Origin: Candidatus Berkelbacteria bacterium
GTDB taxonomy: Bacteria; Patescibacteriota; UBA1384; XYA2-FULL-43-10; CAINNR01
Direction of reading: 5' to 3'
Assembly (NCBI GenBank): GCA_026397235.1
Contig: JAPLVG010000016.1
Coordinates: forward strand, 4,121-50,980
Length of the DNA stretch: 46,860 bases
Positions 1-46,860 of the stretch are shown here, piece after piece; position 1 is the first letter of the stretch, and every line of letters starts with the position of its first letter. The position numbers and the translations under genes were made by a program. The notes below the pieces were generated by a model that saw nothing but the letters and a program-made list of their open reading frames with translations, searched no databases and was not told where the DNA came from.

Positions 1-220
1 GCGAGCGAAATTATATCACCGCCCACTGGGTCACCTTACGGAAGAAGCAAATGGAATCTTTTATTTTCCGCTTTATCACCCGGCAGCAGCTCTGCATAAT
101 GGTGCGATGCGTCAAACATTGTTAGACGATTTTGCCAAGTTGCCGGCAGCGATCAAAAAAGTTAAAGCTGAAATCGAAAAGAATAAGCGAAATTCTATCA
201 AACAAGAAAAATTATTTTAA
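1..220 (+). CDS. uracil-DNA glycosylase family 4, 3' end (partial)
   Basis: Frame 2 translates to ...FYFPLYHPAAALHNGAMRQTLLDDFAKL...EKLF*. YHPAAAL is the family-4 UDG motif B. Stop at 218-220. Confidence 0.75.
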   Translation, partial: RAKLYHRPLGHLTEEANGIFYFPLYHPAAALHNGAMRQTLLDDFAKLPAAIKKVKAEIEKNKRNSIKQEKLF

Positions 221-239
221 TAATAAAAGGTAGTGTATA

Positions 240-309
240 ACCACAAATCTACACCACAAATAATCACAGATGGATTCAATTTGTGAAAATTTGTGACAAA
301 AATCTGTGG
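240..309. repeat. CACAGA/TCTGTG triple-unit palindromic intergenic element (degenerate copy)
   Basis: Three CACA(A/G)A units followed by three T(T/C)TGTG units. Same layout at 5386, 6201, 11628 and 23872. Confidence 0.65.
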
Positions 310-341
310 CTAGCCACTACAATTGTTCTAAAAAGGAGAAA

Positions 342-2150
342 ATGATCACATCACAACGCACGCAGCGTCCACCACGTGGACCGAAAAAGACTGACCTGTC
401 CAAAACGTTTGGCAATTTAACGCCAAATGCCGGGGCAACAACGCAGCCACTACCAGGAACAACCGGAACTGGTTTCAAAAAACCGGCACTTCGAATTATC
501 CCAATGGGTGGTTTGGAAGAGGTTGGTAAAAATATGACCGCCATCGAATATGGCAACGACATCATGATTATTGATGCCGGTTTGATGTTCCCAAATGAAG
601 ATATGCCGGGAATCGACTATGTTATTCCTGATGTTTCTTATTTGGCTGATAACAAGAGTAAAATTCGTGGTTTAGTCATCACCCACGGGCATTTGGACCA
701 CACAGGTGCCATTCCTTATTTATATGAAAAACTAGGGAGCCCGATGATTTATTCGGCGCCAATGACAGTTGGACTAATTAAAAAACGGCTTGAAGAGTTT
801 AGTATGGAGAATAAGGTCAAAATTTCAACCATTATTCCTGGCGAAGAGACTTTGCAACTTGGCTGTTTCCGAATCGAAACTTTCCGCTTAAATCATAATA
901 TCCCTGATAGTTTTGGTCTTTCGATCACGACTCCGGAAGGAATTTTGGTTTACGCCACCGACTGGAAATTTGACCATACGCCGGCTGATGGCCGACCGAC
1001 TGATTTCTCAAAGTTAGCACAACTTGGCGGGCAGGGCGTTTTAGCCTTATTTTCCGACTCAACGAACGCTGAAAAGCCTGGCCACACGACGTCGGAAAAA
1101 GAGATTGAGGATTCACTTTTTAAACTAGTGGAAAATGCTCGCGGCCGGGTGATTATGGCAACATTTTCTTCACTTATTTCCCGTATTCAACAAATTCTAA
1201 ATGTTTCAAAAAGACTCAACCGCAAAGTAGCTTTTTCTGGCCGCTCGATGCTAGCTAACGTTGACGTTGCAGCTTCGATAGAAGCCTTGAAAATTCCACA
1301 AGACACTATGATTGATGTTGCTGACATTGGTAAATATCCTGACAATCGGGTTACTGTCGTTTGTACCGGTTCACAGGGTGAGGAGCGCTCAGCTCTGACC
1401 CGAATTGCCGCCGGCGAACATCGACAAATTAAAATTCAAAAAGGCGACACCGTTATTTTGTCATCATCTCCAATTCCGGGAAATGAACGCTCGGTTTCTG
1501 AAGTTATGGATAATTTGTATCGCGAGGGTGCAAGAGTCATCTACCAAAAAATGTTTGACGTTCACACCTCCGGTCACGCCTATCAGGAAGATTTAAAATT
1601 GATGATCGGTTTAATTAAACCAAAATTTTTCATCCCAATTCACGGTGAGCGCCATAAATTAATGGTTCACGCCGGTTTGGCTCAGGATGTTGGAATTTCG
1701 GAAGCTAACATTTTGGTATCCGACAATGGACAGATTATCGAATTTGAGGGCGGAAGGGGCTCAGTTACCAACAAACGAATTCCGGCCTCATATGTTATGG
1801 TTGATGGACTCGGAGTTGGAGACGTTGGCAACATTGTCCTTCGCGACCGAAAAGCCATGGCTGAGGATGGAATCTTTGTTGTCATTGTTACTGTTAATCA
1901 TGAAACTGGCCAAATTGTCACTTCGCCTGATATTATTTCTCGCGGTTTCATTTATATGCGGGAAAATGAAGACTTGGTTCACAAAGCCAGGGCGGAAATT
2001 AAACGACTCTTTGCCAAACATGCCACAGTTCCGAAAGGTCGCAGTGATTGGGGATTAATCAAAACCAAAATCCGCGAAGAGCTCGGTGACTTTCTCTATA
2101 AGGAGACTGAAAGACGTCCTATGGTCATCCCTGTCGTGATAGAAGTATGA
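342..2150 (+). CDS. rnj: ribonuclease J
   Basis: Motifs GGLEEVGKN, THGHLDHTGA, DSTNAE, GSQGE, HTSGH, PIHGE and C-terminal RRPMVIPVV. ATG at 342 follows AAGGAG. Confidence 0.97.
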   Translation: MITSQRTQRPPRGPKKTDLSKTFGNLTPNAGATTQPLPGTTGTGFKKPALRIIPMGGLEEVGKNMTAIEYGNDIMIIDAGLMFPNEDMPGIDYVIPDVSYLADNKSKIRGLVITHGHLDHTGAIPYLYEKLGSPMIYSAPMTVGLIKKRLEEFSMENKVKISTIIPGEETLQLGCFRIETFRLNHNIPDSFGLSITTPEGILVYATDWKFDHTPADGRPTDFSKLAQLGGQGVLALFSDSTNAEKPGHTTSEKEIEDSLFKLVENARGRVIMATFSSLISRIQQILNVSKRLNRKVAFSGRSMLANVDVAASIEALKIPQDTMIDVADIGKYPDNRVTVVCTGSQGEERSALTRIAAGEHRQIKIQKGDTVILSSSPIPGNERSVSEVMDNLYREGARVIYQKMFDVHTSGHAYQEDLKLMIGLIKPKFFIPIHGERHKLMVHAGLAQDVGISEANILVSDNGQIIEFEGGRGSVTNKRIPASYVMVDGLGVGDVGNIVLRDRKAMAEDGIFVVIVTVNHETGQIVTSPDIISRGFIYMRENEDLVHKARAEIKRLFAKHATVPKGRSDWGLIKTKIREELGDFLYKETERRPMVIPVVIEV

Positions 2151-2223
2151 GGCGGCCAATGGCCTGCCCCGCGTAGCTTTAGCGAAGTGGGGTTATTCCG
2201 GTAGTAATTGAGGTCTAATTTTA

Positions 2224-2306
2224 TTGTCATTGCGAGCCATTGAGTGGAGCGAAAGGCGCGGCAATCTCTAATGAAAAGATTGCTTCACTATCGTTCGCAA
2301 TGACAA
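2224..2306. repeat. REP-like palindrome GTCATTGCGA...GCAATCT/AGATTGC...TCGCAATGAC
   Basis: 12-bp terminal inverted repeat TTGTCATTGCGA/TCGCAATGACAA plus an inner GCAATCT/AGATTGC pair. Right-half copies near 22082-22113 and 25871-25911. Confidence 0.75.
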
Positions 2307-2320
2307 AACCAAAAAACCAT

Positions 2321-2358
2321 AAAAAAGAGCGGTCGGGGCATGTTGCCCGGCCGCTTTT
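2321..2358 (-). terminator. intrinsic terminator (possibly bidirectional)
   Basis: GC hairpin AGCGGTCGGG...CCCGGCCGCT flanked by A6 and T4, just 3' of the minus-strand ORF. Confidence 0.75.
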
Positions 2359-2374
2359 GTGTCCGCGGGGCCAG

Positions 2375-2992
2375 CTATGTTTCACTGACCCATATCTTGG
2401 TCTCTGTCCCCTCCTGATCGGTGGGCGTCCACACCGCGCCATCCATTGTAAGGCGGACAGGATTCCACTGGGGGTTTTTGTCCGTCTTCTGCATGACGAT
2501 GGTGATCTGCCTAATGTCGTTGGCTTGACGCTTTGGATGGCAGACGAAAGTGACGAGCTTGTTATGCTGGTCGGTGATGTCTGGGGTTGTGCTGACCCAT
2601 TCGTGATCAGCAGGGAGAAGCTGGTGCAGGCGTAGGAAATCCATTATCCATGTCTGGGCCGAAGCTTCCAGGTCGAGTGGAAGCAGCTTCCCAAAATGTT
2701 TGAGGCAGCCCGGCTCGATGCCCGGCGAGAGAATTGGATGACAGGGCCTGTGAAGACTCTCTCGGCGGATAGTCCCGATGGAGACTCCGCGTGGATAGCC
2801 GGGTAACATCGAAATCACGAAGTCGTCCGGAAGACACATGAAGCGGTGAATGGCGTTCTGGAGTGGTTCGAGTTCTGCCTTGTAGATGATCCAGAATTCC
2901 CCCTGGCGGTCAAGAATTGGGTCTCCTTGCCGGAGAGCGCAGCCATCTTCAGAAGCGACGTAACGGCCGGGCGGGTACAATTTCCTCGACAT
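2375..2992 (-). CDS. hypothetical protein (GC-rich ORFan, 205 aa)
   Basis: ORF with GAGGAGG RBS before ATG at 2992 and its own terminator. No recognisable motif. Confidence 0.65.
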   Translation of the reverse strand: MSRKLYPPGRYVASEDGCALRQGDPILDRQGEFWIIYKAELEPLQNAIHRFMCLPDDFVISMLPGYPRGVSIGTIRRESLHRPCHPILSPGIEPGCLKHFGKLLPLDLEASAQTWIMDFLRLHQLLPADHEWVSTTPDITDQHNKLVTFVCHPKRQANDIRQITIVMQKTDKNPQWNPVRLTMDGAVWTPTDQEGTETKIWVSET

Positions 2993-3156
2993 TTCAGGTT
3001 CCTCCTCAGGATTGCAACTGTTCGGGCTGTTCGGCACCCTATAGCTGATGATTCAGCAAATTAGATTTTAACAAATATCTTGCTTCTTGTCGAGATTATT
3101 TTGTGTTACAATAGTATCAAACTCAATAGGAGCCTAATTTCTCTGTTGGAGGGATC

Positions 3157-5373
3157 GTGGGAAGAAAACGAAAATATCCAAAACATAAACAAAAATCTCC
3201 ACTATGGTGGCAGAAGGAAGATGAGTGGGGTAATTTTGTATTTGATTGGACACTAGGTCTTGGGCCCGATACTTGGCGGGAGATTTTTGCTGTTGGTTTA
3301 ATGATTTTTGCCATTATTTCATTTATGGGAATCTTCGGCGCTGCTGGCGGGATGGGTGAGAAATTAAAAATTCTCGATTACAAACTTTTTGGTACAATGG
3401 TCGGTTATTTGGTTCCGATCGCGCTCTTCTGGTTGGGTGCTATTATTCTCTTTCCGCCAAAAGGTGGGGTTAAGTTAGCCCGTTTTGTCGGAATCGTATT
3501 ATTTTTTATCTTTTTTCCAGCACTGATTCATCTCTTTATCCCGGCAGCTGATGCCAAAACAGCCGCGCTAAATGGAGAAGGCGGAGGACTTTTTGGTTTT
3601 ATGGTTTCTAAACCGCTCCGAGGATCATTGGGAATATTTCCGGCATTTATTGTTTTAATTGCCGTCGCCTTGGTCTCGGTTATGATTACCTTCAATTTAT
3701 CCTTATCAAAAATCTTCGGACTTAAAACTGATGGCCGTCGTGATGACGAAGAAGCAGCGGTTCCAAGTGGTGTCAAAGTTCACCGCCAGGGACAAGAAGA
3801 AGAACTTAATCCAAAGCAACCGGGTTTTGCTGAGCGATTTCGTCGGTTTTTATCCCGCCGACCGAAAATTGAAGAAGTACCGCGGGCTCCGGTAATCGAA
3901 TCTGCTCCAAGGTCAGCAGTTAAGACCAATGCAGGCAGGGTTTGGGAGTTTCCAACTTACGACATCCTGCTTGAGTCAAACGATGTGGCAAAATCTGGTG
4001 ACATCGGAAAAAATGTTGAGACGATCAAGAAATGTTTTCAGAGTTTCGGTATTGAGGTCAAAATGCAGGATGTTAATGTCGGGCCGACAGTTACTCAATA
4101 TACTTTACGGCCGAACGAGGGTGTTAAATTAAATCAAATTACTACTCGTGGCACTGATATTGCTCTAGCTCTGGCGGCAAAAAGTTTGCGTGTTGAGGCG
4201 CCGATTCCGGGTAAATCGGCTGTTGGTATTGAAGTACCGAATCTTGTTGCGGCAAAAGTTACACTGAAAGAAGTTATGGCATCGCCACAATTTAAAGCTG
4301 AAAAAAGTAAGTTGGCAATCGCACTCGGTCGTGACGTTGCTGGCGCTCCGGTTGCTATCGACTTGGAAAAAATGCCGCACTTGATGATCGCCGGCGCCAC
4401 CGGTTCCGGTAAATCTATCTGCATTAATTCAATTATCACAAATTTTCTTTTTCACAATTCGCCCGAAGATCTAAAAATAATTCTCATCGATCCGAAGCGG
4501 GTAGAATTGACTAATTATAATGGTATCCCTCATCTATATACGCCGGTGGTGACCGAGGTTGATAAAACTGTTTCGGCCTTAAAGTGGACAGTTTATGAAA
4601 TGGAACGCAGGTATAAAATCTTTTCTGAGCAAGGGAAGCGGAATGTTGTTGCCTATAATGAATCACCCGGACCGGATGGGAAACTGCCCTATATTGTCGT
4701 TGTTATTGATGAGTTGGCTGATTTAATGGCGGTTTATGCTAATGAAGTTGAGGCGTCCATTGTCCGTATCGCTCAAATGGCCCGGGCTACCGGTATCCAT
4801 CTCATTGTTGCCACCCAGCGGCCTTCTGTTGACGTTCTTACCGGCTTAATTAAAGCTAACATCACTTCGCGAATTGCCTTTGCCACCGCATCGCAAATTG
4901 ATTCGCGAACGATTCTTGACATGGCTGGCGCTGAGAAGCTTTTGGGAAATGGCGATATGTTATTTATCGGCAACGGTCTCGCCAAGCCGCGGCGTATTCA
5001 GGGCTGTTTTGTTTCAGATAAAGAAATAAATGAATTAGTCAATTTCTTGAAAAAACAGGGTGAGGCGGAATACGATGAAAATATCGTTTCTTTCCGGCCG
5101 GCAAAAGCCATTGGCGGTCGCGATGCCGGTGGTTCCATTGACGATGATTTATATGAAGAAGCCATTGCCGTTGTGACAAATTCCGGTCAGGCCTCTGCAT
5201 CGCTCTTGCAGCGTCGGTTACGCGTTGGCTATGCTAGAGCCGCACGGTTATTGGATATTATGGAACAAGAAGGCGTTGTCGGTCCATCCAATGGTGCCAA
5301 GCCGCGGGATATTCTTATCAGCACGGACCAATCGGCGGGCAATAATGATAATCAATTTCCACAGGGTTATTAG
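3157..5373 (+). CDS. ftsK: DNA translocase FtsK/SpoIIIE
   Basis: N-terminal 4TM region, PHLMIAGATGSGKS Walker A, VVVIDELADLM Walker B, ATQRPS, gamma domain SASLLQRRLRVGYARAARLLD. Confidence 0.97.
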   Translation: MGRKRKYPKHKQKSPLWWQKEDEWGNFVFDWTLGLGPDTWREIFAVGLMIFAIISFMGIFGAAGGMGEKLKILDYKLFGTMVGYLVPIALFWLGAIILFPPKGGVKLARFVGIVLFFIFFPALIHLFIPAADAKTAALNGEGGGLFGFMVSKPLRGSLGIFPAFIVLIAVALVSVMITFNLSLSKIFGLKTDGRRDDEEAAVPSGVKVHRQGQEEELNPKQPGFAERFRRFLSRRPKIEEVPRAPVIESAPRSAVKTNAGRVWEFPTYDILLESNDVAKSGDIGKNVETIKKCFQSFGIEVKMQDVNVGPTVTQYTLRPNEGVKLNQITTRGTDIALALAAKSLRVEAPIPGKSAVGIEVPNLVAAKVTLKEVMASPQFKAEKSKLAIALGRDVAGAPVAIDLEKMPHLMIAGATGSGKSICINSIITNFLFHNSPEDLKIILIDPKRVELTNYNGIPHLYTPVVTEVDKTVSALKWTVYEMERRYKIFSEQGKRNVVAYNESPGPDGKLPYIVVVIDELADLMAVYANEVEASIVRIAQMARATGIHLIVATQRPSVDVLTGLIKANITSRIAFATASQIDSRTILDMAGAEKLLGNGDMLFIGNGLAKPRRIQGCFVSDKEINELVNFLKKQGEAEYDENIVSFRPAKAIGGRDAGGSIDDDLYEEAIAVVTNSGQASASLLQRRLRVGYARAARLLDIMEQEGVVGPSNGAKPRDILISTDQSAGNNDNQFPQGY

Positions 5374-5385
5374 ACTCATCAAATG

Positions 5386-5464
5386 GAAGAAACTACACAG
5401 ACAATTACACAGAATAAACACGGAATTTTTTCAGTGTATCTTCTGTGTCAAAAATCTGTGTGGT
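5386..5464. repeat. CACAGA/TCTGTG palindromic intergenic element
   Basis: Three CAC(A/G)GA units then three TC(A/T)GTG units. First 36 bp are identical to 11628-11663. Confidence 0.8.
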
Positions 5465-5498
5465 CAACTCCAATATTAAATTTTTAACTCTGTTAAAA

Positions 5499-6194
5499 AT
5501 GGTTGCTGCCGGATTTAAGCTTCGAAAAATTAGAACAGTTCACACACTTGGTGAAAAACTCCGCCGTGCTCGAAAGAGGAAGGGAGTTGATTTAATTGAA
5601 GCTGAACTTTCAACAAAAGTTAGAGCAAAATATCTTGAGGCACTAGAAAATGAAGATTTTGATCTTTTGCCCAACGATATTTATACAAAGGGATTTCTTA
5701 CTACCTATGCTGAGTATCTTGGTCTTGAAAGTAAAAAAATTGTTAACCTTTGGGAACAACAAACTTTGTTAAAAAATAAGACAGTTGATGATGATTTTCG
5801 GACGAATAAAACATTAAAAGAAAAAGCCTTTGTTATTACTCCTAGAATAATTGCCTTGTTCATTGGCGCAGTTTTTTGTTTATCTGCGGTAATTTATATT
5901 ATCTTTCAAGTGATTAGTTTTGCTTCAGTCCCTAAATTAGCAATCGATTCTCCGAGCAAAGATATGGTTGTTGAAACAGACCAGGTTTTAGTTTCCGGTA
6001 AAACCGATGCCGGAGTTAATTTGGCTGTCAATAAAGAACCAATTATCGTTGGTTCCGACGGACGATTCGGACAGTATATTGCCTTGCAAAACGGGATAAA
6101 TACAATAGTCATTACAGCCACTAACAAGGCCAATAAAGAAGACAGCAAGGTTTTTGTTGTTGAGCGAAAGTCGAAGACGGCAGAAGCAAAATAG
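5499..6194 (+). CDS. RodZ-like helix-turn-helix membrane protein with C-terminal Ig-like domain
   Basis: TLGEKLRRARKRKG...YLEALENEDFDLLPNDIYTKGFLTTYAEYLGL (HTH_25 pattern), one TM helix, beta-rich tail; located next to ftsK. Confidence 0.85.
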   Translation: MVAAGFKLRKIRTVHTLGEKLRRARKRKGVDLIEAELSTKVRAKYLEALENEDFDLLPNDIYTKGFLTTYAEYLGLESKKIVNLWEQQTLLKNKTVDDDFRTNKTLKEKAFVITPRIIALFIGAVFCLSAVIYIIFQVISFASVPKLAIDSPSKDMVVETDQVLVSGKTDAGVNLAVNKEPIIVGSDGRFGQYIALQNGINTIVITATNKANKEDSKVFVVERKSKTAEAK

Positions 6195-6200
6195 ATTGAT

Positions 6201-6282
6201 GAAACCACACAGATATTTACACAGAAAAAGCACAGAAAAAACGGTTCTGTGTCCAGTCTGTGTCATAAATCTGTGTAGTTTC
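6201..6282. repeat. CACAGA/TCTGTG palindromic intergenic element
   Basis: GAAACCACACAGA..ACACAGA..GCACAGA / TCTGTGT..TCTGTGT..TCTGTGTAGTTTC. Confidence 0.8.
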
Positions 6283-6304
6283 TGCCTAATAAACAAGGAG
6301 TATC

Positions 6305-7366
6305 ATGCCCAAAAAACTGAGTGATGAACAAAAGACTGAAAAAGAAGTCTCAAAAACAAAAACTGAAAAAGCAAATATTCGCAGTGCTAAAAATGCGGCA
6401 CTTGATGTTGCTTTGGCTTCAATTGAAAAACAGTTTGGCAAGGGCTCGATTATGAAATATGGTGCCGACAGCAAAATGGATGTCGATGTCATCTCAACTG
6501 GCTCATTTGCGCTAGATCTAGCGTTGGGTGTTGGCGGCCTGCCACGTGGCCGGGTAATTGAAATCTACGGTCCGGAAGCCTCCGGCAAAACCACCTTGGC
6601 AATTCACGTCGTTTCCGAGGCGCAAAAATTGGGCGGTTTGGCGGCCTTTATCGATGCAGAGCATGCCTTTGATCCTGAGTATGCCAAGAGAATCGGCGTT
6701 AATTTGGATGACTTACTTATCTCACAACCGGATACCGGCGAACAAGCGCTGGAAATCTGCGAAACTCTTGTAAGGTCAAACGCCGTTGATGTCATAGTCA
6801 TTGATTCGGTGGCCGCACTTGTTCCACGAGCAGAAATTGAAGGTGAAATGGGTGAAGCTCAAATGGGACTCCAGGCGCGTTTAATGTCGCAAGCGCTGCG
6901 AAAACTGACCGGCGTTATTTCCAAATCAAAAACCATGGTTATCTTCATTAACCAAATTCGAATGAAAATCGGTGTGATGTTCGGCAATCCGGAAACGACA
7001 ACCGGTGGAAATGCATTAAAATTCTATGCCTCTGTTCGATTGGAGATTCGTCGTAAAGCGACATTGAAAAGAGGCGAGGAAAATGTTGGTAATCATGTCG
7101 GTGTTAAAAAAAAAAAAAATAAAGTTGCGCCACCGTTCAAAACTGCCGAATTCGATATTATGTTCGGTCAAGGAATTGATAAGGAAGGCGAAATTATCGA
7201 CTTAGGTGTCGCTGATGATATTGTTGAAAAAGCTGGTGCCTGGCTTTCCTACAACGGTGAAAAAATCGGTCAAGGCAAAGAGGGCGCCAGAGCGTTTCTG
7301 AAGGAAAATCCAAAAATCACCGCTGAAATCAAAGCCAAAATTATCGAAAAATCTAAAGAAGAATAA
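6305..7366 (+). CDS. recA: recombinase RecA
   Basis: [47 protein letters not shown]. Confidence 0.99.
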
Positions 7367-7379
7367 ATGCCTCCTGTAA

Positions 7380-7412
7380 TAAAAAAGAGAGACCTGCTGT
7401 CGGCGGGTCTCT
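7380..7412. terminator. intrinsic terminator between convergent recA and the ORFan
   Basis: A-tract plus hairpin AGAGACCTGC-TGTCG-GCGGGTCTCT. Confidence 0.7.
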
Positions 7413-7441
7413 TGCGGTTGGTTGATACTGTTAGTGCTGTT

Positions 7442-7789
7442 TCAAAGCTCAGCGCGATGACGTGCTTCTTCGCTCGTACCATAACCGAGGGCGTCGGCCA
7501 GACCGGCTGCGATCAGTACGATCGCCTCATTAAGCGTTTCGTCGTCTTCTGGCAGATCCAAGCCGTCGACCATGGCCTTGGCGCAACTCTTCGTGAGGTC
7601 GTCGATCTCCTCAGGGTCGACGGCTGAGACATCCGGATTAGTAACATGTTCACGCAGGTTTAGCAGCGCCTGCAGCCTCAGTGCCGCATCTGCTAAGATG
7701 CCAGGGTGATCCACCGGATTACCACCCAGTGCCCTTACTAACTGGACAAAAATCGGCATAGCACCGCGAAAGTGGTCCAAGGCAATCAT
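7442..7789 (-). CDS. hypothetical protein (GC-rich ORFan)
   Basis: 115-aa ORF with upstream TTTACA-17-TACTAT promoter-like sequence and downstream terminator. Confidence 0.55.
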   Translation of the reverse strand: MIALDHFRGAMPIFVQLVRALGGNPVDHPGILADAALRLQALLNLREHVTNPDVSAVDPEEIDDLTKSCAKAMVDGLDLPEDDETLNEAIVLIAAGLADALGYGTSEEARHRAEL

Positions 7790-7856
7790 CTCCCATAGTT
7801 AGACTGAATTGATAGTATCAACAATAAATACAAATGTAAACTGCTATTATTAACTC

Positions 7857-7952
7857 ATGAAAAAGAAATTAAAAATCCTCGAATATGCGTTTTGGCTTTT
7901 GAAATTGTTCAACGATATTTTTCGATCAGGTGATATAATTTGTTTATGTTAG
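7857..7952 (+). pseudogene. truncated second copy of the recX 5' end
   Basis: MKKKLKILEYAFWLLKL vs MKKLKILEYAFYLLEL at 8692 (13/15 identical). Preceded by TGCTATTAT extended -10. Confidence 0.75.
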
Positions 7953-8572
7953 TTTTTATTGACGATTCTGGTGATCCGGGGTTCAAAGTTGGCAAGGGGT
8001 CAAGCTGTGCTTTTGTAATTTGTTGCGTTATTTTTGATGATGAATTAGAAGCCGAAAAAACAGCTGTTTGTATTAAGGAGTTAAAGAGAGAATTGAAGAA
8101 AAATGATAAATATGAGTTTAAATTTAATAAAAGTTCAAAAGGATATCGCTTAAAATTTCTTTCTGCAATTAAGAAATTTAACTTTCGAATCAGGGCGATC
8201 ATTATGACAAAAGAAGTTATTTATAGTGATGAACTAAAGAATAATAAAACTTCATTTTATAACTACACAATAAAGACTGTCCTTAAACACAGTTCCGGTA
8301 AAATTAAAAATGCCAAAATTCGTCTTGATGGTCATGGCGACAGGGTATTTCGCCGGGAACTTTTAGCTTATTTACGCCGGAGTCTAAATGATGTTGATAA
8401 AAAGATGATAAAGAATTTACGATTTAGAGATTCAGGTCGAGATGTTTTGATACAACTTGCTGATATGGTTGCTGGGTCGATTAATAGAACTTCACAAAAA
8501 GACAAAACAGATCAGAACGACTATTGGAATGTGATAAAAAGTAAAAGCGAAAATTTATGGAGATTTAAATAA
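7946..8572 (+). CDS. DUF3800 domain protein (RNase H-like fold)
   Basis: N-terminal VFIDDSGD, EFKF and C-terminal DS..DVLIQLADMVAG motifs. TGATATAAT lies 6 nt before the ATG. Confidence 0.85.
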   Translation: MLVFIDDSGDPGFKVGKGSSCAFVICCVIFDDELEAEKTAVCIKELKRELKKNDKYEFKFNKSSKGYRLKFLSAIKKFNFRIRAIIMTKEVIYSDELKNNKTSFYNYTIKTVLKHSSGKIKNAKIRLDGHGDRVFRRELLAYLRRSLNDVDKKMIKNLRFRDSGRDVLIQLADMVAGSINRTSQKDKTDQNDYWNVIKSKSENLWRFK

Positions 8573-8646
8573 AAACGATCCACTTCCTAGCTCGGTTGTC
8601 CCGAGCACGCCACCATACGGTGACAGTTTGGAAAGTGGATCTTTGT
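8571..8646 (-). ncRNA. structured small RNA convergent with DUF3800 (DUF3800-associated RNA-like)
   Basis: Closing stem GATCCACTT/AAGTGGATC encloses two hairpins. One hairpin pair is G-U on the minus strand but a C-A mismatch on plus. Own promoter upstream and U-tract downstream. Confidence 0.7.
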
Positions 8647-8652
8647 AACTTT

Positions 8653-8681
8653 AGTATAAATCTTTGAAAATTGTATGTCAA
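8653..8681 (-). promoter_or_regulatory. sigma70 promoter of the sRNA
   Basis: Minus strand TTGACA (8681-8676), 17 nt, TATACT (8658-8653). Confidence 0.8.
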
Positions 8682-8691
8682 TGGGTCAATT

Positions 8692-9138
8692 ATGAAGAAA
8701 CTAAAAATCCTGGAATATGCTTTTTATCTTTTAGAATTGCGTGATCGATCAATTGGTGAAATGGAGGAAAAGTTTCGCCGGAAGGAGTTTGATCCGAAGG
8801 AAATAGCCGAGACGATGAAATTTCTTATCGATAAAAATTTTTTGGATGATGAAAAGTTTGCAGCCAATTTTGTCCGATTCAAGAAGTCGATTAAACCAGT
8901 CGGCAAGTATTATCTCCAGCAAAAATTAGTAGCGAAAAAAATACCAAAGGAAATAATCGAAAAAACACTGGCGGAAAACATTGACGAAGCATCAGAAATT
9001 GCCGAATTAGCTGATCGCTGGCTGACTAAAAACACCAAAGTTCCGAAAGAAAAAATCTACCAAAAACTCACGCGGCATTTATTATCTCGCGGCTTTGAGT
9101 GGGAGAAAGTTCGCGAAGTAATTGCCGAGAAATTGTGA
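8692..9138 (+). CDS. recX: regulatory protein RecX
   Basis: AFYLLELRDRSIGEM, FLDDEKFA, KLTRHLLSRGF; downstream of recA. Confidence 0.9.
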   Translation: MKKLKILEYAFYLLELRDRSIGEMEEKFRRKEFDPKEIAETMKFLIDKNFLDDEKFAANFVRFKKSIKPVGKYYLQQKLVAKKIPKEIIEKTLAENIDEASEIAELADRWLTKNTKVPKEKIYQKLTRHLLSRGFEWEKVREVIAEKL

Positions 9139-9156
9139 TAAAATAGTTAATGAAAA

Positions 9157-9223
9157 GCCCTCCTACGCTCAGGTTCGTCTCGAGGACTACGACCTCGCAG
9201 CCGAAACTTCGCTTCGGAAGGGC
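9157..9223. repeat. nested REP-like palindrome
   Basis: Outer GCCCTCC/GGAAGGGC with CTACGCT..GCTTCGG; inner CGAGG/CCTCG hairpin. Confidence 0.5.
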
Positions 9224-9270
9224 GCGACAAAATACTATTCAATTAAATTAATGAAGTCGCGGAGGGGCGT

Positions 9271-11616
9271 ATGGCAAAAAAAGTAAATCACAAACCGTTT
9301 GTTCTCTGGTTTAAGGATGTCGGCAAAGACGACACTGAAGTTGTCGGTGGCAAAGGGGCGAATCTAGGTGAACTAACTCGTGGTGGTTTTCCAGTGCCAA
9401 ATGGTTTTATTGTTACGGTTGATGCTTACTATTATTTTCTAGAAAAAACAGGAATTGGTCCGGCAATTACCAAAGCGCTAAAAGGAATAAACCCTGAGGA
9501 TTCGAAAAAACTCAATTCACTATCGAAAATCATCAAAAAACATATTCTCTCGGCAAAAATGCCGGCAGAAATAGCGCTGGAAGTTGAGAAAAATTATAAA
9601 GAATTGGGCGACGTTGAGGTGGCCGTGCGTTCATCAGCTACGGCTGAAGATGGGGCAGAGGATTCTTTTGCCGGTCAGCAAATGACCTTTTTGAATACCA
9701 AAGGGCCAGCTGATGTTGTTGAGGCGTTACAAAAATGTTACGCTTCGCTATTTGAAGCCAGAGCGATTTATTATCGAGCAATCAACAACTATGACCAAAT
9801 GAAAGTTGGTCTGGCTGTACCGGTCCAGATTATGGTTCAGTCAGAAAAATCTGGGATTATGTTTACTGTTGACCCGGTAACAGGCGATACTAACAAAATT
9901 ATTATTGAAGCTGGTTATGGTTTAGGCGAGGCTATCGTTTCTGGATCAGTAACGCCTGACCGCTACATTGTTGATAAAACTACTGAGGCTGTCGTTGCCA
10001 AAGAGGTCAATAGCCAGCCCTGGAAGATTGTACGAGCAGCTGGAGGTGGTGATAAGCACGTAGCTGTACCAATGGCCGACAGAAAAGATCAAAAGATTAC
10101 TGATGCGCAAATAATAGAATTGGCCAAACTTGGGAAAAAGATAGAGGAACATTACAATTCACCGCAAGACACTGAATTTGCGATTTCAGCTGATAAAATT
10201 TATATGGTCCAATCACGGCCAATAACAGCATTAAATAAGTCATCCGTTGCCAGTGATCAGTTATCTGAGGGATCAAAAACGGAAAACGGACAACCGACAA
10301 CGGATAACGAGGTCTTACTCCATGGTGCCGCAGCATCATTGGGATCGGCAACCGGACCGGTAAAAATTATTCATAATCGCGATCAAAATGATTTAATTCA
10401 GGAAGGCGATATTTTAGTCACAGAAATGACGACGCCGGACTTTGTTCCGGCAATGAAACGGGCCAAAGGAATTATTACAGATACTGGCGGCCGAACTTGT
10501 CATGCGGCAATCGTTTCTCGCGAATTGGGGATTCCATGTGTTGTTGGTACCGGGACAGCCACCTCGAAACTAAAAACCGGGCAAATTGTAACCGTTGATG
10601 GTGCCAAAGGATTGGTTTATAAAGGTGCAATTCAAAGCTCAAATATCAAAGCTCAAAATCCAAATGATGCAACCAATCTGGCCAGGGGAAGCCAAGTATT
10701 TGAAGAAGTTCCAATCACCGGAACTAAAGTTTATGTAAATTTGGCTGAGCCAGAAGTTGCGGTTGAGGTCGCCAAATTACCAGTTGACGGCGTGGGTTTG
10801 CTCCGAGCGGAATTTATGATTGCCGGAATTGGTGAGCATCCAAAAGCTATGATTGCTGATGGGCGGGGAGAAGAGTTCACAAACAAATTGGCTCAAGGAA
10901 TTGGGCAAATTGCTGCTGCTTTTGCTCCGCGGCCAGTAATTTATCGGGCAACCGATTTTAAAACCAATGAATACAGAGGGCTCAAAGGCGGTGAAAAATA
11001 TGAAGGCCAGGAAGATAACCCAATGATTGGTATGCGTGGAGCACTTCGATATATTACCAATCCAGACGTTTTTAACTTGGAACTTGCCGCCATCAAAATT
11101 GTTCGTAATAAAATGGATTTGACCAATTTACACGTTATGATTCCATTTGTTCGAACTGTTGATGAAATGCGTAAATGTAAAGATTTGCTCGAAACTGCCG
11201 GGTTGTATCGATCGCCAGACTTTAAGCTTTGGATGATGGTTGAAGTGCCGTCCAACATCATTCTTTTGGAAAAATTCTTAGCTTTGGGTCTTGATGGCAT
11301 TTCGCTTGGGACGAATGACCTAACACAACTAACTCTTGGAGTCGATCGCGACAATCAAGAATTGGCAAAATCATTCGATGAGCGCGATGAAGCGATTTCT
11401 TTGTCGGTTGAATATGTAATCAAAACTTGTCGGGCGCACGGAGTTACAATTTCAGTTTGCGGCCAAGCGCCATCGATTTATCCAGAATTTACCGAACTAA
11501 TGGTTCGAAACGGCGCAACTTCGGTTTCAGTAACGCCGGACGTGGCAATCCAAACCCGAAAAATTATCGCTTCGGTTGAAAAGCGTTTATTGATGCAAAA
11601 TATTATTGACCGCTAG
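9271..11616 (+). CDS. ppsA: phosphoenolpyruvate synthase
   Basis: VGGKGANLGE, AVRSSATAED, QSRPIT, GGRTCHAAIVSRELG (phospho-His), GTNDLTQ. Confidence 0.97.
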   Translation: MAKKVNHKPFVLWFKDVGKDDTEVVGGKGANLGELTRGGFPVPNGFIVTVDAYYYFLEKTGIGPAITKALKGINPEDSKKLNSLSKIIKKHILSAKMPAEIALEVEKNYKELGDVEVAVRSSATAEDGAEDSFAGQQMTFLNTKGPADVVEALQKCYASLFEARAIYYRAINNYDQMKVGLAVPVQIMVQSEKSGIMFTVDPVTGDTNKIIIEAGYGLGEAIVSGSVTPDRYIVDKTTEAVVAKEVNSQPWKIVRAAGGGDKHVAVPMADRKDQKITDAQIIELAKLGKKIEEHYNSPQDTEFAISADKIYMVQSRPITALNKSSVASDQLSEGSKTENGQPTTDNEVLLHGAAASLGSATGPVKIIHNRDQNDLIQEGDILVTEMTTPDFVPAMKRAKGIITDTGGRTCHAAIVSRELGIPCVVGTGTATSKLKTGQIVTVDGAKGLVYKGAIQSSNIKAQNPNDATNLARGSQVFEEVPITGTKVYVNLAEPEVAVEVAKLPVDGVGLLRAEFMIAGIGEHPKAMIADGRGEEFTNKLAQGIGQIAAAFAPRPVIYRATDFKTNEYRGLKGGEKYEGQEDNPMIGMRGALRYITNPDVFNLELAAIKIVRNKMDLTNLHVMIPFVRTVDEMRKCKDLLETAGLYRSPDFKLWMMVEVPSNIILLEKFLALGLDGISLGTNDLTQLTLGVDRDNQELAKSFDERDEAISLSVEYVIKTCRAHGVTISVCGQAPSIYPEFTELMVRNGATSVSVTPDVAIQTRKIIASVEKRLLMQNIIDR

Positions 11617-11627
11617 AAAATAATATC

Positions 11628-11668
11628 GAAGAAACTACACAGACAATTACACAGAATAAACACAGAAA
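11628..11668. repeat. left half of a CACAGA element
   Basis: 36 bp identical to 5386-5421. The TCTGTG arm is absent. Confidence 0.8.
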
Positions 11669-11706
11669 AATCCCCCTTTGCATGCGGATTTTTTAGTAGC
11701 AGTGAA

Positions 11707-11997
11707 TTAGTCGTTGATAAATAAGCTGTGAAGCAGAATAAAAAGCACCGTACATATGCTGACGATGATAGAAATGGTGACAAAAACAGAGCGCTCTTTT
11801 TTTACCCAAACTGCCAGTATTCCGGTGACTAGGGCAATGATACTGGCTGGGAATGAAACTGCGCATGTCACATCCCACCAGTGATCATTGAAATTAAGCA
11901 GGCCAAATACCTTAACCAATAAAACCGAAACGATCATTGCGACCAGGAAAAAGGCATTTAACCCAACCGACCATTTACCTAGCGTAGTTTTTGGTAT
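11707..11997 (-). CDS. small membrane protein (about 3 TM), apparent ATA start
   Basis: Frame extends to (I/M)PKTTLGKWSVGLNAFFLVAM... directly after a GGAGG RBS. Hydrophobic helices. Confidence 0.65.
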   Translation of the reverse strand: MPKTTLGKWSVGLNAFFLVAMIVSVLLVKVFGLLNFNDHWWDVTCAVSFPASIIALVTGILAVWVKKERSVFVTISIIVSICTVLFILLHSLFIND

Positions 11998-12110
11998 AGC
12001 TCCTCCTTGATTATATTATCTCAATTGTACTACTTTTTGGCGAAACGCTAAGCGTTTCAATCGCCACGCTAAATGTGGCGGGACAGTCAGGTCTGGAATT
12101 TTTATGTTTT

Positions 12111-12887
12111 TTACTTGATGGCATAAAAGATCAATCCAATCGGATGATCTTTGTATTCAGAAAATCTAGGGCTTTCTTTTAACAACTGTTTTGTCAATTC
12201 GGGTTCAATAATTTTTTTGACAGAGAAACCAGCGACTGTGAGTTGATTAAAATAATCAGATAGCGGGCGCTGGTAATGGTCTATCTCAAACTCTTCTTCA
12301 TATTGCTTTGAAAGCTCGGGGTTGGTTTTGCTGTCGGCGCCCATAATATATTTTGCATACCCGCGTCGAAAATAATTGCCTAATCCCTGCATTTTTTTTG
12401 ATTTTTTGCCAACTTGTTCTTGGGCAAAAACAAACAAATCCCATGATGGATGGGTAACAGAAAAAATAAAAGTGCTGTTGTTTTTTAAAACCCGATAGGC
12501 CTCTTCAATCGGAGTTTTTATATTTTCAACTTCATTTAGCATCATATTGGAATAAACAACATCAACACTACCACTATCAACCTTCCACCTTTTTGTCATG
12601 TCTTGCTCAAGGTAAGATATCCTTTTGTCGTCACATTTTTCTTTTGCATTTTCTAAATTGTGTCCAGAAATATCAGCCATGAGTAATGATTTTGGACTGT
12701 GAGAAATAAATTTTGGCGCTAAATAGCCGTTACCACAACCAAGATCAATGATCACCTTTTTATCTAAAGAACCAATCAAATCAAGCATTATTGGATCGAG
12801 TATTAATCTTTTGTAAATTTCACCCGTTTTGCCGGCTCTTTTATTCCAATATGTCGCAAACTTTCTGTCTTGATACAATGATTTCAT
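12111..12887 (-). CDS. class I SAM-dependent methyltransferase
   Basis: IIDLGCGNG motif I, ADIS, VDVVYSNMML, FSVTHP, HYQRPLSDY. Confidence 0.9.
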   Translation of the reverse strand: MKSLYQDRKFATYWNKRAGKTGEIYKRLILDPIMLDLIGSLDKKVIIDLGCGNGYLAPKFISHSPKSLLMADISGHNLENAKEKCDDKRISYLEQDMTKRWKVDSGSVDVVYSNMMLNEVENIKTPIEEAYRVLKNNSTFIFSVTHPSWDLFVFAQEQVGKKSKKMQGLGNYFRRGYAKYIMGADSKTNPELSKQYEEEFEIDHYQRPLSDYFNQLTVAGFSVKKIIEPELTKQLLKESPRFSEYKDHPIGLIFYAIK

Positions 12888-13099
12888 AAGTTTTTATTAT
12901 CATTTATTAAATTGGCGGGACACGTGGGTCTGGCACATTATCAACCCCTTTGTCCCTTTCCATTGGCTAATTTTTACATTACCAGATTTGCCCTCAAAAT
13001 GGAATAAAGCTGGCAATTTGAGTGGGTTTGTGGTGTTGTATCATTTTAGTTTTGCAGATCCAAAAAATCCTGTTTTCGAAGATATCTTAATCAATAATC

Positions 13100-13134
13100 A
13101 AAAAAAGGTGCCCGAACCAGCTTGGTTCGGGCAC
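13100..13134 (-). terminator. intrinsic terminator
   Basis: GTGCCCGAACCA-GCT-TGGTTCGGGCAC hairpin followed by a T-tract on the minus strand. Confidence 0.85.
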
Positions 13135-13145
13135 AATGTCGCAAT

Positions 13146-13964
13146 CTATTCCTTCCGCGAGGCGAAGTCCAGCAACTGTTGGACTTCGGGGGTCAGCGGA
13201 TACTCAGGCTCGTCGGGGGCCTCGAGAATGGAGCGCATCAGCGCGACTCCCTTGGCCGCCACTACCTCGGGGGCGGCATCCGAGGCGTCGAAGGGGCAAA
13301 AGACGCGGTACAACTGCCCCGTCTCCTCCCATTCGCGGAGGAGATACGGGAGGTTATTCCACCCGTACTCCAGGTCGAATCCCCCCGAGCAAAAGCCTGG
13401 GTTGATCGAGCGGGCCGCACCTATGTACAGGCGGGCCACCTCCATCAACTCATCCAGATTTTCCGCGGGGCGAAGGTTGCTGGCCAGACGGCGTACGGAC
13501 ACGCCGATGCCCAACACTTCCCCCAGGTGCAATTTGACCCGTGTCTGGTCAAACTGGACCTGGGCCATCGCAAACGCCTTTCGGGCGTCCGCGAAGGCCA
13601 TCAGCTCTTTCGCCGCCGGTGATGCAAGCCAGCCGGTAATGTCCTCTTGGGACATCGCCACCGCGGCATCGCCCCGCTTGGGGTCGAAGACGCGGACGAC
13701 CGGAAGCTCCTCTTCCGGCTCATTTCCTATCTCCGGCGTGACGAGGCCGAGTGCCGCGACCAGCCGGAGCTGGTCCACCTTGTTACAAGCAGGCACGGCC
13801 CCAGTCAAGACTGGGGAGGTCAAATAGCTGTTGTCCCGTGACACCAGCTCCATGGCCTCCCGGATTTCCCAGGGCTCGAAATCGCCCTGGATTACTAGCC
13901 CTCGCGAGGCGATCCTCGCGAGTTCGATTACTGTCAAGGTCTCCGTGCCCATGTACTTTTTCAT
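13146..13964 (-). CDS. hypothetical protein (markedly GC-rich, 272 aa)
   Basis: Long ORF with AAGGAG RBS, GC3-rich codons and own terminator. Confidence 0.75.
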   Translation of the reverse strand: MKKYMGTETLTVIELARIASRGLVIQGDFEPWEIREAMELVSRDNSYLTSPVLTGAVPACNKVDQLRLVAALGLVTPEIGNEPEEELPVVRVFDPKRGDAAVAMSQEDITGWLASPAAKELMAFADARKAFAMAQVQFDQTRVKLHLGEVLGIGVSVRRLASNLRPAENLDELMEVARLYIGAARSINPGFCSGGFDLEYGWNNLPYLLREWEETGQLYRVFCPFDASDAAPEVVAAKGVALMRSILEAPDEPEYPLTPEVQQLLDFASRKE

Positions 13965-14500
13965 CTCTTCCGTCTCCTTTATTAGGGAGAATTCGCTCCT
14001 TTAATAGGGAGCCTCTGAAAAGAACTAAAGTCCCGTTCAGCTTCCCGCTTGAAATTTTTTTAAGCAGAATGCTGAACAGGAGACACACAGAAGACATGAG
14101 AGAATTATCGCGAATTTAAGCAATTAAGTTCAGTTGTCGATCAGCAAGCGGCGTGAATCAGCGCCAGATCAGTATGCACCACTTGAGATTAATCACTTGT
14201 ATTGGTCTAAATTGTTAATGTGCTCGATCCTGACTCTTCACTGTATCAGAAAAAGCTTAAAAAGTCAAGTAGGTCGAGCTTAATTTACATAGAAAAATAG
14301 AACATTAAGCCGATTTAGAGAAAAGTCCCAAAGTAGTGAGCTTTTTAGCTTCATTCAAAAAGTTCCAGACCCAGGTGCGGTCTTTGAGGCAACCACCAAA
14401 ACAAGCGAGTTTGCAACCAAAAAAGACCCCGAAAGGTCTTACCCTGTTTTACTCTCATTCTTACCCTTATTTGAGCGTAAAAAAAGTCCCAAACTTTATC

Positions 14501-14590
14501 TGGCGGAGAGAGTGGGATTTGAACCCACGGTACGGTTTCCCGCACACAGACTTTCCAGGTCTGCCTGTTAAACCACTCCAGCATCTCTCC
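14501..14590 (-). tRNA. tRNA-Ser(GGA)
   Basis: GGAGAGA acceptor stem, CAGAC-CT-GGA-AA-GTCTG anticodon arm, long variable arm, GGTTCAAATCC T-arm, G73 plus CCA. Confidence 0.97.
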
Positions 14591-14759
14591 ACTAGCAAAA
14601 TATTATCACATTTGAGCTCAGAAATCCAGGTAAGGTTTTTCTTCAAATAATTTTTTATTGGTAATTTCGTGATCCATTGGTAATTTAGTAGGGATCACAA
14701 CATTTCCTGTTGCGATAAAAAAAGCCCGGCGCTGCTACGCGTCGGGCAAAGTGATCGGA

Positions 14760-15161
14760 TCAGCGGAATGTCATTGCCGCTTGTTGCGGCTTGACCGATC
14801 TGGTTGGCGTCGGCGGTATCACCGGCGGAGTGATGATCGGTAGCGTGGTTTTGGCCCGTCGCTTGGCTCTGACGACGGCGCTGGGCCGGCGACCATTTTC
14901 GCGTCGCTCACTGCGAAGAAATTTTGCAGTGCATTCAACGTCGTCCGGGAAGGCAGATTTTCCCATTCTCCTGGCGCAACTGCAAGCCTGTATTTTGGCT
15001 TGAGTTTCGGTTTCATCATTGTGTCCATCAACTATTGATGTTACCGATTGCTGGATCACTTGTTCGCCACCAGACTTCTTATTCTCGGGAAATTCCGGGT
15101 GATAAACACGGTAGATGATCGCGAAGGTGATGGTCGGCTCTGACTTTTCCAGCGGAATCAC
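14760..15161 (-). CDS. hypothetical protein (ORFan)
   Basis: 133-aa ORF with AAGGA before the start, TTGACA promoter-like sequence upstream and hairpin terminator at 14717-14747. Confidence 0.55.
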   Translation of the reverse strand: MIPLEKSEPTITFAIIYRVYHPEFPENKKSGGEQVIQQSVTSIVDGHNDETETQAKIQACSCARRMGKSAFPDDVECTAKFLRSERRENGRRPSAVVRAKRRAKTTLPIITPPVIPPTPTRSVKPQQAAMTFR

Positions 15162-15265
15162 ATCCTTTGGCGGAATTTATACTGTAAATAATAACACAAA
15201 TGACATCATTTTGTCAAGTTGATGAAAAAATATCGGTGCGGTATAATTAAATCAATCAAACCCGC

Positions 15266-15397
15266 TGTCATCCTCGCCCCGTAATCTCAGGGGTAAACTC
15301 CGGCGGGCCGTTCGAGGCTCTGAGGAGCCCTCAAGCTCTCGAAGAGGATCCACTAAGGAATTACTATCAGTAGATTCCCGACTGCTCGGGAATGACA
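15266..15397. repeat. composite REP-like element TGTCATCC...GGGAATGACA with internal insertion
   Basis: Terminal TGTCAT/ATGACA, sub-hairpins CCCC/GGGG and TTCCCGA/TCGGGAA, and an inner TCGAG..CTCGA segment. Confidence 0.6.
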
Positions 15398-15430
15398 AAA
15401 GAATTAATTTGAAAGGACAGAAGGAAAATC

Positions 15431-15985
15431 ATGGAAACGAAACAGGATTTACTAAAAGCTATGGCTGGGGAATCTTTGGCTCGCAACAAATATACTTATT
15501 TTGCTGAGCAGGCAGAAAAGGAGGGGTTAATTTGGATATCAAAAGTTTTTCTTGAGACGGCTGACAATGAACGAGCACATGCACAAGAAGAATTTGAACA
15601 AATTAGTGAAGACACCGAAATGACCAATACTTATGGAATCGGTCCGCTAGCGAAAACTTTGGAAAATTTGCGTCACGCTGCTGAAGGCGAAAAGTTTGAA
15701 TATACACAAATGTATCCCGGTTTTCAAAAAGTTGCCGAGGATGAAGGCGACGCCGCTGCGGCAAAATTATTCAAAGAAATCAAAGAAGTTGAAGAAAAAC
15801 ATTGCGAGCGATATACAAAATTAGTTGATCTTTTGGAAGCTGGAAAACTTTATAAATCAGAGACTGAAATTGAGTGGAAATGTTTGAATTGCGGTTACAT
15901 TCACAAAGGCACCGAAGCCCCGGAAAATTGTCCGCTGTGCAAAAAACCACAGGGCTGGTATATGGGAATTGGGATTGTACGATAA
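15431..15985 (+). CDS. rbr: rubrerythrin
   Basis: AGESLARNKY, NERAHA and EEKH diiron ligands; C-terminal WKCLNCGY...CPLC rubredoxin knuckles. Confidence 0.93.
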   Translation: METKQDLLKAMAGESLARNKYTYFAEQAEKEGLIWISKVFLETADNERAHAQEEFEQISEDTEMTNTYGIGPLAKTLENLRHAAEGEKFEYTQMYPGFQKVAEDEGDAAAAKLFKEIKEVEEKHCERYTKLVDLLEAGKLYKSETEIEWKCLNCGYIHKGTEAPENCPLCKKPQGWYMGIGIVR

Positions 15986-16016
15986 TTTAAAATTTTTAAT
16001 TTTCAATTTAAAATTA

Positions 16017-16970
16017 ATGACCGAAAAAATACTAGTCACTGATGCGCTAGATCCGGATCTCGACGGCACAGCTTGCATTGTTGCCTATAGTGAATTTTTG
16101 CGAGCGAAGGGCCAAAGTATCGAGACTCTAATTTTTGGTACTCCACAAGAGGAATCGGCTTTTGTTTTAGAAAAATTGGGTATCGAAATTCCAAACGGTG
16201 ATGATCTAAATCTTGATTTTGATCAAATAATCCTCGTTGATACCAGCGGCGCTAGATGGTTGTCGAAAAAAATTGATCCAGCTAAAGTCTGCGAAGTAAT
16301 TGACCACCGCGAAGTTGCTGACACCGGTGATTTCCCTAATGCCAAAATTCAGCTGGAAATGGTTGGTTCCTGTGCAACTTTAATTGCTGAAAAGTTTATA
16401 GCGGCAAAAATTGTTCCATCTGAAAAATCAGCCATCATTTTGTACGCTGCTATCATATCCAACACTATTAATTTTAAAAATAAAGTAACGACCAAGCGGG
16501 ATAAAAAAGCCGCCAAGTGGCTTGTTGATTTGTATGGAATTTCTGATGAAATAATTCATCAAATGTTTGAGTATAAATCGGACGTAAAATTATCAATCAA
16601 ACAAATATTTCAAAGCCAAATTGGCTGCCACACATTTGTTGACAAAAAAGTTTCAACTTTTCAGCTGGAAATTATCGGTGTAAAAGAATTTATCACTAAC
16701 AATCTGAATGAGATTAAAAAAGAATTAATATTGATTGCGGCCAATGAGGACTATTTTTGCACATTATTCACTTGTGTTGATATTGAGCTAGGCAACAACA
16801 CTTTTGTTGTGGCTGATAAGAAGTCAGAGGATGTTGTTGCTGGAGCTCTTGGGGTAGAATTTAAGAATGGAATTGCCCACTATCCGCATGTTATAATGAG
16901 AAAAGAAATTTTACCGAAAATTAAGAACTATTTAGAAAATAGATCTCTCGACTCACTCGAGATGACATAA
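16017..16970 (+). CDS. ppaC: Mn-dependent inorganic pyrophosphatase (DHH/DHHA2 family), somewhat degenerate
   Basis: PDLDG, ILVD, IDHR, VGSCATLI, IISNT, MRKEILP. Confidence 0.75.
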   Translation: MTEKILVTDALDPDLDGTACIVAYSEFLRAKGQSIETLIFGTPQEESAFVLEKLGIEIPNGDDLNLDFDQIILVDTSGARWLSKKIDPAKVCEVIDHREVADTGDFPNAKIQLEMVGSCATLIAEKFIAAKIVPSEKSAIILYAAIISNTINFKNKVTTKRDKKAAKWLVDLYGISDEIIHQMFEYKSDVKLSIKQIFQSQIGCHTFVDKKVSTFQLEIIGVKEFITNNLNEIKKELILIAANEDYFCTLFTCVDIELGNNTFVVADKKSEDVVAGALGVEFKNGIAHYPHVIMRKEILPKIKNYLENRSLDSLEMT

Positions 16971-16987
16971 AAAAAAGGTAGGGGAAA

Positions 16988-18023
16988 ATGCGGAAATTAA
17001 TTGGATTGGTCTCTATTGGCGCCATGATTTTATCAATGTGCGCTTTTTTGTTTGCATTACCGGAATCAGTTAGTGCGGTTGCTCCATCATACCCGGACCA
17101 GGGTTGCGTTAATGGTGTAAACAATTCCGGACTTTACATCTATGCCGACCGATCACAATCCAACGGTAGTTTTCACCCCGACATTTAATTGGCTAAATGC
17201 CGTATCTGTCCGGATTAAAGGTACAAATCCAACTGGTACGCCGCGCGTTCAGGCGCAAATTTGGGATTGGCATTCAAATCCTCACCGATTGCTGGCGATG
17301 AATACGGTCGAGTTGGTGAATCGCACAAGCGAGTATTGGCAGCCTATCACTGAGTCTTCGCAAGATATGGATCCTGGCTTGCAATACGCACTGGTTTTGG
17401 TGCCAAAAGATGGAACACAAGTTTATTGGTCGGCAACTATAACTACCTCCTGCTATGCTCGTGGTTATGCAATGCACGATGGTATACAGGATAATGGTAT
17501 GATGTACGGTTTTTCAACTTATGGTTGGCTTGATCCAAACAATCCGAATAGTAATGGTCAACTTCCCGGTAGCAGTAGCGGAACGAGCGGAACTACTGGC
17601 AGTGCTGGCACGACGGGTAATACCGGTGCCGGAGCGCCGACTGCTGATCCGGCAGGAAATAATCCGACTGGGGTTGGATCATCTAGTAGTACCGGTTCGG
17701 GAACATCTGGTAGCGGAAGTTCTCCATCAAATAGCTCAAATTCTCCGAGTGATAAAGATATTGCAGCACTTTTGGCTGATTACAAAAATGGGTCTGGTGG
17801 TTTTGGCGATTTAGTAAGTGGATTGTTCTTCAGTCCAATAGTTACAATGATAATTCTGCCAATACTCTCGTTTTTGTTCTGGGCTGGCGTTATTATCTTA
17901 ATTATTATTCTGATCGTTCGACACAATAAAAAGAAAAAATTAACCGTAGCAGTAGCACCAGCAGTGACTCCAGTATCACCAGTAAAACCGGAAGAAAAAA
18001 AATCTGAACCAGAGAAAAAATAA
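16988..18023 (+). CDS. secreted, membrane-anchored protein with Gly/Ser-rich linker (one frameshift near 17170)
   Basis: Signal-peptide ORF 16988-17188 joins ORF 17142-18023 if one T is removed from GGTAGTTTTCACC. C-terminal TM followed by a basic tail. Confidence 0.7.
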
Positions 18024-18096
18024 AATTGATCTATTTACCTTGACCGATAAAGATTTTTCGGCTATTTTAATTGTATCCTTGAAAGGGGAAATATAA

Positions 18097-18741
18097 GTGC
18101 AACACAAATCAGCCAAGTTTCCCCGTAGAGAACTGAGTTGTCCATGTCCATGTCGTTATTTTCAGATCCACCGCTCCACGAATTCAACTGTGCCTTTGGG
18201 ATATTGCTGGAAAAGGCAGGTTGAGATTACTTTTTGCTCCGAACTATGCACAAATTGTCCAAGTTTCGTCTATGGGCTATTCCAGAACAGCATGGTCAAA
18301 TTGCCAGCGAATCGCTCCGTCATTGTTATGATATATAACAGCGATGGACGGGATAAGGATCTACCCAATCTCTTTACTTGGGAGATGTGGCAGAGTTTTG
18401 GGCAGAAAGTGGAGGCTTGGTACAGGGGTATCTCCGCAGTGAGTGAAAAGCATTCAAGGTCATATGCCGCCGAATTGTTGTCACTCCCTGCCTGCGATTT
18501 GGCGCTTGCCGATCACAAACTACCCCCAGCCAAACCAAAGGAGAATATCTATGGATATTTTCTTCGGGTTTGCCCGTCTCATTATCGTCAAGCAAGTCGG
18601 GCGGAGCAGATGATAACTGAAACCTTTGAGGTTGCTCTTGATGATTTCATCAAGACACGGGAAACAGAGTTGCATTTGAAAAGCGTTATAGCTAAAGCTC
18701 AAGGCCTGCGCAGAGCTGGAAAAACTCCCGACGACTTGTAG
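18097..18741 (+). CDS. hypothetical protein with Cys-rich N-terminus
   Basis: 214-aa ORF containing CPCPC, YC and CSELCTNC; purine-rich RBS before GTG. Confidence 0.6.
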   Translation: MQHKSAKFPRRELSCPCPCRYFQIHRSTNSTVPLGYCWKRQVEITFCSELCTNCPSFVYGLFQNSMVKLPANRSVIVMIYNSDGRDKDLPNLFTWEMWQSFGQKVEAWYRGISAVSEKHSRSYAAELLSLPACDLALADHKLPPAKPKENIYGYFLRVCPSHYRQASRAEQMITETFEVALDDFIKTRETELHLKSVIAKAQGLRRAGKTPDDL

Positions 18742-18799
18742 CTGAGTTGTCGGTTTTTTATATAGGCAAATATGACTAAAATATGCTAAATTAAGCAAT

Positions 18800-19229
18800 A
18801 TGAAGACTAAAAAACCAATTCTTTGCAGTGCATGTTTGTTGGGCGTAAATTGTCGTTATGACGGTAAAACAAAAACCAACGACAAAGTTTTGGCGTTAGC
18901 AAAAACAGAAACACTGATTCCGGTTTGTCCGGAGCAACTTGGCGGACAGTCGACGCCACGGCCGGATGCGGAAATTGTCGGCAAAAAAGTTTTGGAATCA
19001 AACGGCAAAGACGTAACGTCAGAGTTTCAAAAAGGTGCAAAAGAAGTTTTGAAAATTGCTAAACTTTTAAATATCGAAAAAGCAATCCTAAAACAACGAA
19101 GCCCATCGTGCGGTTCAGGGCAAAATTTATGACGGCAGTTTCTCCCATCAAATAATTTCCGGCGATGGAATCACGACCAAGTTACTGCGAAAAAACGGCA
19201 TCGAAATAATTTCGGAAGAGGAATTATGA
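18800..19229 (+). CDS. DUF523 family protein (2-thiouracil desulfurase-like), one frameshift near 19120
   Basis: SACLLGVNCRYDG, VCPEQLGG, LKQRSPSCG. The shifted frame continues IYDGSFS...GDGITTKLLRKNGI to TGA at 19229. Confidence 0.85.
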
Positions 19230-19876
19230 GTGCGTACTTACTTGGAAATTTGATGTTTATTGTTGTCTGGGTTGTCCTATTTTTGAAATTTCCAAAAACT
19301 AAAAAACTCCAGCTTTTTGGCAGTGTATTACTTTTACCGTTTGCAGTTCTTGATTTTTGGTTCCGGCCAAATTATTGGCATCCGCCCCTACTAATTCATC
19401 AAATTGAGCCACTCTCACTCGAAACAGCAGTTTATTGCTTTGTTGCCGGTGGGATTGTGATTGTTGTTGGCAGTTGGATTTCAAAAACGAAAGACCAGTT
19501 CAAAATCAACTGGAAGAATCTGATATATTTTTTGGTGATTTCTTTTGGATTTTATGCGATTTTTCAAAGTTTTCTGGTATCGAACGCAATGAATAATTTG
19601 AATTTCTCATTCTTGACTATTTGGTTGGTTTTATTGCTGACAAATCCGAAAGAAAATATCAAAAGTTTAATTCCAGCTGCGATTTTCGCCATTTTTACTA
19701 TAGTTGCCATTAATTTTGCACTGATTTTTTATCCGAACTTTGTGGTGCAGTACTGGAATCTGCCAAAACTTTGGCGAACATTTTTGTGGACACCAACGGA
19801 AGAAATATTTTTTGCCGGAATCTTGGCAGCACTTTGGTCGGTCTTACCAAAATATTTAACACATGAAAAAGCTTAA
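19226..19876 (+). CDS. multi-pass membrane protein, lycopene-cyclase-domain-like
   Basis: About 7 TM helices; two halves with W..P...LE and W.....PTEEIFF motifs. Confidence 0.6.
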   Translation: MSAYLLGNLMFIVVWVVLFLKFPKTKKLQLFGSVLLLPFAVLDFWFRPNYWHPPLLIHQIEPLSLETAVYCFVAGGIVIVVGSWISKTKDQFKINWKNLIYFLVISFGFYAIFQSFLVSNAMNNLNFSFLTIWLVLLLTNPKENIKSLIPAAIFAIFTIVAINFALIFYPNFVVQYWNLPKLWRTFLWTPTEEIFFAGILAALWSVLPKYLTHEKA

Positions 19877-20192
19877 ATTTGCTGAAAAATTGGTGCCGCT
19901 GATATTGTCTGGCGAGAAAACTTCGACTTGGCGGCTTTTTGATGATAAAGATTTATCTGTTGGCGATAAAGTAGAATTTATCAATTCCGAAACTGGAGAT
20001 AATTTTGCAGATGTGAAAATTATTAGCGTTGGTGAAAAAACTTTTGCCGATATTACCGAGGCTGATTTTGAAACTCACGAAACATATTCATCAAAAGACG
20101 AAATGTTAAAAACTTACCGCGGATATTACGGTGAGATAGTTGACAAAAACACGAAAGTAAAAATTATAAAATTCAAATTGATCCAAAATTAA
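19863..20192 (+). CDS. ASCH domain protein
   Basis: LKF...ILSGEKTSTWR..D...GD signature. Confidence 0.85.
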   Translation: MKKLKFAEKLVPLILSGEKTSTWRLFDDKDLSVGDKVEFINSETGDNFADVKIISVGEKTFADITEADFETHETYSSKDEMLKTYRGYYGEIVDKNTKVKIIKFKLIQN

Positions 20193-20313
20193 TATCTTAC
20201 TACCGTACTCTAGAGTATAGTAGTAAAAAAATAATCAAAATATATTTGTGATATTTTTTGTTGACTTTTTGGCATAAATTGTCTATACTCTTGGCAGGAA
20301 AGGTGAGAAACCC

Positions 20314-20508
20314 ATGGTCAATGATACTAGTCAAGTTCAGTGGCCGAAAACAAAGGCTGGTGTCGCGATTCTGATCATCTGCACTGTTGCCGGATTGGCA
20401 TTGATCGCGTTTTTGCTGGCGGCTTGCGGTGCCTTTAGTCAAATCGGTCATGAGATTAACTCCCCGACCTGGCCGAACTGGCATCTGCCGGATTTGTGGG
20501 GTGGATAA
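20314..20508 (+). CDS. small single-TM hypothetical protein
   Basis: 64-aa ORF with upstream TTGACT-17-TATACT promoter and AAGGTGA RBS. Confidence 0.55.
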   Translation: MVNDTSQVQWPKTKAGVAILIICTVAGLALIAFLLAACGAFSQIGHEINSPTWPNWHLPDLWGG

Positions 20509-20511
20509 GCA

Positions 20512-20646
20512 ATGAAACGCGAACGCCCAAAAGTCAGATGGTGGCTGGTTGTTGTAATTCTGCTGGCGGTATTGATCTATCTCATCGGGATTTCTTCCTG
20601 TGGGGCGAAAATGCTCGATGGGATAATGGTTGCGGCCTGTGACTAA
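20512..20646 (+). CDS. small single-TM hypothetical protein (44 aa, not in the ORF track)
   Basis: MKRERPKVRWWLVVVILLAVLIYLIGISSCGAKMLDGIMVAACD*. Starts 3 nt after the previous stop and is followed by a hairpin plus T8. Confidence 0.5.
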   Translation: MKRERPKVRWWLVVVILLAVLIYLIGISSCGAKMLDGIMVAACD

Positions 20647-20713
20647 ATGGTTTGCCTGATTGGCGAGCCATTTTTTTTAATTTTATTCATTGATGTGATA
20701 TATTTAGTTCGCT

Positions 20714-21358
20714 ATGAAAACAATTGATGATCTTTTGCAATTAACGACAAAAATTTACGGCATCGGTGACGACCGTCTTTACGATTTGACGGATTTATTT
20801 TATTATCAGCAAAAGTGGCTTTTGCGTTATATTGATGATAAAAAACATGGTCGAAGGGATTCGGCTAGCGGAAAATTAATGGTTTCACTGGCTTGGTATT
20901 TTGCCATTATCAGTCGTTTTCGAATCGATTTGCAAAAATTGTTGGAAAAAAGGTATTCGTACAAATGCCCGTTTTGTCTTGAAATTCCCTGCGACTGCCA
21001 GAAATCGGTGAGAAAAAAATCACAAAAAACCGGTCGACCGGTTTCCGGAAATCCAACAAGTTTGGCGGGTTGGCAGAAAGTTATCGGAAAAATTTATCCT
21101 GCCGAGCTAATTGAATTTCGAAATTTGGAAATTTTGCGACAGCAAGATGTTTTTCATCAAACTTTCCGCCGTTTTCGCCAATCATCGGGCAAAAGAAACT
21201 TGCACGAAATCGAAATTGCCAGCGCTGATTATTTTGTCGAGCTTTTAAAAATCGCCAACAATTTGCAGATTGACATTGCCAGCGAATATTTCCAATTTTT
21301 CTCCGCTGGCTGTTTCGTCTGCCACTCTACACCGTGCGAATGTTTTTACAGCGAATGA
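20714..21358 (+). CDS. tandem MazG-like helical protein with two CxxC-x3-PCxC clusters
   Basis: Two similar halves ending in CPFCLEIPCDC and CFVCHSTPCEC, with ...WQKVIGKIY... and EIASADYF. Confidence 0.55.
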   Translation: MKTIDDLLQLTTKIYGIGDDRLYDLTDLFYYQQKWLLRYIDDKKHGRRDSASGKLMVSLAWYFAIISRFRIDLQKLLEKRYSYKCPFCLEIPCDCQKSVRKKSQKTGRPVSGNPTSLAGWQKVIGKIYPAELIEFRNLEILRQQDVFHQTFRRFRQSSGKRNLHEIEIASADYFVELLKIANNLQIDIASEYFQFFSAGCFVCHSTPCECFYSE

Positions 21359-21368
21359 ATCAATTATT

Positions 21369-21416
21369 GGAGTTCAAGCTTCGGCTTGTTTAAAAACAAA
21401 CTAAAGTTTGCTCTCC
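21369..21416. repeat. REP-like palindrome GGAGT.CAAGCTT...CTAAAG.TTG.CTCC
   Basis: Imperfect palindrome; related copy at 46713-46799. Confidence 0.55.
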
Positions 21417-21529
21417 GATTTTAAAATTGTTGTCAATAAATAATCAAATAGTTCTACTTTTTGCCCTGAATAGAGTCGAAGGGTATTTTTAAATTGATGA
21501 AAGCACTTTAACAAAGGAGTGGTGACGAA

Positions 21530-22006
21530 ATGCAAAAGGTTTCACTTGTTGGCAGTTTGTATCAGCTTGAATTGGAAGGCGATCGATATGATTTTGAGGA
21601 TTCATTTGGTATCGGTTATATGGAACACACCAGTTACTATTTTCGCTGGAGAGGGAATGGCCGATTGACCAGATTTAGCGACCAAGCAAGTTGGAAATTT
21701 GCTTTCAAAACGCCGGCGATAAATAAGTGGAGCAACTGGTCAGGTTTTTATCGCGTGTCGCTGGAGCGGAATGTTTTCATTACCATTGACGGCGAATCAC
21801 GGAAACCAGTAGATCACAACAAAATAATTGATCTGAAAAAAGTTGTTGATATGCTGGTTGAAGATATTTTCCGCCAGACGAGAAAATCACAGGAGCGAAT
21901 TCCGCCGGTGTTCATTGATCCACTGGATATAAACGAACTGCGGAAACTTGGAGTTCTGCCGATGCCGGATGGACAATTCGCAATGGCGGAACTTACCAAA
22001 GAATGA
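21530..22006 (+). CDS. hypothetical protein
   Basis: 158-aa ORF with AAGGAG RBS and a terminator hairpin GGGATGGAA/TTCCATCCC at about 22018-22045. Confidence 0.65.
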   Translation: MQKVSLVGSLYQLELEGDRYDFEDSFGIGYMEHTSYYFRWRGNGRLTRFSDQASWKFAFKTPAINKWSNWSGFYRVSLERNVFITIDGESRKPVDHNKIIDLKKVVDMLVEDIFRQTRKSQERIPPVFIDPLDINELRKLGVLPMPDGQFAMAELTKE

Positions 22007-22124
22007 ACCAAACCTCAGGGATGGAAAAACTTCCATCCCATTTTTATTGTGTTATATTAAAGTTAGAATCCATTAGATAAGTTTGCCACGGCAGGAAGCC
22101 TCGCAATGACAAAACCAAAAAATT

Positions 22125-23852
22125 ATGAACGAAGTTGAGGAAATAAAGAATAAAATTGATATCGTTGATTTGGTCGGCGGTTATTTAACGTTGAAAAAAG
22201 CCGGTGTTAATTACAAAGGACTCTGTCCGTTTCACAATGAAAAAACGCCGTCATTTATGGTTTCGGCTGAGCGGCAATCATTTAAATGTTTCGGTTGCGG
22301 TAAAGGTGGTGATGTTTTTACTTTCATTGAAGAAATTGAGGGCATGGATTTCTATGATTCACTAAAACTTTTAGCAGGCAAAGCTGGAGTCGAATTAAAA
22401 CAAAAAAGCGGGTTAAAATACGCCGGCAGGGAAGTTGCGCCAACTGAAAAATCAAAGATTTACGATATTAACGATTTAGCTGCTAAACTTTATCACAAAC
22501 TGCTGATTGATCACCCAAAAGCGCAGTATGCGCGTAAATACCTCCGGGATCGTGGTATTTCAGAAAAAACAATACTGGACTGGAGAATCGGTTATGCGCC
22601 AAAAACTTGGGATCTTTTAATTAAATTCTTGGCGGCTAAAGGTTTTAATGAAAAAGATATTTTTAAAGCTGGTTTGTTAGTTCTGGGTGAAAAGGGAAAA
22701 TATTGGGACCGCTTTCGCGGTCGAATAATGTTTCCAATTTCCAATATCTCCGGTCAAGTTGTAGCATTTACCGGCCGAGTTTTGGAAGATGATCCCAAGG
22801 CGGCAAAATATGTCAATTCTGCCGAGTCACCAATTTATATCAAAGGCAAAACTATTTATGCATTGGATCGGGCGCGAATCGACATCCGGGCGCAGAATTG
22901 CGCTTTGCTGGTTGAGGGTCAAATGGACGCACTGGCTTGTCATCAAGCCGGTTTCAAAAATGTCGTTGCCGTTTCCGGTACAGCGCTGACACAGGACCAA
23001 CTAAAAATTCTTGCCCGCTACAGTCCAAATATTGTTTTTTCGTTCGACTCTGACACCGCCGGGAAAACTGCACTAAAACGGGCAATCACCATGGCAATGC
23101 AAAATGACATTAACGCCAAAGTTTTGTCATTGCCTGGTTTTAAAGATCCAGATGAAGCGATAAAATCTGACGTGAAGAATTTCGAAGTTGCTATCAAATC
23201 TGCCAAGCCAGCACTGGAACACTGGATTGACTCATTGGTTTTAGAATTGGGAATAACTGATGTCGCGGCTAAAAAAACAATATCAAAAGAGATTTTGCCA
23301 GTGATTAAAATTATCTCAAACGATATTGAAAAAGAGCACTATAGTAAATATCTGGCGAAAAAGTTGGCAATGTCGGAAACAGCAATTATTGGGCAGCTAG
23401 ATAAAACAAAAGGAAATATTGAAGAATCAAGGAATCAAGGAATTGATAGATCCAAGTTAACCTACGAACAACGAGTCGCCGGTCTGGTCTGGCAAGAAAA
23501 AAAATTAGCTGACAAAATTCCAAAAAATTTCTTTGATCTAAATTTTCAGGACGAGGCTGCTGAGACATTTTTCGAATCGATTAAATCTAATATTGATTAC
23601 CAAAAGCTTCCGGTTGAGGTTAAATCCAAACTCGATCTGTACGCTTTTGAAGCAACAAAGGAGCTGGATTTAGACGAAGAAGATATTATCAATAAAGAAT
23701 TTGATTCATTGCTCCGAACATATGTCGATAAAAAACGGGAGCTTGTTAAGATTGATTTTGCTCAACAGATTGCCGCCGCTGAAGCCGCCGGTGACCGGGA
23801 GAAAATTAAAGAGTTGATGCGTGAGCTTCAAAGTGCTATAGTAGATAAGTAA
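22125..23852 (+). CDS. dnaG: DNA primase
   Basis: CPFHNEKTPSF..CFGC zinc finger, DRFRGRIMFPI, KYVNS, VEGQMD, FDSD TOPRIM, KDPD. Confidence 0.98.
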   Translation: MNEVEEIKNKIDIVDLVGGYLTLKKAGVNYKGLCPFHNEKTPSFMVSAERQSFKCFGCGKGGDVFTFIEEIEGMDFYDSLKLLAGKAGVELKQKSGLKYAGREVAPTEKSKIYDINDLAAKLYHKLLIDHPKAQYARKYLRDRGISEKTILDWRIGYAPKTWDLLIKFLAAKGFNEKDIFKAGLLVLGEKGKYWDRFRGRIMFPISNISGQVVAFTGRVLEDDPKAAKYVNSAESPIYIKGKTIYALDRARIDIRAQNCALLVEGQMDALACHQAGFKNVVAVSGTALTQDQLKILARYSPNIVFSFDSDTAGKTALKRAITMAMQNDINAKVLSLPGFKDPDEAIKSDVKNFEVAIKSAKPALEHWIDSLVLELGITDVAAKKTISKEILPVIKIISNDIEKEHYSKYLAKKLAMSETAIIGQLDKTKGNIEESRNQGIDRSKLTYEQRVAGLVWQEKKLADKIPKNFFDLNFQDEAAETFFESIKSNIDYQKLPVEVKSKLDLYAFEATKELDLDEEDIINKEFDSLLRTYVDKKRELVKIDFAQQIAAAEAAGDREKIKELMRELQSAIVDK

Positions 23853-23871
23853 AATCATTAAGCGGAAGTAA

Positions 23872-23935
23872 GCCCACTGATCTTTGACACAGATGGGACA
23901 CAGATCTGTGAATTATCTGTGTAGTTGATCTGTGG
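23872..23935. repeat. CACAGA/TCTGTG palindromic intergenic element
   Basis: CCACTGA..ACACAGA..ACACAGA / TCTGTG..TCTGTG..TCTGTGG. Confidence 0.75.
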
Positions 23936-23955
23936 ACTTACCTCAAAATAAATCA

Positions 23956-25065
23956 ATGGCCAAAAAGGTAATAAAATATATCAAAGAGGAACCGTTGCCT
24001 TTTGCTCCGGAAGTTAATCGCTTGATTGATAAGGGTAAGGCTCACGGTTTTGTTATGATAAATGAACTCTTGCAGGTTTTTCCAGAGGCGGAAAATGACG
24101 TTGGCACTTTGGATGAGGTTTTTGATTACCTAATTGAACATGGTATTGATATTCAGGAAGAGCAAAAAACCTCGATTTTAGGTACTATTATCGAAAAAAA
24201 TCGTGGTGAAGGCGATATTCTGGAAGGGCTAGAATCAATCTCTGATGATTCTGTCCGAATGTATTTGCGCGAAATTGGTAGAATTCCGCTTTTAAAAACT
24301 GAAGATGAAGTTCGTCTAGCGAAACGAATTGAAAAGGGTGATCAGTTAGCAAAACGCCGACTGGCTGAAGCTAATTTGCGGCTTGTAGTTTCTATCGCTA
24401 AAAAATATATTGGTCGAGGATTGTCGCTCTTGGACGCTATCCAAGAAGGAAATACCGGTTTGATGCGAGCGGTAGAAAAATTTGATTATAAAAAAGGTTA
24501 TAAATTTTCAACTTATGCCACCTGGTGGATTCGTCAGGCAATTACTCGCGCCATTGCCGATCAAGCCAGAACTATCCGGATTCCGGTTCATATGATTGAA
24601 ACAATTAATAAATTAATTCGTGTTCAGCGCCAGTTAGTTCAAGACTTAGGTCGCGAACCGCTACCGGAAGAAATTGCCCATGAATTGGGAATTGAAGTTG
24701 ATAAAGTCGAACATATTATCAAAATCTCACAGGAAACAGTTTCGCTTGAATCGCCGGTTGGCGAAGAATCAGACTCAAAACTTGGCGATTTTATCGAAGA
24801 CGACAAAAATCTCTCTCCTGAGGAAAATGCCATTTATCAACTTTTGAAAGGTGATGTTAACCGCTTTTTGGAAGTACTTTCTCCGCGCGAACAGAAAGTT
24901 TTGAAGATGCGTTTTGGCTTGGAAACTGGTCGGACTCATACATTGGAAGAAGTTGGAAAAGAGTTCGGTGTTACTCGCGAACGGATCCGGCAAATCGAAG
25001 CTAAGTCATTACAAAAACTAAAGAAATCCGAATCTTCTGAAAATCTGCATAATTATCTCAAGTAA
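23956..25065 (+). CDS. rpoD: RNA polymerase primary sigma factor
   Basis: [56 protein letters not shown]; follows dnaG. Confidence 0.98.
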
Positions 25066-25249
25066 CGAAAGTGATCAGCGAGTTTTTGTAAATTTCTAGG
25101 CGCTTTTTTCCTGCTCCTGTCGGATGCGGAAAGCGCTTGCGACCGTCGAAATTTAAAAAACTCGCTGGTTTTATAACCATAAAAAAAGGCGCGCCGGCAA
25201 AGGCGCGTTTTGGGTGTGTTGATAACCCAAGTCCATCAGTTATAATCGA

Positions 25250-25429
25250 CTAATGGTTTGAGTAAAGCCAGTTACGAGCCCAGCTTCGAATCTGCCGGTC
25301 CCGATCAATCAGCAACTGCCCGAGAGGTGAATCATTGGCAAATCCATGATCACCACTACCGACGGACTTTGTCAGGTCGCTGTCCAGCCAGAGTGCCAGA
25401 AGGATGAGTTGCCTGGCAAGCCATTTCAT
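25250..25429 (-). CDS. small hypothetical protein (59 aa, not in the ORF track)
   Basis: MKWLARQLILLALWLDSD...NWLYSNH*. GGAGG RBS, TTGACC-17-TAGTAT upstream, terminator at 25181-25211. Confidence 0.55.
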   Translation of the reverse strand: MKWLARQLILLALWLDSDLTKSVGSGDHGFANDSPLGQLLIDRDRQIRSWARNWLYSNH

Positions 25430-25495
25430 TTCCGATTGCCTCCAGTATTTACGCGGTTTGACAATATACTATTATATAAACTGTTTTTGGTCAAG

Positions 25496-25540
25496 ATTTC
25501 CGACCGATTTTGATCGATCGGTCACAATCGGTCGGAAAAT
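25496..25540. repeat. CGATCG-centred palindromic repeat, copy A
   Basis: TTCCGACCGATTTTGATCGATCGGTCACAATCGGTCGGAA, a close match to 43698 and 44295. Confidence 0.85.
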
Positions 25541-25567
25541 TGGTTTTGTTGATAAATACTTAAGTTG

Positions 25568-25597
25568 TTGACAGAATAACTGGTCATCAGTTATAGT
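25568..25597 (+). promoter_or_regulatory. promoter with overlapping operator palindrome for the AbrB-ABC operon
   Basis: TTGACA-18-TATAGT. The inverted repeat ATAACTG-N5-CAGTTAT (25576-25594) spans the spacer and -10 box. Confidence 0.6.
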
Positions 25598-25627
25598 TAT
25601 TTTACTGATCATATAATTCATACAAGT

Positions 25628-25855
25628 ATGTTAGACAAAGAATTTTTTGGATCGACGACAATTGGCGAACGCGGACAAGTTGTTATCCCAATTGAAGCAA
25701 GAAAAGCGCTTAATGTAGAAAAAGGAGAAAAGCTTTTAGTTTTTGGTGTTCACAAAGATACAATTGTTATTACCAAGCTTTCCTCTTTCAAAAAGATGTC
25801 AGCTGAAATGGCAAAACGTCAAAAAGATATTGAAGGAATGCTGGAAAAATTATAA
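25628..25855 (+). CDS. AbrB/MazE/SpoVT family DNA-binding protein
   Basis: TTIGERGQVVIPIEARKALNVEKGEKL. Confidence 0.9.
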   Translation: MLDKEFFGSTTIGERGQVVIPIEARKALNVEKGEKLLVFGVHKDTIVITKLSSFKKMSAEMAKRQKDIEGMLEKL

Positions 25856-25922
25856 TCAATCCATTGTATTAAGATTGCCGCGAGCCAAAAAACATCGGCT
25901 CTCGCAATGACGAACCAAAAAT

Positions 25923-27728
25923 ATGCTAAAACTGTTTAAATATCTTAAACCTTATTGGTTACTAATCACTGCACTGGTGATTTTGGTTTTTGCTATGGTG
26001 GCGTTGAATTTGCAACTGCCGGATTACATGGCAAAAATCATTAATGAAGGAATTGTAAATCAAAATACCTCATCGGTTTATCACAACGGTTTAATAATGC
26101 TCTTGTTGGCCCTTGGAGCTGCGGCTTGCACTGTCGTCGTTGGTTTTTTAGCGGCGCGAATTGGCACCGGTTTTGCTCGGGATGTTCGGAATAAAATATT
26201 TGCCCAAGTTGAAAGTTTTTCCTTGGTTGAATTTAACAAATTTTCAACTGCGTCGTTAATCACTCGTTCTACAAATGATGTGCAGCAAATTCAGATGGTC
26301 TTGGTTTTGATGTTGAGATTGGTTTTAATGGCACCGATTACAGCAGTTTGGGCTGTCTATAAAGCTTATGCCTTGGCACCATCACTTTCCTGGATTATCG
26401 CCTTAGCGGTAGTCGCTCTGCTTGGTGTCATTACCACAATGTTCACTGTCGCCTTACCAAAATTCAAAATTCTACAAAAATTAGTGGATAAATTAAATTT
26501 AGTGACGCGGGAAAATTTGACCGGTTTGCGAGTGATTCGGGCCTTTAATAACGAAAAATTGGAGCAGGGAAAATTCGAACAAGCCAATGTTGAATTGACT
26601 GCTGCCAATCTTTTTGTCAACCGCTTGATGGTTGTTATGCAACCGGTAATGATGGTGGTTTTCAATTTAACGGCAATTACAATCGTTTGGGTTGGCGCTA
26701 AGCTTATCGGCAACGGCAGTTTAGAAGTCGGCAATATGATCGCTTTCATGCAATACGCAATGCAAGTTATAATGTCATTCCTAATGATTTCAATCATCTT
26801 TATTATGGTGCCGCGGGCCTCAGTTTCCGCCGGCCGAGTTTCTGAAGTAATCGAAACCGAACCGGTAATTAAAAATCCAAAGAGTCTTGAGGATATTAGC
26901 GGTAAAAAGGGCGGAGTTGTTGAATTTAAAAATGTCAGCTTCCAATACCCGACTGCCGACACGCCGGTGCTTTGTGATATTAATTTTACTGCCAATTCTG
27001 GCGAAACCACAGCCTTTATCGGCTCGACTGGATCGGGAAAATCAACTTTGATCAATTTAATCCCGCGATTTTATGATGTCTCAGAAGGTAAAGTTTTGAT
27101 TGATGGTGTTGATGTTCGCCAAATGAAATTAGAGGATTTATACTCAAAGATCGGATATGTCCCGCAGAAACCAGTGCTGTTTTCTGGAACCGTAGAATCA
27201 AATATTAAATATGGCGCGCCAAATTCATCCGAAACAGATGTGAAAAAAGTGGCAGAAATTTCTCAGGCCGAGGAATTTATCAAAAATTTGCCGGAAAAAT
27301 ATCAAAATGAAATCGCTCAAGGTGGTGCTAATGTTTCCGGCGGCCAAAAACAGCGATTATCAATTGCCAGAGCACTGGCACGGAAGCCGGAAATTTATAT
27401 TTTCGATGACAGTTTTTCGGCGCTTGATTTCAAAACTGACGCGGCATTACGCAAAGCTTTGAAGTCGGAAACAAAAAATAAAACCGTTTTAATCGTTGCC
27501 CAGAGAATTGCTACAATTTTGTCGGCGGAAAAAATTATTGTTTTGGAGGAAGGTAAAATTGCTGGTGTTGGGAATCACTCTGAACTGATGAAGTTTTGCG
27601 ATGTTTACAGAGAAATCGCGTTATCACAATTATCTGAAGAAGAATTGGCTAAATATCAAATCGATGTTGATGCCGAAAAAGCTAAAATTGAGCGCCATGA
27701 AAGTTTGGTGGCGAAAGGCGGGATATGA
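25923..27728 (+). CDS. heterodimeric ABC exporter subunit 1 (TMD+NBD)
   Basis: 6-TM domain, GSTGSGKS, SGGQKQR, degenerate IFDD and AQR. Confidence 0.95.
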   Translation: MLKLFKYLKPYWLLITALVILVFAMVALNLQLPDYMAKIINEGIVNQNTSSVYHNGLIMLLLALGAAACTVVVGFLAARIGTGFARDVRNKIFAQVESFSLVEFNKFSTASLITRSTNDVQQIQMVLVLMLRLVLMAPITAVWAVYKAYALAPSLSWIIALAVVALLGVITTMFTVALPKFKILQKLVDKLNLVTRENLTGLRVIRAFNNEKLEQGKFEQANVELTAANLFVNRLMVVMQPVMMVVFNLTAITIVWVGAKLIGNGSLEVGNMIAFMQYAMQVIMSFLMISIIFIMVPRASVSAGRVSEVIETEPVIKNPKSLEDISGKKGGVVEFKNVSFQYPTADTPVLCDINFTANSGETTAFIGSTGSGKSTLINLIPRFYDVSEGKVLIDGVDVRQMKLEDLYSKIGYVPQKPVLFSGTVESNIKYGAPNSSETDVKKVAEISQAEEFIKNLPEKYQNEIAQGGANVSGGQKQRLSIARALARKPEIYIFDDSFSALDFKTDAALRKALKSETKNKTVLIVAQRIATILSAEKIIVLEEGKIAGVGNHSELMKFCDVYREIALSQLSEEELAKYQIDVDAEKAKIERHESLVAKGGI

Positions 27729-29758
27729 GCGAAACACTAAAACCACAATCAGTTTCTGACCATCGAAGCCAGTCGAGGCCGGCGATGCTGGTTGGCCCTG
27801 GCGCCGCTGGACGGGCTGGAATGGGTTTGGTTGAAAAACCAAAGGATTTTTGGGCAACAATGAAAAAGCTTGTCAGTTATTTGCGACCTTTTGGGCTGGC
27901 GATAATTTTAGTTTTCACTTTCGCTATTGCTTCAACGATTTTTGCTATTATGAGTCCGAAAATTTTGGGCAACATGACCAATCAGGTCGTGTCGGATTAT
28001 ATCAACATTAAAGCTTATGATAGCGTGACTGCCAATATTCCCAAAGGAACAATAATTCCGGTTGGCACAACATTGAATCAACTGCTATCGACTCTGCCAC
28101 CATCAATGGTCTCTAAACTGCCAGCCAATAAAATTGATCGGATTAGAAACTTGGATATCACCGTTCGGCCATCAATTAATTTTGATAAACTGCGCAGTTT
28201 TGCCATCAAATTGCTGATACTTTACATTTTGTCGGCGCTATTTTCCTTTATACAAGGCTGGATTATGACCTCGGTTTCGCAAAAAGTAACATATAAATTG
28301 CGTCGGGATATTTCAGAGAAAATTAATCGCTTGCCACTGCGTTATTTTGATCGCCGAACTTTTGGCGAGGTATTATCTCGTGTCACCAATGACGTGGATA
28401 CAGTTAGCCAAACATTAAATCAGAGTTTAAGCCAGATTGTTACTTCGGCTACACTGATCATTGGAATTCTCATTATGATGCTGACAATAAGCTGGCAAAT
28501 GACGCTGGTTTCAATTGTCCTTTTACCGCTAAGTTTTATTTTGATTGGTGCTATCATCAAAAAATCGCAGCACTTTTTTAAAGAACAGCAGGACCAGTTG
28601 GGTTCACTCAACGGTCATGTTGAAGAAATGTACGCTGGTCACAACGTCATGCGGGTTTTTAATGGTGAAGAGCGATCGGTTGCCAAATTCAAGCAAATCA
28701 ACTCGAGACTTTATGGTTCAGCTTGGAAATCGCAGTTTCTTTCCGGCTTAATGATGCCGATAATGACGTTTATTGGTAACCTAAGTTTTGTCGGTGTTTC
28801 GGTCGTTGGCGGTTGGCTGGCAATAAAAGGCCGGATTCAAATCGGTGATATTCAAGCCTTTATCCAATATGTTAATCAATTCAATCAGCCAGTGGTTCAA
28901 ACTGCTAATGTTGCCAATGTTATGCAATCAACAGCCGCTGCGGCTGAGCGAGTTTTTGAATTTTTAGCCGAAGAAGAGGAATCTGTTGATGCCAAAGATG
29001 CTATCCAATTGAAAAAAGTTTCTGGTAGTGTTGAGTTTGAAAAAGTAGTATTTGGATACGATCCAGAAAAAGAGATCATTCACAATTTCTCCGCCAGTAT
29101 TAAACCAGGACAAAAAATTGCCATTGTTGGGCCAACCGGTGCCGGGAAAACAACGATGGTTAATTTACTAATGCGTTTTTATGAAACTAATAAAGGTTCT
29201 ATTAAAATTGATGGCATTGACAGCAAAAAGATGTGCCGGGCGGATGTTCGAAGATTATTTGGTATGGTTTTGCAGGACACCTGGCTATTTAACGGCACAA
29301 TCCAAGAAAACATTGCCTATGCCAAGCCGGAGGCGACCGATGTCGAAGTAACCGCTGCTGCTAAAGCGGCACATGCTGATCACTTTATTCATGCGCTGCC
29401 GGAGGGCTACAAGTTGCAATTAAATGAAGAAGCCGACAACATTTCACAGGGTGAAAAACAGCTCTTGACTATCGCTCGAGCAATGTTGGCAAAAACTCCA
29501 ATGTTAATTTTGGATGAAGCAACATCATCCGTCGACACCAGAACAGAGCTTCTTATTCAGAAGGCGATGGAGAACTTAATGAAAGGCAAAACTAGTTTTG
29601 TTATCGCTCACCGACTTTCGACCATCCGCGAAGCAGATTTAATTTTGGTCATGCGCGATGGAAATATTGTCGAGCAGGGGACTCACAAAGAACTTTTGAA
29701 AAAGAACGGTTTCTACGCTTCGCTTTACAACGCCCAGTTTGTAGTTTCCGGCAGCTAA
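27725..29758 (+). CDS. heterodimeric ABC exporter subunit 2 (TMD+NBD)
   Basis: GPTGAGKT, ISQGEKQ, ILDEATS, IAHRLST. Confidence 0.95.
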   Translation: MSETLKPQSVSDHRSQSRPAMLVGPGAAGRAGMGLVEKPKDFWATMKKLVSYLRPFGLAIILVFTFAIASTIFAIMSPKILGNMTNQVVSDYINIKAYDSVTANIPKGTIIPVGTTLNQLLSTLPPSMVSKLPANKIDRIRNLDITVRPSINFDKLRSFAIKLLILYILSALFSFIQGWIMTSVSQKVTYKLRRDISEKINRLPLRYFDRRTFGEVLSRVTNDVDTVSQTLNQSLSQIVTSATLIIGILIMMLTISWQMTLVSIVLLPLSFILIGAIIKKSQHFFKEQQDQLGSLNGHVEEMYAGHNVMRVFNGEERSVAKFKQINSRLYGSAWKSQFLSGLMMPIMTFIGNLSFVGVSVVGGWLAIKGRIQIGDIQAFIQYVNQFNQPVVQTANVANVMQSTAAAAERVFEFLAEEEESVDAKDAIQLKKVSGSVEFEKVVFGYDPEKEIIHNFSASIKPGQKIAIVGPTGAGKTTMVNLLMRFYETNKGSIKIDGIDSKKMCRADVRRLFGMVLQDTWLFNGTIQENIAYAKPEATDVEVTAAAKAAHADHFIHALPEGYKLQLNEEADNISQGEKQLLTIARAMLAKTPMLILDEATSSVDTRTELLIQKAMENLMKGKTSFVIAHRLSTIREADLILVMRDGNIVEQGTHKELLKKNGFYASLYNAQFVVSGS

Positions 29759-29786
29759 TTAATCTTTTTTGTCGGCAAAATTTGAT

Positions 29787-29836
29787 CTAAAAAATTACTG
29801 ATTTTGACCGATCGGTACAAATCAGTAATTTTTTAG
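29787..29836. repeat. CGATCG-centred palindromic repeat, copy B (diverged arms)
   Basis: CTAAAAAATTACTGATTTTGACCGATCGGTACAAATCAGTAATTTTTTAG. Confidence 0.75.
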
Positions 29837-29904
29837 GTTGTATTTTGAATATTTCGATAACTATGATATTATCTATCCTAGATATAGGAAGGGGTATCTC
29901 TATA

Positions 29905-30171
29905 ATGCCAGGCACTTGGTTTATTCAGACTATGACGCCGAAGCAAGCAGAGCAGATGATACCGGGGTTGGCGGCTTGTTGCCGTGGTTTGGCGCGGCGC
30001 TATTATGCAGCTGGTTTGCCGACGACGCCAATAGCGACGACGCCTGCAGCTGTCCGGCGTGCGATGGAAGATGCCGGAATCATCTCGCGACCAATGTCAT
30101 GGTGGCGGCGTATCATTGCCTGGGTAGCCCGATGGGTTGCCCGTTTTTTTATCCAAAAATTCTGCCGATGA
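29905..30171 (+). CDS. hypothetical protein (GC-rich ORFan)
   Basis: MPGTWFIQ... after a purine-rich GGAAGGGG; overlaps the VIT1 3' end. Confidence 0.45.
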   Translation: MPGTWFIQTMTPKQAEQMIPGLAACCRGLARRYYAAGLPTTPIATTPAAVRRAMEDAGIISRPMSWWRRIIAWVARWVARFFIQKFCR

Positions 30172-30838
30172 AATAGCCGGCAAGTGCGGCGGTCATGCCG
30201 ATTGTAGCAAGTTGAAGAGCGCTTTTAACGGGGGAGCCGATGGTCATTTTTGCTTTGTAGAAGCCGACAGCCAAAAGAACAACAACTGATATTCCAAGTG
30301 AAATCCAAATTGCTGTGTGAATTGGCGCGAAGAAAAATGGTGTCAGCGGAACAAAAGATCCGACAAGGGCGGAGAAACCAACAACAAAACTCGAAGTATA
30401 AATTTCCTTTTGTTTGATCTCTTTTAGTTCCAGCTCTTCCTTCATCATTTGGTCGACCCAAAGGCTGTCGGAGGAAATTATATGCTTGACTATGTCTTCT
30501 AATAATTGGCCATCAAAGCCTTTTTTTCGGTAAACATCGCGGATTTCTTGTTCTTCTTTTTTCGGCAGAGTTTTTAATTCGCGGTGTTCACGTTCGAGTT
30601 CCGAATAATAATGATCGCGTTCGGCCATCATTGAGGTTAGTGCCACCGCCGCCATGGAAATGCTTTCGGCAAAAGTTGCCGCCAGACCACCAGCGATAAC
30701 AATTTTTGGATCATTTGACGCCGCAGCGACACCAAGTATCACACCCAAAACGTTTACTAACCCGTCTTGTCCACCCAAAATCATGTCCGACAATCTGTTG
30801 CCGGTAGATTTTCTTGAAAGTTCCCCTGAGTGAACCAT
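30149..30838 (-). CDS. VIT1/CCC1 family Fe/Mn transporter
   Basis: ILGGQDGLV, AESISMA, MMKEEL, GSFVPL.P. Confidence 0.93.
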   Translation of the reverse strand: MVHSGELSRKSTGNRLSDMILGGQDGLVNVLGVILGVAAASNDPKIVIAGGLAATFAESISMAAVALTSMMAERDHYYSELEREHRELKTLPKKEEQEIRDVYRKKGFDGQLLEDIVKHIISSDSLWVDQMMKEELELKEIKQKEIYTSSFVVGFSALVGSFVPLTPFFFAPIHTAIWISLGISVVVLLAVGFYKAKMTIGSPVKSALQLATIGMTAALAGYFIGRIFG

Positions 30839-30908
30839 TTTTCCTCCTGATATATTTTTTTGCTAATGGTGATTGGCGTAGTTTTGCTATAAGAGTAAAA
30901 CTTTCATT

Positions 30909-31883
30909 TTATTGGACAACATTTTGTACTGCACCAGAAGTGGTAGAACTGCCAGAAGACCCTTGAACACCGGGATTGCCACCTTTAATGACAACACCAG
31001 CAGTACCGCCGGAACTGCCAGTAACAGACTGTGCTGATGATGATGTGCCACCAGCGACAGTATTTACAATTACATTACTCGAAACCCCGGTACTTTGGCC
31101 GACGACCACCCAGCCCGAACTGGTGTAGTTTTCTACGACTGTGCCGTTACTTTGCTGTATTGTCCATTTTTTCTGACCACTATCACTGGTAACTGAACTT
31201 GGGCCGGTGCCAGGAGCGTATTCAATCTTTAGTTTGCCGCTATCTTGAGTAATTTTTGCCTCACCGCTATCTATCAACACACCATTAATGCCTTCGCCAG
31301 TTGTTCCGGCGGCATAAACACGGGTATTTTTTTCATTACTTGGGTCAATGGTTCCATCGGGATCGCGCCACGCACCAACGATGTCGTTTTCAAATTCTTT
31401 AACATCAGTGTCCTGTTGTTTTTTTAGAATTGCAGATTTTGTTTTACTTACCGCCTCTTCCTGGGCTTTTACTATTTGATTTTTTACCGTTTCCGATTTT
31501 GTTTCCTGACGAATTGTCGACAGAGTTTTTTGCCTTTCCAATTCACGACTGACAACCATATTGATAGTATCGGCCGAAATATTTTTCGTCTTAATGATAT
31601 TCGTTTCCTTGTCTTTTAGTTGCAGATATCTATCAGCCATAGTGGAAACGCCACTGTCATCACTTGATTGGCTGGCAGTTTGAATATTGGCAACGCGCTC
31701 CGTAGCGTAGTTATCAAGAGTTTTGACTTTTGACTCGGATTTCCATGTGAGTAAATTTAGATTGATCCACTCTTTGGCGTAAGTCAACTGAGTTGGCAAT
31801 TTGCTTTGACCATTAGCTGCCAACGCCGATGTCGCTAAAAATATCACTAGGCTTGCAACCAAAATCAGCAATGTTTTTTTCAT
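30909..31883 (-). CDS. secreted hypothetical protein (helical N-terminal domain, Gly/Ser tail)
   Basis: Signal peptide MKKTLLILV...ALA; KE.I.L..T...K.....A.ER pattern reminiscent of DUF5667. Confidence 0.6.
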   Translation of the reverse strand: MKKTLLILVASLVIFLATSALAANGQSKLPTQLTYAKEWINLNLLTWKSESKVKTLDNYATERVANIQTASQSSDDSGVSTMADRYLQLKDKETNIIKTKNISADTINMVVSRELERQKTLSTIRQETKSETVKNQIVKAQEEAVSKTKSAILKKQQDTDVKEFENDIVGAWRDPDGTIDPSNEKNTRVYAAGTTGEGINGVLIDSGEAKITQDSGKLKIEYAPGTGPSSVTSDSGQKKWTIQQSNGTVVENYTSSGWVVVGQSTGVSSNVIVNTVAGGTSSSAQSVTGSSGGTAGVVIKGGNPGVQGSSGSSTTSGAVQNVVQ

Positions 31884-31901
31884 ATTTCTCCTTAAAAATT
31901 A

Positions 31902-32603
31902 TTAGGAAACAGTAATTTGGATGATAAAAACCAAATCATCTTTAAAATAAATATTTAAATCATAAATTCCTGGTGAAACATTATCCAAAGAAGTTCCGCT
32001 GCCGATATCACGGCCGGAAAATGACAATTGCTGTTCGTTTTTTGATGAACGGGAAATTTCGCCACTGCTCGAATTAATAATTTGGTAATAAAATTCGCCG
32101 ATAGTTGTTGATTTAACGCCGATAAAGTCCATTTCAAGTGCGTCAGTTTGGACAAAATTAGTGGTAACGGTTTCAGGATTACTTGGACCGGGGCCACTGC
32201 CAGGTTTTATTTTAGAGATTACAACCTTAGTGAAATATTTTGAATAATCCGGCGGAATTATACAGGTGCCGATTTTGCAATAAAGTCCATCGGCACAATC
32301 TTTATAAGTAATACAAGCATCGTTGACTTTTCCTTCAGTACATTTGGAGTTGACACAGTAACTCGTTTTGCAGTCAGCCTGGTCGGAACAGGCTGATCCT
32401 CTTGCACCGGACGAGCAGGTTTTGCTGATGCATTTTAGATTAGTTTCACATCTTCTATCAGACGAGCAACTTCCGCCCTCGGCTGATTTTTTCAAAAAGA
32501 AATACCAATCACCAATGATTGCCGCTGCAATTACGACAATAATCAAAATAATCCAAATATTCTTTCCGCCGTTCTTTTTTCCTAATTCCATTTCTTCAGG
32601 CAT
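31902..32603 (-). CDS. membrane-anchored protein with three Cys-rich repeats
   Basis: N-terminal TM and three G..C-x5-C-x3/4-C-x4-C units. Confidence 0.7.
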   Translation of the reverse strand: MPEEMELGKKNGGKNIWIILIIVVIAAAIIGDWYFFLKKSAEGGSCSSDRRCETNLKCISKTCSSGARGSACSDQADCKTSYCVNSKCTEGKVNDACITYKDCADGLYCKIGTCIIPPDYSKYFTKVVISKIKPGSGPGPSNPETVTTNFVQTDALEMDFIGVKSTTIGEFYYQIINSSSGEISRSSKNEQQLSFSGRDIGSGTSLDNVSPGIYDLNIYFKDDLVFIIQITVS

Positions 32604-32744
32604 AATCTCTCCCTTTTTACTACTAAATTAATTATACATTGAAATTAGGAGAATCAAAAATCGAGCGAAGTTTATTAGTGTGATATAATAAATCTAAGAA
32701 AAATTGCTGGTCGTTTTTAGTAAATAATATTTCTGGGGGTAAAA

Positions 32745-34562
32745 ATGTTTTGCACCAAATGTGGAGAGAAACTAAAGGAAGGGGAGAAGTTTTGTTCTAA
32801 GTGTGGACATCCTGGCCATGGATCCGAAGAGAAATCAGAGGAAGCGAAAAAGGAGGAACCAGCGCCTCCGAAAGCCGCAGTACCAGCTGCGCCAGCAAGA
32901 AAAAAAAATCCTTGCCTAACTTGTGCCGGACTGTTTTTAATTTTTATTTTAGCGCCGATAATCTTATATTTGGGTTTTGGCTCCAAATCATCAACCAGTT
33001 CCTCAGCGGTTTTTGTTTGGGTAGCTATTACGGCTGTGACAGTATTCCTTCTGTACCTGATCTATGAATTTATTAAAGCGATTGTCAAGAAACAGGTCGC
33101 TGGTGCAATTGCGATGGGAGTCGCAATTTTATTGATTCTTGGTGCCGGCACTATCATTTACTATTATCAAAAAGACAAAGAAGCTTCCAGTTATGGCAAC
33201 ATGCAAGATGCATTCACATCGGCATTGGCAGCTGAGTATTTGGGCGATGATATCGTCGCCGGAAAATCAACTGCCGATTTTGCCGGTGTCAAAACTCAGA
33301 CTGCTGCGGCGACAGATTCGCTATCAAAAGTTTCGCCGCCTTCTGGTTTCAGCGACTATTACAATGCTATTTATGACTGGTCAAAAAAATTAAATGATGC
33401 CGCCGCCAGTAAAAAAGCTTGGAAAACCAGGCCGGAGGCACCGACAACTTTCGCATCGCAAGTATCCGGTTATCAGGCAAAAGACGCTTTTCAGACCTCG
33501 CTTGATCGGATTGTATCAACAAAAGATTATGGTGACTTAGCGATTGCCAAAGGCGATAAAGATTCAATGCGCTATATCGGGGCTGAACTTCAGGCTGAGG
33601 ATATCGCGCTTGGTGATATCTCCACCGCTTATGTTGTATCAGTTGATCGCCTAGCGGAAATTATTGTTACACCAGCCGAGGCAAAAAATTCGCTCCGATT
33701 TCCACTTGGCCGCTGTGGAGATTTCGCTCCTTGCCACGGCAATGTCAAAAAGAAATTGCCGCCGACTTGGCAATCGGCGCATCGGTATTCTGTTGGCGAT
33801 GGTGATGCTCGGACTGCATGGAACAATGCTTGGGATGATATGCTAAAAACTATTTCTATCGATAACGGTTACAATACTGGCGGTGCTGGAATTACCCAAG
33901 GCTCTGACCCGAAAGCAGTCTCGCCAATGGAGCAAGCGTTTAATGATGAATGTGCGGCAAAAGGTGGGAAAACCGGCGGAGCTAGCGGCGTTAAAGATCG
34001 CTTGCCGACAACATTGTCAGCCGGCTGGAATTGCAATTATCCAAATGGCTCTCAAACTTGCTGGGATTATCTGACAACCTCCGGCCAACGCTTTATGGGT
34101 GGAAACAATGGTTGTCCGGAACAGGGACTTTTGCCGAAACCATATACGGCGCCAACTTGGATACCAAACTTTGGTGGTGGGGGAAATAATGGTGGCGGGG
34201 GAACAATCACACCAACTTGGAATGGCAATTATCATGTTACCTATTCAACCATGAGCTGTAATCTCGGCACCTCACTCGGGTACGGTTCAATGTTTAATGC
34301 CGCTGGTTTCTCTGACACAGTCGTTGTTAGTGGCAATAAAGTAAAAAATTTTGATGGCACAACTTCGCAAATTGATTCTGCTGGCAATGCAACCTTTGTT
34401 TATAGTATGAATTACGGTGGCGTTGGCGGCATAAAATTCACCGCAATTTACCATTTTTCCGGCTCCTCAGTTTCCGGCAAAATTTCAATGGTGGTTAACG
34501 CCTACACTGAAGGTGGCACTGGCACCGTTACTTGTTCGGAAACATTTTCCGGTTCGAAATAA
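32745..34562 (+). CDS. zinc-ribbon membrane protein with large extracellular region
   Basis: MFCTKCG...FCSKCG, three TM helices, Gly/Cys-rich C-terminal part. Confidence 0.75.
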   Translation: MFCTKCGEKLKEGEKFCSKCGHPGHGSEEKSEEAKKEEPAPPKAAVPAAPARKKNPCLTCAGLFLIFILAPIILYLGFGSKSSTSSSAVFVWVAITAVTVFLLYLIYEFIKAIVKKQVAGAIAMGVAILLILGAGTIIYYYQKDKEASSYGNMQDAFTSALAAEYLGDDIVAGKSTADFAGVKTQTAAATDSLSKVSPPSGFSDYYNAIYDWSKKLNDAAASKKAWKTRPEAPTTFASQVSGYQAKDAFQTSLDRIVSTKDYGDLAIAKGDKDSMRYIGAELQAEDIALGDISTAYVVSVDRLAEIIVTPAEAKNSLRFPLGRCGDFAPCHGNVKKKLPPTWQSAHRYSVGDGDARTAWNNAWDDMLKTISIDNGYNTGGAGITQGSDPKAVSPMEQAFNDECAAKGGKTGGASGVKDRLPTTLSAGWNCNYPNGSQTCWDYLTTSGQRFMGGNNGCPEQGLLPKPYTAPTWIPNFGGGGNNGGGGTITPTWNGNYHVTYSTMSCNLGTSLGYGSMFNAAGFSDTVVVSGNKVKNFDGTTSQIDSAGNATFVYSMNYGGVGGIKFTAIYHFSGSSVSGKISMVVNAYTEGGTGTVTCSETFSGSK

Positions 34563-34579
34563 TTAACTGAAGGGGATAT

Positions 34580-35931
34580 ATGAAAATCATCAAAATCTTA
34601 GGACTGTTCATCGTTGTTGTATCTTTGTTTTTCCCATCAATCAAACCAGCCAAGGCCGACGGTGGAATTTATGTTCCGCCTGACTATTACGGTTACGAAA
34701 CCAGCCAGCAGGCGTTTATCTACTTCGCTGGACAAACCGAAACCTTAGTCATTTCCGCTGGTTTTCGCGGCAATGCCAAGGATTTTTCTTGGGTCATACC
34801 ATTGCCGGCAAAACCGGAAATTGACAAAGCTTCGCCACAACTTTTTAAAACTTTGGCAGAAATAACTAGACCAACAATTGGAAATTTGAGTACCAGTAGC
34901 GGTTTTGGTTTTAGCCGGCCGAATTCCGCTCGCCAAATTCCGCTCAAATGCCGGTCGAGATAATTTCGGAAAAAACCGTTGATATGTACAATACCGCAGT
35001 CCTCAAGGCCAGCGACGAAAAATCGCTTTCCACTTGGCTCGCCGACCACGGTTACAATTATCCGGCGGGGCAGGATGCGGCGCTAAAAAGTTATGTTGAC
35101 AGTGGCTGGTATTTTGCCGTTGCCAGAATTCAGCCGAGCTTGGTCAATGATCCGAGTACCGGAAGAGCAATGGCCCACGGCGATTTAACGCCGCTAAAAT
35201 TCACTTTTAAAACCGATAAGATAATTTATCCGATGAAACTAACCGGCGTTGTGCTTCGATCTATTTTGCCAACCGACGTTGCCGATTCGCCGACCGATTT
35301 ACCGGTCGGCGCGCAACCGGAAATAGTTTCGACCAGTATGCCGCTGACTTTGTACGTGATTTCGGCCGGTAAAGTCGAAGAAAGTTCGCTTACCGAAAAT
35401 TATGCTAATTGGTTGCTAAAAAATAATCTGGACGAAATTAATACCGGTCTTTCCGGAACACAAATCACCGGCGATAAACTCTTTCTAACCAGACTGTCAG
35501 CAACTTTTGTCCCGGACAAAATCACCGGTGATTTGACCATCACATCCGCATCAAACAACAGCATTATTCCGGCTCCGGTTAATAAAACCGCTGACTTTTG
35601 GTTGACCAATGCTCTTATCTTTGTCGTGACAATATTAATGTTAGTTTTACTGCTGCCCGGCTCAATTTTTATCGTTTCTGTCGTACTGCAACGTTTTGTT
35701 AGAAATAAAACGGTTTTCATCATCGCCAGTATTTATCAAATTTTATATTGTCTGTTAGCGATTCTTCTCTGGATGCTGTTTATTTCCGCCAGTGGCGGTA
35801 GCGAGTCATTTCTGTCCGAGAGCGGCCCGCTCGGCGTAACGGCTGGCATGGTATTAGTGCTGACAGCGGCGATTTTCTTTATCATCAAAATGTTAAGACA
35901 CTACAAAAAAACCTTTTCTCCGCCGGCCTAA
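34580..35931 (+). CDS. DUF2330-like protein with C-terminal TM helices (one frameshift near 34910-34950)
   Basis: Signal peptide, DGG, Q.A.I, F.G...DFSWVIPLP..P in ORF1; L..WL..HGY, YV..GWYF, PL.F.F.....YPM in ORF2. Confidence 0.7.
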
Positions 35932-36018
35932 CTTTTTGCATTTTGACAAAGATATCATTAAGTTTTAAGATAAAAGGGTAGCAGCATTATTGATTTAATA
36001 GCGATAAAGGGAGGGAAG

Positions 36019-38254
36019 ATGATGCAATTACGAAAGTGGGCAAAGAAAGTTGTCGTTTTCTCTTGCGCACTATCGATGGTTTTTTATTCATTGTTTATTG
36101 CTCTACCGCCACAGTTTGCTGAAGCCGGCACTCCGCCGACCGCTGCCATCACTTATTCAACCGATGGCGGTTCAACTTGGGCTTCGACTGCCAGCGTCAA
36201 AAACGGTACGACTTTGAGGGTAATCCACTTTTTCTGAAGATATGTCTGACACGACGGTTACTCAGGTTGCAATTGATAGTGATTTGCGTTCGGCTGTCGA
36301 TATGACAAAAGGGGTCGACAAACAACATTACTATTATGACTTTACGGTTCCGGCTGGCAATGTTGCAACGGCAACAGTTTCGCTTTCAGTTGGTATCGAT
36401 GACGATGACGGCGATGTCATTAACTCTACCCCAACTTCAGGGGCCACCTTTTCTGTCGATAACGCCGCGCCGACAGCTGCTGTTACTTACTCCAAAGATG
36501 CTGGTTCAACTTGGGCGTCATCAATCTCTGTTAAAAATTCAGACACTCTCATTATCAAAGCGACTTTTAATGAACCAATGGTTGTTGATCCAGCGACAAA
36601 AATCGCTCTTGATCATGCCGTTTTGTCGGCAACTGATATGACGAAAGATGACTCTACTCATTATACCTATACCCTCGATGTTGGGGCATCAGAAACTCAT
36701 CTTGATACAATAGCGGTCTCTCTTTCGGTCGGCACTGATCTGGCTGGTAATATTATTACAGCCACTCCGACTTCCGGAGTATCATTTAAGATTGACAACG
36801 AAGCCCCAACTTTTACCATCCAGTATTATTCCAATTCCGGACTCTCAACTTCACTGGGCAACAATCCTTATCTAAAAGTCGGGACATACTATATAAAAAT
36901 TACCTCCGACGAGCCACTGGCGGCCACTCCAACAGTTGAAAGCAATACCGGAGGGGTTCTAAATCAAGTTGTTGATGGAGCAACCGCAGCCGTTTCTGGT
37001 AATGATTATAAATATACTCGCACAATAATCCATGACGATGCCGGCATTGGAGATAGTATGGAAAGCTTAACGCTCAACGGGACTGACTTGGCTGGCAATG
37101 CCGCAACACTAGTTCCTCCGACTAACTATCTTGCCAAAAGTGCTTATATCGATACGGTTTCTCCGGCAGTCGATGCTGCGGCAATCACCTCACCAAACGG
37201 CGGCGAACATTGGGCCGGCGACTCAGTTCACAATATTACCTGGGATCCAACTAAAATTACGGACCAAAATCTGCCTGAGTTATCGATCGCTTTGGACTAT
37301 TGGGATGGAACTGATACTGGCACATGGAGATCAATTTCTGGCGATATGGCTAATACCGGCAGTTATAGCTGGACACTTCCTTCGTTATTTGATAGATCAG
37401 ATGTTACTATCTGGTTGCAAGTCACAGATAAAGCAGAAAACCATACCAATGCTTTCAGCGGCGGCGGCATTATCAACTTTACCATCGATTCCACTCCTCC
37501 GATGGCTCCTCAGGTTCCTGATTTTGTGGACGACAGCGGCTATAGAAACATTGCTGATAAAGCGGCAGGTATTGATGCTGTTGTTAATTTTATGCCTCTT
37601 CCCCTTGGCGCTGCCGTCGGCGATACATTGGAGCTTTTGCTAGATGGTGTTTCTTTCCCAATTCCTCAAACACATGTTCTCACCAGCGAAGATCTTGCTG
37701 ATCCGGATAATCCATATTATTTATTTACTATTCCATCTGCTGCCTGGGGTGATATTGGAGATGGAACCAAAACCATTACAGCCAATACTACCGACATGGC
37801 TGGAAATGTTGGAGTTGGTTTTGCAGGCATAACTTTTATTTTGGATACTGGCGCTCCGACCGTTGATGCTGGCGCAAATAGAATAATGTATGCCAACCAG
37901 ACAATTACTCAGAATGGCACAGTCTCTGGTGCTACCGGAATCGCTTGGTCTGGCAACAGTGCTGTTGGTTTTGGTTCGACCGCGGCGGTCAGCACAATTT
38001 CTTGTGCCACTGCCGGAACTTATACTCTGACATTGACCGGATCGGATACCGCCGGCAATTCTGCTTCGGATACCATGACTTTGACAGTTTATAAAAATGG
38101 CGATATTAATAATGACGGGTCAATCAACAACGACGATTTTACCTTGTTGATGTACAACTGGGGTGCGCCAACCAACACTATGGCCGACTACAATTCAAGC
38201 GGTGCGGTTGACAATGACGATTTCACAATTATGATGTATTGGTGGAACGCTTAA
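36019..38254 (+). CDS. large secreted Ig-like repeat protein with C-terminal dockerin (one frameshift near 36225)
   Basis: Signal peptide; repeat PTAAITYS.D.GSTWAS...VKN..TL shared by both ORFs; D.AGN and D..AP Ig-like repeats; duplicated GDINNDGSINNDDF / ADYNSSGAVDNDDF Ca-binding loops. Confidence 0.8.
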
Positions 38255-38286
38255 AAAATTTAAAATTATAAAATAGGAGGAGACAA

Positions 38287-39333
38287 ATGAAAAGAATAAC
38301 AGCAATAATAACGTCGGCTTTGTTGGTAGCAGCAACAGTCTTCTGCTTAAATATTTCACCGGCAAATGCGGCAGCGACTGCTACAATTTCCGCATCACCA
38401 GGAAGCGGCGCAAAAACCACCGGCGTCAGTTTTAATGTTACAATTTCGGTCAATGGCGGCGGGCAAAACTTTACCTCTTTCGGTGCCAGTGTGGCAACAA
38501 CAAATTTAACGATTGTCTCTTTGACCAAGGGGTCAAGCGTGGAAAAATGGACGACCGAACCAAGCACCGGCTCGCTGAATTTTTTTGGCGCCGTTTCCGG
38601 ATCGAAAGGCAGCGTCACAGCCTACACACTAAAAGTAAAGGGTAAAAAAGCCGGCAAAGCTTATATCTCAATCAGCGGCGGTTCGGTTAAATCAACCGAC
38701 GGCTATTCGGTGACTGATATTTTCTCTTCATCAAGTGGTGGTAGTTATACCATCGCTGATGCACCGGCTGCACCCGCGGCTACCACTCCGGCAGTCGTTG
38801 CGCCAGCTTCACCGGTTCTGCCGGATACGGAAGCGGATTTAGCCAATAGTTGGGGACAATATTCAGTTGATCCAATTCTTATGGTTAGTGTCGGCACTGA
38901 CACAACTGCAGCATTAGATAGCACCGGTAATTTGACCGGAGTGAAATTTAGCGGTAGTGCAACACCGGGCGCTTTAATTTCGGCCTATATTTTCAGCAGC
39001 AAACTGGTTAAATCAGCCACTGCCGATGCCAACGGTTTGTGGTCGATTGTTCTTACGGAAGGATTAGCCGACGGTTCTCACACTGCCTATTTTGTCAGCA
39101 CGAAAGATGGCGTCAATACCAGAATTTCTAAAAAATTAGCTTTTACAGTAGATGCAACCAACAAAACCGCCACAGAAGTAGCAAGCACAGCGGCGACTGA
39201 AACATCGGCAGCAACTAATGTTTCTCATTGGTATTCCAATCCTTGGTTGTGGACCGGAGTTGGTCTGATCTTAATTGTTTTGATTTTGGTTTGGTATTTT
39301 TACTGGAAAAAACATCGAAAATCAGCTCAATAA
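38287..39333 (+). CDS. cohesin-like plus Ig-like surface protein with C-terminal TM anchor
   Basis: Signal peptide, ATISASP.SG....G.SFNVTISVN beta-sandwich, Pro/Ala linker, FSGSATPG..ADANG.WS..L.DGSHT Ig domain, TM plus KKHRK. Confidence 0.65.
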   Translation: MKRITAIITSALLVAATVFCLNISPANAAATATISASPGSGAKTTGVSFNVTISVNGGGQNFTSFGASVATTNLTIVSLTKGSSVEKWTTEPSTGSLNFFGAVSGSKGSVTAYTLKVKGKKAGKAYISISGGSVKSTDGYSVTDIFSSSSGGSYTIADAPAAPAATTPAVVAPASPVLPDTEADLANSWGQYSVDPILMVSVGTDTTAALDSTGNLTGVKFSGSATPGALISAYIFSSKLVKSATADANGLWSIVLTEGLADGSHTAYFVSTKDGVNTRISKKLAFTVDATNKTATEVASTAATETSAATNVSHWYSNPWLWTGVGLILIVLILVWYFYWKKHRKSAQ

Positions 39334-39359
39334 ATAGATAGATAAAAATCTCGGTTTTT

Positions 39360-39902
39360 GTGCTAGGAGGAAAGTTGTTTTGTTCTAAGTGTGGGGCGAA
39401 AATTGGCAAAGATGAGAAATTCTGCCAAAAATGTGGCCAGATGGTTGGGGACGGCGAGGAGAAAGATAAAAAAATAGCCGAACCGGCTCAAAAGCCGATG
39501 CCAATCCAACCAGCTGCGGTTCAGCCGGCGCCGAAACCGAAACAAAACGCCTGTGTTTCTTGTTTTGTTGGTCTTATAATAATTATTATTTTTATTGTCG
39601 CCATTGCCTCGTTTTCAGATTATTTCAAAAAATATAATACTAATTCCGACACGAAATCAACGGATTCTAAATCAACAACCACAACGCCAAAATCCGACTC
39701 CAGCTCCGGACAAACAACAACTCCTTTGACTCAAACGACAAAACAGTTGTACTATTCAATTGGCTGTTCCGGCTGTCAAAGTTCCGCCTGTCAACGCAGC
39801 TACAATTATGCCGGCTGGGATTCCGGAACCTGGCAGTATTACAAAAATACCTGCAGCTCTTGCCATTGCACCGATCTCAAAAGCCAATCGGTTTGGAGAT
39901 AA
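39360..39902 (+). CDS. zinc-ribbon membrane protein with Cys-rich C-terminus
   Basis: FCSKCG...FCQKCG, one TM, CSGC..C...CSSCHC; N-terminus paralogous to 32745. Confidence 0.7.
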   Translation: MLGGKLFCSKCGAKIGKDEKFCQKCGQMVGDGEEKDKKIAEPAQKPMPIQPAAVQPAPKPKQNACVSCFVGLIIIIIFIVAIASFSDYFKKYNTNSDTKSTDSKSTTTTPKSDSSSGQTTTPLTQTTKQLYYSIGCSGCQSSACQRSYNYAGWDSGTWQYYKNTCSSCHCTDLKSQSVWR

Positions 39903-39934
39903 AACTGATTGAAAATATGATCTATAGTGCGACC

Positions 39935-40459
39935 CTATTTTTTCGTTAGAACAATTGTACCGCTGGCAGATTCGCCGCCACCGGAACCGCTGTAGTTGAC
40001 ATTTATTGTCGTTCCGCTGATCGCCCCGGTATATGTCCCGATGACTGTAGCGCTTTGGCCGCCACTGGTCCCTGTTCCTGACAGATTGCCGCTGACATTG
40101 CCGTTGGCATCAACTGTTCCGGTTACGGTTAGAACAATTTTGATGCTATATGCTCCGGTATAATTGGCGGTACCGGTGATTGTGCCGTTTAAAATGTTCA
40201 CATTAGCAGCGGTAATTCCTTTGTTGGCATTGGAAGTGCCGGAGTAACTGCCGTCAAATTGTGCCAGCGGATTAACTGGAGTCGTAACGGCCGGTGTTAT
40301 GGTTTTTGGTTTCGATCGGTAAATCACGACTGTAACAATCGCGGCGATAGCAATTAGACCAATAATTACTAAAATAATTCCTAACTTGTTCTTCGACCAA
40401 AATGATCCCTCTTCAATTTTTTTTTCTCCGCCAGAGGCGGACTCCACTTCGTTTCGCAT
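39935..40459 (-). CDS. membrane-anchored Gly/Thr-rich beta protein
   Basis: AAGGAGG RBS, one TM, FDGSYSG... beta strands. Confidence 0.7.
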   Translation of the reverse strand: MRNEVESASGGEKKIEEGSFWSKNKLGIILVIIGLIAIAAIVTVVIYRSKPKTITPAVTTPVNPLAQFDGSYSGTSNANKGITAANVNILNGTITGTANYTGAYSIKIVLTVTGTVDANGNVSGNLSGTGTSGGQSATVIGTYTGAISGTTINVNYSGSGGGESASGTIVLTKK

Positions 40460-40517
40460 AATTCCTCCTTGGTTAATTTAATAATATTATAGCAAAAAAC
40501 CGAATTATCCTGTTCCA

Positions 40518-40546
40518 TTTACATTCAACTGGTTTTTTGCTAAGAT
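40518..40546 (+). promoter_or_regulatory. tRNA-Asn promoter
   Basis: TTTACA-17-TAAGAT with a TG extension, 10 nt before the tRNA. Confidence 0.6.
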
Positions 40547-40590
40547 TTTTCTGTATTCCCCGGTAGCTCAATGGCAGAGCAATTCGCTGT

Positions 40591-41132
40591 GGCACCTTAA
40601 AATTCCTTCATAAATATGAGACAATCTGCTTAATGGAGAAAAGAAAATATCGAGATCGAGCAGAGGAAAACAAAAAAGCCGTCGCCAAAAGAAGAAAAAT
40701 GATTAAAGCAATGACGGTTAAGTACAAAGGTGGTAAGTGTTGCGTTTGTGGATACCATAAATGCAGCGCGGCTTTGTATTTCCACCACATTGATGATAGT
40801 GACAAAAGCTTTGGTTTATCCCTTAGGGGTTTGACCCGGTCATGGGCAAGAACAAAGGCCGAAGCTGATAAATGTGTATTAGTTTGTGCAAATTGTCATC
40901 ATGAAATTCATGAAGGAACAACGCAGCTTCCAACAGAAACGTTGGTTGAAAAATCTCGGGATAACGGTGAAGGCTAAGTCGTAAGATATGCTAATACCGT
41001 GGGAACCCAGCACCACTTTTACGTTAGGTTAATGTAAAAGTGGTGCTGGGGCGCCGTAGAGACTAGATACCGAGACTCCTGTAAAATGGAGATGATATAG
41101 TCCACGCTGCTATGAAAATAGTGGATTAAGTG
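40591..41132 (+). mobile_element. group I intron (542 nt) at tRNA position 35/36
   Basis: Exon ends in U and intron ends in G. IGS GCAGC (40923-27) pairs GCUGU with a U-G wobble. P3 TCTCGG/CCGAGA, P4 ACGGT/ACCGT, P7 GACTA/TAGTC in AGAGACTA...GATATAGTCC context, and P8 and P9 hairpins. Confidence 0.92.
40633..40977 (+). CDS. intron-encoded HNH endonuclease
   Basis: KGGKCCVCGY...FHHID...KCVLVCANCHHEIH. Confidence 0.88.
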   Translation: MEKRKYRDRAEENKKAVAKRRKMIKAMTVKYKGGKCCVCGYHKCSAALYFHHIDDSDKSFGLSLRGLTRSWARTKAEADKCVLVCANCHHEIHEGTTQLPTETLVEKSRDNGEG

Positions 41133-41181
41133 TAACGAAAAGGTTGTCCGTTCGAATCGGACCCGGGGAGCCATAAAAAAT

Positions 41182-41208
41182 AGATCATCGCAAGATGGTC
41201 TTTTTCTT
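41182..41208 (+). terminator. tRNA terminator
   Basis: AGATCATC-GCAA-GATGGTCT followed by a T-tract. Confidence 0.75.
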
Positions 41209-41258
41209 ATTGATTATTTTTGTAAATTTGCTAGTATATTCGCAAGAGGTCTAAACAG

Positions 41259-41726
41259 ATGAACGAGACAACACTTTGTTATTTGATCCGCAATGGTGTG
41301 CAAGGTCTGGAAGTTTGTCTTGCGGAGAAGAAACTGCGATACGTCAAAGGCAAGCTAAATGCCGCTGGCGGCCATGTTGAAAAAGGTGAAGATCCGGCAG
41401 CTTGTGCCGCTCGCGAGCTTTTTGAAGAACAAGATGTTGTTGTCGAACCGGGAAAGCTTTGTCTCCAAGCCACAATCTACTTCATTTTTCCTGGCAAAGA
41501 GCATGTTGACCTAAAGTGCCACGTCTTTGTAGCTCGCGGTTGGGAAGGTTGCCCAAAAGAAACCTCGTCAATGGGAGCTCCTGAATGGTATCCGGTTGAC
41601 AATCTCCCAGTTGATCAGTTGCCAGGAGCCGACGCTGATTGGCTACCAACCGTTATCGTCGGCGAGGAATTCATCGAACGGACTTATCGTTTCGACAAGG
41701 ATTTCAAACCTCTTCAATCGGCATAG
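41259..41726 (+). CDS. NUDIX hydrolase (8-oxo-dGTPase/MutX-like)
   Basis: TTLCYL, GGHVEKGEDPAACAARELFEE Nudix box, ET..M.PEW, AD..WLP. Confidence 0.88.
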   Translation: MNETTLCYLIRNGVQGLEVCLAEKKLRYVKGKLNAAGGHVEKGEDPAACAARELFEEQDVVVEPGKLCLQATIYFIFPGKEHVDLKCHVFVARGWEGCPKETSSMGAPEWYPVDNLPVDQLPGADADWLPTVIVGEEFIERTYRFDKDFKPLQSA

Positions 41727-41803
41727 ACCACCTGTAGTGATCTTGGACCAATCTGTGCGATTGGTCATTTTTTTAATATCAACCATGTGGTAAAATATAA
41801 CAA

Positions 41804-42682
41804 ATGGAAACTGTTATTGAAGTCAAAGATTTGAAGAAGCATTTTGCGGCGGTTAGGGCCGTTGACGGGATTTCTTTTGAAATTAAAAAGGGTGAGATTT
41901 TTGGTTTTTTGGGTCCAAATGGGGCAGGTAAAACGACAACAATACGAATGATAATGGATTTTATCCGCCCAACTTCCGGTGAAATTAAAATTGCCGGGCT
42001 TGATGCGACAAAAGATAGCGTTGAATTAAAAAGAAAGATCGGCTATCTCTCAGATACGGCCAGATTTTATAACCACTGGAATGTCAAAAAGCACTTGGAT
42101 TTTCAGCAGGGAATGCGGGGAAAATCAAAAAATCTTGACGACCTGATTAAATTATTTAGATTGACATCAAAACAAAATTTCGCAAATTTATCATCTGGCA
42201 ACAAGCGAAAACTTTCAATTATCTTGGCGCTAATGAACAACCCGGAAATTTTAATCCTTGATGAACCAACATCATCACTTGATCCGATTTTGCAAAATGC
42301 ATTTCTAAACTATCTTGATAATTTTGCCAAAAACGGCGGCACGGTTTTTATGTCATCTCATAATTTATCCGAAGTTGAGAAGGTTTGTGATCGAGTCGGC
42401 ATTATTAAAGACGGCAAAATGGTGGCAGTTGAAAGAATTTCGGAAATGAAGTTGATGAAAATGTATGATGTTCGTTTTCATGCCGAAAAAATTGATCCTA
42501 AAATTTTTGCTGCTGAAAATATTGAAATCATTAGCCACACTGACGGTCTAACAATGTTGAAAGTCAAGGGCGACATTAATCCAGTGATGGAAAAATTAGC
42601 AAAAATTAAAGTTAAAGATTTGGAAATCACTCACGTTAGTTTGGAAGATATTTTTATGGAGTTTTACCAGAGAAATAAATGA
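41804..42682 (+). CDS. ABC-2 type transporter ATP-binding protein
   Basis: GPNGAGKTT, LSSGNKRK, LILDEPT, SSH. Confidence 0.93.
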   Translation: METVIEVKDLKKHFAAVRAVDGISFEIKKGEIFGFLGPNGAGKTTTIRMIMDFIRPTSGEIKIAGLDATKDSVELKRKIGYLSDTARFYNHWNVKKHLDFQQGMRGKSKNLDDLIKLFRLTSKQNFANLSSGNKRKLSIILALMNNPEILILDEPTSSLDPILQNAFLNYLDNFAKNGGTVFMSSHNLSEVEKVCDRVGIIKDGKMVAVERISEMKLMKMYDVRFHAEKIDPKIFAAENIEIISHTDGLTMLKVKGDINPVMEKLAKIKVKDLEITHVSLEDIFMEFYQRNK

Positions 42683-42805
42683 GGAATAAGTTGTTAGGCG
42701 TAGAGGTGAGTATTGGTAAAGTTTAGGTCGAAGTCTTTGGGATAAATAACTTGAACTTAGACTACGACTATACTAACATCCAACCCTTTCAACTTATAAC
42801 AAATT

Positions 42806-43609
42806 ATGTTTAGAATTACTTGGGAGACAATGAAAGAGCGAAAGTGGCCGATGCTAATTTATTCTATGTCGTCAATTTTGTTATTGCTTTTGTACGTTGC
42901 GCTTTATCCCAGTATGGCGAGCCAATCACAACAATTGGCTGAAGTGATGAAATCGATGCCGGAAGCGTTGATGAAAGCTCTTGGTTCATCGGCGGCACAA
43001 TTAACGAATTTTTCACTTGAGGCGCTTTTGGCCAGCAAACAATTTTCGGTAGTTTTTCAGGCGTTAGCGGCAATTTTTGCCATTTCGATCGCGGCCAACG
43101 ATCTTGCTGGCGAGATAGAAACCGGAACGATTGAATTTTTACTTTCGCAGCCGATTTCCAGAACAAAACTTTATTTCTCGCGGTTTTTTTCTGGCTCATT
43201 ACTATTGATCATTTTTTGTATCCTTTCAACTGTGACCGTAATTCCGATAGCAAAGCTTTTCCATGTTGATTATTCAGCTGTGGTTTATTGGCGGCTGTTG
43301 TTCGTGTCAGTATTATATTCTTTAGCGATTTATTCCTTCTCTTATGTGCTTTCAGCAATCTTTTCGGTCAAGGGCCGCGTTACTGGTATCGCCGGTGGAA
43401 TTATCACTTTAATGTACGTTGTCTTTATTATCTCGTCATTAAAAGAAAGTTTAGACAAACTAAAATATCTGTCATTTTTCCACTATTTTTCCGCCGACGT
43501 ACTCTATACCGGCGTCGACAAACTCGGCGTTTGGATTTTCATCGCCATCATCATCATTTGTACAACAGCAGGTGCCCTGGTTTTCAATCAACGCGATATT
43601 TCAACATAA
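42806..43609 (+). CDS. ABC-2 type transporter permease
   Basis: Six TM helices, AGEIETGTIEFLLSQPISR, F.QRDI C-terminus. Confidence 0.9.
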   Translation: MFRITWETMKERKWPMLIYSMSSILLLLLYVALYPSMASQSQQLAEVMKSMPEALMKALGSSAAQLTNFSLEALLASKQFSVVFQALAAIFAISIAANDLAGEIETGTIEFLLSQPISRTKLYFSRFFSGSLLLIIFCILSTVTVIPIAKLFHVDYSAVVYWRLLFVSVLYSLAIYSFSYVLSAIFSVKGRVTGIAGGIITLMYVVFIISSLKESLDKLKYLSFFHYFSADVLYTGVDKLGVWIFIAIIIICTTAGALVFNQRDIST

Positions 43610-43697
43610 ATCATTTTGCTAATGCGGGGAAAATTATTTAACACCTCGTTTTTTTTATTGTTTTTAATTATCGACCATCATCAGTTTTTACTATCCC

Positions 43698-43731
43698 GAC
43701 CGATATTAACCGATCGGTCACAATCAGTCGG
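43698..43731. repeat. CGATCG-centred palindromic repeat, copy C
   Basis: GACCGATATTAACCGATCGGTCACAATCAGTCGG, identical to 44295-44328. Confidence 0.92.
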
Positions 43732-43734
43732 AGA

Positions 43735-44271
43735 TCAGAAGAGTTTCTTGATATGGTCGTCAACATTACTTTTATCGACAATGAAATACGAGACATATTC
43801 ACGGATGCCGAGCTCGTCAACCACCAAATCAATTTCATCTGCTTTGTTGAAGCGACAAACCCACAAACTTTTTTGCAGTTTCTTGTAGCCGATTCGTCGC
43901 AAAGTTCGGCAAAATTGATGTCTCCTTTTGCAATGCTCTTCTGGAATGTCGTAGGAAATAATTCTAATTTTACCGTCCGATTCGCTGTTTTTGGGATTTT
44001 CCAAATTCTTGATTTTGCCTCTCGTCGTCAGGCGGACAGAGTAAGATCCGTCAATTTTCTTTAGTTCGATGTAGCCTCGCTTGTCCATACTTCTCAAATT
44101 GTCGATTAATTGATCGGCGAGAAATCCATGGCCGTCGATATTTTTGTGATCAATGAATGATCCGAGTAATGCCTCAGGAATTCGGGCGATTATGCTGAGA
44201 ATAGTCCAAGTGATTTCACCCGAAACTTGGCCGATTTTATTCAGAGTTTCTTTTCCCGTCTCTTTTTTCAT
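43735..44271 (-). CDS. PaaX-like protein: winged HTH plus Cas2-like ferredoxin-fold domain (178 aa)
   Basis: L..M.KRGYI.....RLTTRGK wHTH; IISYDIPE...RR..F...LRRIGY..LQKSLW Cas2/PaaX-central motif. TGATATAAT lies 7 nt before ATG 44271. Confidence 0.85.
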   Translation of the reverse strand: MKKETGKETLNKIGQVSGEITWTILSIIARIPEALLGSFIDHKNIDGHGFLADQLIDNLRSMDKRGYIELKKIDGSYSVRLTTRGKIKNLENPKNSESDGKIRIISYDIPEEHCKRRHQFCRTLRRIGYKKLQKSLWVCRFNKADEIDLVVDELGIREYVSYFIVDKSNVDDHIKKLF

Positions 44272-44294
44272 TACAATTATTATATCAAACTTCA

Positions 44295-44328
44295 GACCGA
44301 TATTAACCGATCGGTCACAATCAGTCGG
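44295..44328. repeat. CGATCG-centred palindromic repeat, copy D
   Basis: Identical 34-bp direct repeat of 43698-43731. Confidence 0.92.
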
Positions 44329-44409
44329 GGATTGGTGCCGATGATCGGTGGAAAAAGCGCTGAACATAATAAATAGCATTAAAAATAGGAAAAATTGTTG
44401 TAGCACTTG

Positions 44410-44467
<58 letters not shown>

Positions 44468-44531
44468 TGGAATTAGAAACTAGAATTAATTAATCCTTGG
44501 ATTTAGTCCAAGATAAAATTTGGAGGTATTT

Positions 44532-45110
44532 ATGCCAGGTGGAGTAGAAGGATCACCACAGGAGCTTTATAATGAGCGTGGACAAGTGAAAGATCCAGAA
44601 ATTGCACAAGAAATGGCCAAAGTTGAGAAACCATTTCGCGAAAAAAAAGTTTTAGGGATTTTCAAGCCCTCCAATAAACGGATAAAAGAAGGGGAACAAC
44701 GGGCTGAAAATTTGGGCAAGGACTTGCGAATTGAAAAAGAAGATAAAAATGGTTTGGGCAGCGCTCAGCATAAACAAAATGGTCAAGAAAATTTAGCGGC
44801 CACTGAACAGGGAGAATTAATTGATGACATTATTCCAATATCTGTGAGTTGTGAAAACCGAACTAATGTACGAGATCCTGAGTGCATGAATAACCCTGAA
44901 TTGATCAGATACAGTCTTGAAAGACATGCCAAACAGAGACTGGGTGAAAGCTGGAAAGAAAAAGTAAAAAGCTTCAATATCCATTTGACAGTCGAGGATA
45001 ATTTAGCTCGTAATGGAAATGTTTTTATCTATTCTGATCAAGTTATAATGAAAGATGGGACAGTGGTTGAACTAGGTGTGGGTCGTACACCAGATTTATC
45101 TTTTTTCTGA
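44532..45110 (+). CDS. hypothetical protein
   Basis: GGAGG RBS, charged 192-aa ORF, followed by a terminator. Confidence 0.7.
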   Translation: MPGGVEGSPQELYNERGQVKDPEIAQEMAKVEKPFREKKVLGIFKPSNKRIKEGEQRAENLGKDLRIEKEDKNGLGSAQHKQNGQENLAATEQGELIDDIIPISVSCENRTNVRDPECMNNPELIRYSLERHAKQRLGESWKEKVKSFNIHLTVEDNLARNGNVFIYSDQVIMKDGTVVELGVGRTPDLSFF

Positions 45111-45127
45111 AAATAAGGCGATTTGCT

Positions 45128-45156
45128 AAAAAAAACCAGCTTCGGCTGGTTTTTTT
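45128..45156. terminator. bidirectional intrinsic terminator
   Basis: A8-CCAGC-TTCG-GCTGG-T7. Confidence 0.85.
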
Positions 45157-45206
45157 GGTAGAGGCAATATTTATCAGTCGGTGGGATATTTTGCTATACT
45201 TAATTT

Positions 45207-45965
45207 ATGCGATATTCTCATCCACTACAAAAAAGCAGTAAGCATCACATTTTAAAGCACCATTTTACCAGTGGCGCTATTAGCTGGGCTTGGATTTTGG
45301 CAGCATTTTTAGTTGTAGGTTTTGTTTTTAGTTTTTCTAGTTTAAGCTGGAATCAGATTCTGGGCGGATTTGTCGTCAGCCTAATTCGCACCAGTATTTC
45401 CTATATTATAGCCGCAACACTTGCTATCATTATCGCTCTGGCTATGACTTCGAGTCGTTGGTTAGAAGGATTATTGTTGCCGGTTTTTGATGTCCTGCAG
45501 AGTTTTCCAAGCTTTGCCTTATTCCCAGTTTTAGTTGTAGCACTACGAAATTCTCCAGAGTTCATTATCATCATCGTTTTAACTATAACCATGATCTGGC
45601 CGATACTCTTCTCAATTATTGGTGGAATAAAAAATCGCCGCCAAGATTTTGAAGAAGCGGCAACTATTTTTGGCGCTCGTGGTTCGAAACGCTTAGTCCA
45701 TTTCGTGTTTCCCGAGCTCATGCCGTCAATTGTAACCGGCTCAATTGTTGGATGGGGTGAAGGCTGGGAATTCATTATCGGTGCCGAACTTTTGGTTAAA
45801 ACTAACATCGGCATAGGATCATATCTTGGATTTTTAGGACAGAATCAAAAAAATGTTGCTTTGGCGTTTGGAATTATTATTTTGCTAATGCTTTTGTTTG
45901 TTATTAATAAATTAATTTGGTTGCCGCTACTCACGCGAGCTACCAATTATAGTTCGGAGTCATAA
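45207..45965 (+). CDS. NitT/TauT-type ABC transporter permease
   Basis: DVLQSFP.FA.FP, EEAATIFGA (EAA loop), W..IIGAELL. Confidence 0.9.
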   Translation: MRYSHPLQKSSKHHILKHHFTSGAISWAWILAAFLVVGFVFSFSSLSWNQILGGFVVSLIRTSISYIIAATLAIIIALAMTSSRWLEGLLLPVFDVLQSFPSFALFPVLVVALRNSPEFIIIIVLTITMIWPILFSIIGGIKNRRQDFEEAATIFGARGSKRLVHFVFPELMPSIVTGSIVGWGEGWEFIIGAELLVKTNIGIGSYLGFLGQNQKNVALAFGIIILLMLLFVINKLIWLPLLTRATNYSSES

Positions 45966-46696
45966 TGACTGATGGCCAAATAATACAATTAAAAAATATT
46001 TCGCAGAATTTCGAAATAGATAGCAAAAAACAAATTGTTTTGAAAGATATTAGTTTTGAAATTAAAAAAGGCGAGTTTGTTTGCATTGTCGGGCCATCTG
46101 GTTGCGGCAAATCGACACTTCTGCGGATAGTCGCCAAGCTAATCAATCCAACAGCGGGGGCGGTAAGAGTTAACACTGATAAATTAGCCATGGTTTTTCA
46201 AAATTTCGCCTTATTCCCTTGGTTAACCGTTGAAGAAAATATAGCTTTTGGATTAAATATGTCAGGAGCTAAAGAATCAGAAGCAAAAAAAATAGTTAGA
46301 GAGCAAATTACCGCTATGGGCCTGTCCGGCGTTGAGAAAAAACATCCAAAGGAACTATCCGGTGGTATGAAGCAACGGGTTGGAATCGCTAGAGCCTTGG
46401 CGATTAATCCGGAAATTTTACTTTTGGATGAACCTTTTTCGGCGCTAGATATCTTTACGGCAAAAAAATTGCGTGCGGAATTATTATCCATCTGGAAAGA
46501 AAGAAATTTGACAGTCTTGATGGTGTCACACTTGGTTGAAGAAGCAGTGGAGTTAGCTGATCGGGTAATAATTATGTCGGCAAATCCGGGAAAAGTAAAA
46601 GAGGCAAAAAATGTCGGATTGTCTCGTCCAAGAAGTGTGCGATCTGAGCAATTTTATCATCTAGTTGATGAAATTGAAAAGCTGATTCATTCATAA
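45965..46696 (+). CDS. NitT/TauT-type ABC transporter ATP-binding protein
   Basis: GPSGCGKST, VFQNFALFPW, LSGGMKQR, LLDEPFSALD. Confidence 0.93.
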   Translation: MTDGQIIQLKNISQNFEIDSKKQIVLKDISFEIKKGEFVCIVGPSGCGKSTLLRIVAKLINPTAGAVRVNTDKLAMVFQNFALFPWLTVEENIAFGLNMSGAKESEAKKIVREQITAMGLSGVEKKHPKELSGGMKQRVGIARALAINPEILLLDEPFSALDIFTAKKLRAELLSIWKERNLTVLMVSHLVEEAVELADRVIIMSANPGKVKEAKNVGLSRPRSVRSEQFYHLVDEIEKLIHS

Positions 46697-46700
46697 TTAC

Positions 46701-46817
46701 GACTTACGCGATGGAGTCCAAGCTTTAGCTTGTTATCCAACACGCCATTCGACATTGCTCATGGTCTGAGTGAAATCGAACGACTAAAGCGTGGTCTCCG
46801 TGGATTTTGCGTAAGTC
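46701..46817. repeat. triply nested REP-like palindromes
   Basis: Outer GACTTACGC/GCGTAAGTC; middle GGAG.CCA.GCTTTAG/CTAAAGC.TGG.CTCC; inner TTCGA..CTCA/TGAG..TCGAA. Confidence 0.7.
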
Positions 46818-46860
46818 ATATATAATATAATCTTTAATCAAAAAATGCCCGGGTCGCGGG

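Follow-up and report, generated by a model that had tools for sequence, protein, structure and literature searches.

A short protein with a Cas2-like domain between identical palindromes in Candidatus Berkelbacteria: a candidate family of dimeric autorepressors

Organization of the locus

The window analyzed here, which is the whole stretch of DNA under study, comprises 46,860 nt of Candidatus Berkelbacteria bacterium (GCA_026397235.1, contig JAPLVG010000016.1, positions 4,121–50,980, forward strand). The assembly, referred to below as genome G000, has a size of 925 kb, a G+C content of 40% and a completeness of 99.7%. The features described in this work are compiled in Table 1, and the central one is a gene for a protein of 178 amino acids, which is framed by two copies of a palindromic repeat. 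An exact 34-mer occurs exactly twice in the window and is expected 0 times, as judged from 100 shuffles, which bears out the identical 34-bp repeats reported in the initial annotation. If the flanks are included, the pair extends to a direct repeat of 38 nt with 97% identity. Each copy is an imperfect palindrome, in which 13–14 of the 18 arm positions are paired and the centre reads CGATCG. Moreover, the two copies are also identical at linker positions that are free of the symmetry constraint.

A single promoter-like site was found on the minus strand, with its −35 box inside the upstream repeat. Its −10 hexamer lies 10 nt past this repeat and ends 7 nt ahead of the ATG, and the mRNA is therefore predicted to be leaderless. 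The coordinates of both copies and of the promoter agree with the earlier description, which had placed one copy 3 bp from the stop codon and the other 10 bp from the −10 box, over the −35 position. That description had also stated that neither cas1 nor a CRISPR array is present, and this holds for the genome as a whole: a profile search with PF01867 for Cas1 gave 0 matches in this assembly of 99.7% completeness, and a crude scan for CRISPR-like arrays gave 0 as well.

Table 1. Coordinates of the features in the window.
Feature	Position	Strand	Remarks
Gene, 178 aa: winged helix (about residues 20–90) and Cas2-like/PaaX_M domain (about residues 97–178)	43735..44271	-	Stop codon 43735–43737
Downstream palindrome copy	43698..43731 (extended palindrome 43695–43732)		3 bp beyond the stop codon
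Upstream palindrome copy, candidate operator	44295..44328		Same 34 bp, direct orientation; spans the −35 box
Promoter-like site	44279..44306	-	−35 TTAATA (44306–44301), 16-nt spacer, TG-extended −10 TATAAT (44284–44279)
Solo palindrome relative, candidate trans target	25500..25539		84% identical at 25502–25539; 4 mismatches in 36; between divergent promoter-like sites
Diverged palindrome relative	29796..29833		66% identical; different outer arms; A-run/T-run flanks, convergent genes; terminator-like
G000-specific segment, 1597 bp	43610..45206		Three relatives lack it between the two transporter genes

Domains and predicted structure of the protein

The sole Pfam match of the protein is PaaX_M, the “central Cas2-like domain” (PF20803; E = 5.2e-15, 55.7 bits against a cut-off of 24, residues 97–171), and the protein stops directly after this domain. 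The NCBIfam model TIGR01573 (cas2) is passed marginally, with 24.9 bits against a cut-off of 24.5 and over residues 103–146 only. A PADLOC search returned Cas2 models only, with a best E of 6.3e-7, a PHROGs search of the protein returned no match, and the PDB gave only weak matches by sequence. The PaaX equivalog model TIGR02277 scores 15.4 bits against a cut-off of 264.55. PF08223 (PaaX_C), which is thought to bind the effector, was found neither in the protein nor elsewhere in the genome, and PF07848, the winged helix at the N-terminus of PaaX, did not match the protein even with E allowed up to 1.

An AlphaFold2 model, based on 110 homologues, has a mean pLDDT of 81.7, which is high from residue 55 on and poor over the N-terminal 55 residues. 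A winged-helix fold is predicted in this model, and the sequence search gave generic MarR/AspA-like matches. In a structural search with Foldseek, the best match was E. coli PaaX (8a39; E 1.6e-3, probability 1.00), and the next ranks were taken by Rv0674, VapD and numerous chains of Cas2. The initial annotation had described a PaaX-type winged helix plus a Cas2/VapD-like domain. The Cas2-like part of this description is supported by the matches and the winged helix by the predicted fold, but the PaaX type of the winged helix is left without its Pfam match (PF07848).

As a homodimer, the protein obtained a prediction score of 0.42, versus 0.00 for the best of three controls. Among proteins of solved structure, this mark is reached by 20 of 30 one-chain pairs and by 1 of 23 single chains. 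The contacts agree between runs at a level of at least 97%, and the pLDDT of the partner is 76. This pass may be partly owed to the solved dimers of Cas2 or PaaX. The predicted interface is formed by the Cas2-like domain and includes residues 132–136, which would therefore put residue 134 at the two-fold axis, matching the co-variation described below. In all 110 sequences, Asp108, Arg117 and Ser135 are invariant. Asp108 is the counterpart of the metal-binding Asp of Cas2 and falls within the predicted dimer interface; to judge from this invariant residue, the protein may possess a nuclease or catalytic activity.

Paralogs and the wider family

The gene had been regarded as an orphan. In fact, the genome contains 11 full paralogs and one fragment, as identified by tblastn and the Pfam model (11 PF20803 matches over the cut-off). 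Identity to the 178-aa protein ranges from 23 to 60% among the paralogs, and recent copying is therefore not indicated. All 11 possess a private palindrome of 34–40 bp just before the start codon and a matching one 0–60 nt past the stop codon. The outer arms differ among paralogs, and the centre is usually CGATCG, else CACGTG, GCGGCCGC or CCGTTCGG. The neighbour genes of the paralogs show no conservation.

We then analyzed this arrangement in a larger set of 133 stretches, which consisted of the locus itself, 10 paralog loci, 22 loci of named genomes and 100 regions from 34 related genomes. These stretches yielded 123 genes and 113 unique proteins, 110 of them with sufficient flanking DNA. The best 30-nt match between upstream and downstream flanks reached at least 24 in 89 of the 110 loci (median 27); none of 326 cross-locus pairs reached this value, and the maximum in 330 dinucleotide shuffles was 22. 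A good palindrome on both sides together with the flank match was present at 62 of the 110 loci. The expectation that homologues would each be flanked by their own co-evolving palindrome agrees with these matched flanks, seen at 89 of the 110 loci, and with the residue–base co-variation given in the next section.

The family is large: with an E limit of 0.001, there are 6,601 representatives of clusters at 50% identity, and a limit of 1e-10 leaves 5,006 of them. The best 150 of the 6,601 representatives are 121–253 aa long, and no longer or fused forms were found among proteins of 371–2000 aa, which argues weakly against such forms. In a second search, 105 of 106 matches carried PF20803. The few names given in the sources were “hypothetical”, “CRISPR-associated endonuclease Cas2”, “PadR family” and “PaaX”. 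The number of copies per genome varies from 0 to 14 among 41 relatives, with 12 in G000 and 1, 3 and 2 in its three congeners. In the literature searched, we found no paper on the short form, on the flanking palindromes or on PaaX together with Cas2/VapD.

Symmetry of the palindromes and co-variation with the protein

Pairing within the palindromes depends on the distance from the dyad: positions 1–3 are paired in 93–99% of the sites, positions 4–11 in 67–84% and positions 12–18 in 81–96%. In 78 of 85 upstream and 66 of 76 downstream sites, the four central bases are complementary to themselves. This bipartite symmetry with its self-complementary centre is what a protein of two-fold symmetry would require of duplex DNA, and it does not suit the loop of a hairpin.

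The distinction matters for a rival explanation, in which the element is a hairpin with a cognate nuclease or RNA-binding protein, so that RNA or single-stranded DNA hairpins, similar to REP-like stabilisers or terminators, would be bound or cut in a RAYT-like way. A hairpin requires an unpaired apex and a continuous stem. Here the arrangement is the reverse, as the sites are self-complementary up to the dyad and least paired in the middle of the would-be stem, and the earlier view of the repeat as a CRISPR-repeat-like hairpin is accordingly unlikely. The downstream copy is transcribed and, as minus-strand RNA, folds well (−24.4 kcal/mol, z −2.7), which favours the hairpin explanation; it has no U-tract. 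Among the relatives, only 21 of 78 downstream palindromes carry a T-rich tail, and these palindromes are therefore not ordinary terminators. The upstream copy, moreover, precedes the predicted transcription start and hence lies outside the mRNA.

Changes in the palindromes are accompanied by changes in the protein. When residue 134, in the Q-K-S turn, is Lys, the base next to the dyad is T in 62 cases and A in 3, never C or G, and ambiguous in 7 (97 loci analyzed); when it is Gln or Glu, this base is C or G in 15 of 16. Residue 118, in the first helix of the Cas2-like domain, co-varies with position 4 of the palindrome: Asn is accompanied by T in 22 of 27 cases and Gln by A in 8 of 9, Arg is found with G (4 of 6) and Asp mostly with C (21 of 47). 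Residues 114, 118 and 121 form one face of this helix, and all three co-vary with the palindrome. In the winged helix, residue 61 co-varies with position 15 of the arm. The pairings of Arg with G and of Asn/Gln with T/A show the pattern of base reading, which speaks against the hairpin explanation.

We also counted independent pairs on a tree that was built without the co-varying columns. Residue 134 and position 1 give 6 independent pairs; 5.6 of these agree in direction and 0 run against it (p about 0.03). For Asn118 and T at position 4, 9.2 of 13 pairs agree and 0.4 disagree (p about 0.004). The other residue–base pairings run in the same direction on the tree, with too few pairs.

The overlap with the promoter recurs in the family. 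In 56 of 72 relatives, the upstream palindrome contains a −10-like hexamer or has one next to it, and in 29 of these 56 the hexamer ends 6–9 nt ahead of the start codon. The helical phasing of the two sites was analyzed at 62 loci, where it peaks at 10.35 bp, with p = 0.002 within 10.2–10.7 and p = 0.15 as a global peak; after thinning of related sequences, p is 0.04–0.09 and the peak is no longer the highest, and phasing with the helix is only weakly suggested.

Solo palindromes and the hairpin explanation

Two further copies of the repeat had been placed at 25496 and 29787. They turned out to be diverged relatives, 6–9 nt off these places (Table 1). The first of them lies between two promoter-like sites, one belonging to a minus-strand ORF of 59 aa and the other to a plus-strand ORF that is AbrB-like and followed by two ABC exporter genes. 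Within 25256–25856 of the window, the 59-aa ORF is GC-richer and has a terminator, and both small ORFs are unannotated. The plus-strand ORF ahead of the two exporter genes has 75 aa and looks AbrB/SpoVT-like by eye. The palindrome of the gene has three solo relatives in total, and only the one at 25500 lies among promoter-like sites; of the others, one lies between convergent genes and one 43 nt past a gene end.

Across the paralogs, each palindrome has 0–3 solo relatives, all intergenic, some of them between convergent gene ends and some at promoters. We rejected the idea that solo sites are scars of lost cassettes, since the orthologous places of two of them hold no family gene (11 loci, 7 relatives). 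At G000:C8:8573-8608 and G006:C9:735-768, different members of the palindrome set occupy equivalent positions, 3 nt past the stop codon of a conserved gene that the two genomes share. The arms of the two sites differ by mirrored changes, and solo sites therefore stay palindromic while diverging.

Several solo sites are located 3–6 nt past stop codons or between convergent genes, as would be expected of hairpins, and relatives such as Cas2 and VapD are reported to be nucleases. Nevertheless, 0–3 solo copies per paralog do not amount to a dispersed repeat family. The genome also has a RAYT-like gene flanked by hairpins, which would suit the hairpin explanation. This Y1-transposase-like (RAYT/IS200-like) gene, at G000:C22:5461-6220, scores 27 bits against a cut-off of 23 and is flanked by a pair of hairpins of its own, CCAAAGTACACCT...AGGTGTACTTTGG, without relation to the present palindromes. 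It is the only Y1-like gene of the genome, and the HUH/Y1 transposase flanked by the same repeat that had been proposed as something to look for was thus not found. Taking these points with the symmetry and the co-variation, we regard the hairpin explanation as unlikely and favour a protein that reads the palindromes as duplex DNA.

Comparison of orthologous loci

The initial annotation had also proposed that the repeat–gene–repeat unit is a cassette that inserts at a solo repeat or excises to leave one. In this explanation, the palindromes are recombination sites at which the Cas2-like domain nicks and joins DNA, and insertion at a solo palindrome would duplicate it. Comparison with related genomes shows presence and absence of the unit, as such a cassette would, and the copy number given above is very uneven across related genomes. 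However, the sites that are empty do not have the form that the proposal predicts. In G001 and G002, which belong to the same genus, and in G009, the stop codon of the ABC-2 permease gene is followed by the start of the next transporter gene 3–5 nt on, without a palindrome. At a second paralog locus, the cassette is missing in G001–G003, with gaps of 19–59 bp and no palindrome, and it is present in G009 with 81% identity and a downstream palindrome that shows a symmetric double change. At a third paralog locus, the cassette is missing in G003, where a gap of 30 bp again holds no palindrome. The missing segments at the three loci measure 1597 bp, about 1.2 kb and about 0.8 kb, and all of them exceed the repeat-bounded unit. 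The units are therefore gained and lost within larger segments, and the palindromes are not the joints. A search for empty sites that retain a solo repeat accordingly gave three empty orthologous sites, none of them with a repeat, and a segment of 1597 bp instead of 597 bp.

Besides a spacer and the gene with its two palindromes, the 1597-bp segment contains an (ACT)19 promoter element and a 196-aa ORF. It splits a transporter operon that is tightly packed in the three relatives, and it supplies a terminator of its own as well as a new promoter for the genes that follow. Near both ends of the segment lies a 9-nt direct repeat, ATTTTGCTA, which is absent from the empty sites and may be due to chance. 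At the −35 position of the new promoter, ATCAGTCGG (45173–45181) is a 9-nt match to the right arm of the palindrome. The (ACT)n promoter element, GCACTTGACT followed by (ACT)n, lies within 44389–44530 of the window and points away from the gene, with n = 19.3 (44410–44467). Within the set of 110 loci, 9 other cassettes are preceded by the same element, their n ranging from about 1 to 15, and a further match to its motif, in L155, is without the ACT run. As n varies, the spacing between −35 and −10 therefore changes in steps of 3. The ORF driven by the element (44532–45110, 192–196 aa) gave no Pfam, PADLOC or PHROGs match, and it has one paralog, at G000:C5:31896-32717, which likewise adjoins a family gene with the same promoter element.

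In the contigs of four sequencing runs, three of them from an independent study, the cassette is unchanged and no junction skips the gene. This is a weak argument against excision, since contigs drop rare forms; the run contigs also break at the 34-bp repeats. In run X1, a contig of 1563 nt touches 43649–43666 and 45307–45336 with two letters between them, the matches of 18 and 30 nt being short. This contig might stem from a co-occurring relative without the inserted segment.

Where the orientation of the flanking copies could be told from a difference of at least 3 matches, it was direct at 17 loci and inverted at 4. The direct orientation, together with the identity of the 34 bp even at unconstrained positions, suggests duplication or gene conversion besides selection. 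Both features would also agree with a mobile cassette, as would the invariant Asp108 and the existence of diverged solo palindromes. Against it stand the three empty sites out of three without a palindrome and the size of the missing segments, together with the lack of a family gene at the places orthologous to solo sites, the divergence of the paralogs without recent copies and the absence of Cas1. We therefore consider a mobile cassette of this kind very unlikely.

It may also be asked whether a Cas2-like dimer, with its invariant pair of Asp108 at the dyad, nicks or exchanges strands at the centre of the palindrome, in which case the identity of the flanking copies would result from duplication or conversion driven by the protein. 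This is the least probable of the explanations weighed here. If true, it would constitute a Cas1-free relative of the handling of CRISPR repeats and would give a hint of how Cas2 came to repeats.

Proposed function

The explanation that we consider probable is that the gene encodes a shortened, dimeric repressor of the PaaX type, which binds the palindrome as duplex DNA and shuts its own leaderless promoter. The observed architecture, with its conservation, symmetry, co-variation and promoter overlap, leads us to infer binding, dimerisation, repression and a role of the second site. Such a repressor would consist of a winged helix followed by the Cas2-like middle domain and would lack the C-terminal domain that binds the ligand. 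Two subunits would pair through their Cas2-like domains, and the paired domains would contact the middle of the 36-bp palindrome, where they would recognise about 4 bp to either side of the dyad. The outer arms, about 12–18 bp from the dyad, would be recognised by the two winged helices. On the upstream copy, the dimer would cover the −35 box and thereby repress the leaderless promoter of its own gene. The earlier suggestion that the protein binds its own repeat and regulates itself thus gains indirect support from the overlap with the −35 box, the layout shared by 89 of 110 loci and the residue–base co-variation.

Simple autorepression has no need of a second site after the stop codon. The copy at this place would be a second binding site, which most likely either serves the looping of the gene of about 600 bp or acts as a protein roadblock. 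Looping would strengthen the repression, and a roadblock would insulate the unit from neighbouring transcription. A few of the diverged solo sites may be targets in trans. The copy number of 12, versus 1, 3 and 2 in the congeners, would not be expected of housekeeping regulators and agrees with a selfish or accessory nature of the genes.

Recognisable regulators are very scarce in bacteria of the candidate phyla radiation (CPR). In the 925-kb genome studied here, 11 genes come from a single family, yet its members are named “hypothetical” or, misleadingly, “Cas2”. The proposal provides a testable model of recognition, in which single residues predict single bases, with the Cas2 fold on the centre of a 36-bp site and the winged helix on its arms. 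If confirmed, it would represent a new use of the Cas2 fold in sequence-specific DNA reading and would provide a set of naturally orthogonal repressor–operator pairs. Moreover, it would correct a common mis-annotation that swells the counts of “orphan Cas2”.

Comparison with known systems

The closest known system is PaaX, the phenylacetyl-CoA-responsive repressor of the paa operons (E. coli W structure 8a39; Pfam PF07848, PF20803 and PF08223), with which the protein shares the central Cas2-like domain (PF20803), the best fold match and a winged helix ahead of that domain. According to the review PMC9493321, PaaX of E. coli combines a winged helix, a dimerisation motif and an inducer-binding C-terminal domain, and it binds TGATTC-N27-GAATCA, an inverted repeat of 39 bp, to be compared with 36–40 bp here. 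E. coli PaaX also represses its own Px promoter by hindering RNA polymerase (PMC9493321), and the geometry of the sites and the −35 overlap found here, known from sequence, fit such autorepression. The differences are also clear. The protein has 178 aa instead of about 316, lacks PaaX_C and has no paa context. The centre of the palindrome is conserved here and co-varies with the Cas2-like domain. Furthermore, the gene is bracketed by two sites, and 11 paralogs have private sites.

With Cas2 and VapD, the protein shares the ferredoxin-like fold, sequence matches over residues 103–149, a predicted homodimer formed through the Cas2-like domain and the conserved Asp at the end of the first strand. 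It differs from Cas2 in that there is no Cas1 and no array, and in that a winged helix precedes the domain in the same protein. Judging from the co-variation, the protein would read duplex DNA in a sequence-specific manner, which Cas2 is not known to do. Unlike VapD, it has no adjacent antitoxin gene.

The REP/RAYT systems are similar in having a single gene between copies of a palindrome that it presumably recognises, with a few more copies in the genome. However, the protein has no Y1 domain and is no HUH/Y1 enzyme, there are 0–3 solo copies per paralog, the symmetry fits duplex binding and the Y1-like gene of the genome has hairpins unrelated to these palindromes.

LacI, GalR and DeoR are repressors with auxiliary operators and DNA looping. 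The locus resembles theirs in having a pair of identical sites that are separated by several hundred bp, one of which overlaps the promoter. It differs in that the second site lies regularly just past the stop codon of the regulator itself, and helical phasing is weakly suggested. Taken together, the architecture is real and strongly conserved, and no description of it was found in the literature searched. Its best reading is a PaaX-type repressor in shortened form, which would act as a dimer on its own gene and read DNA with a core of the Cas2 fold, and neither a CRISPR-like nor a transposon-like cassette.
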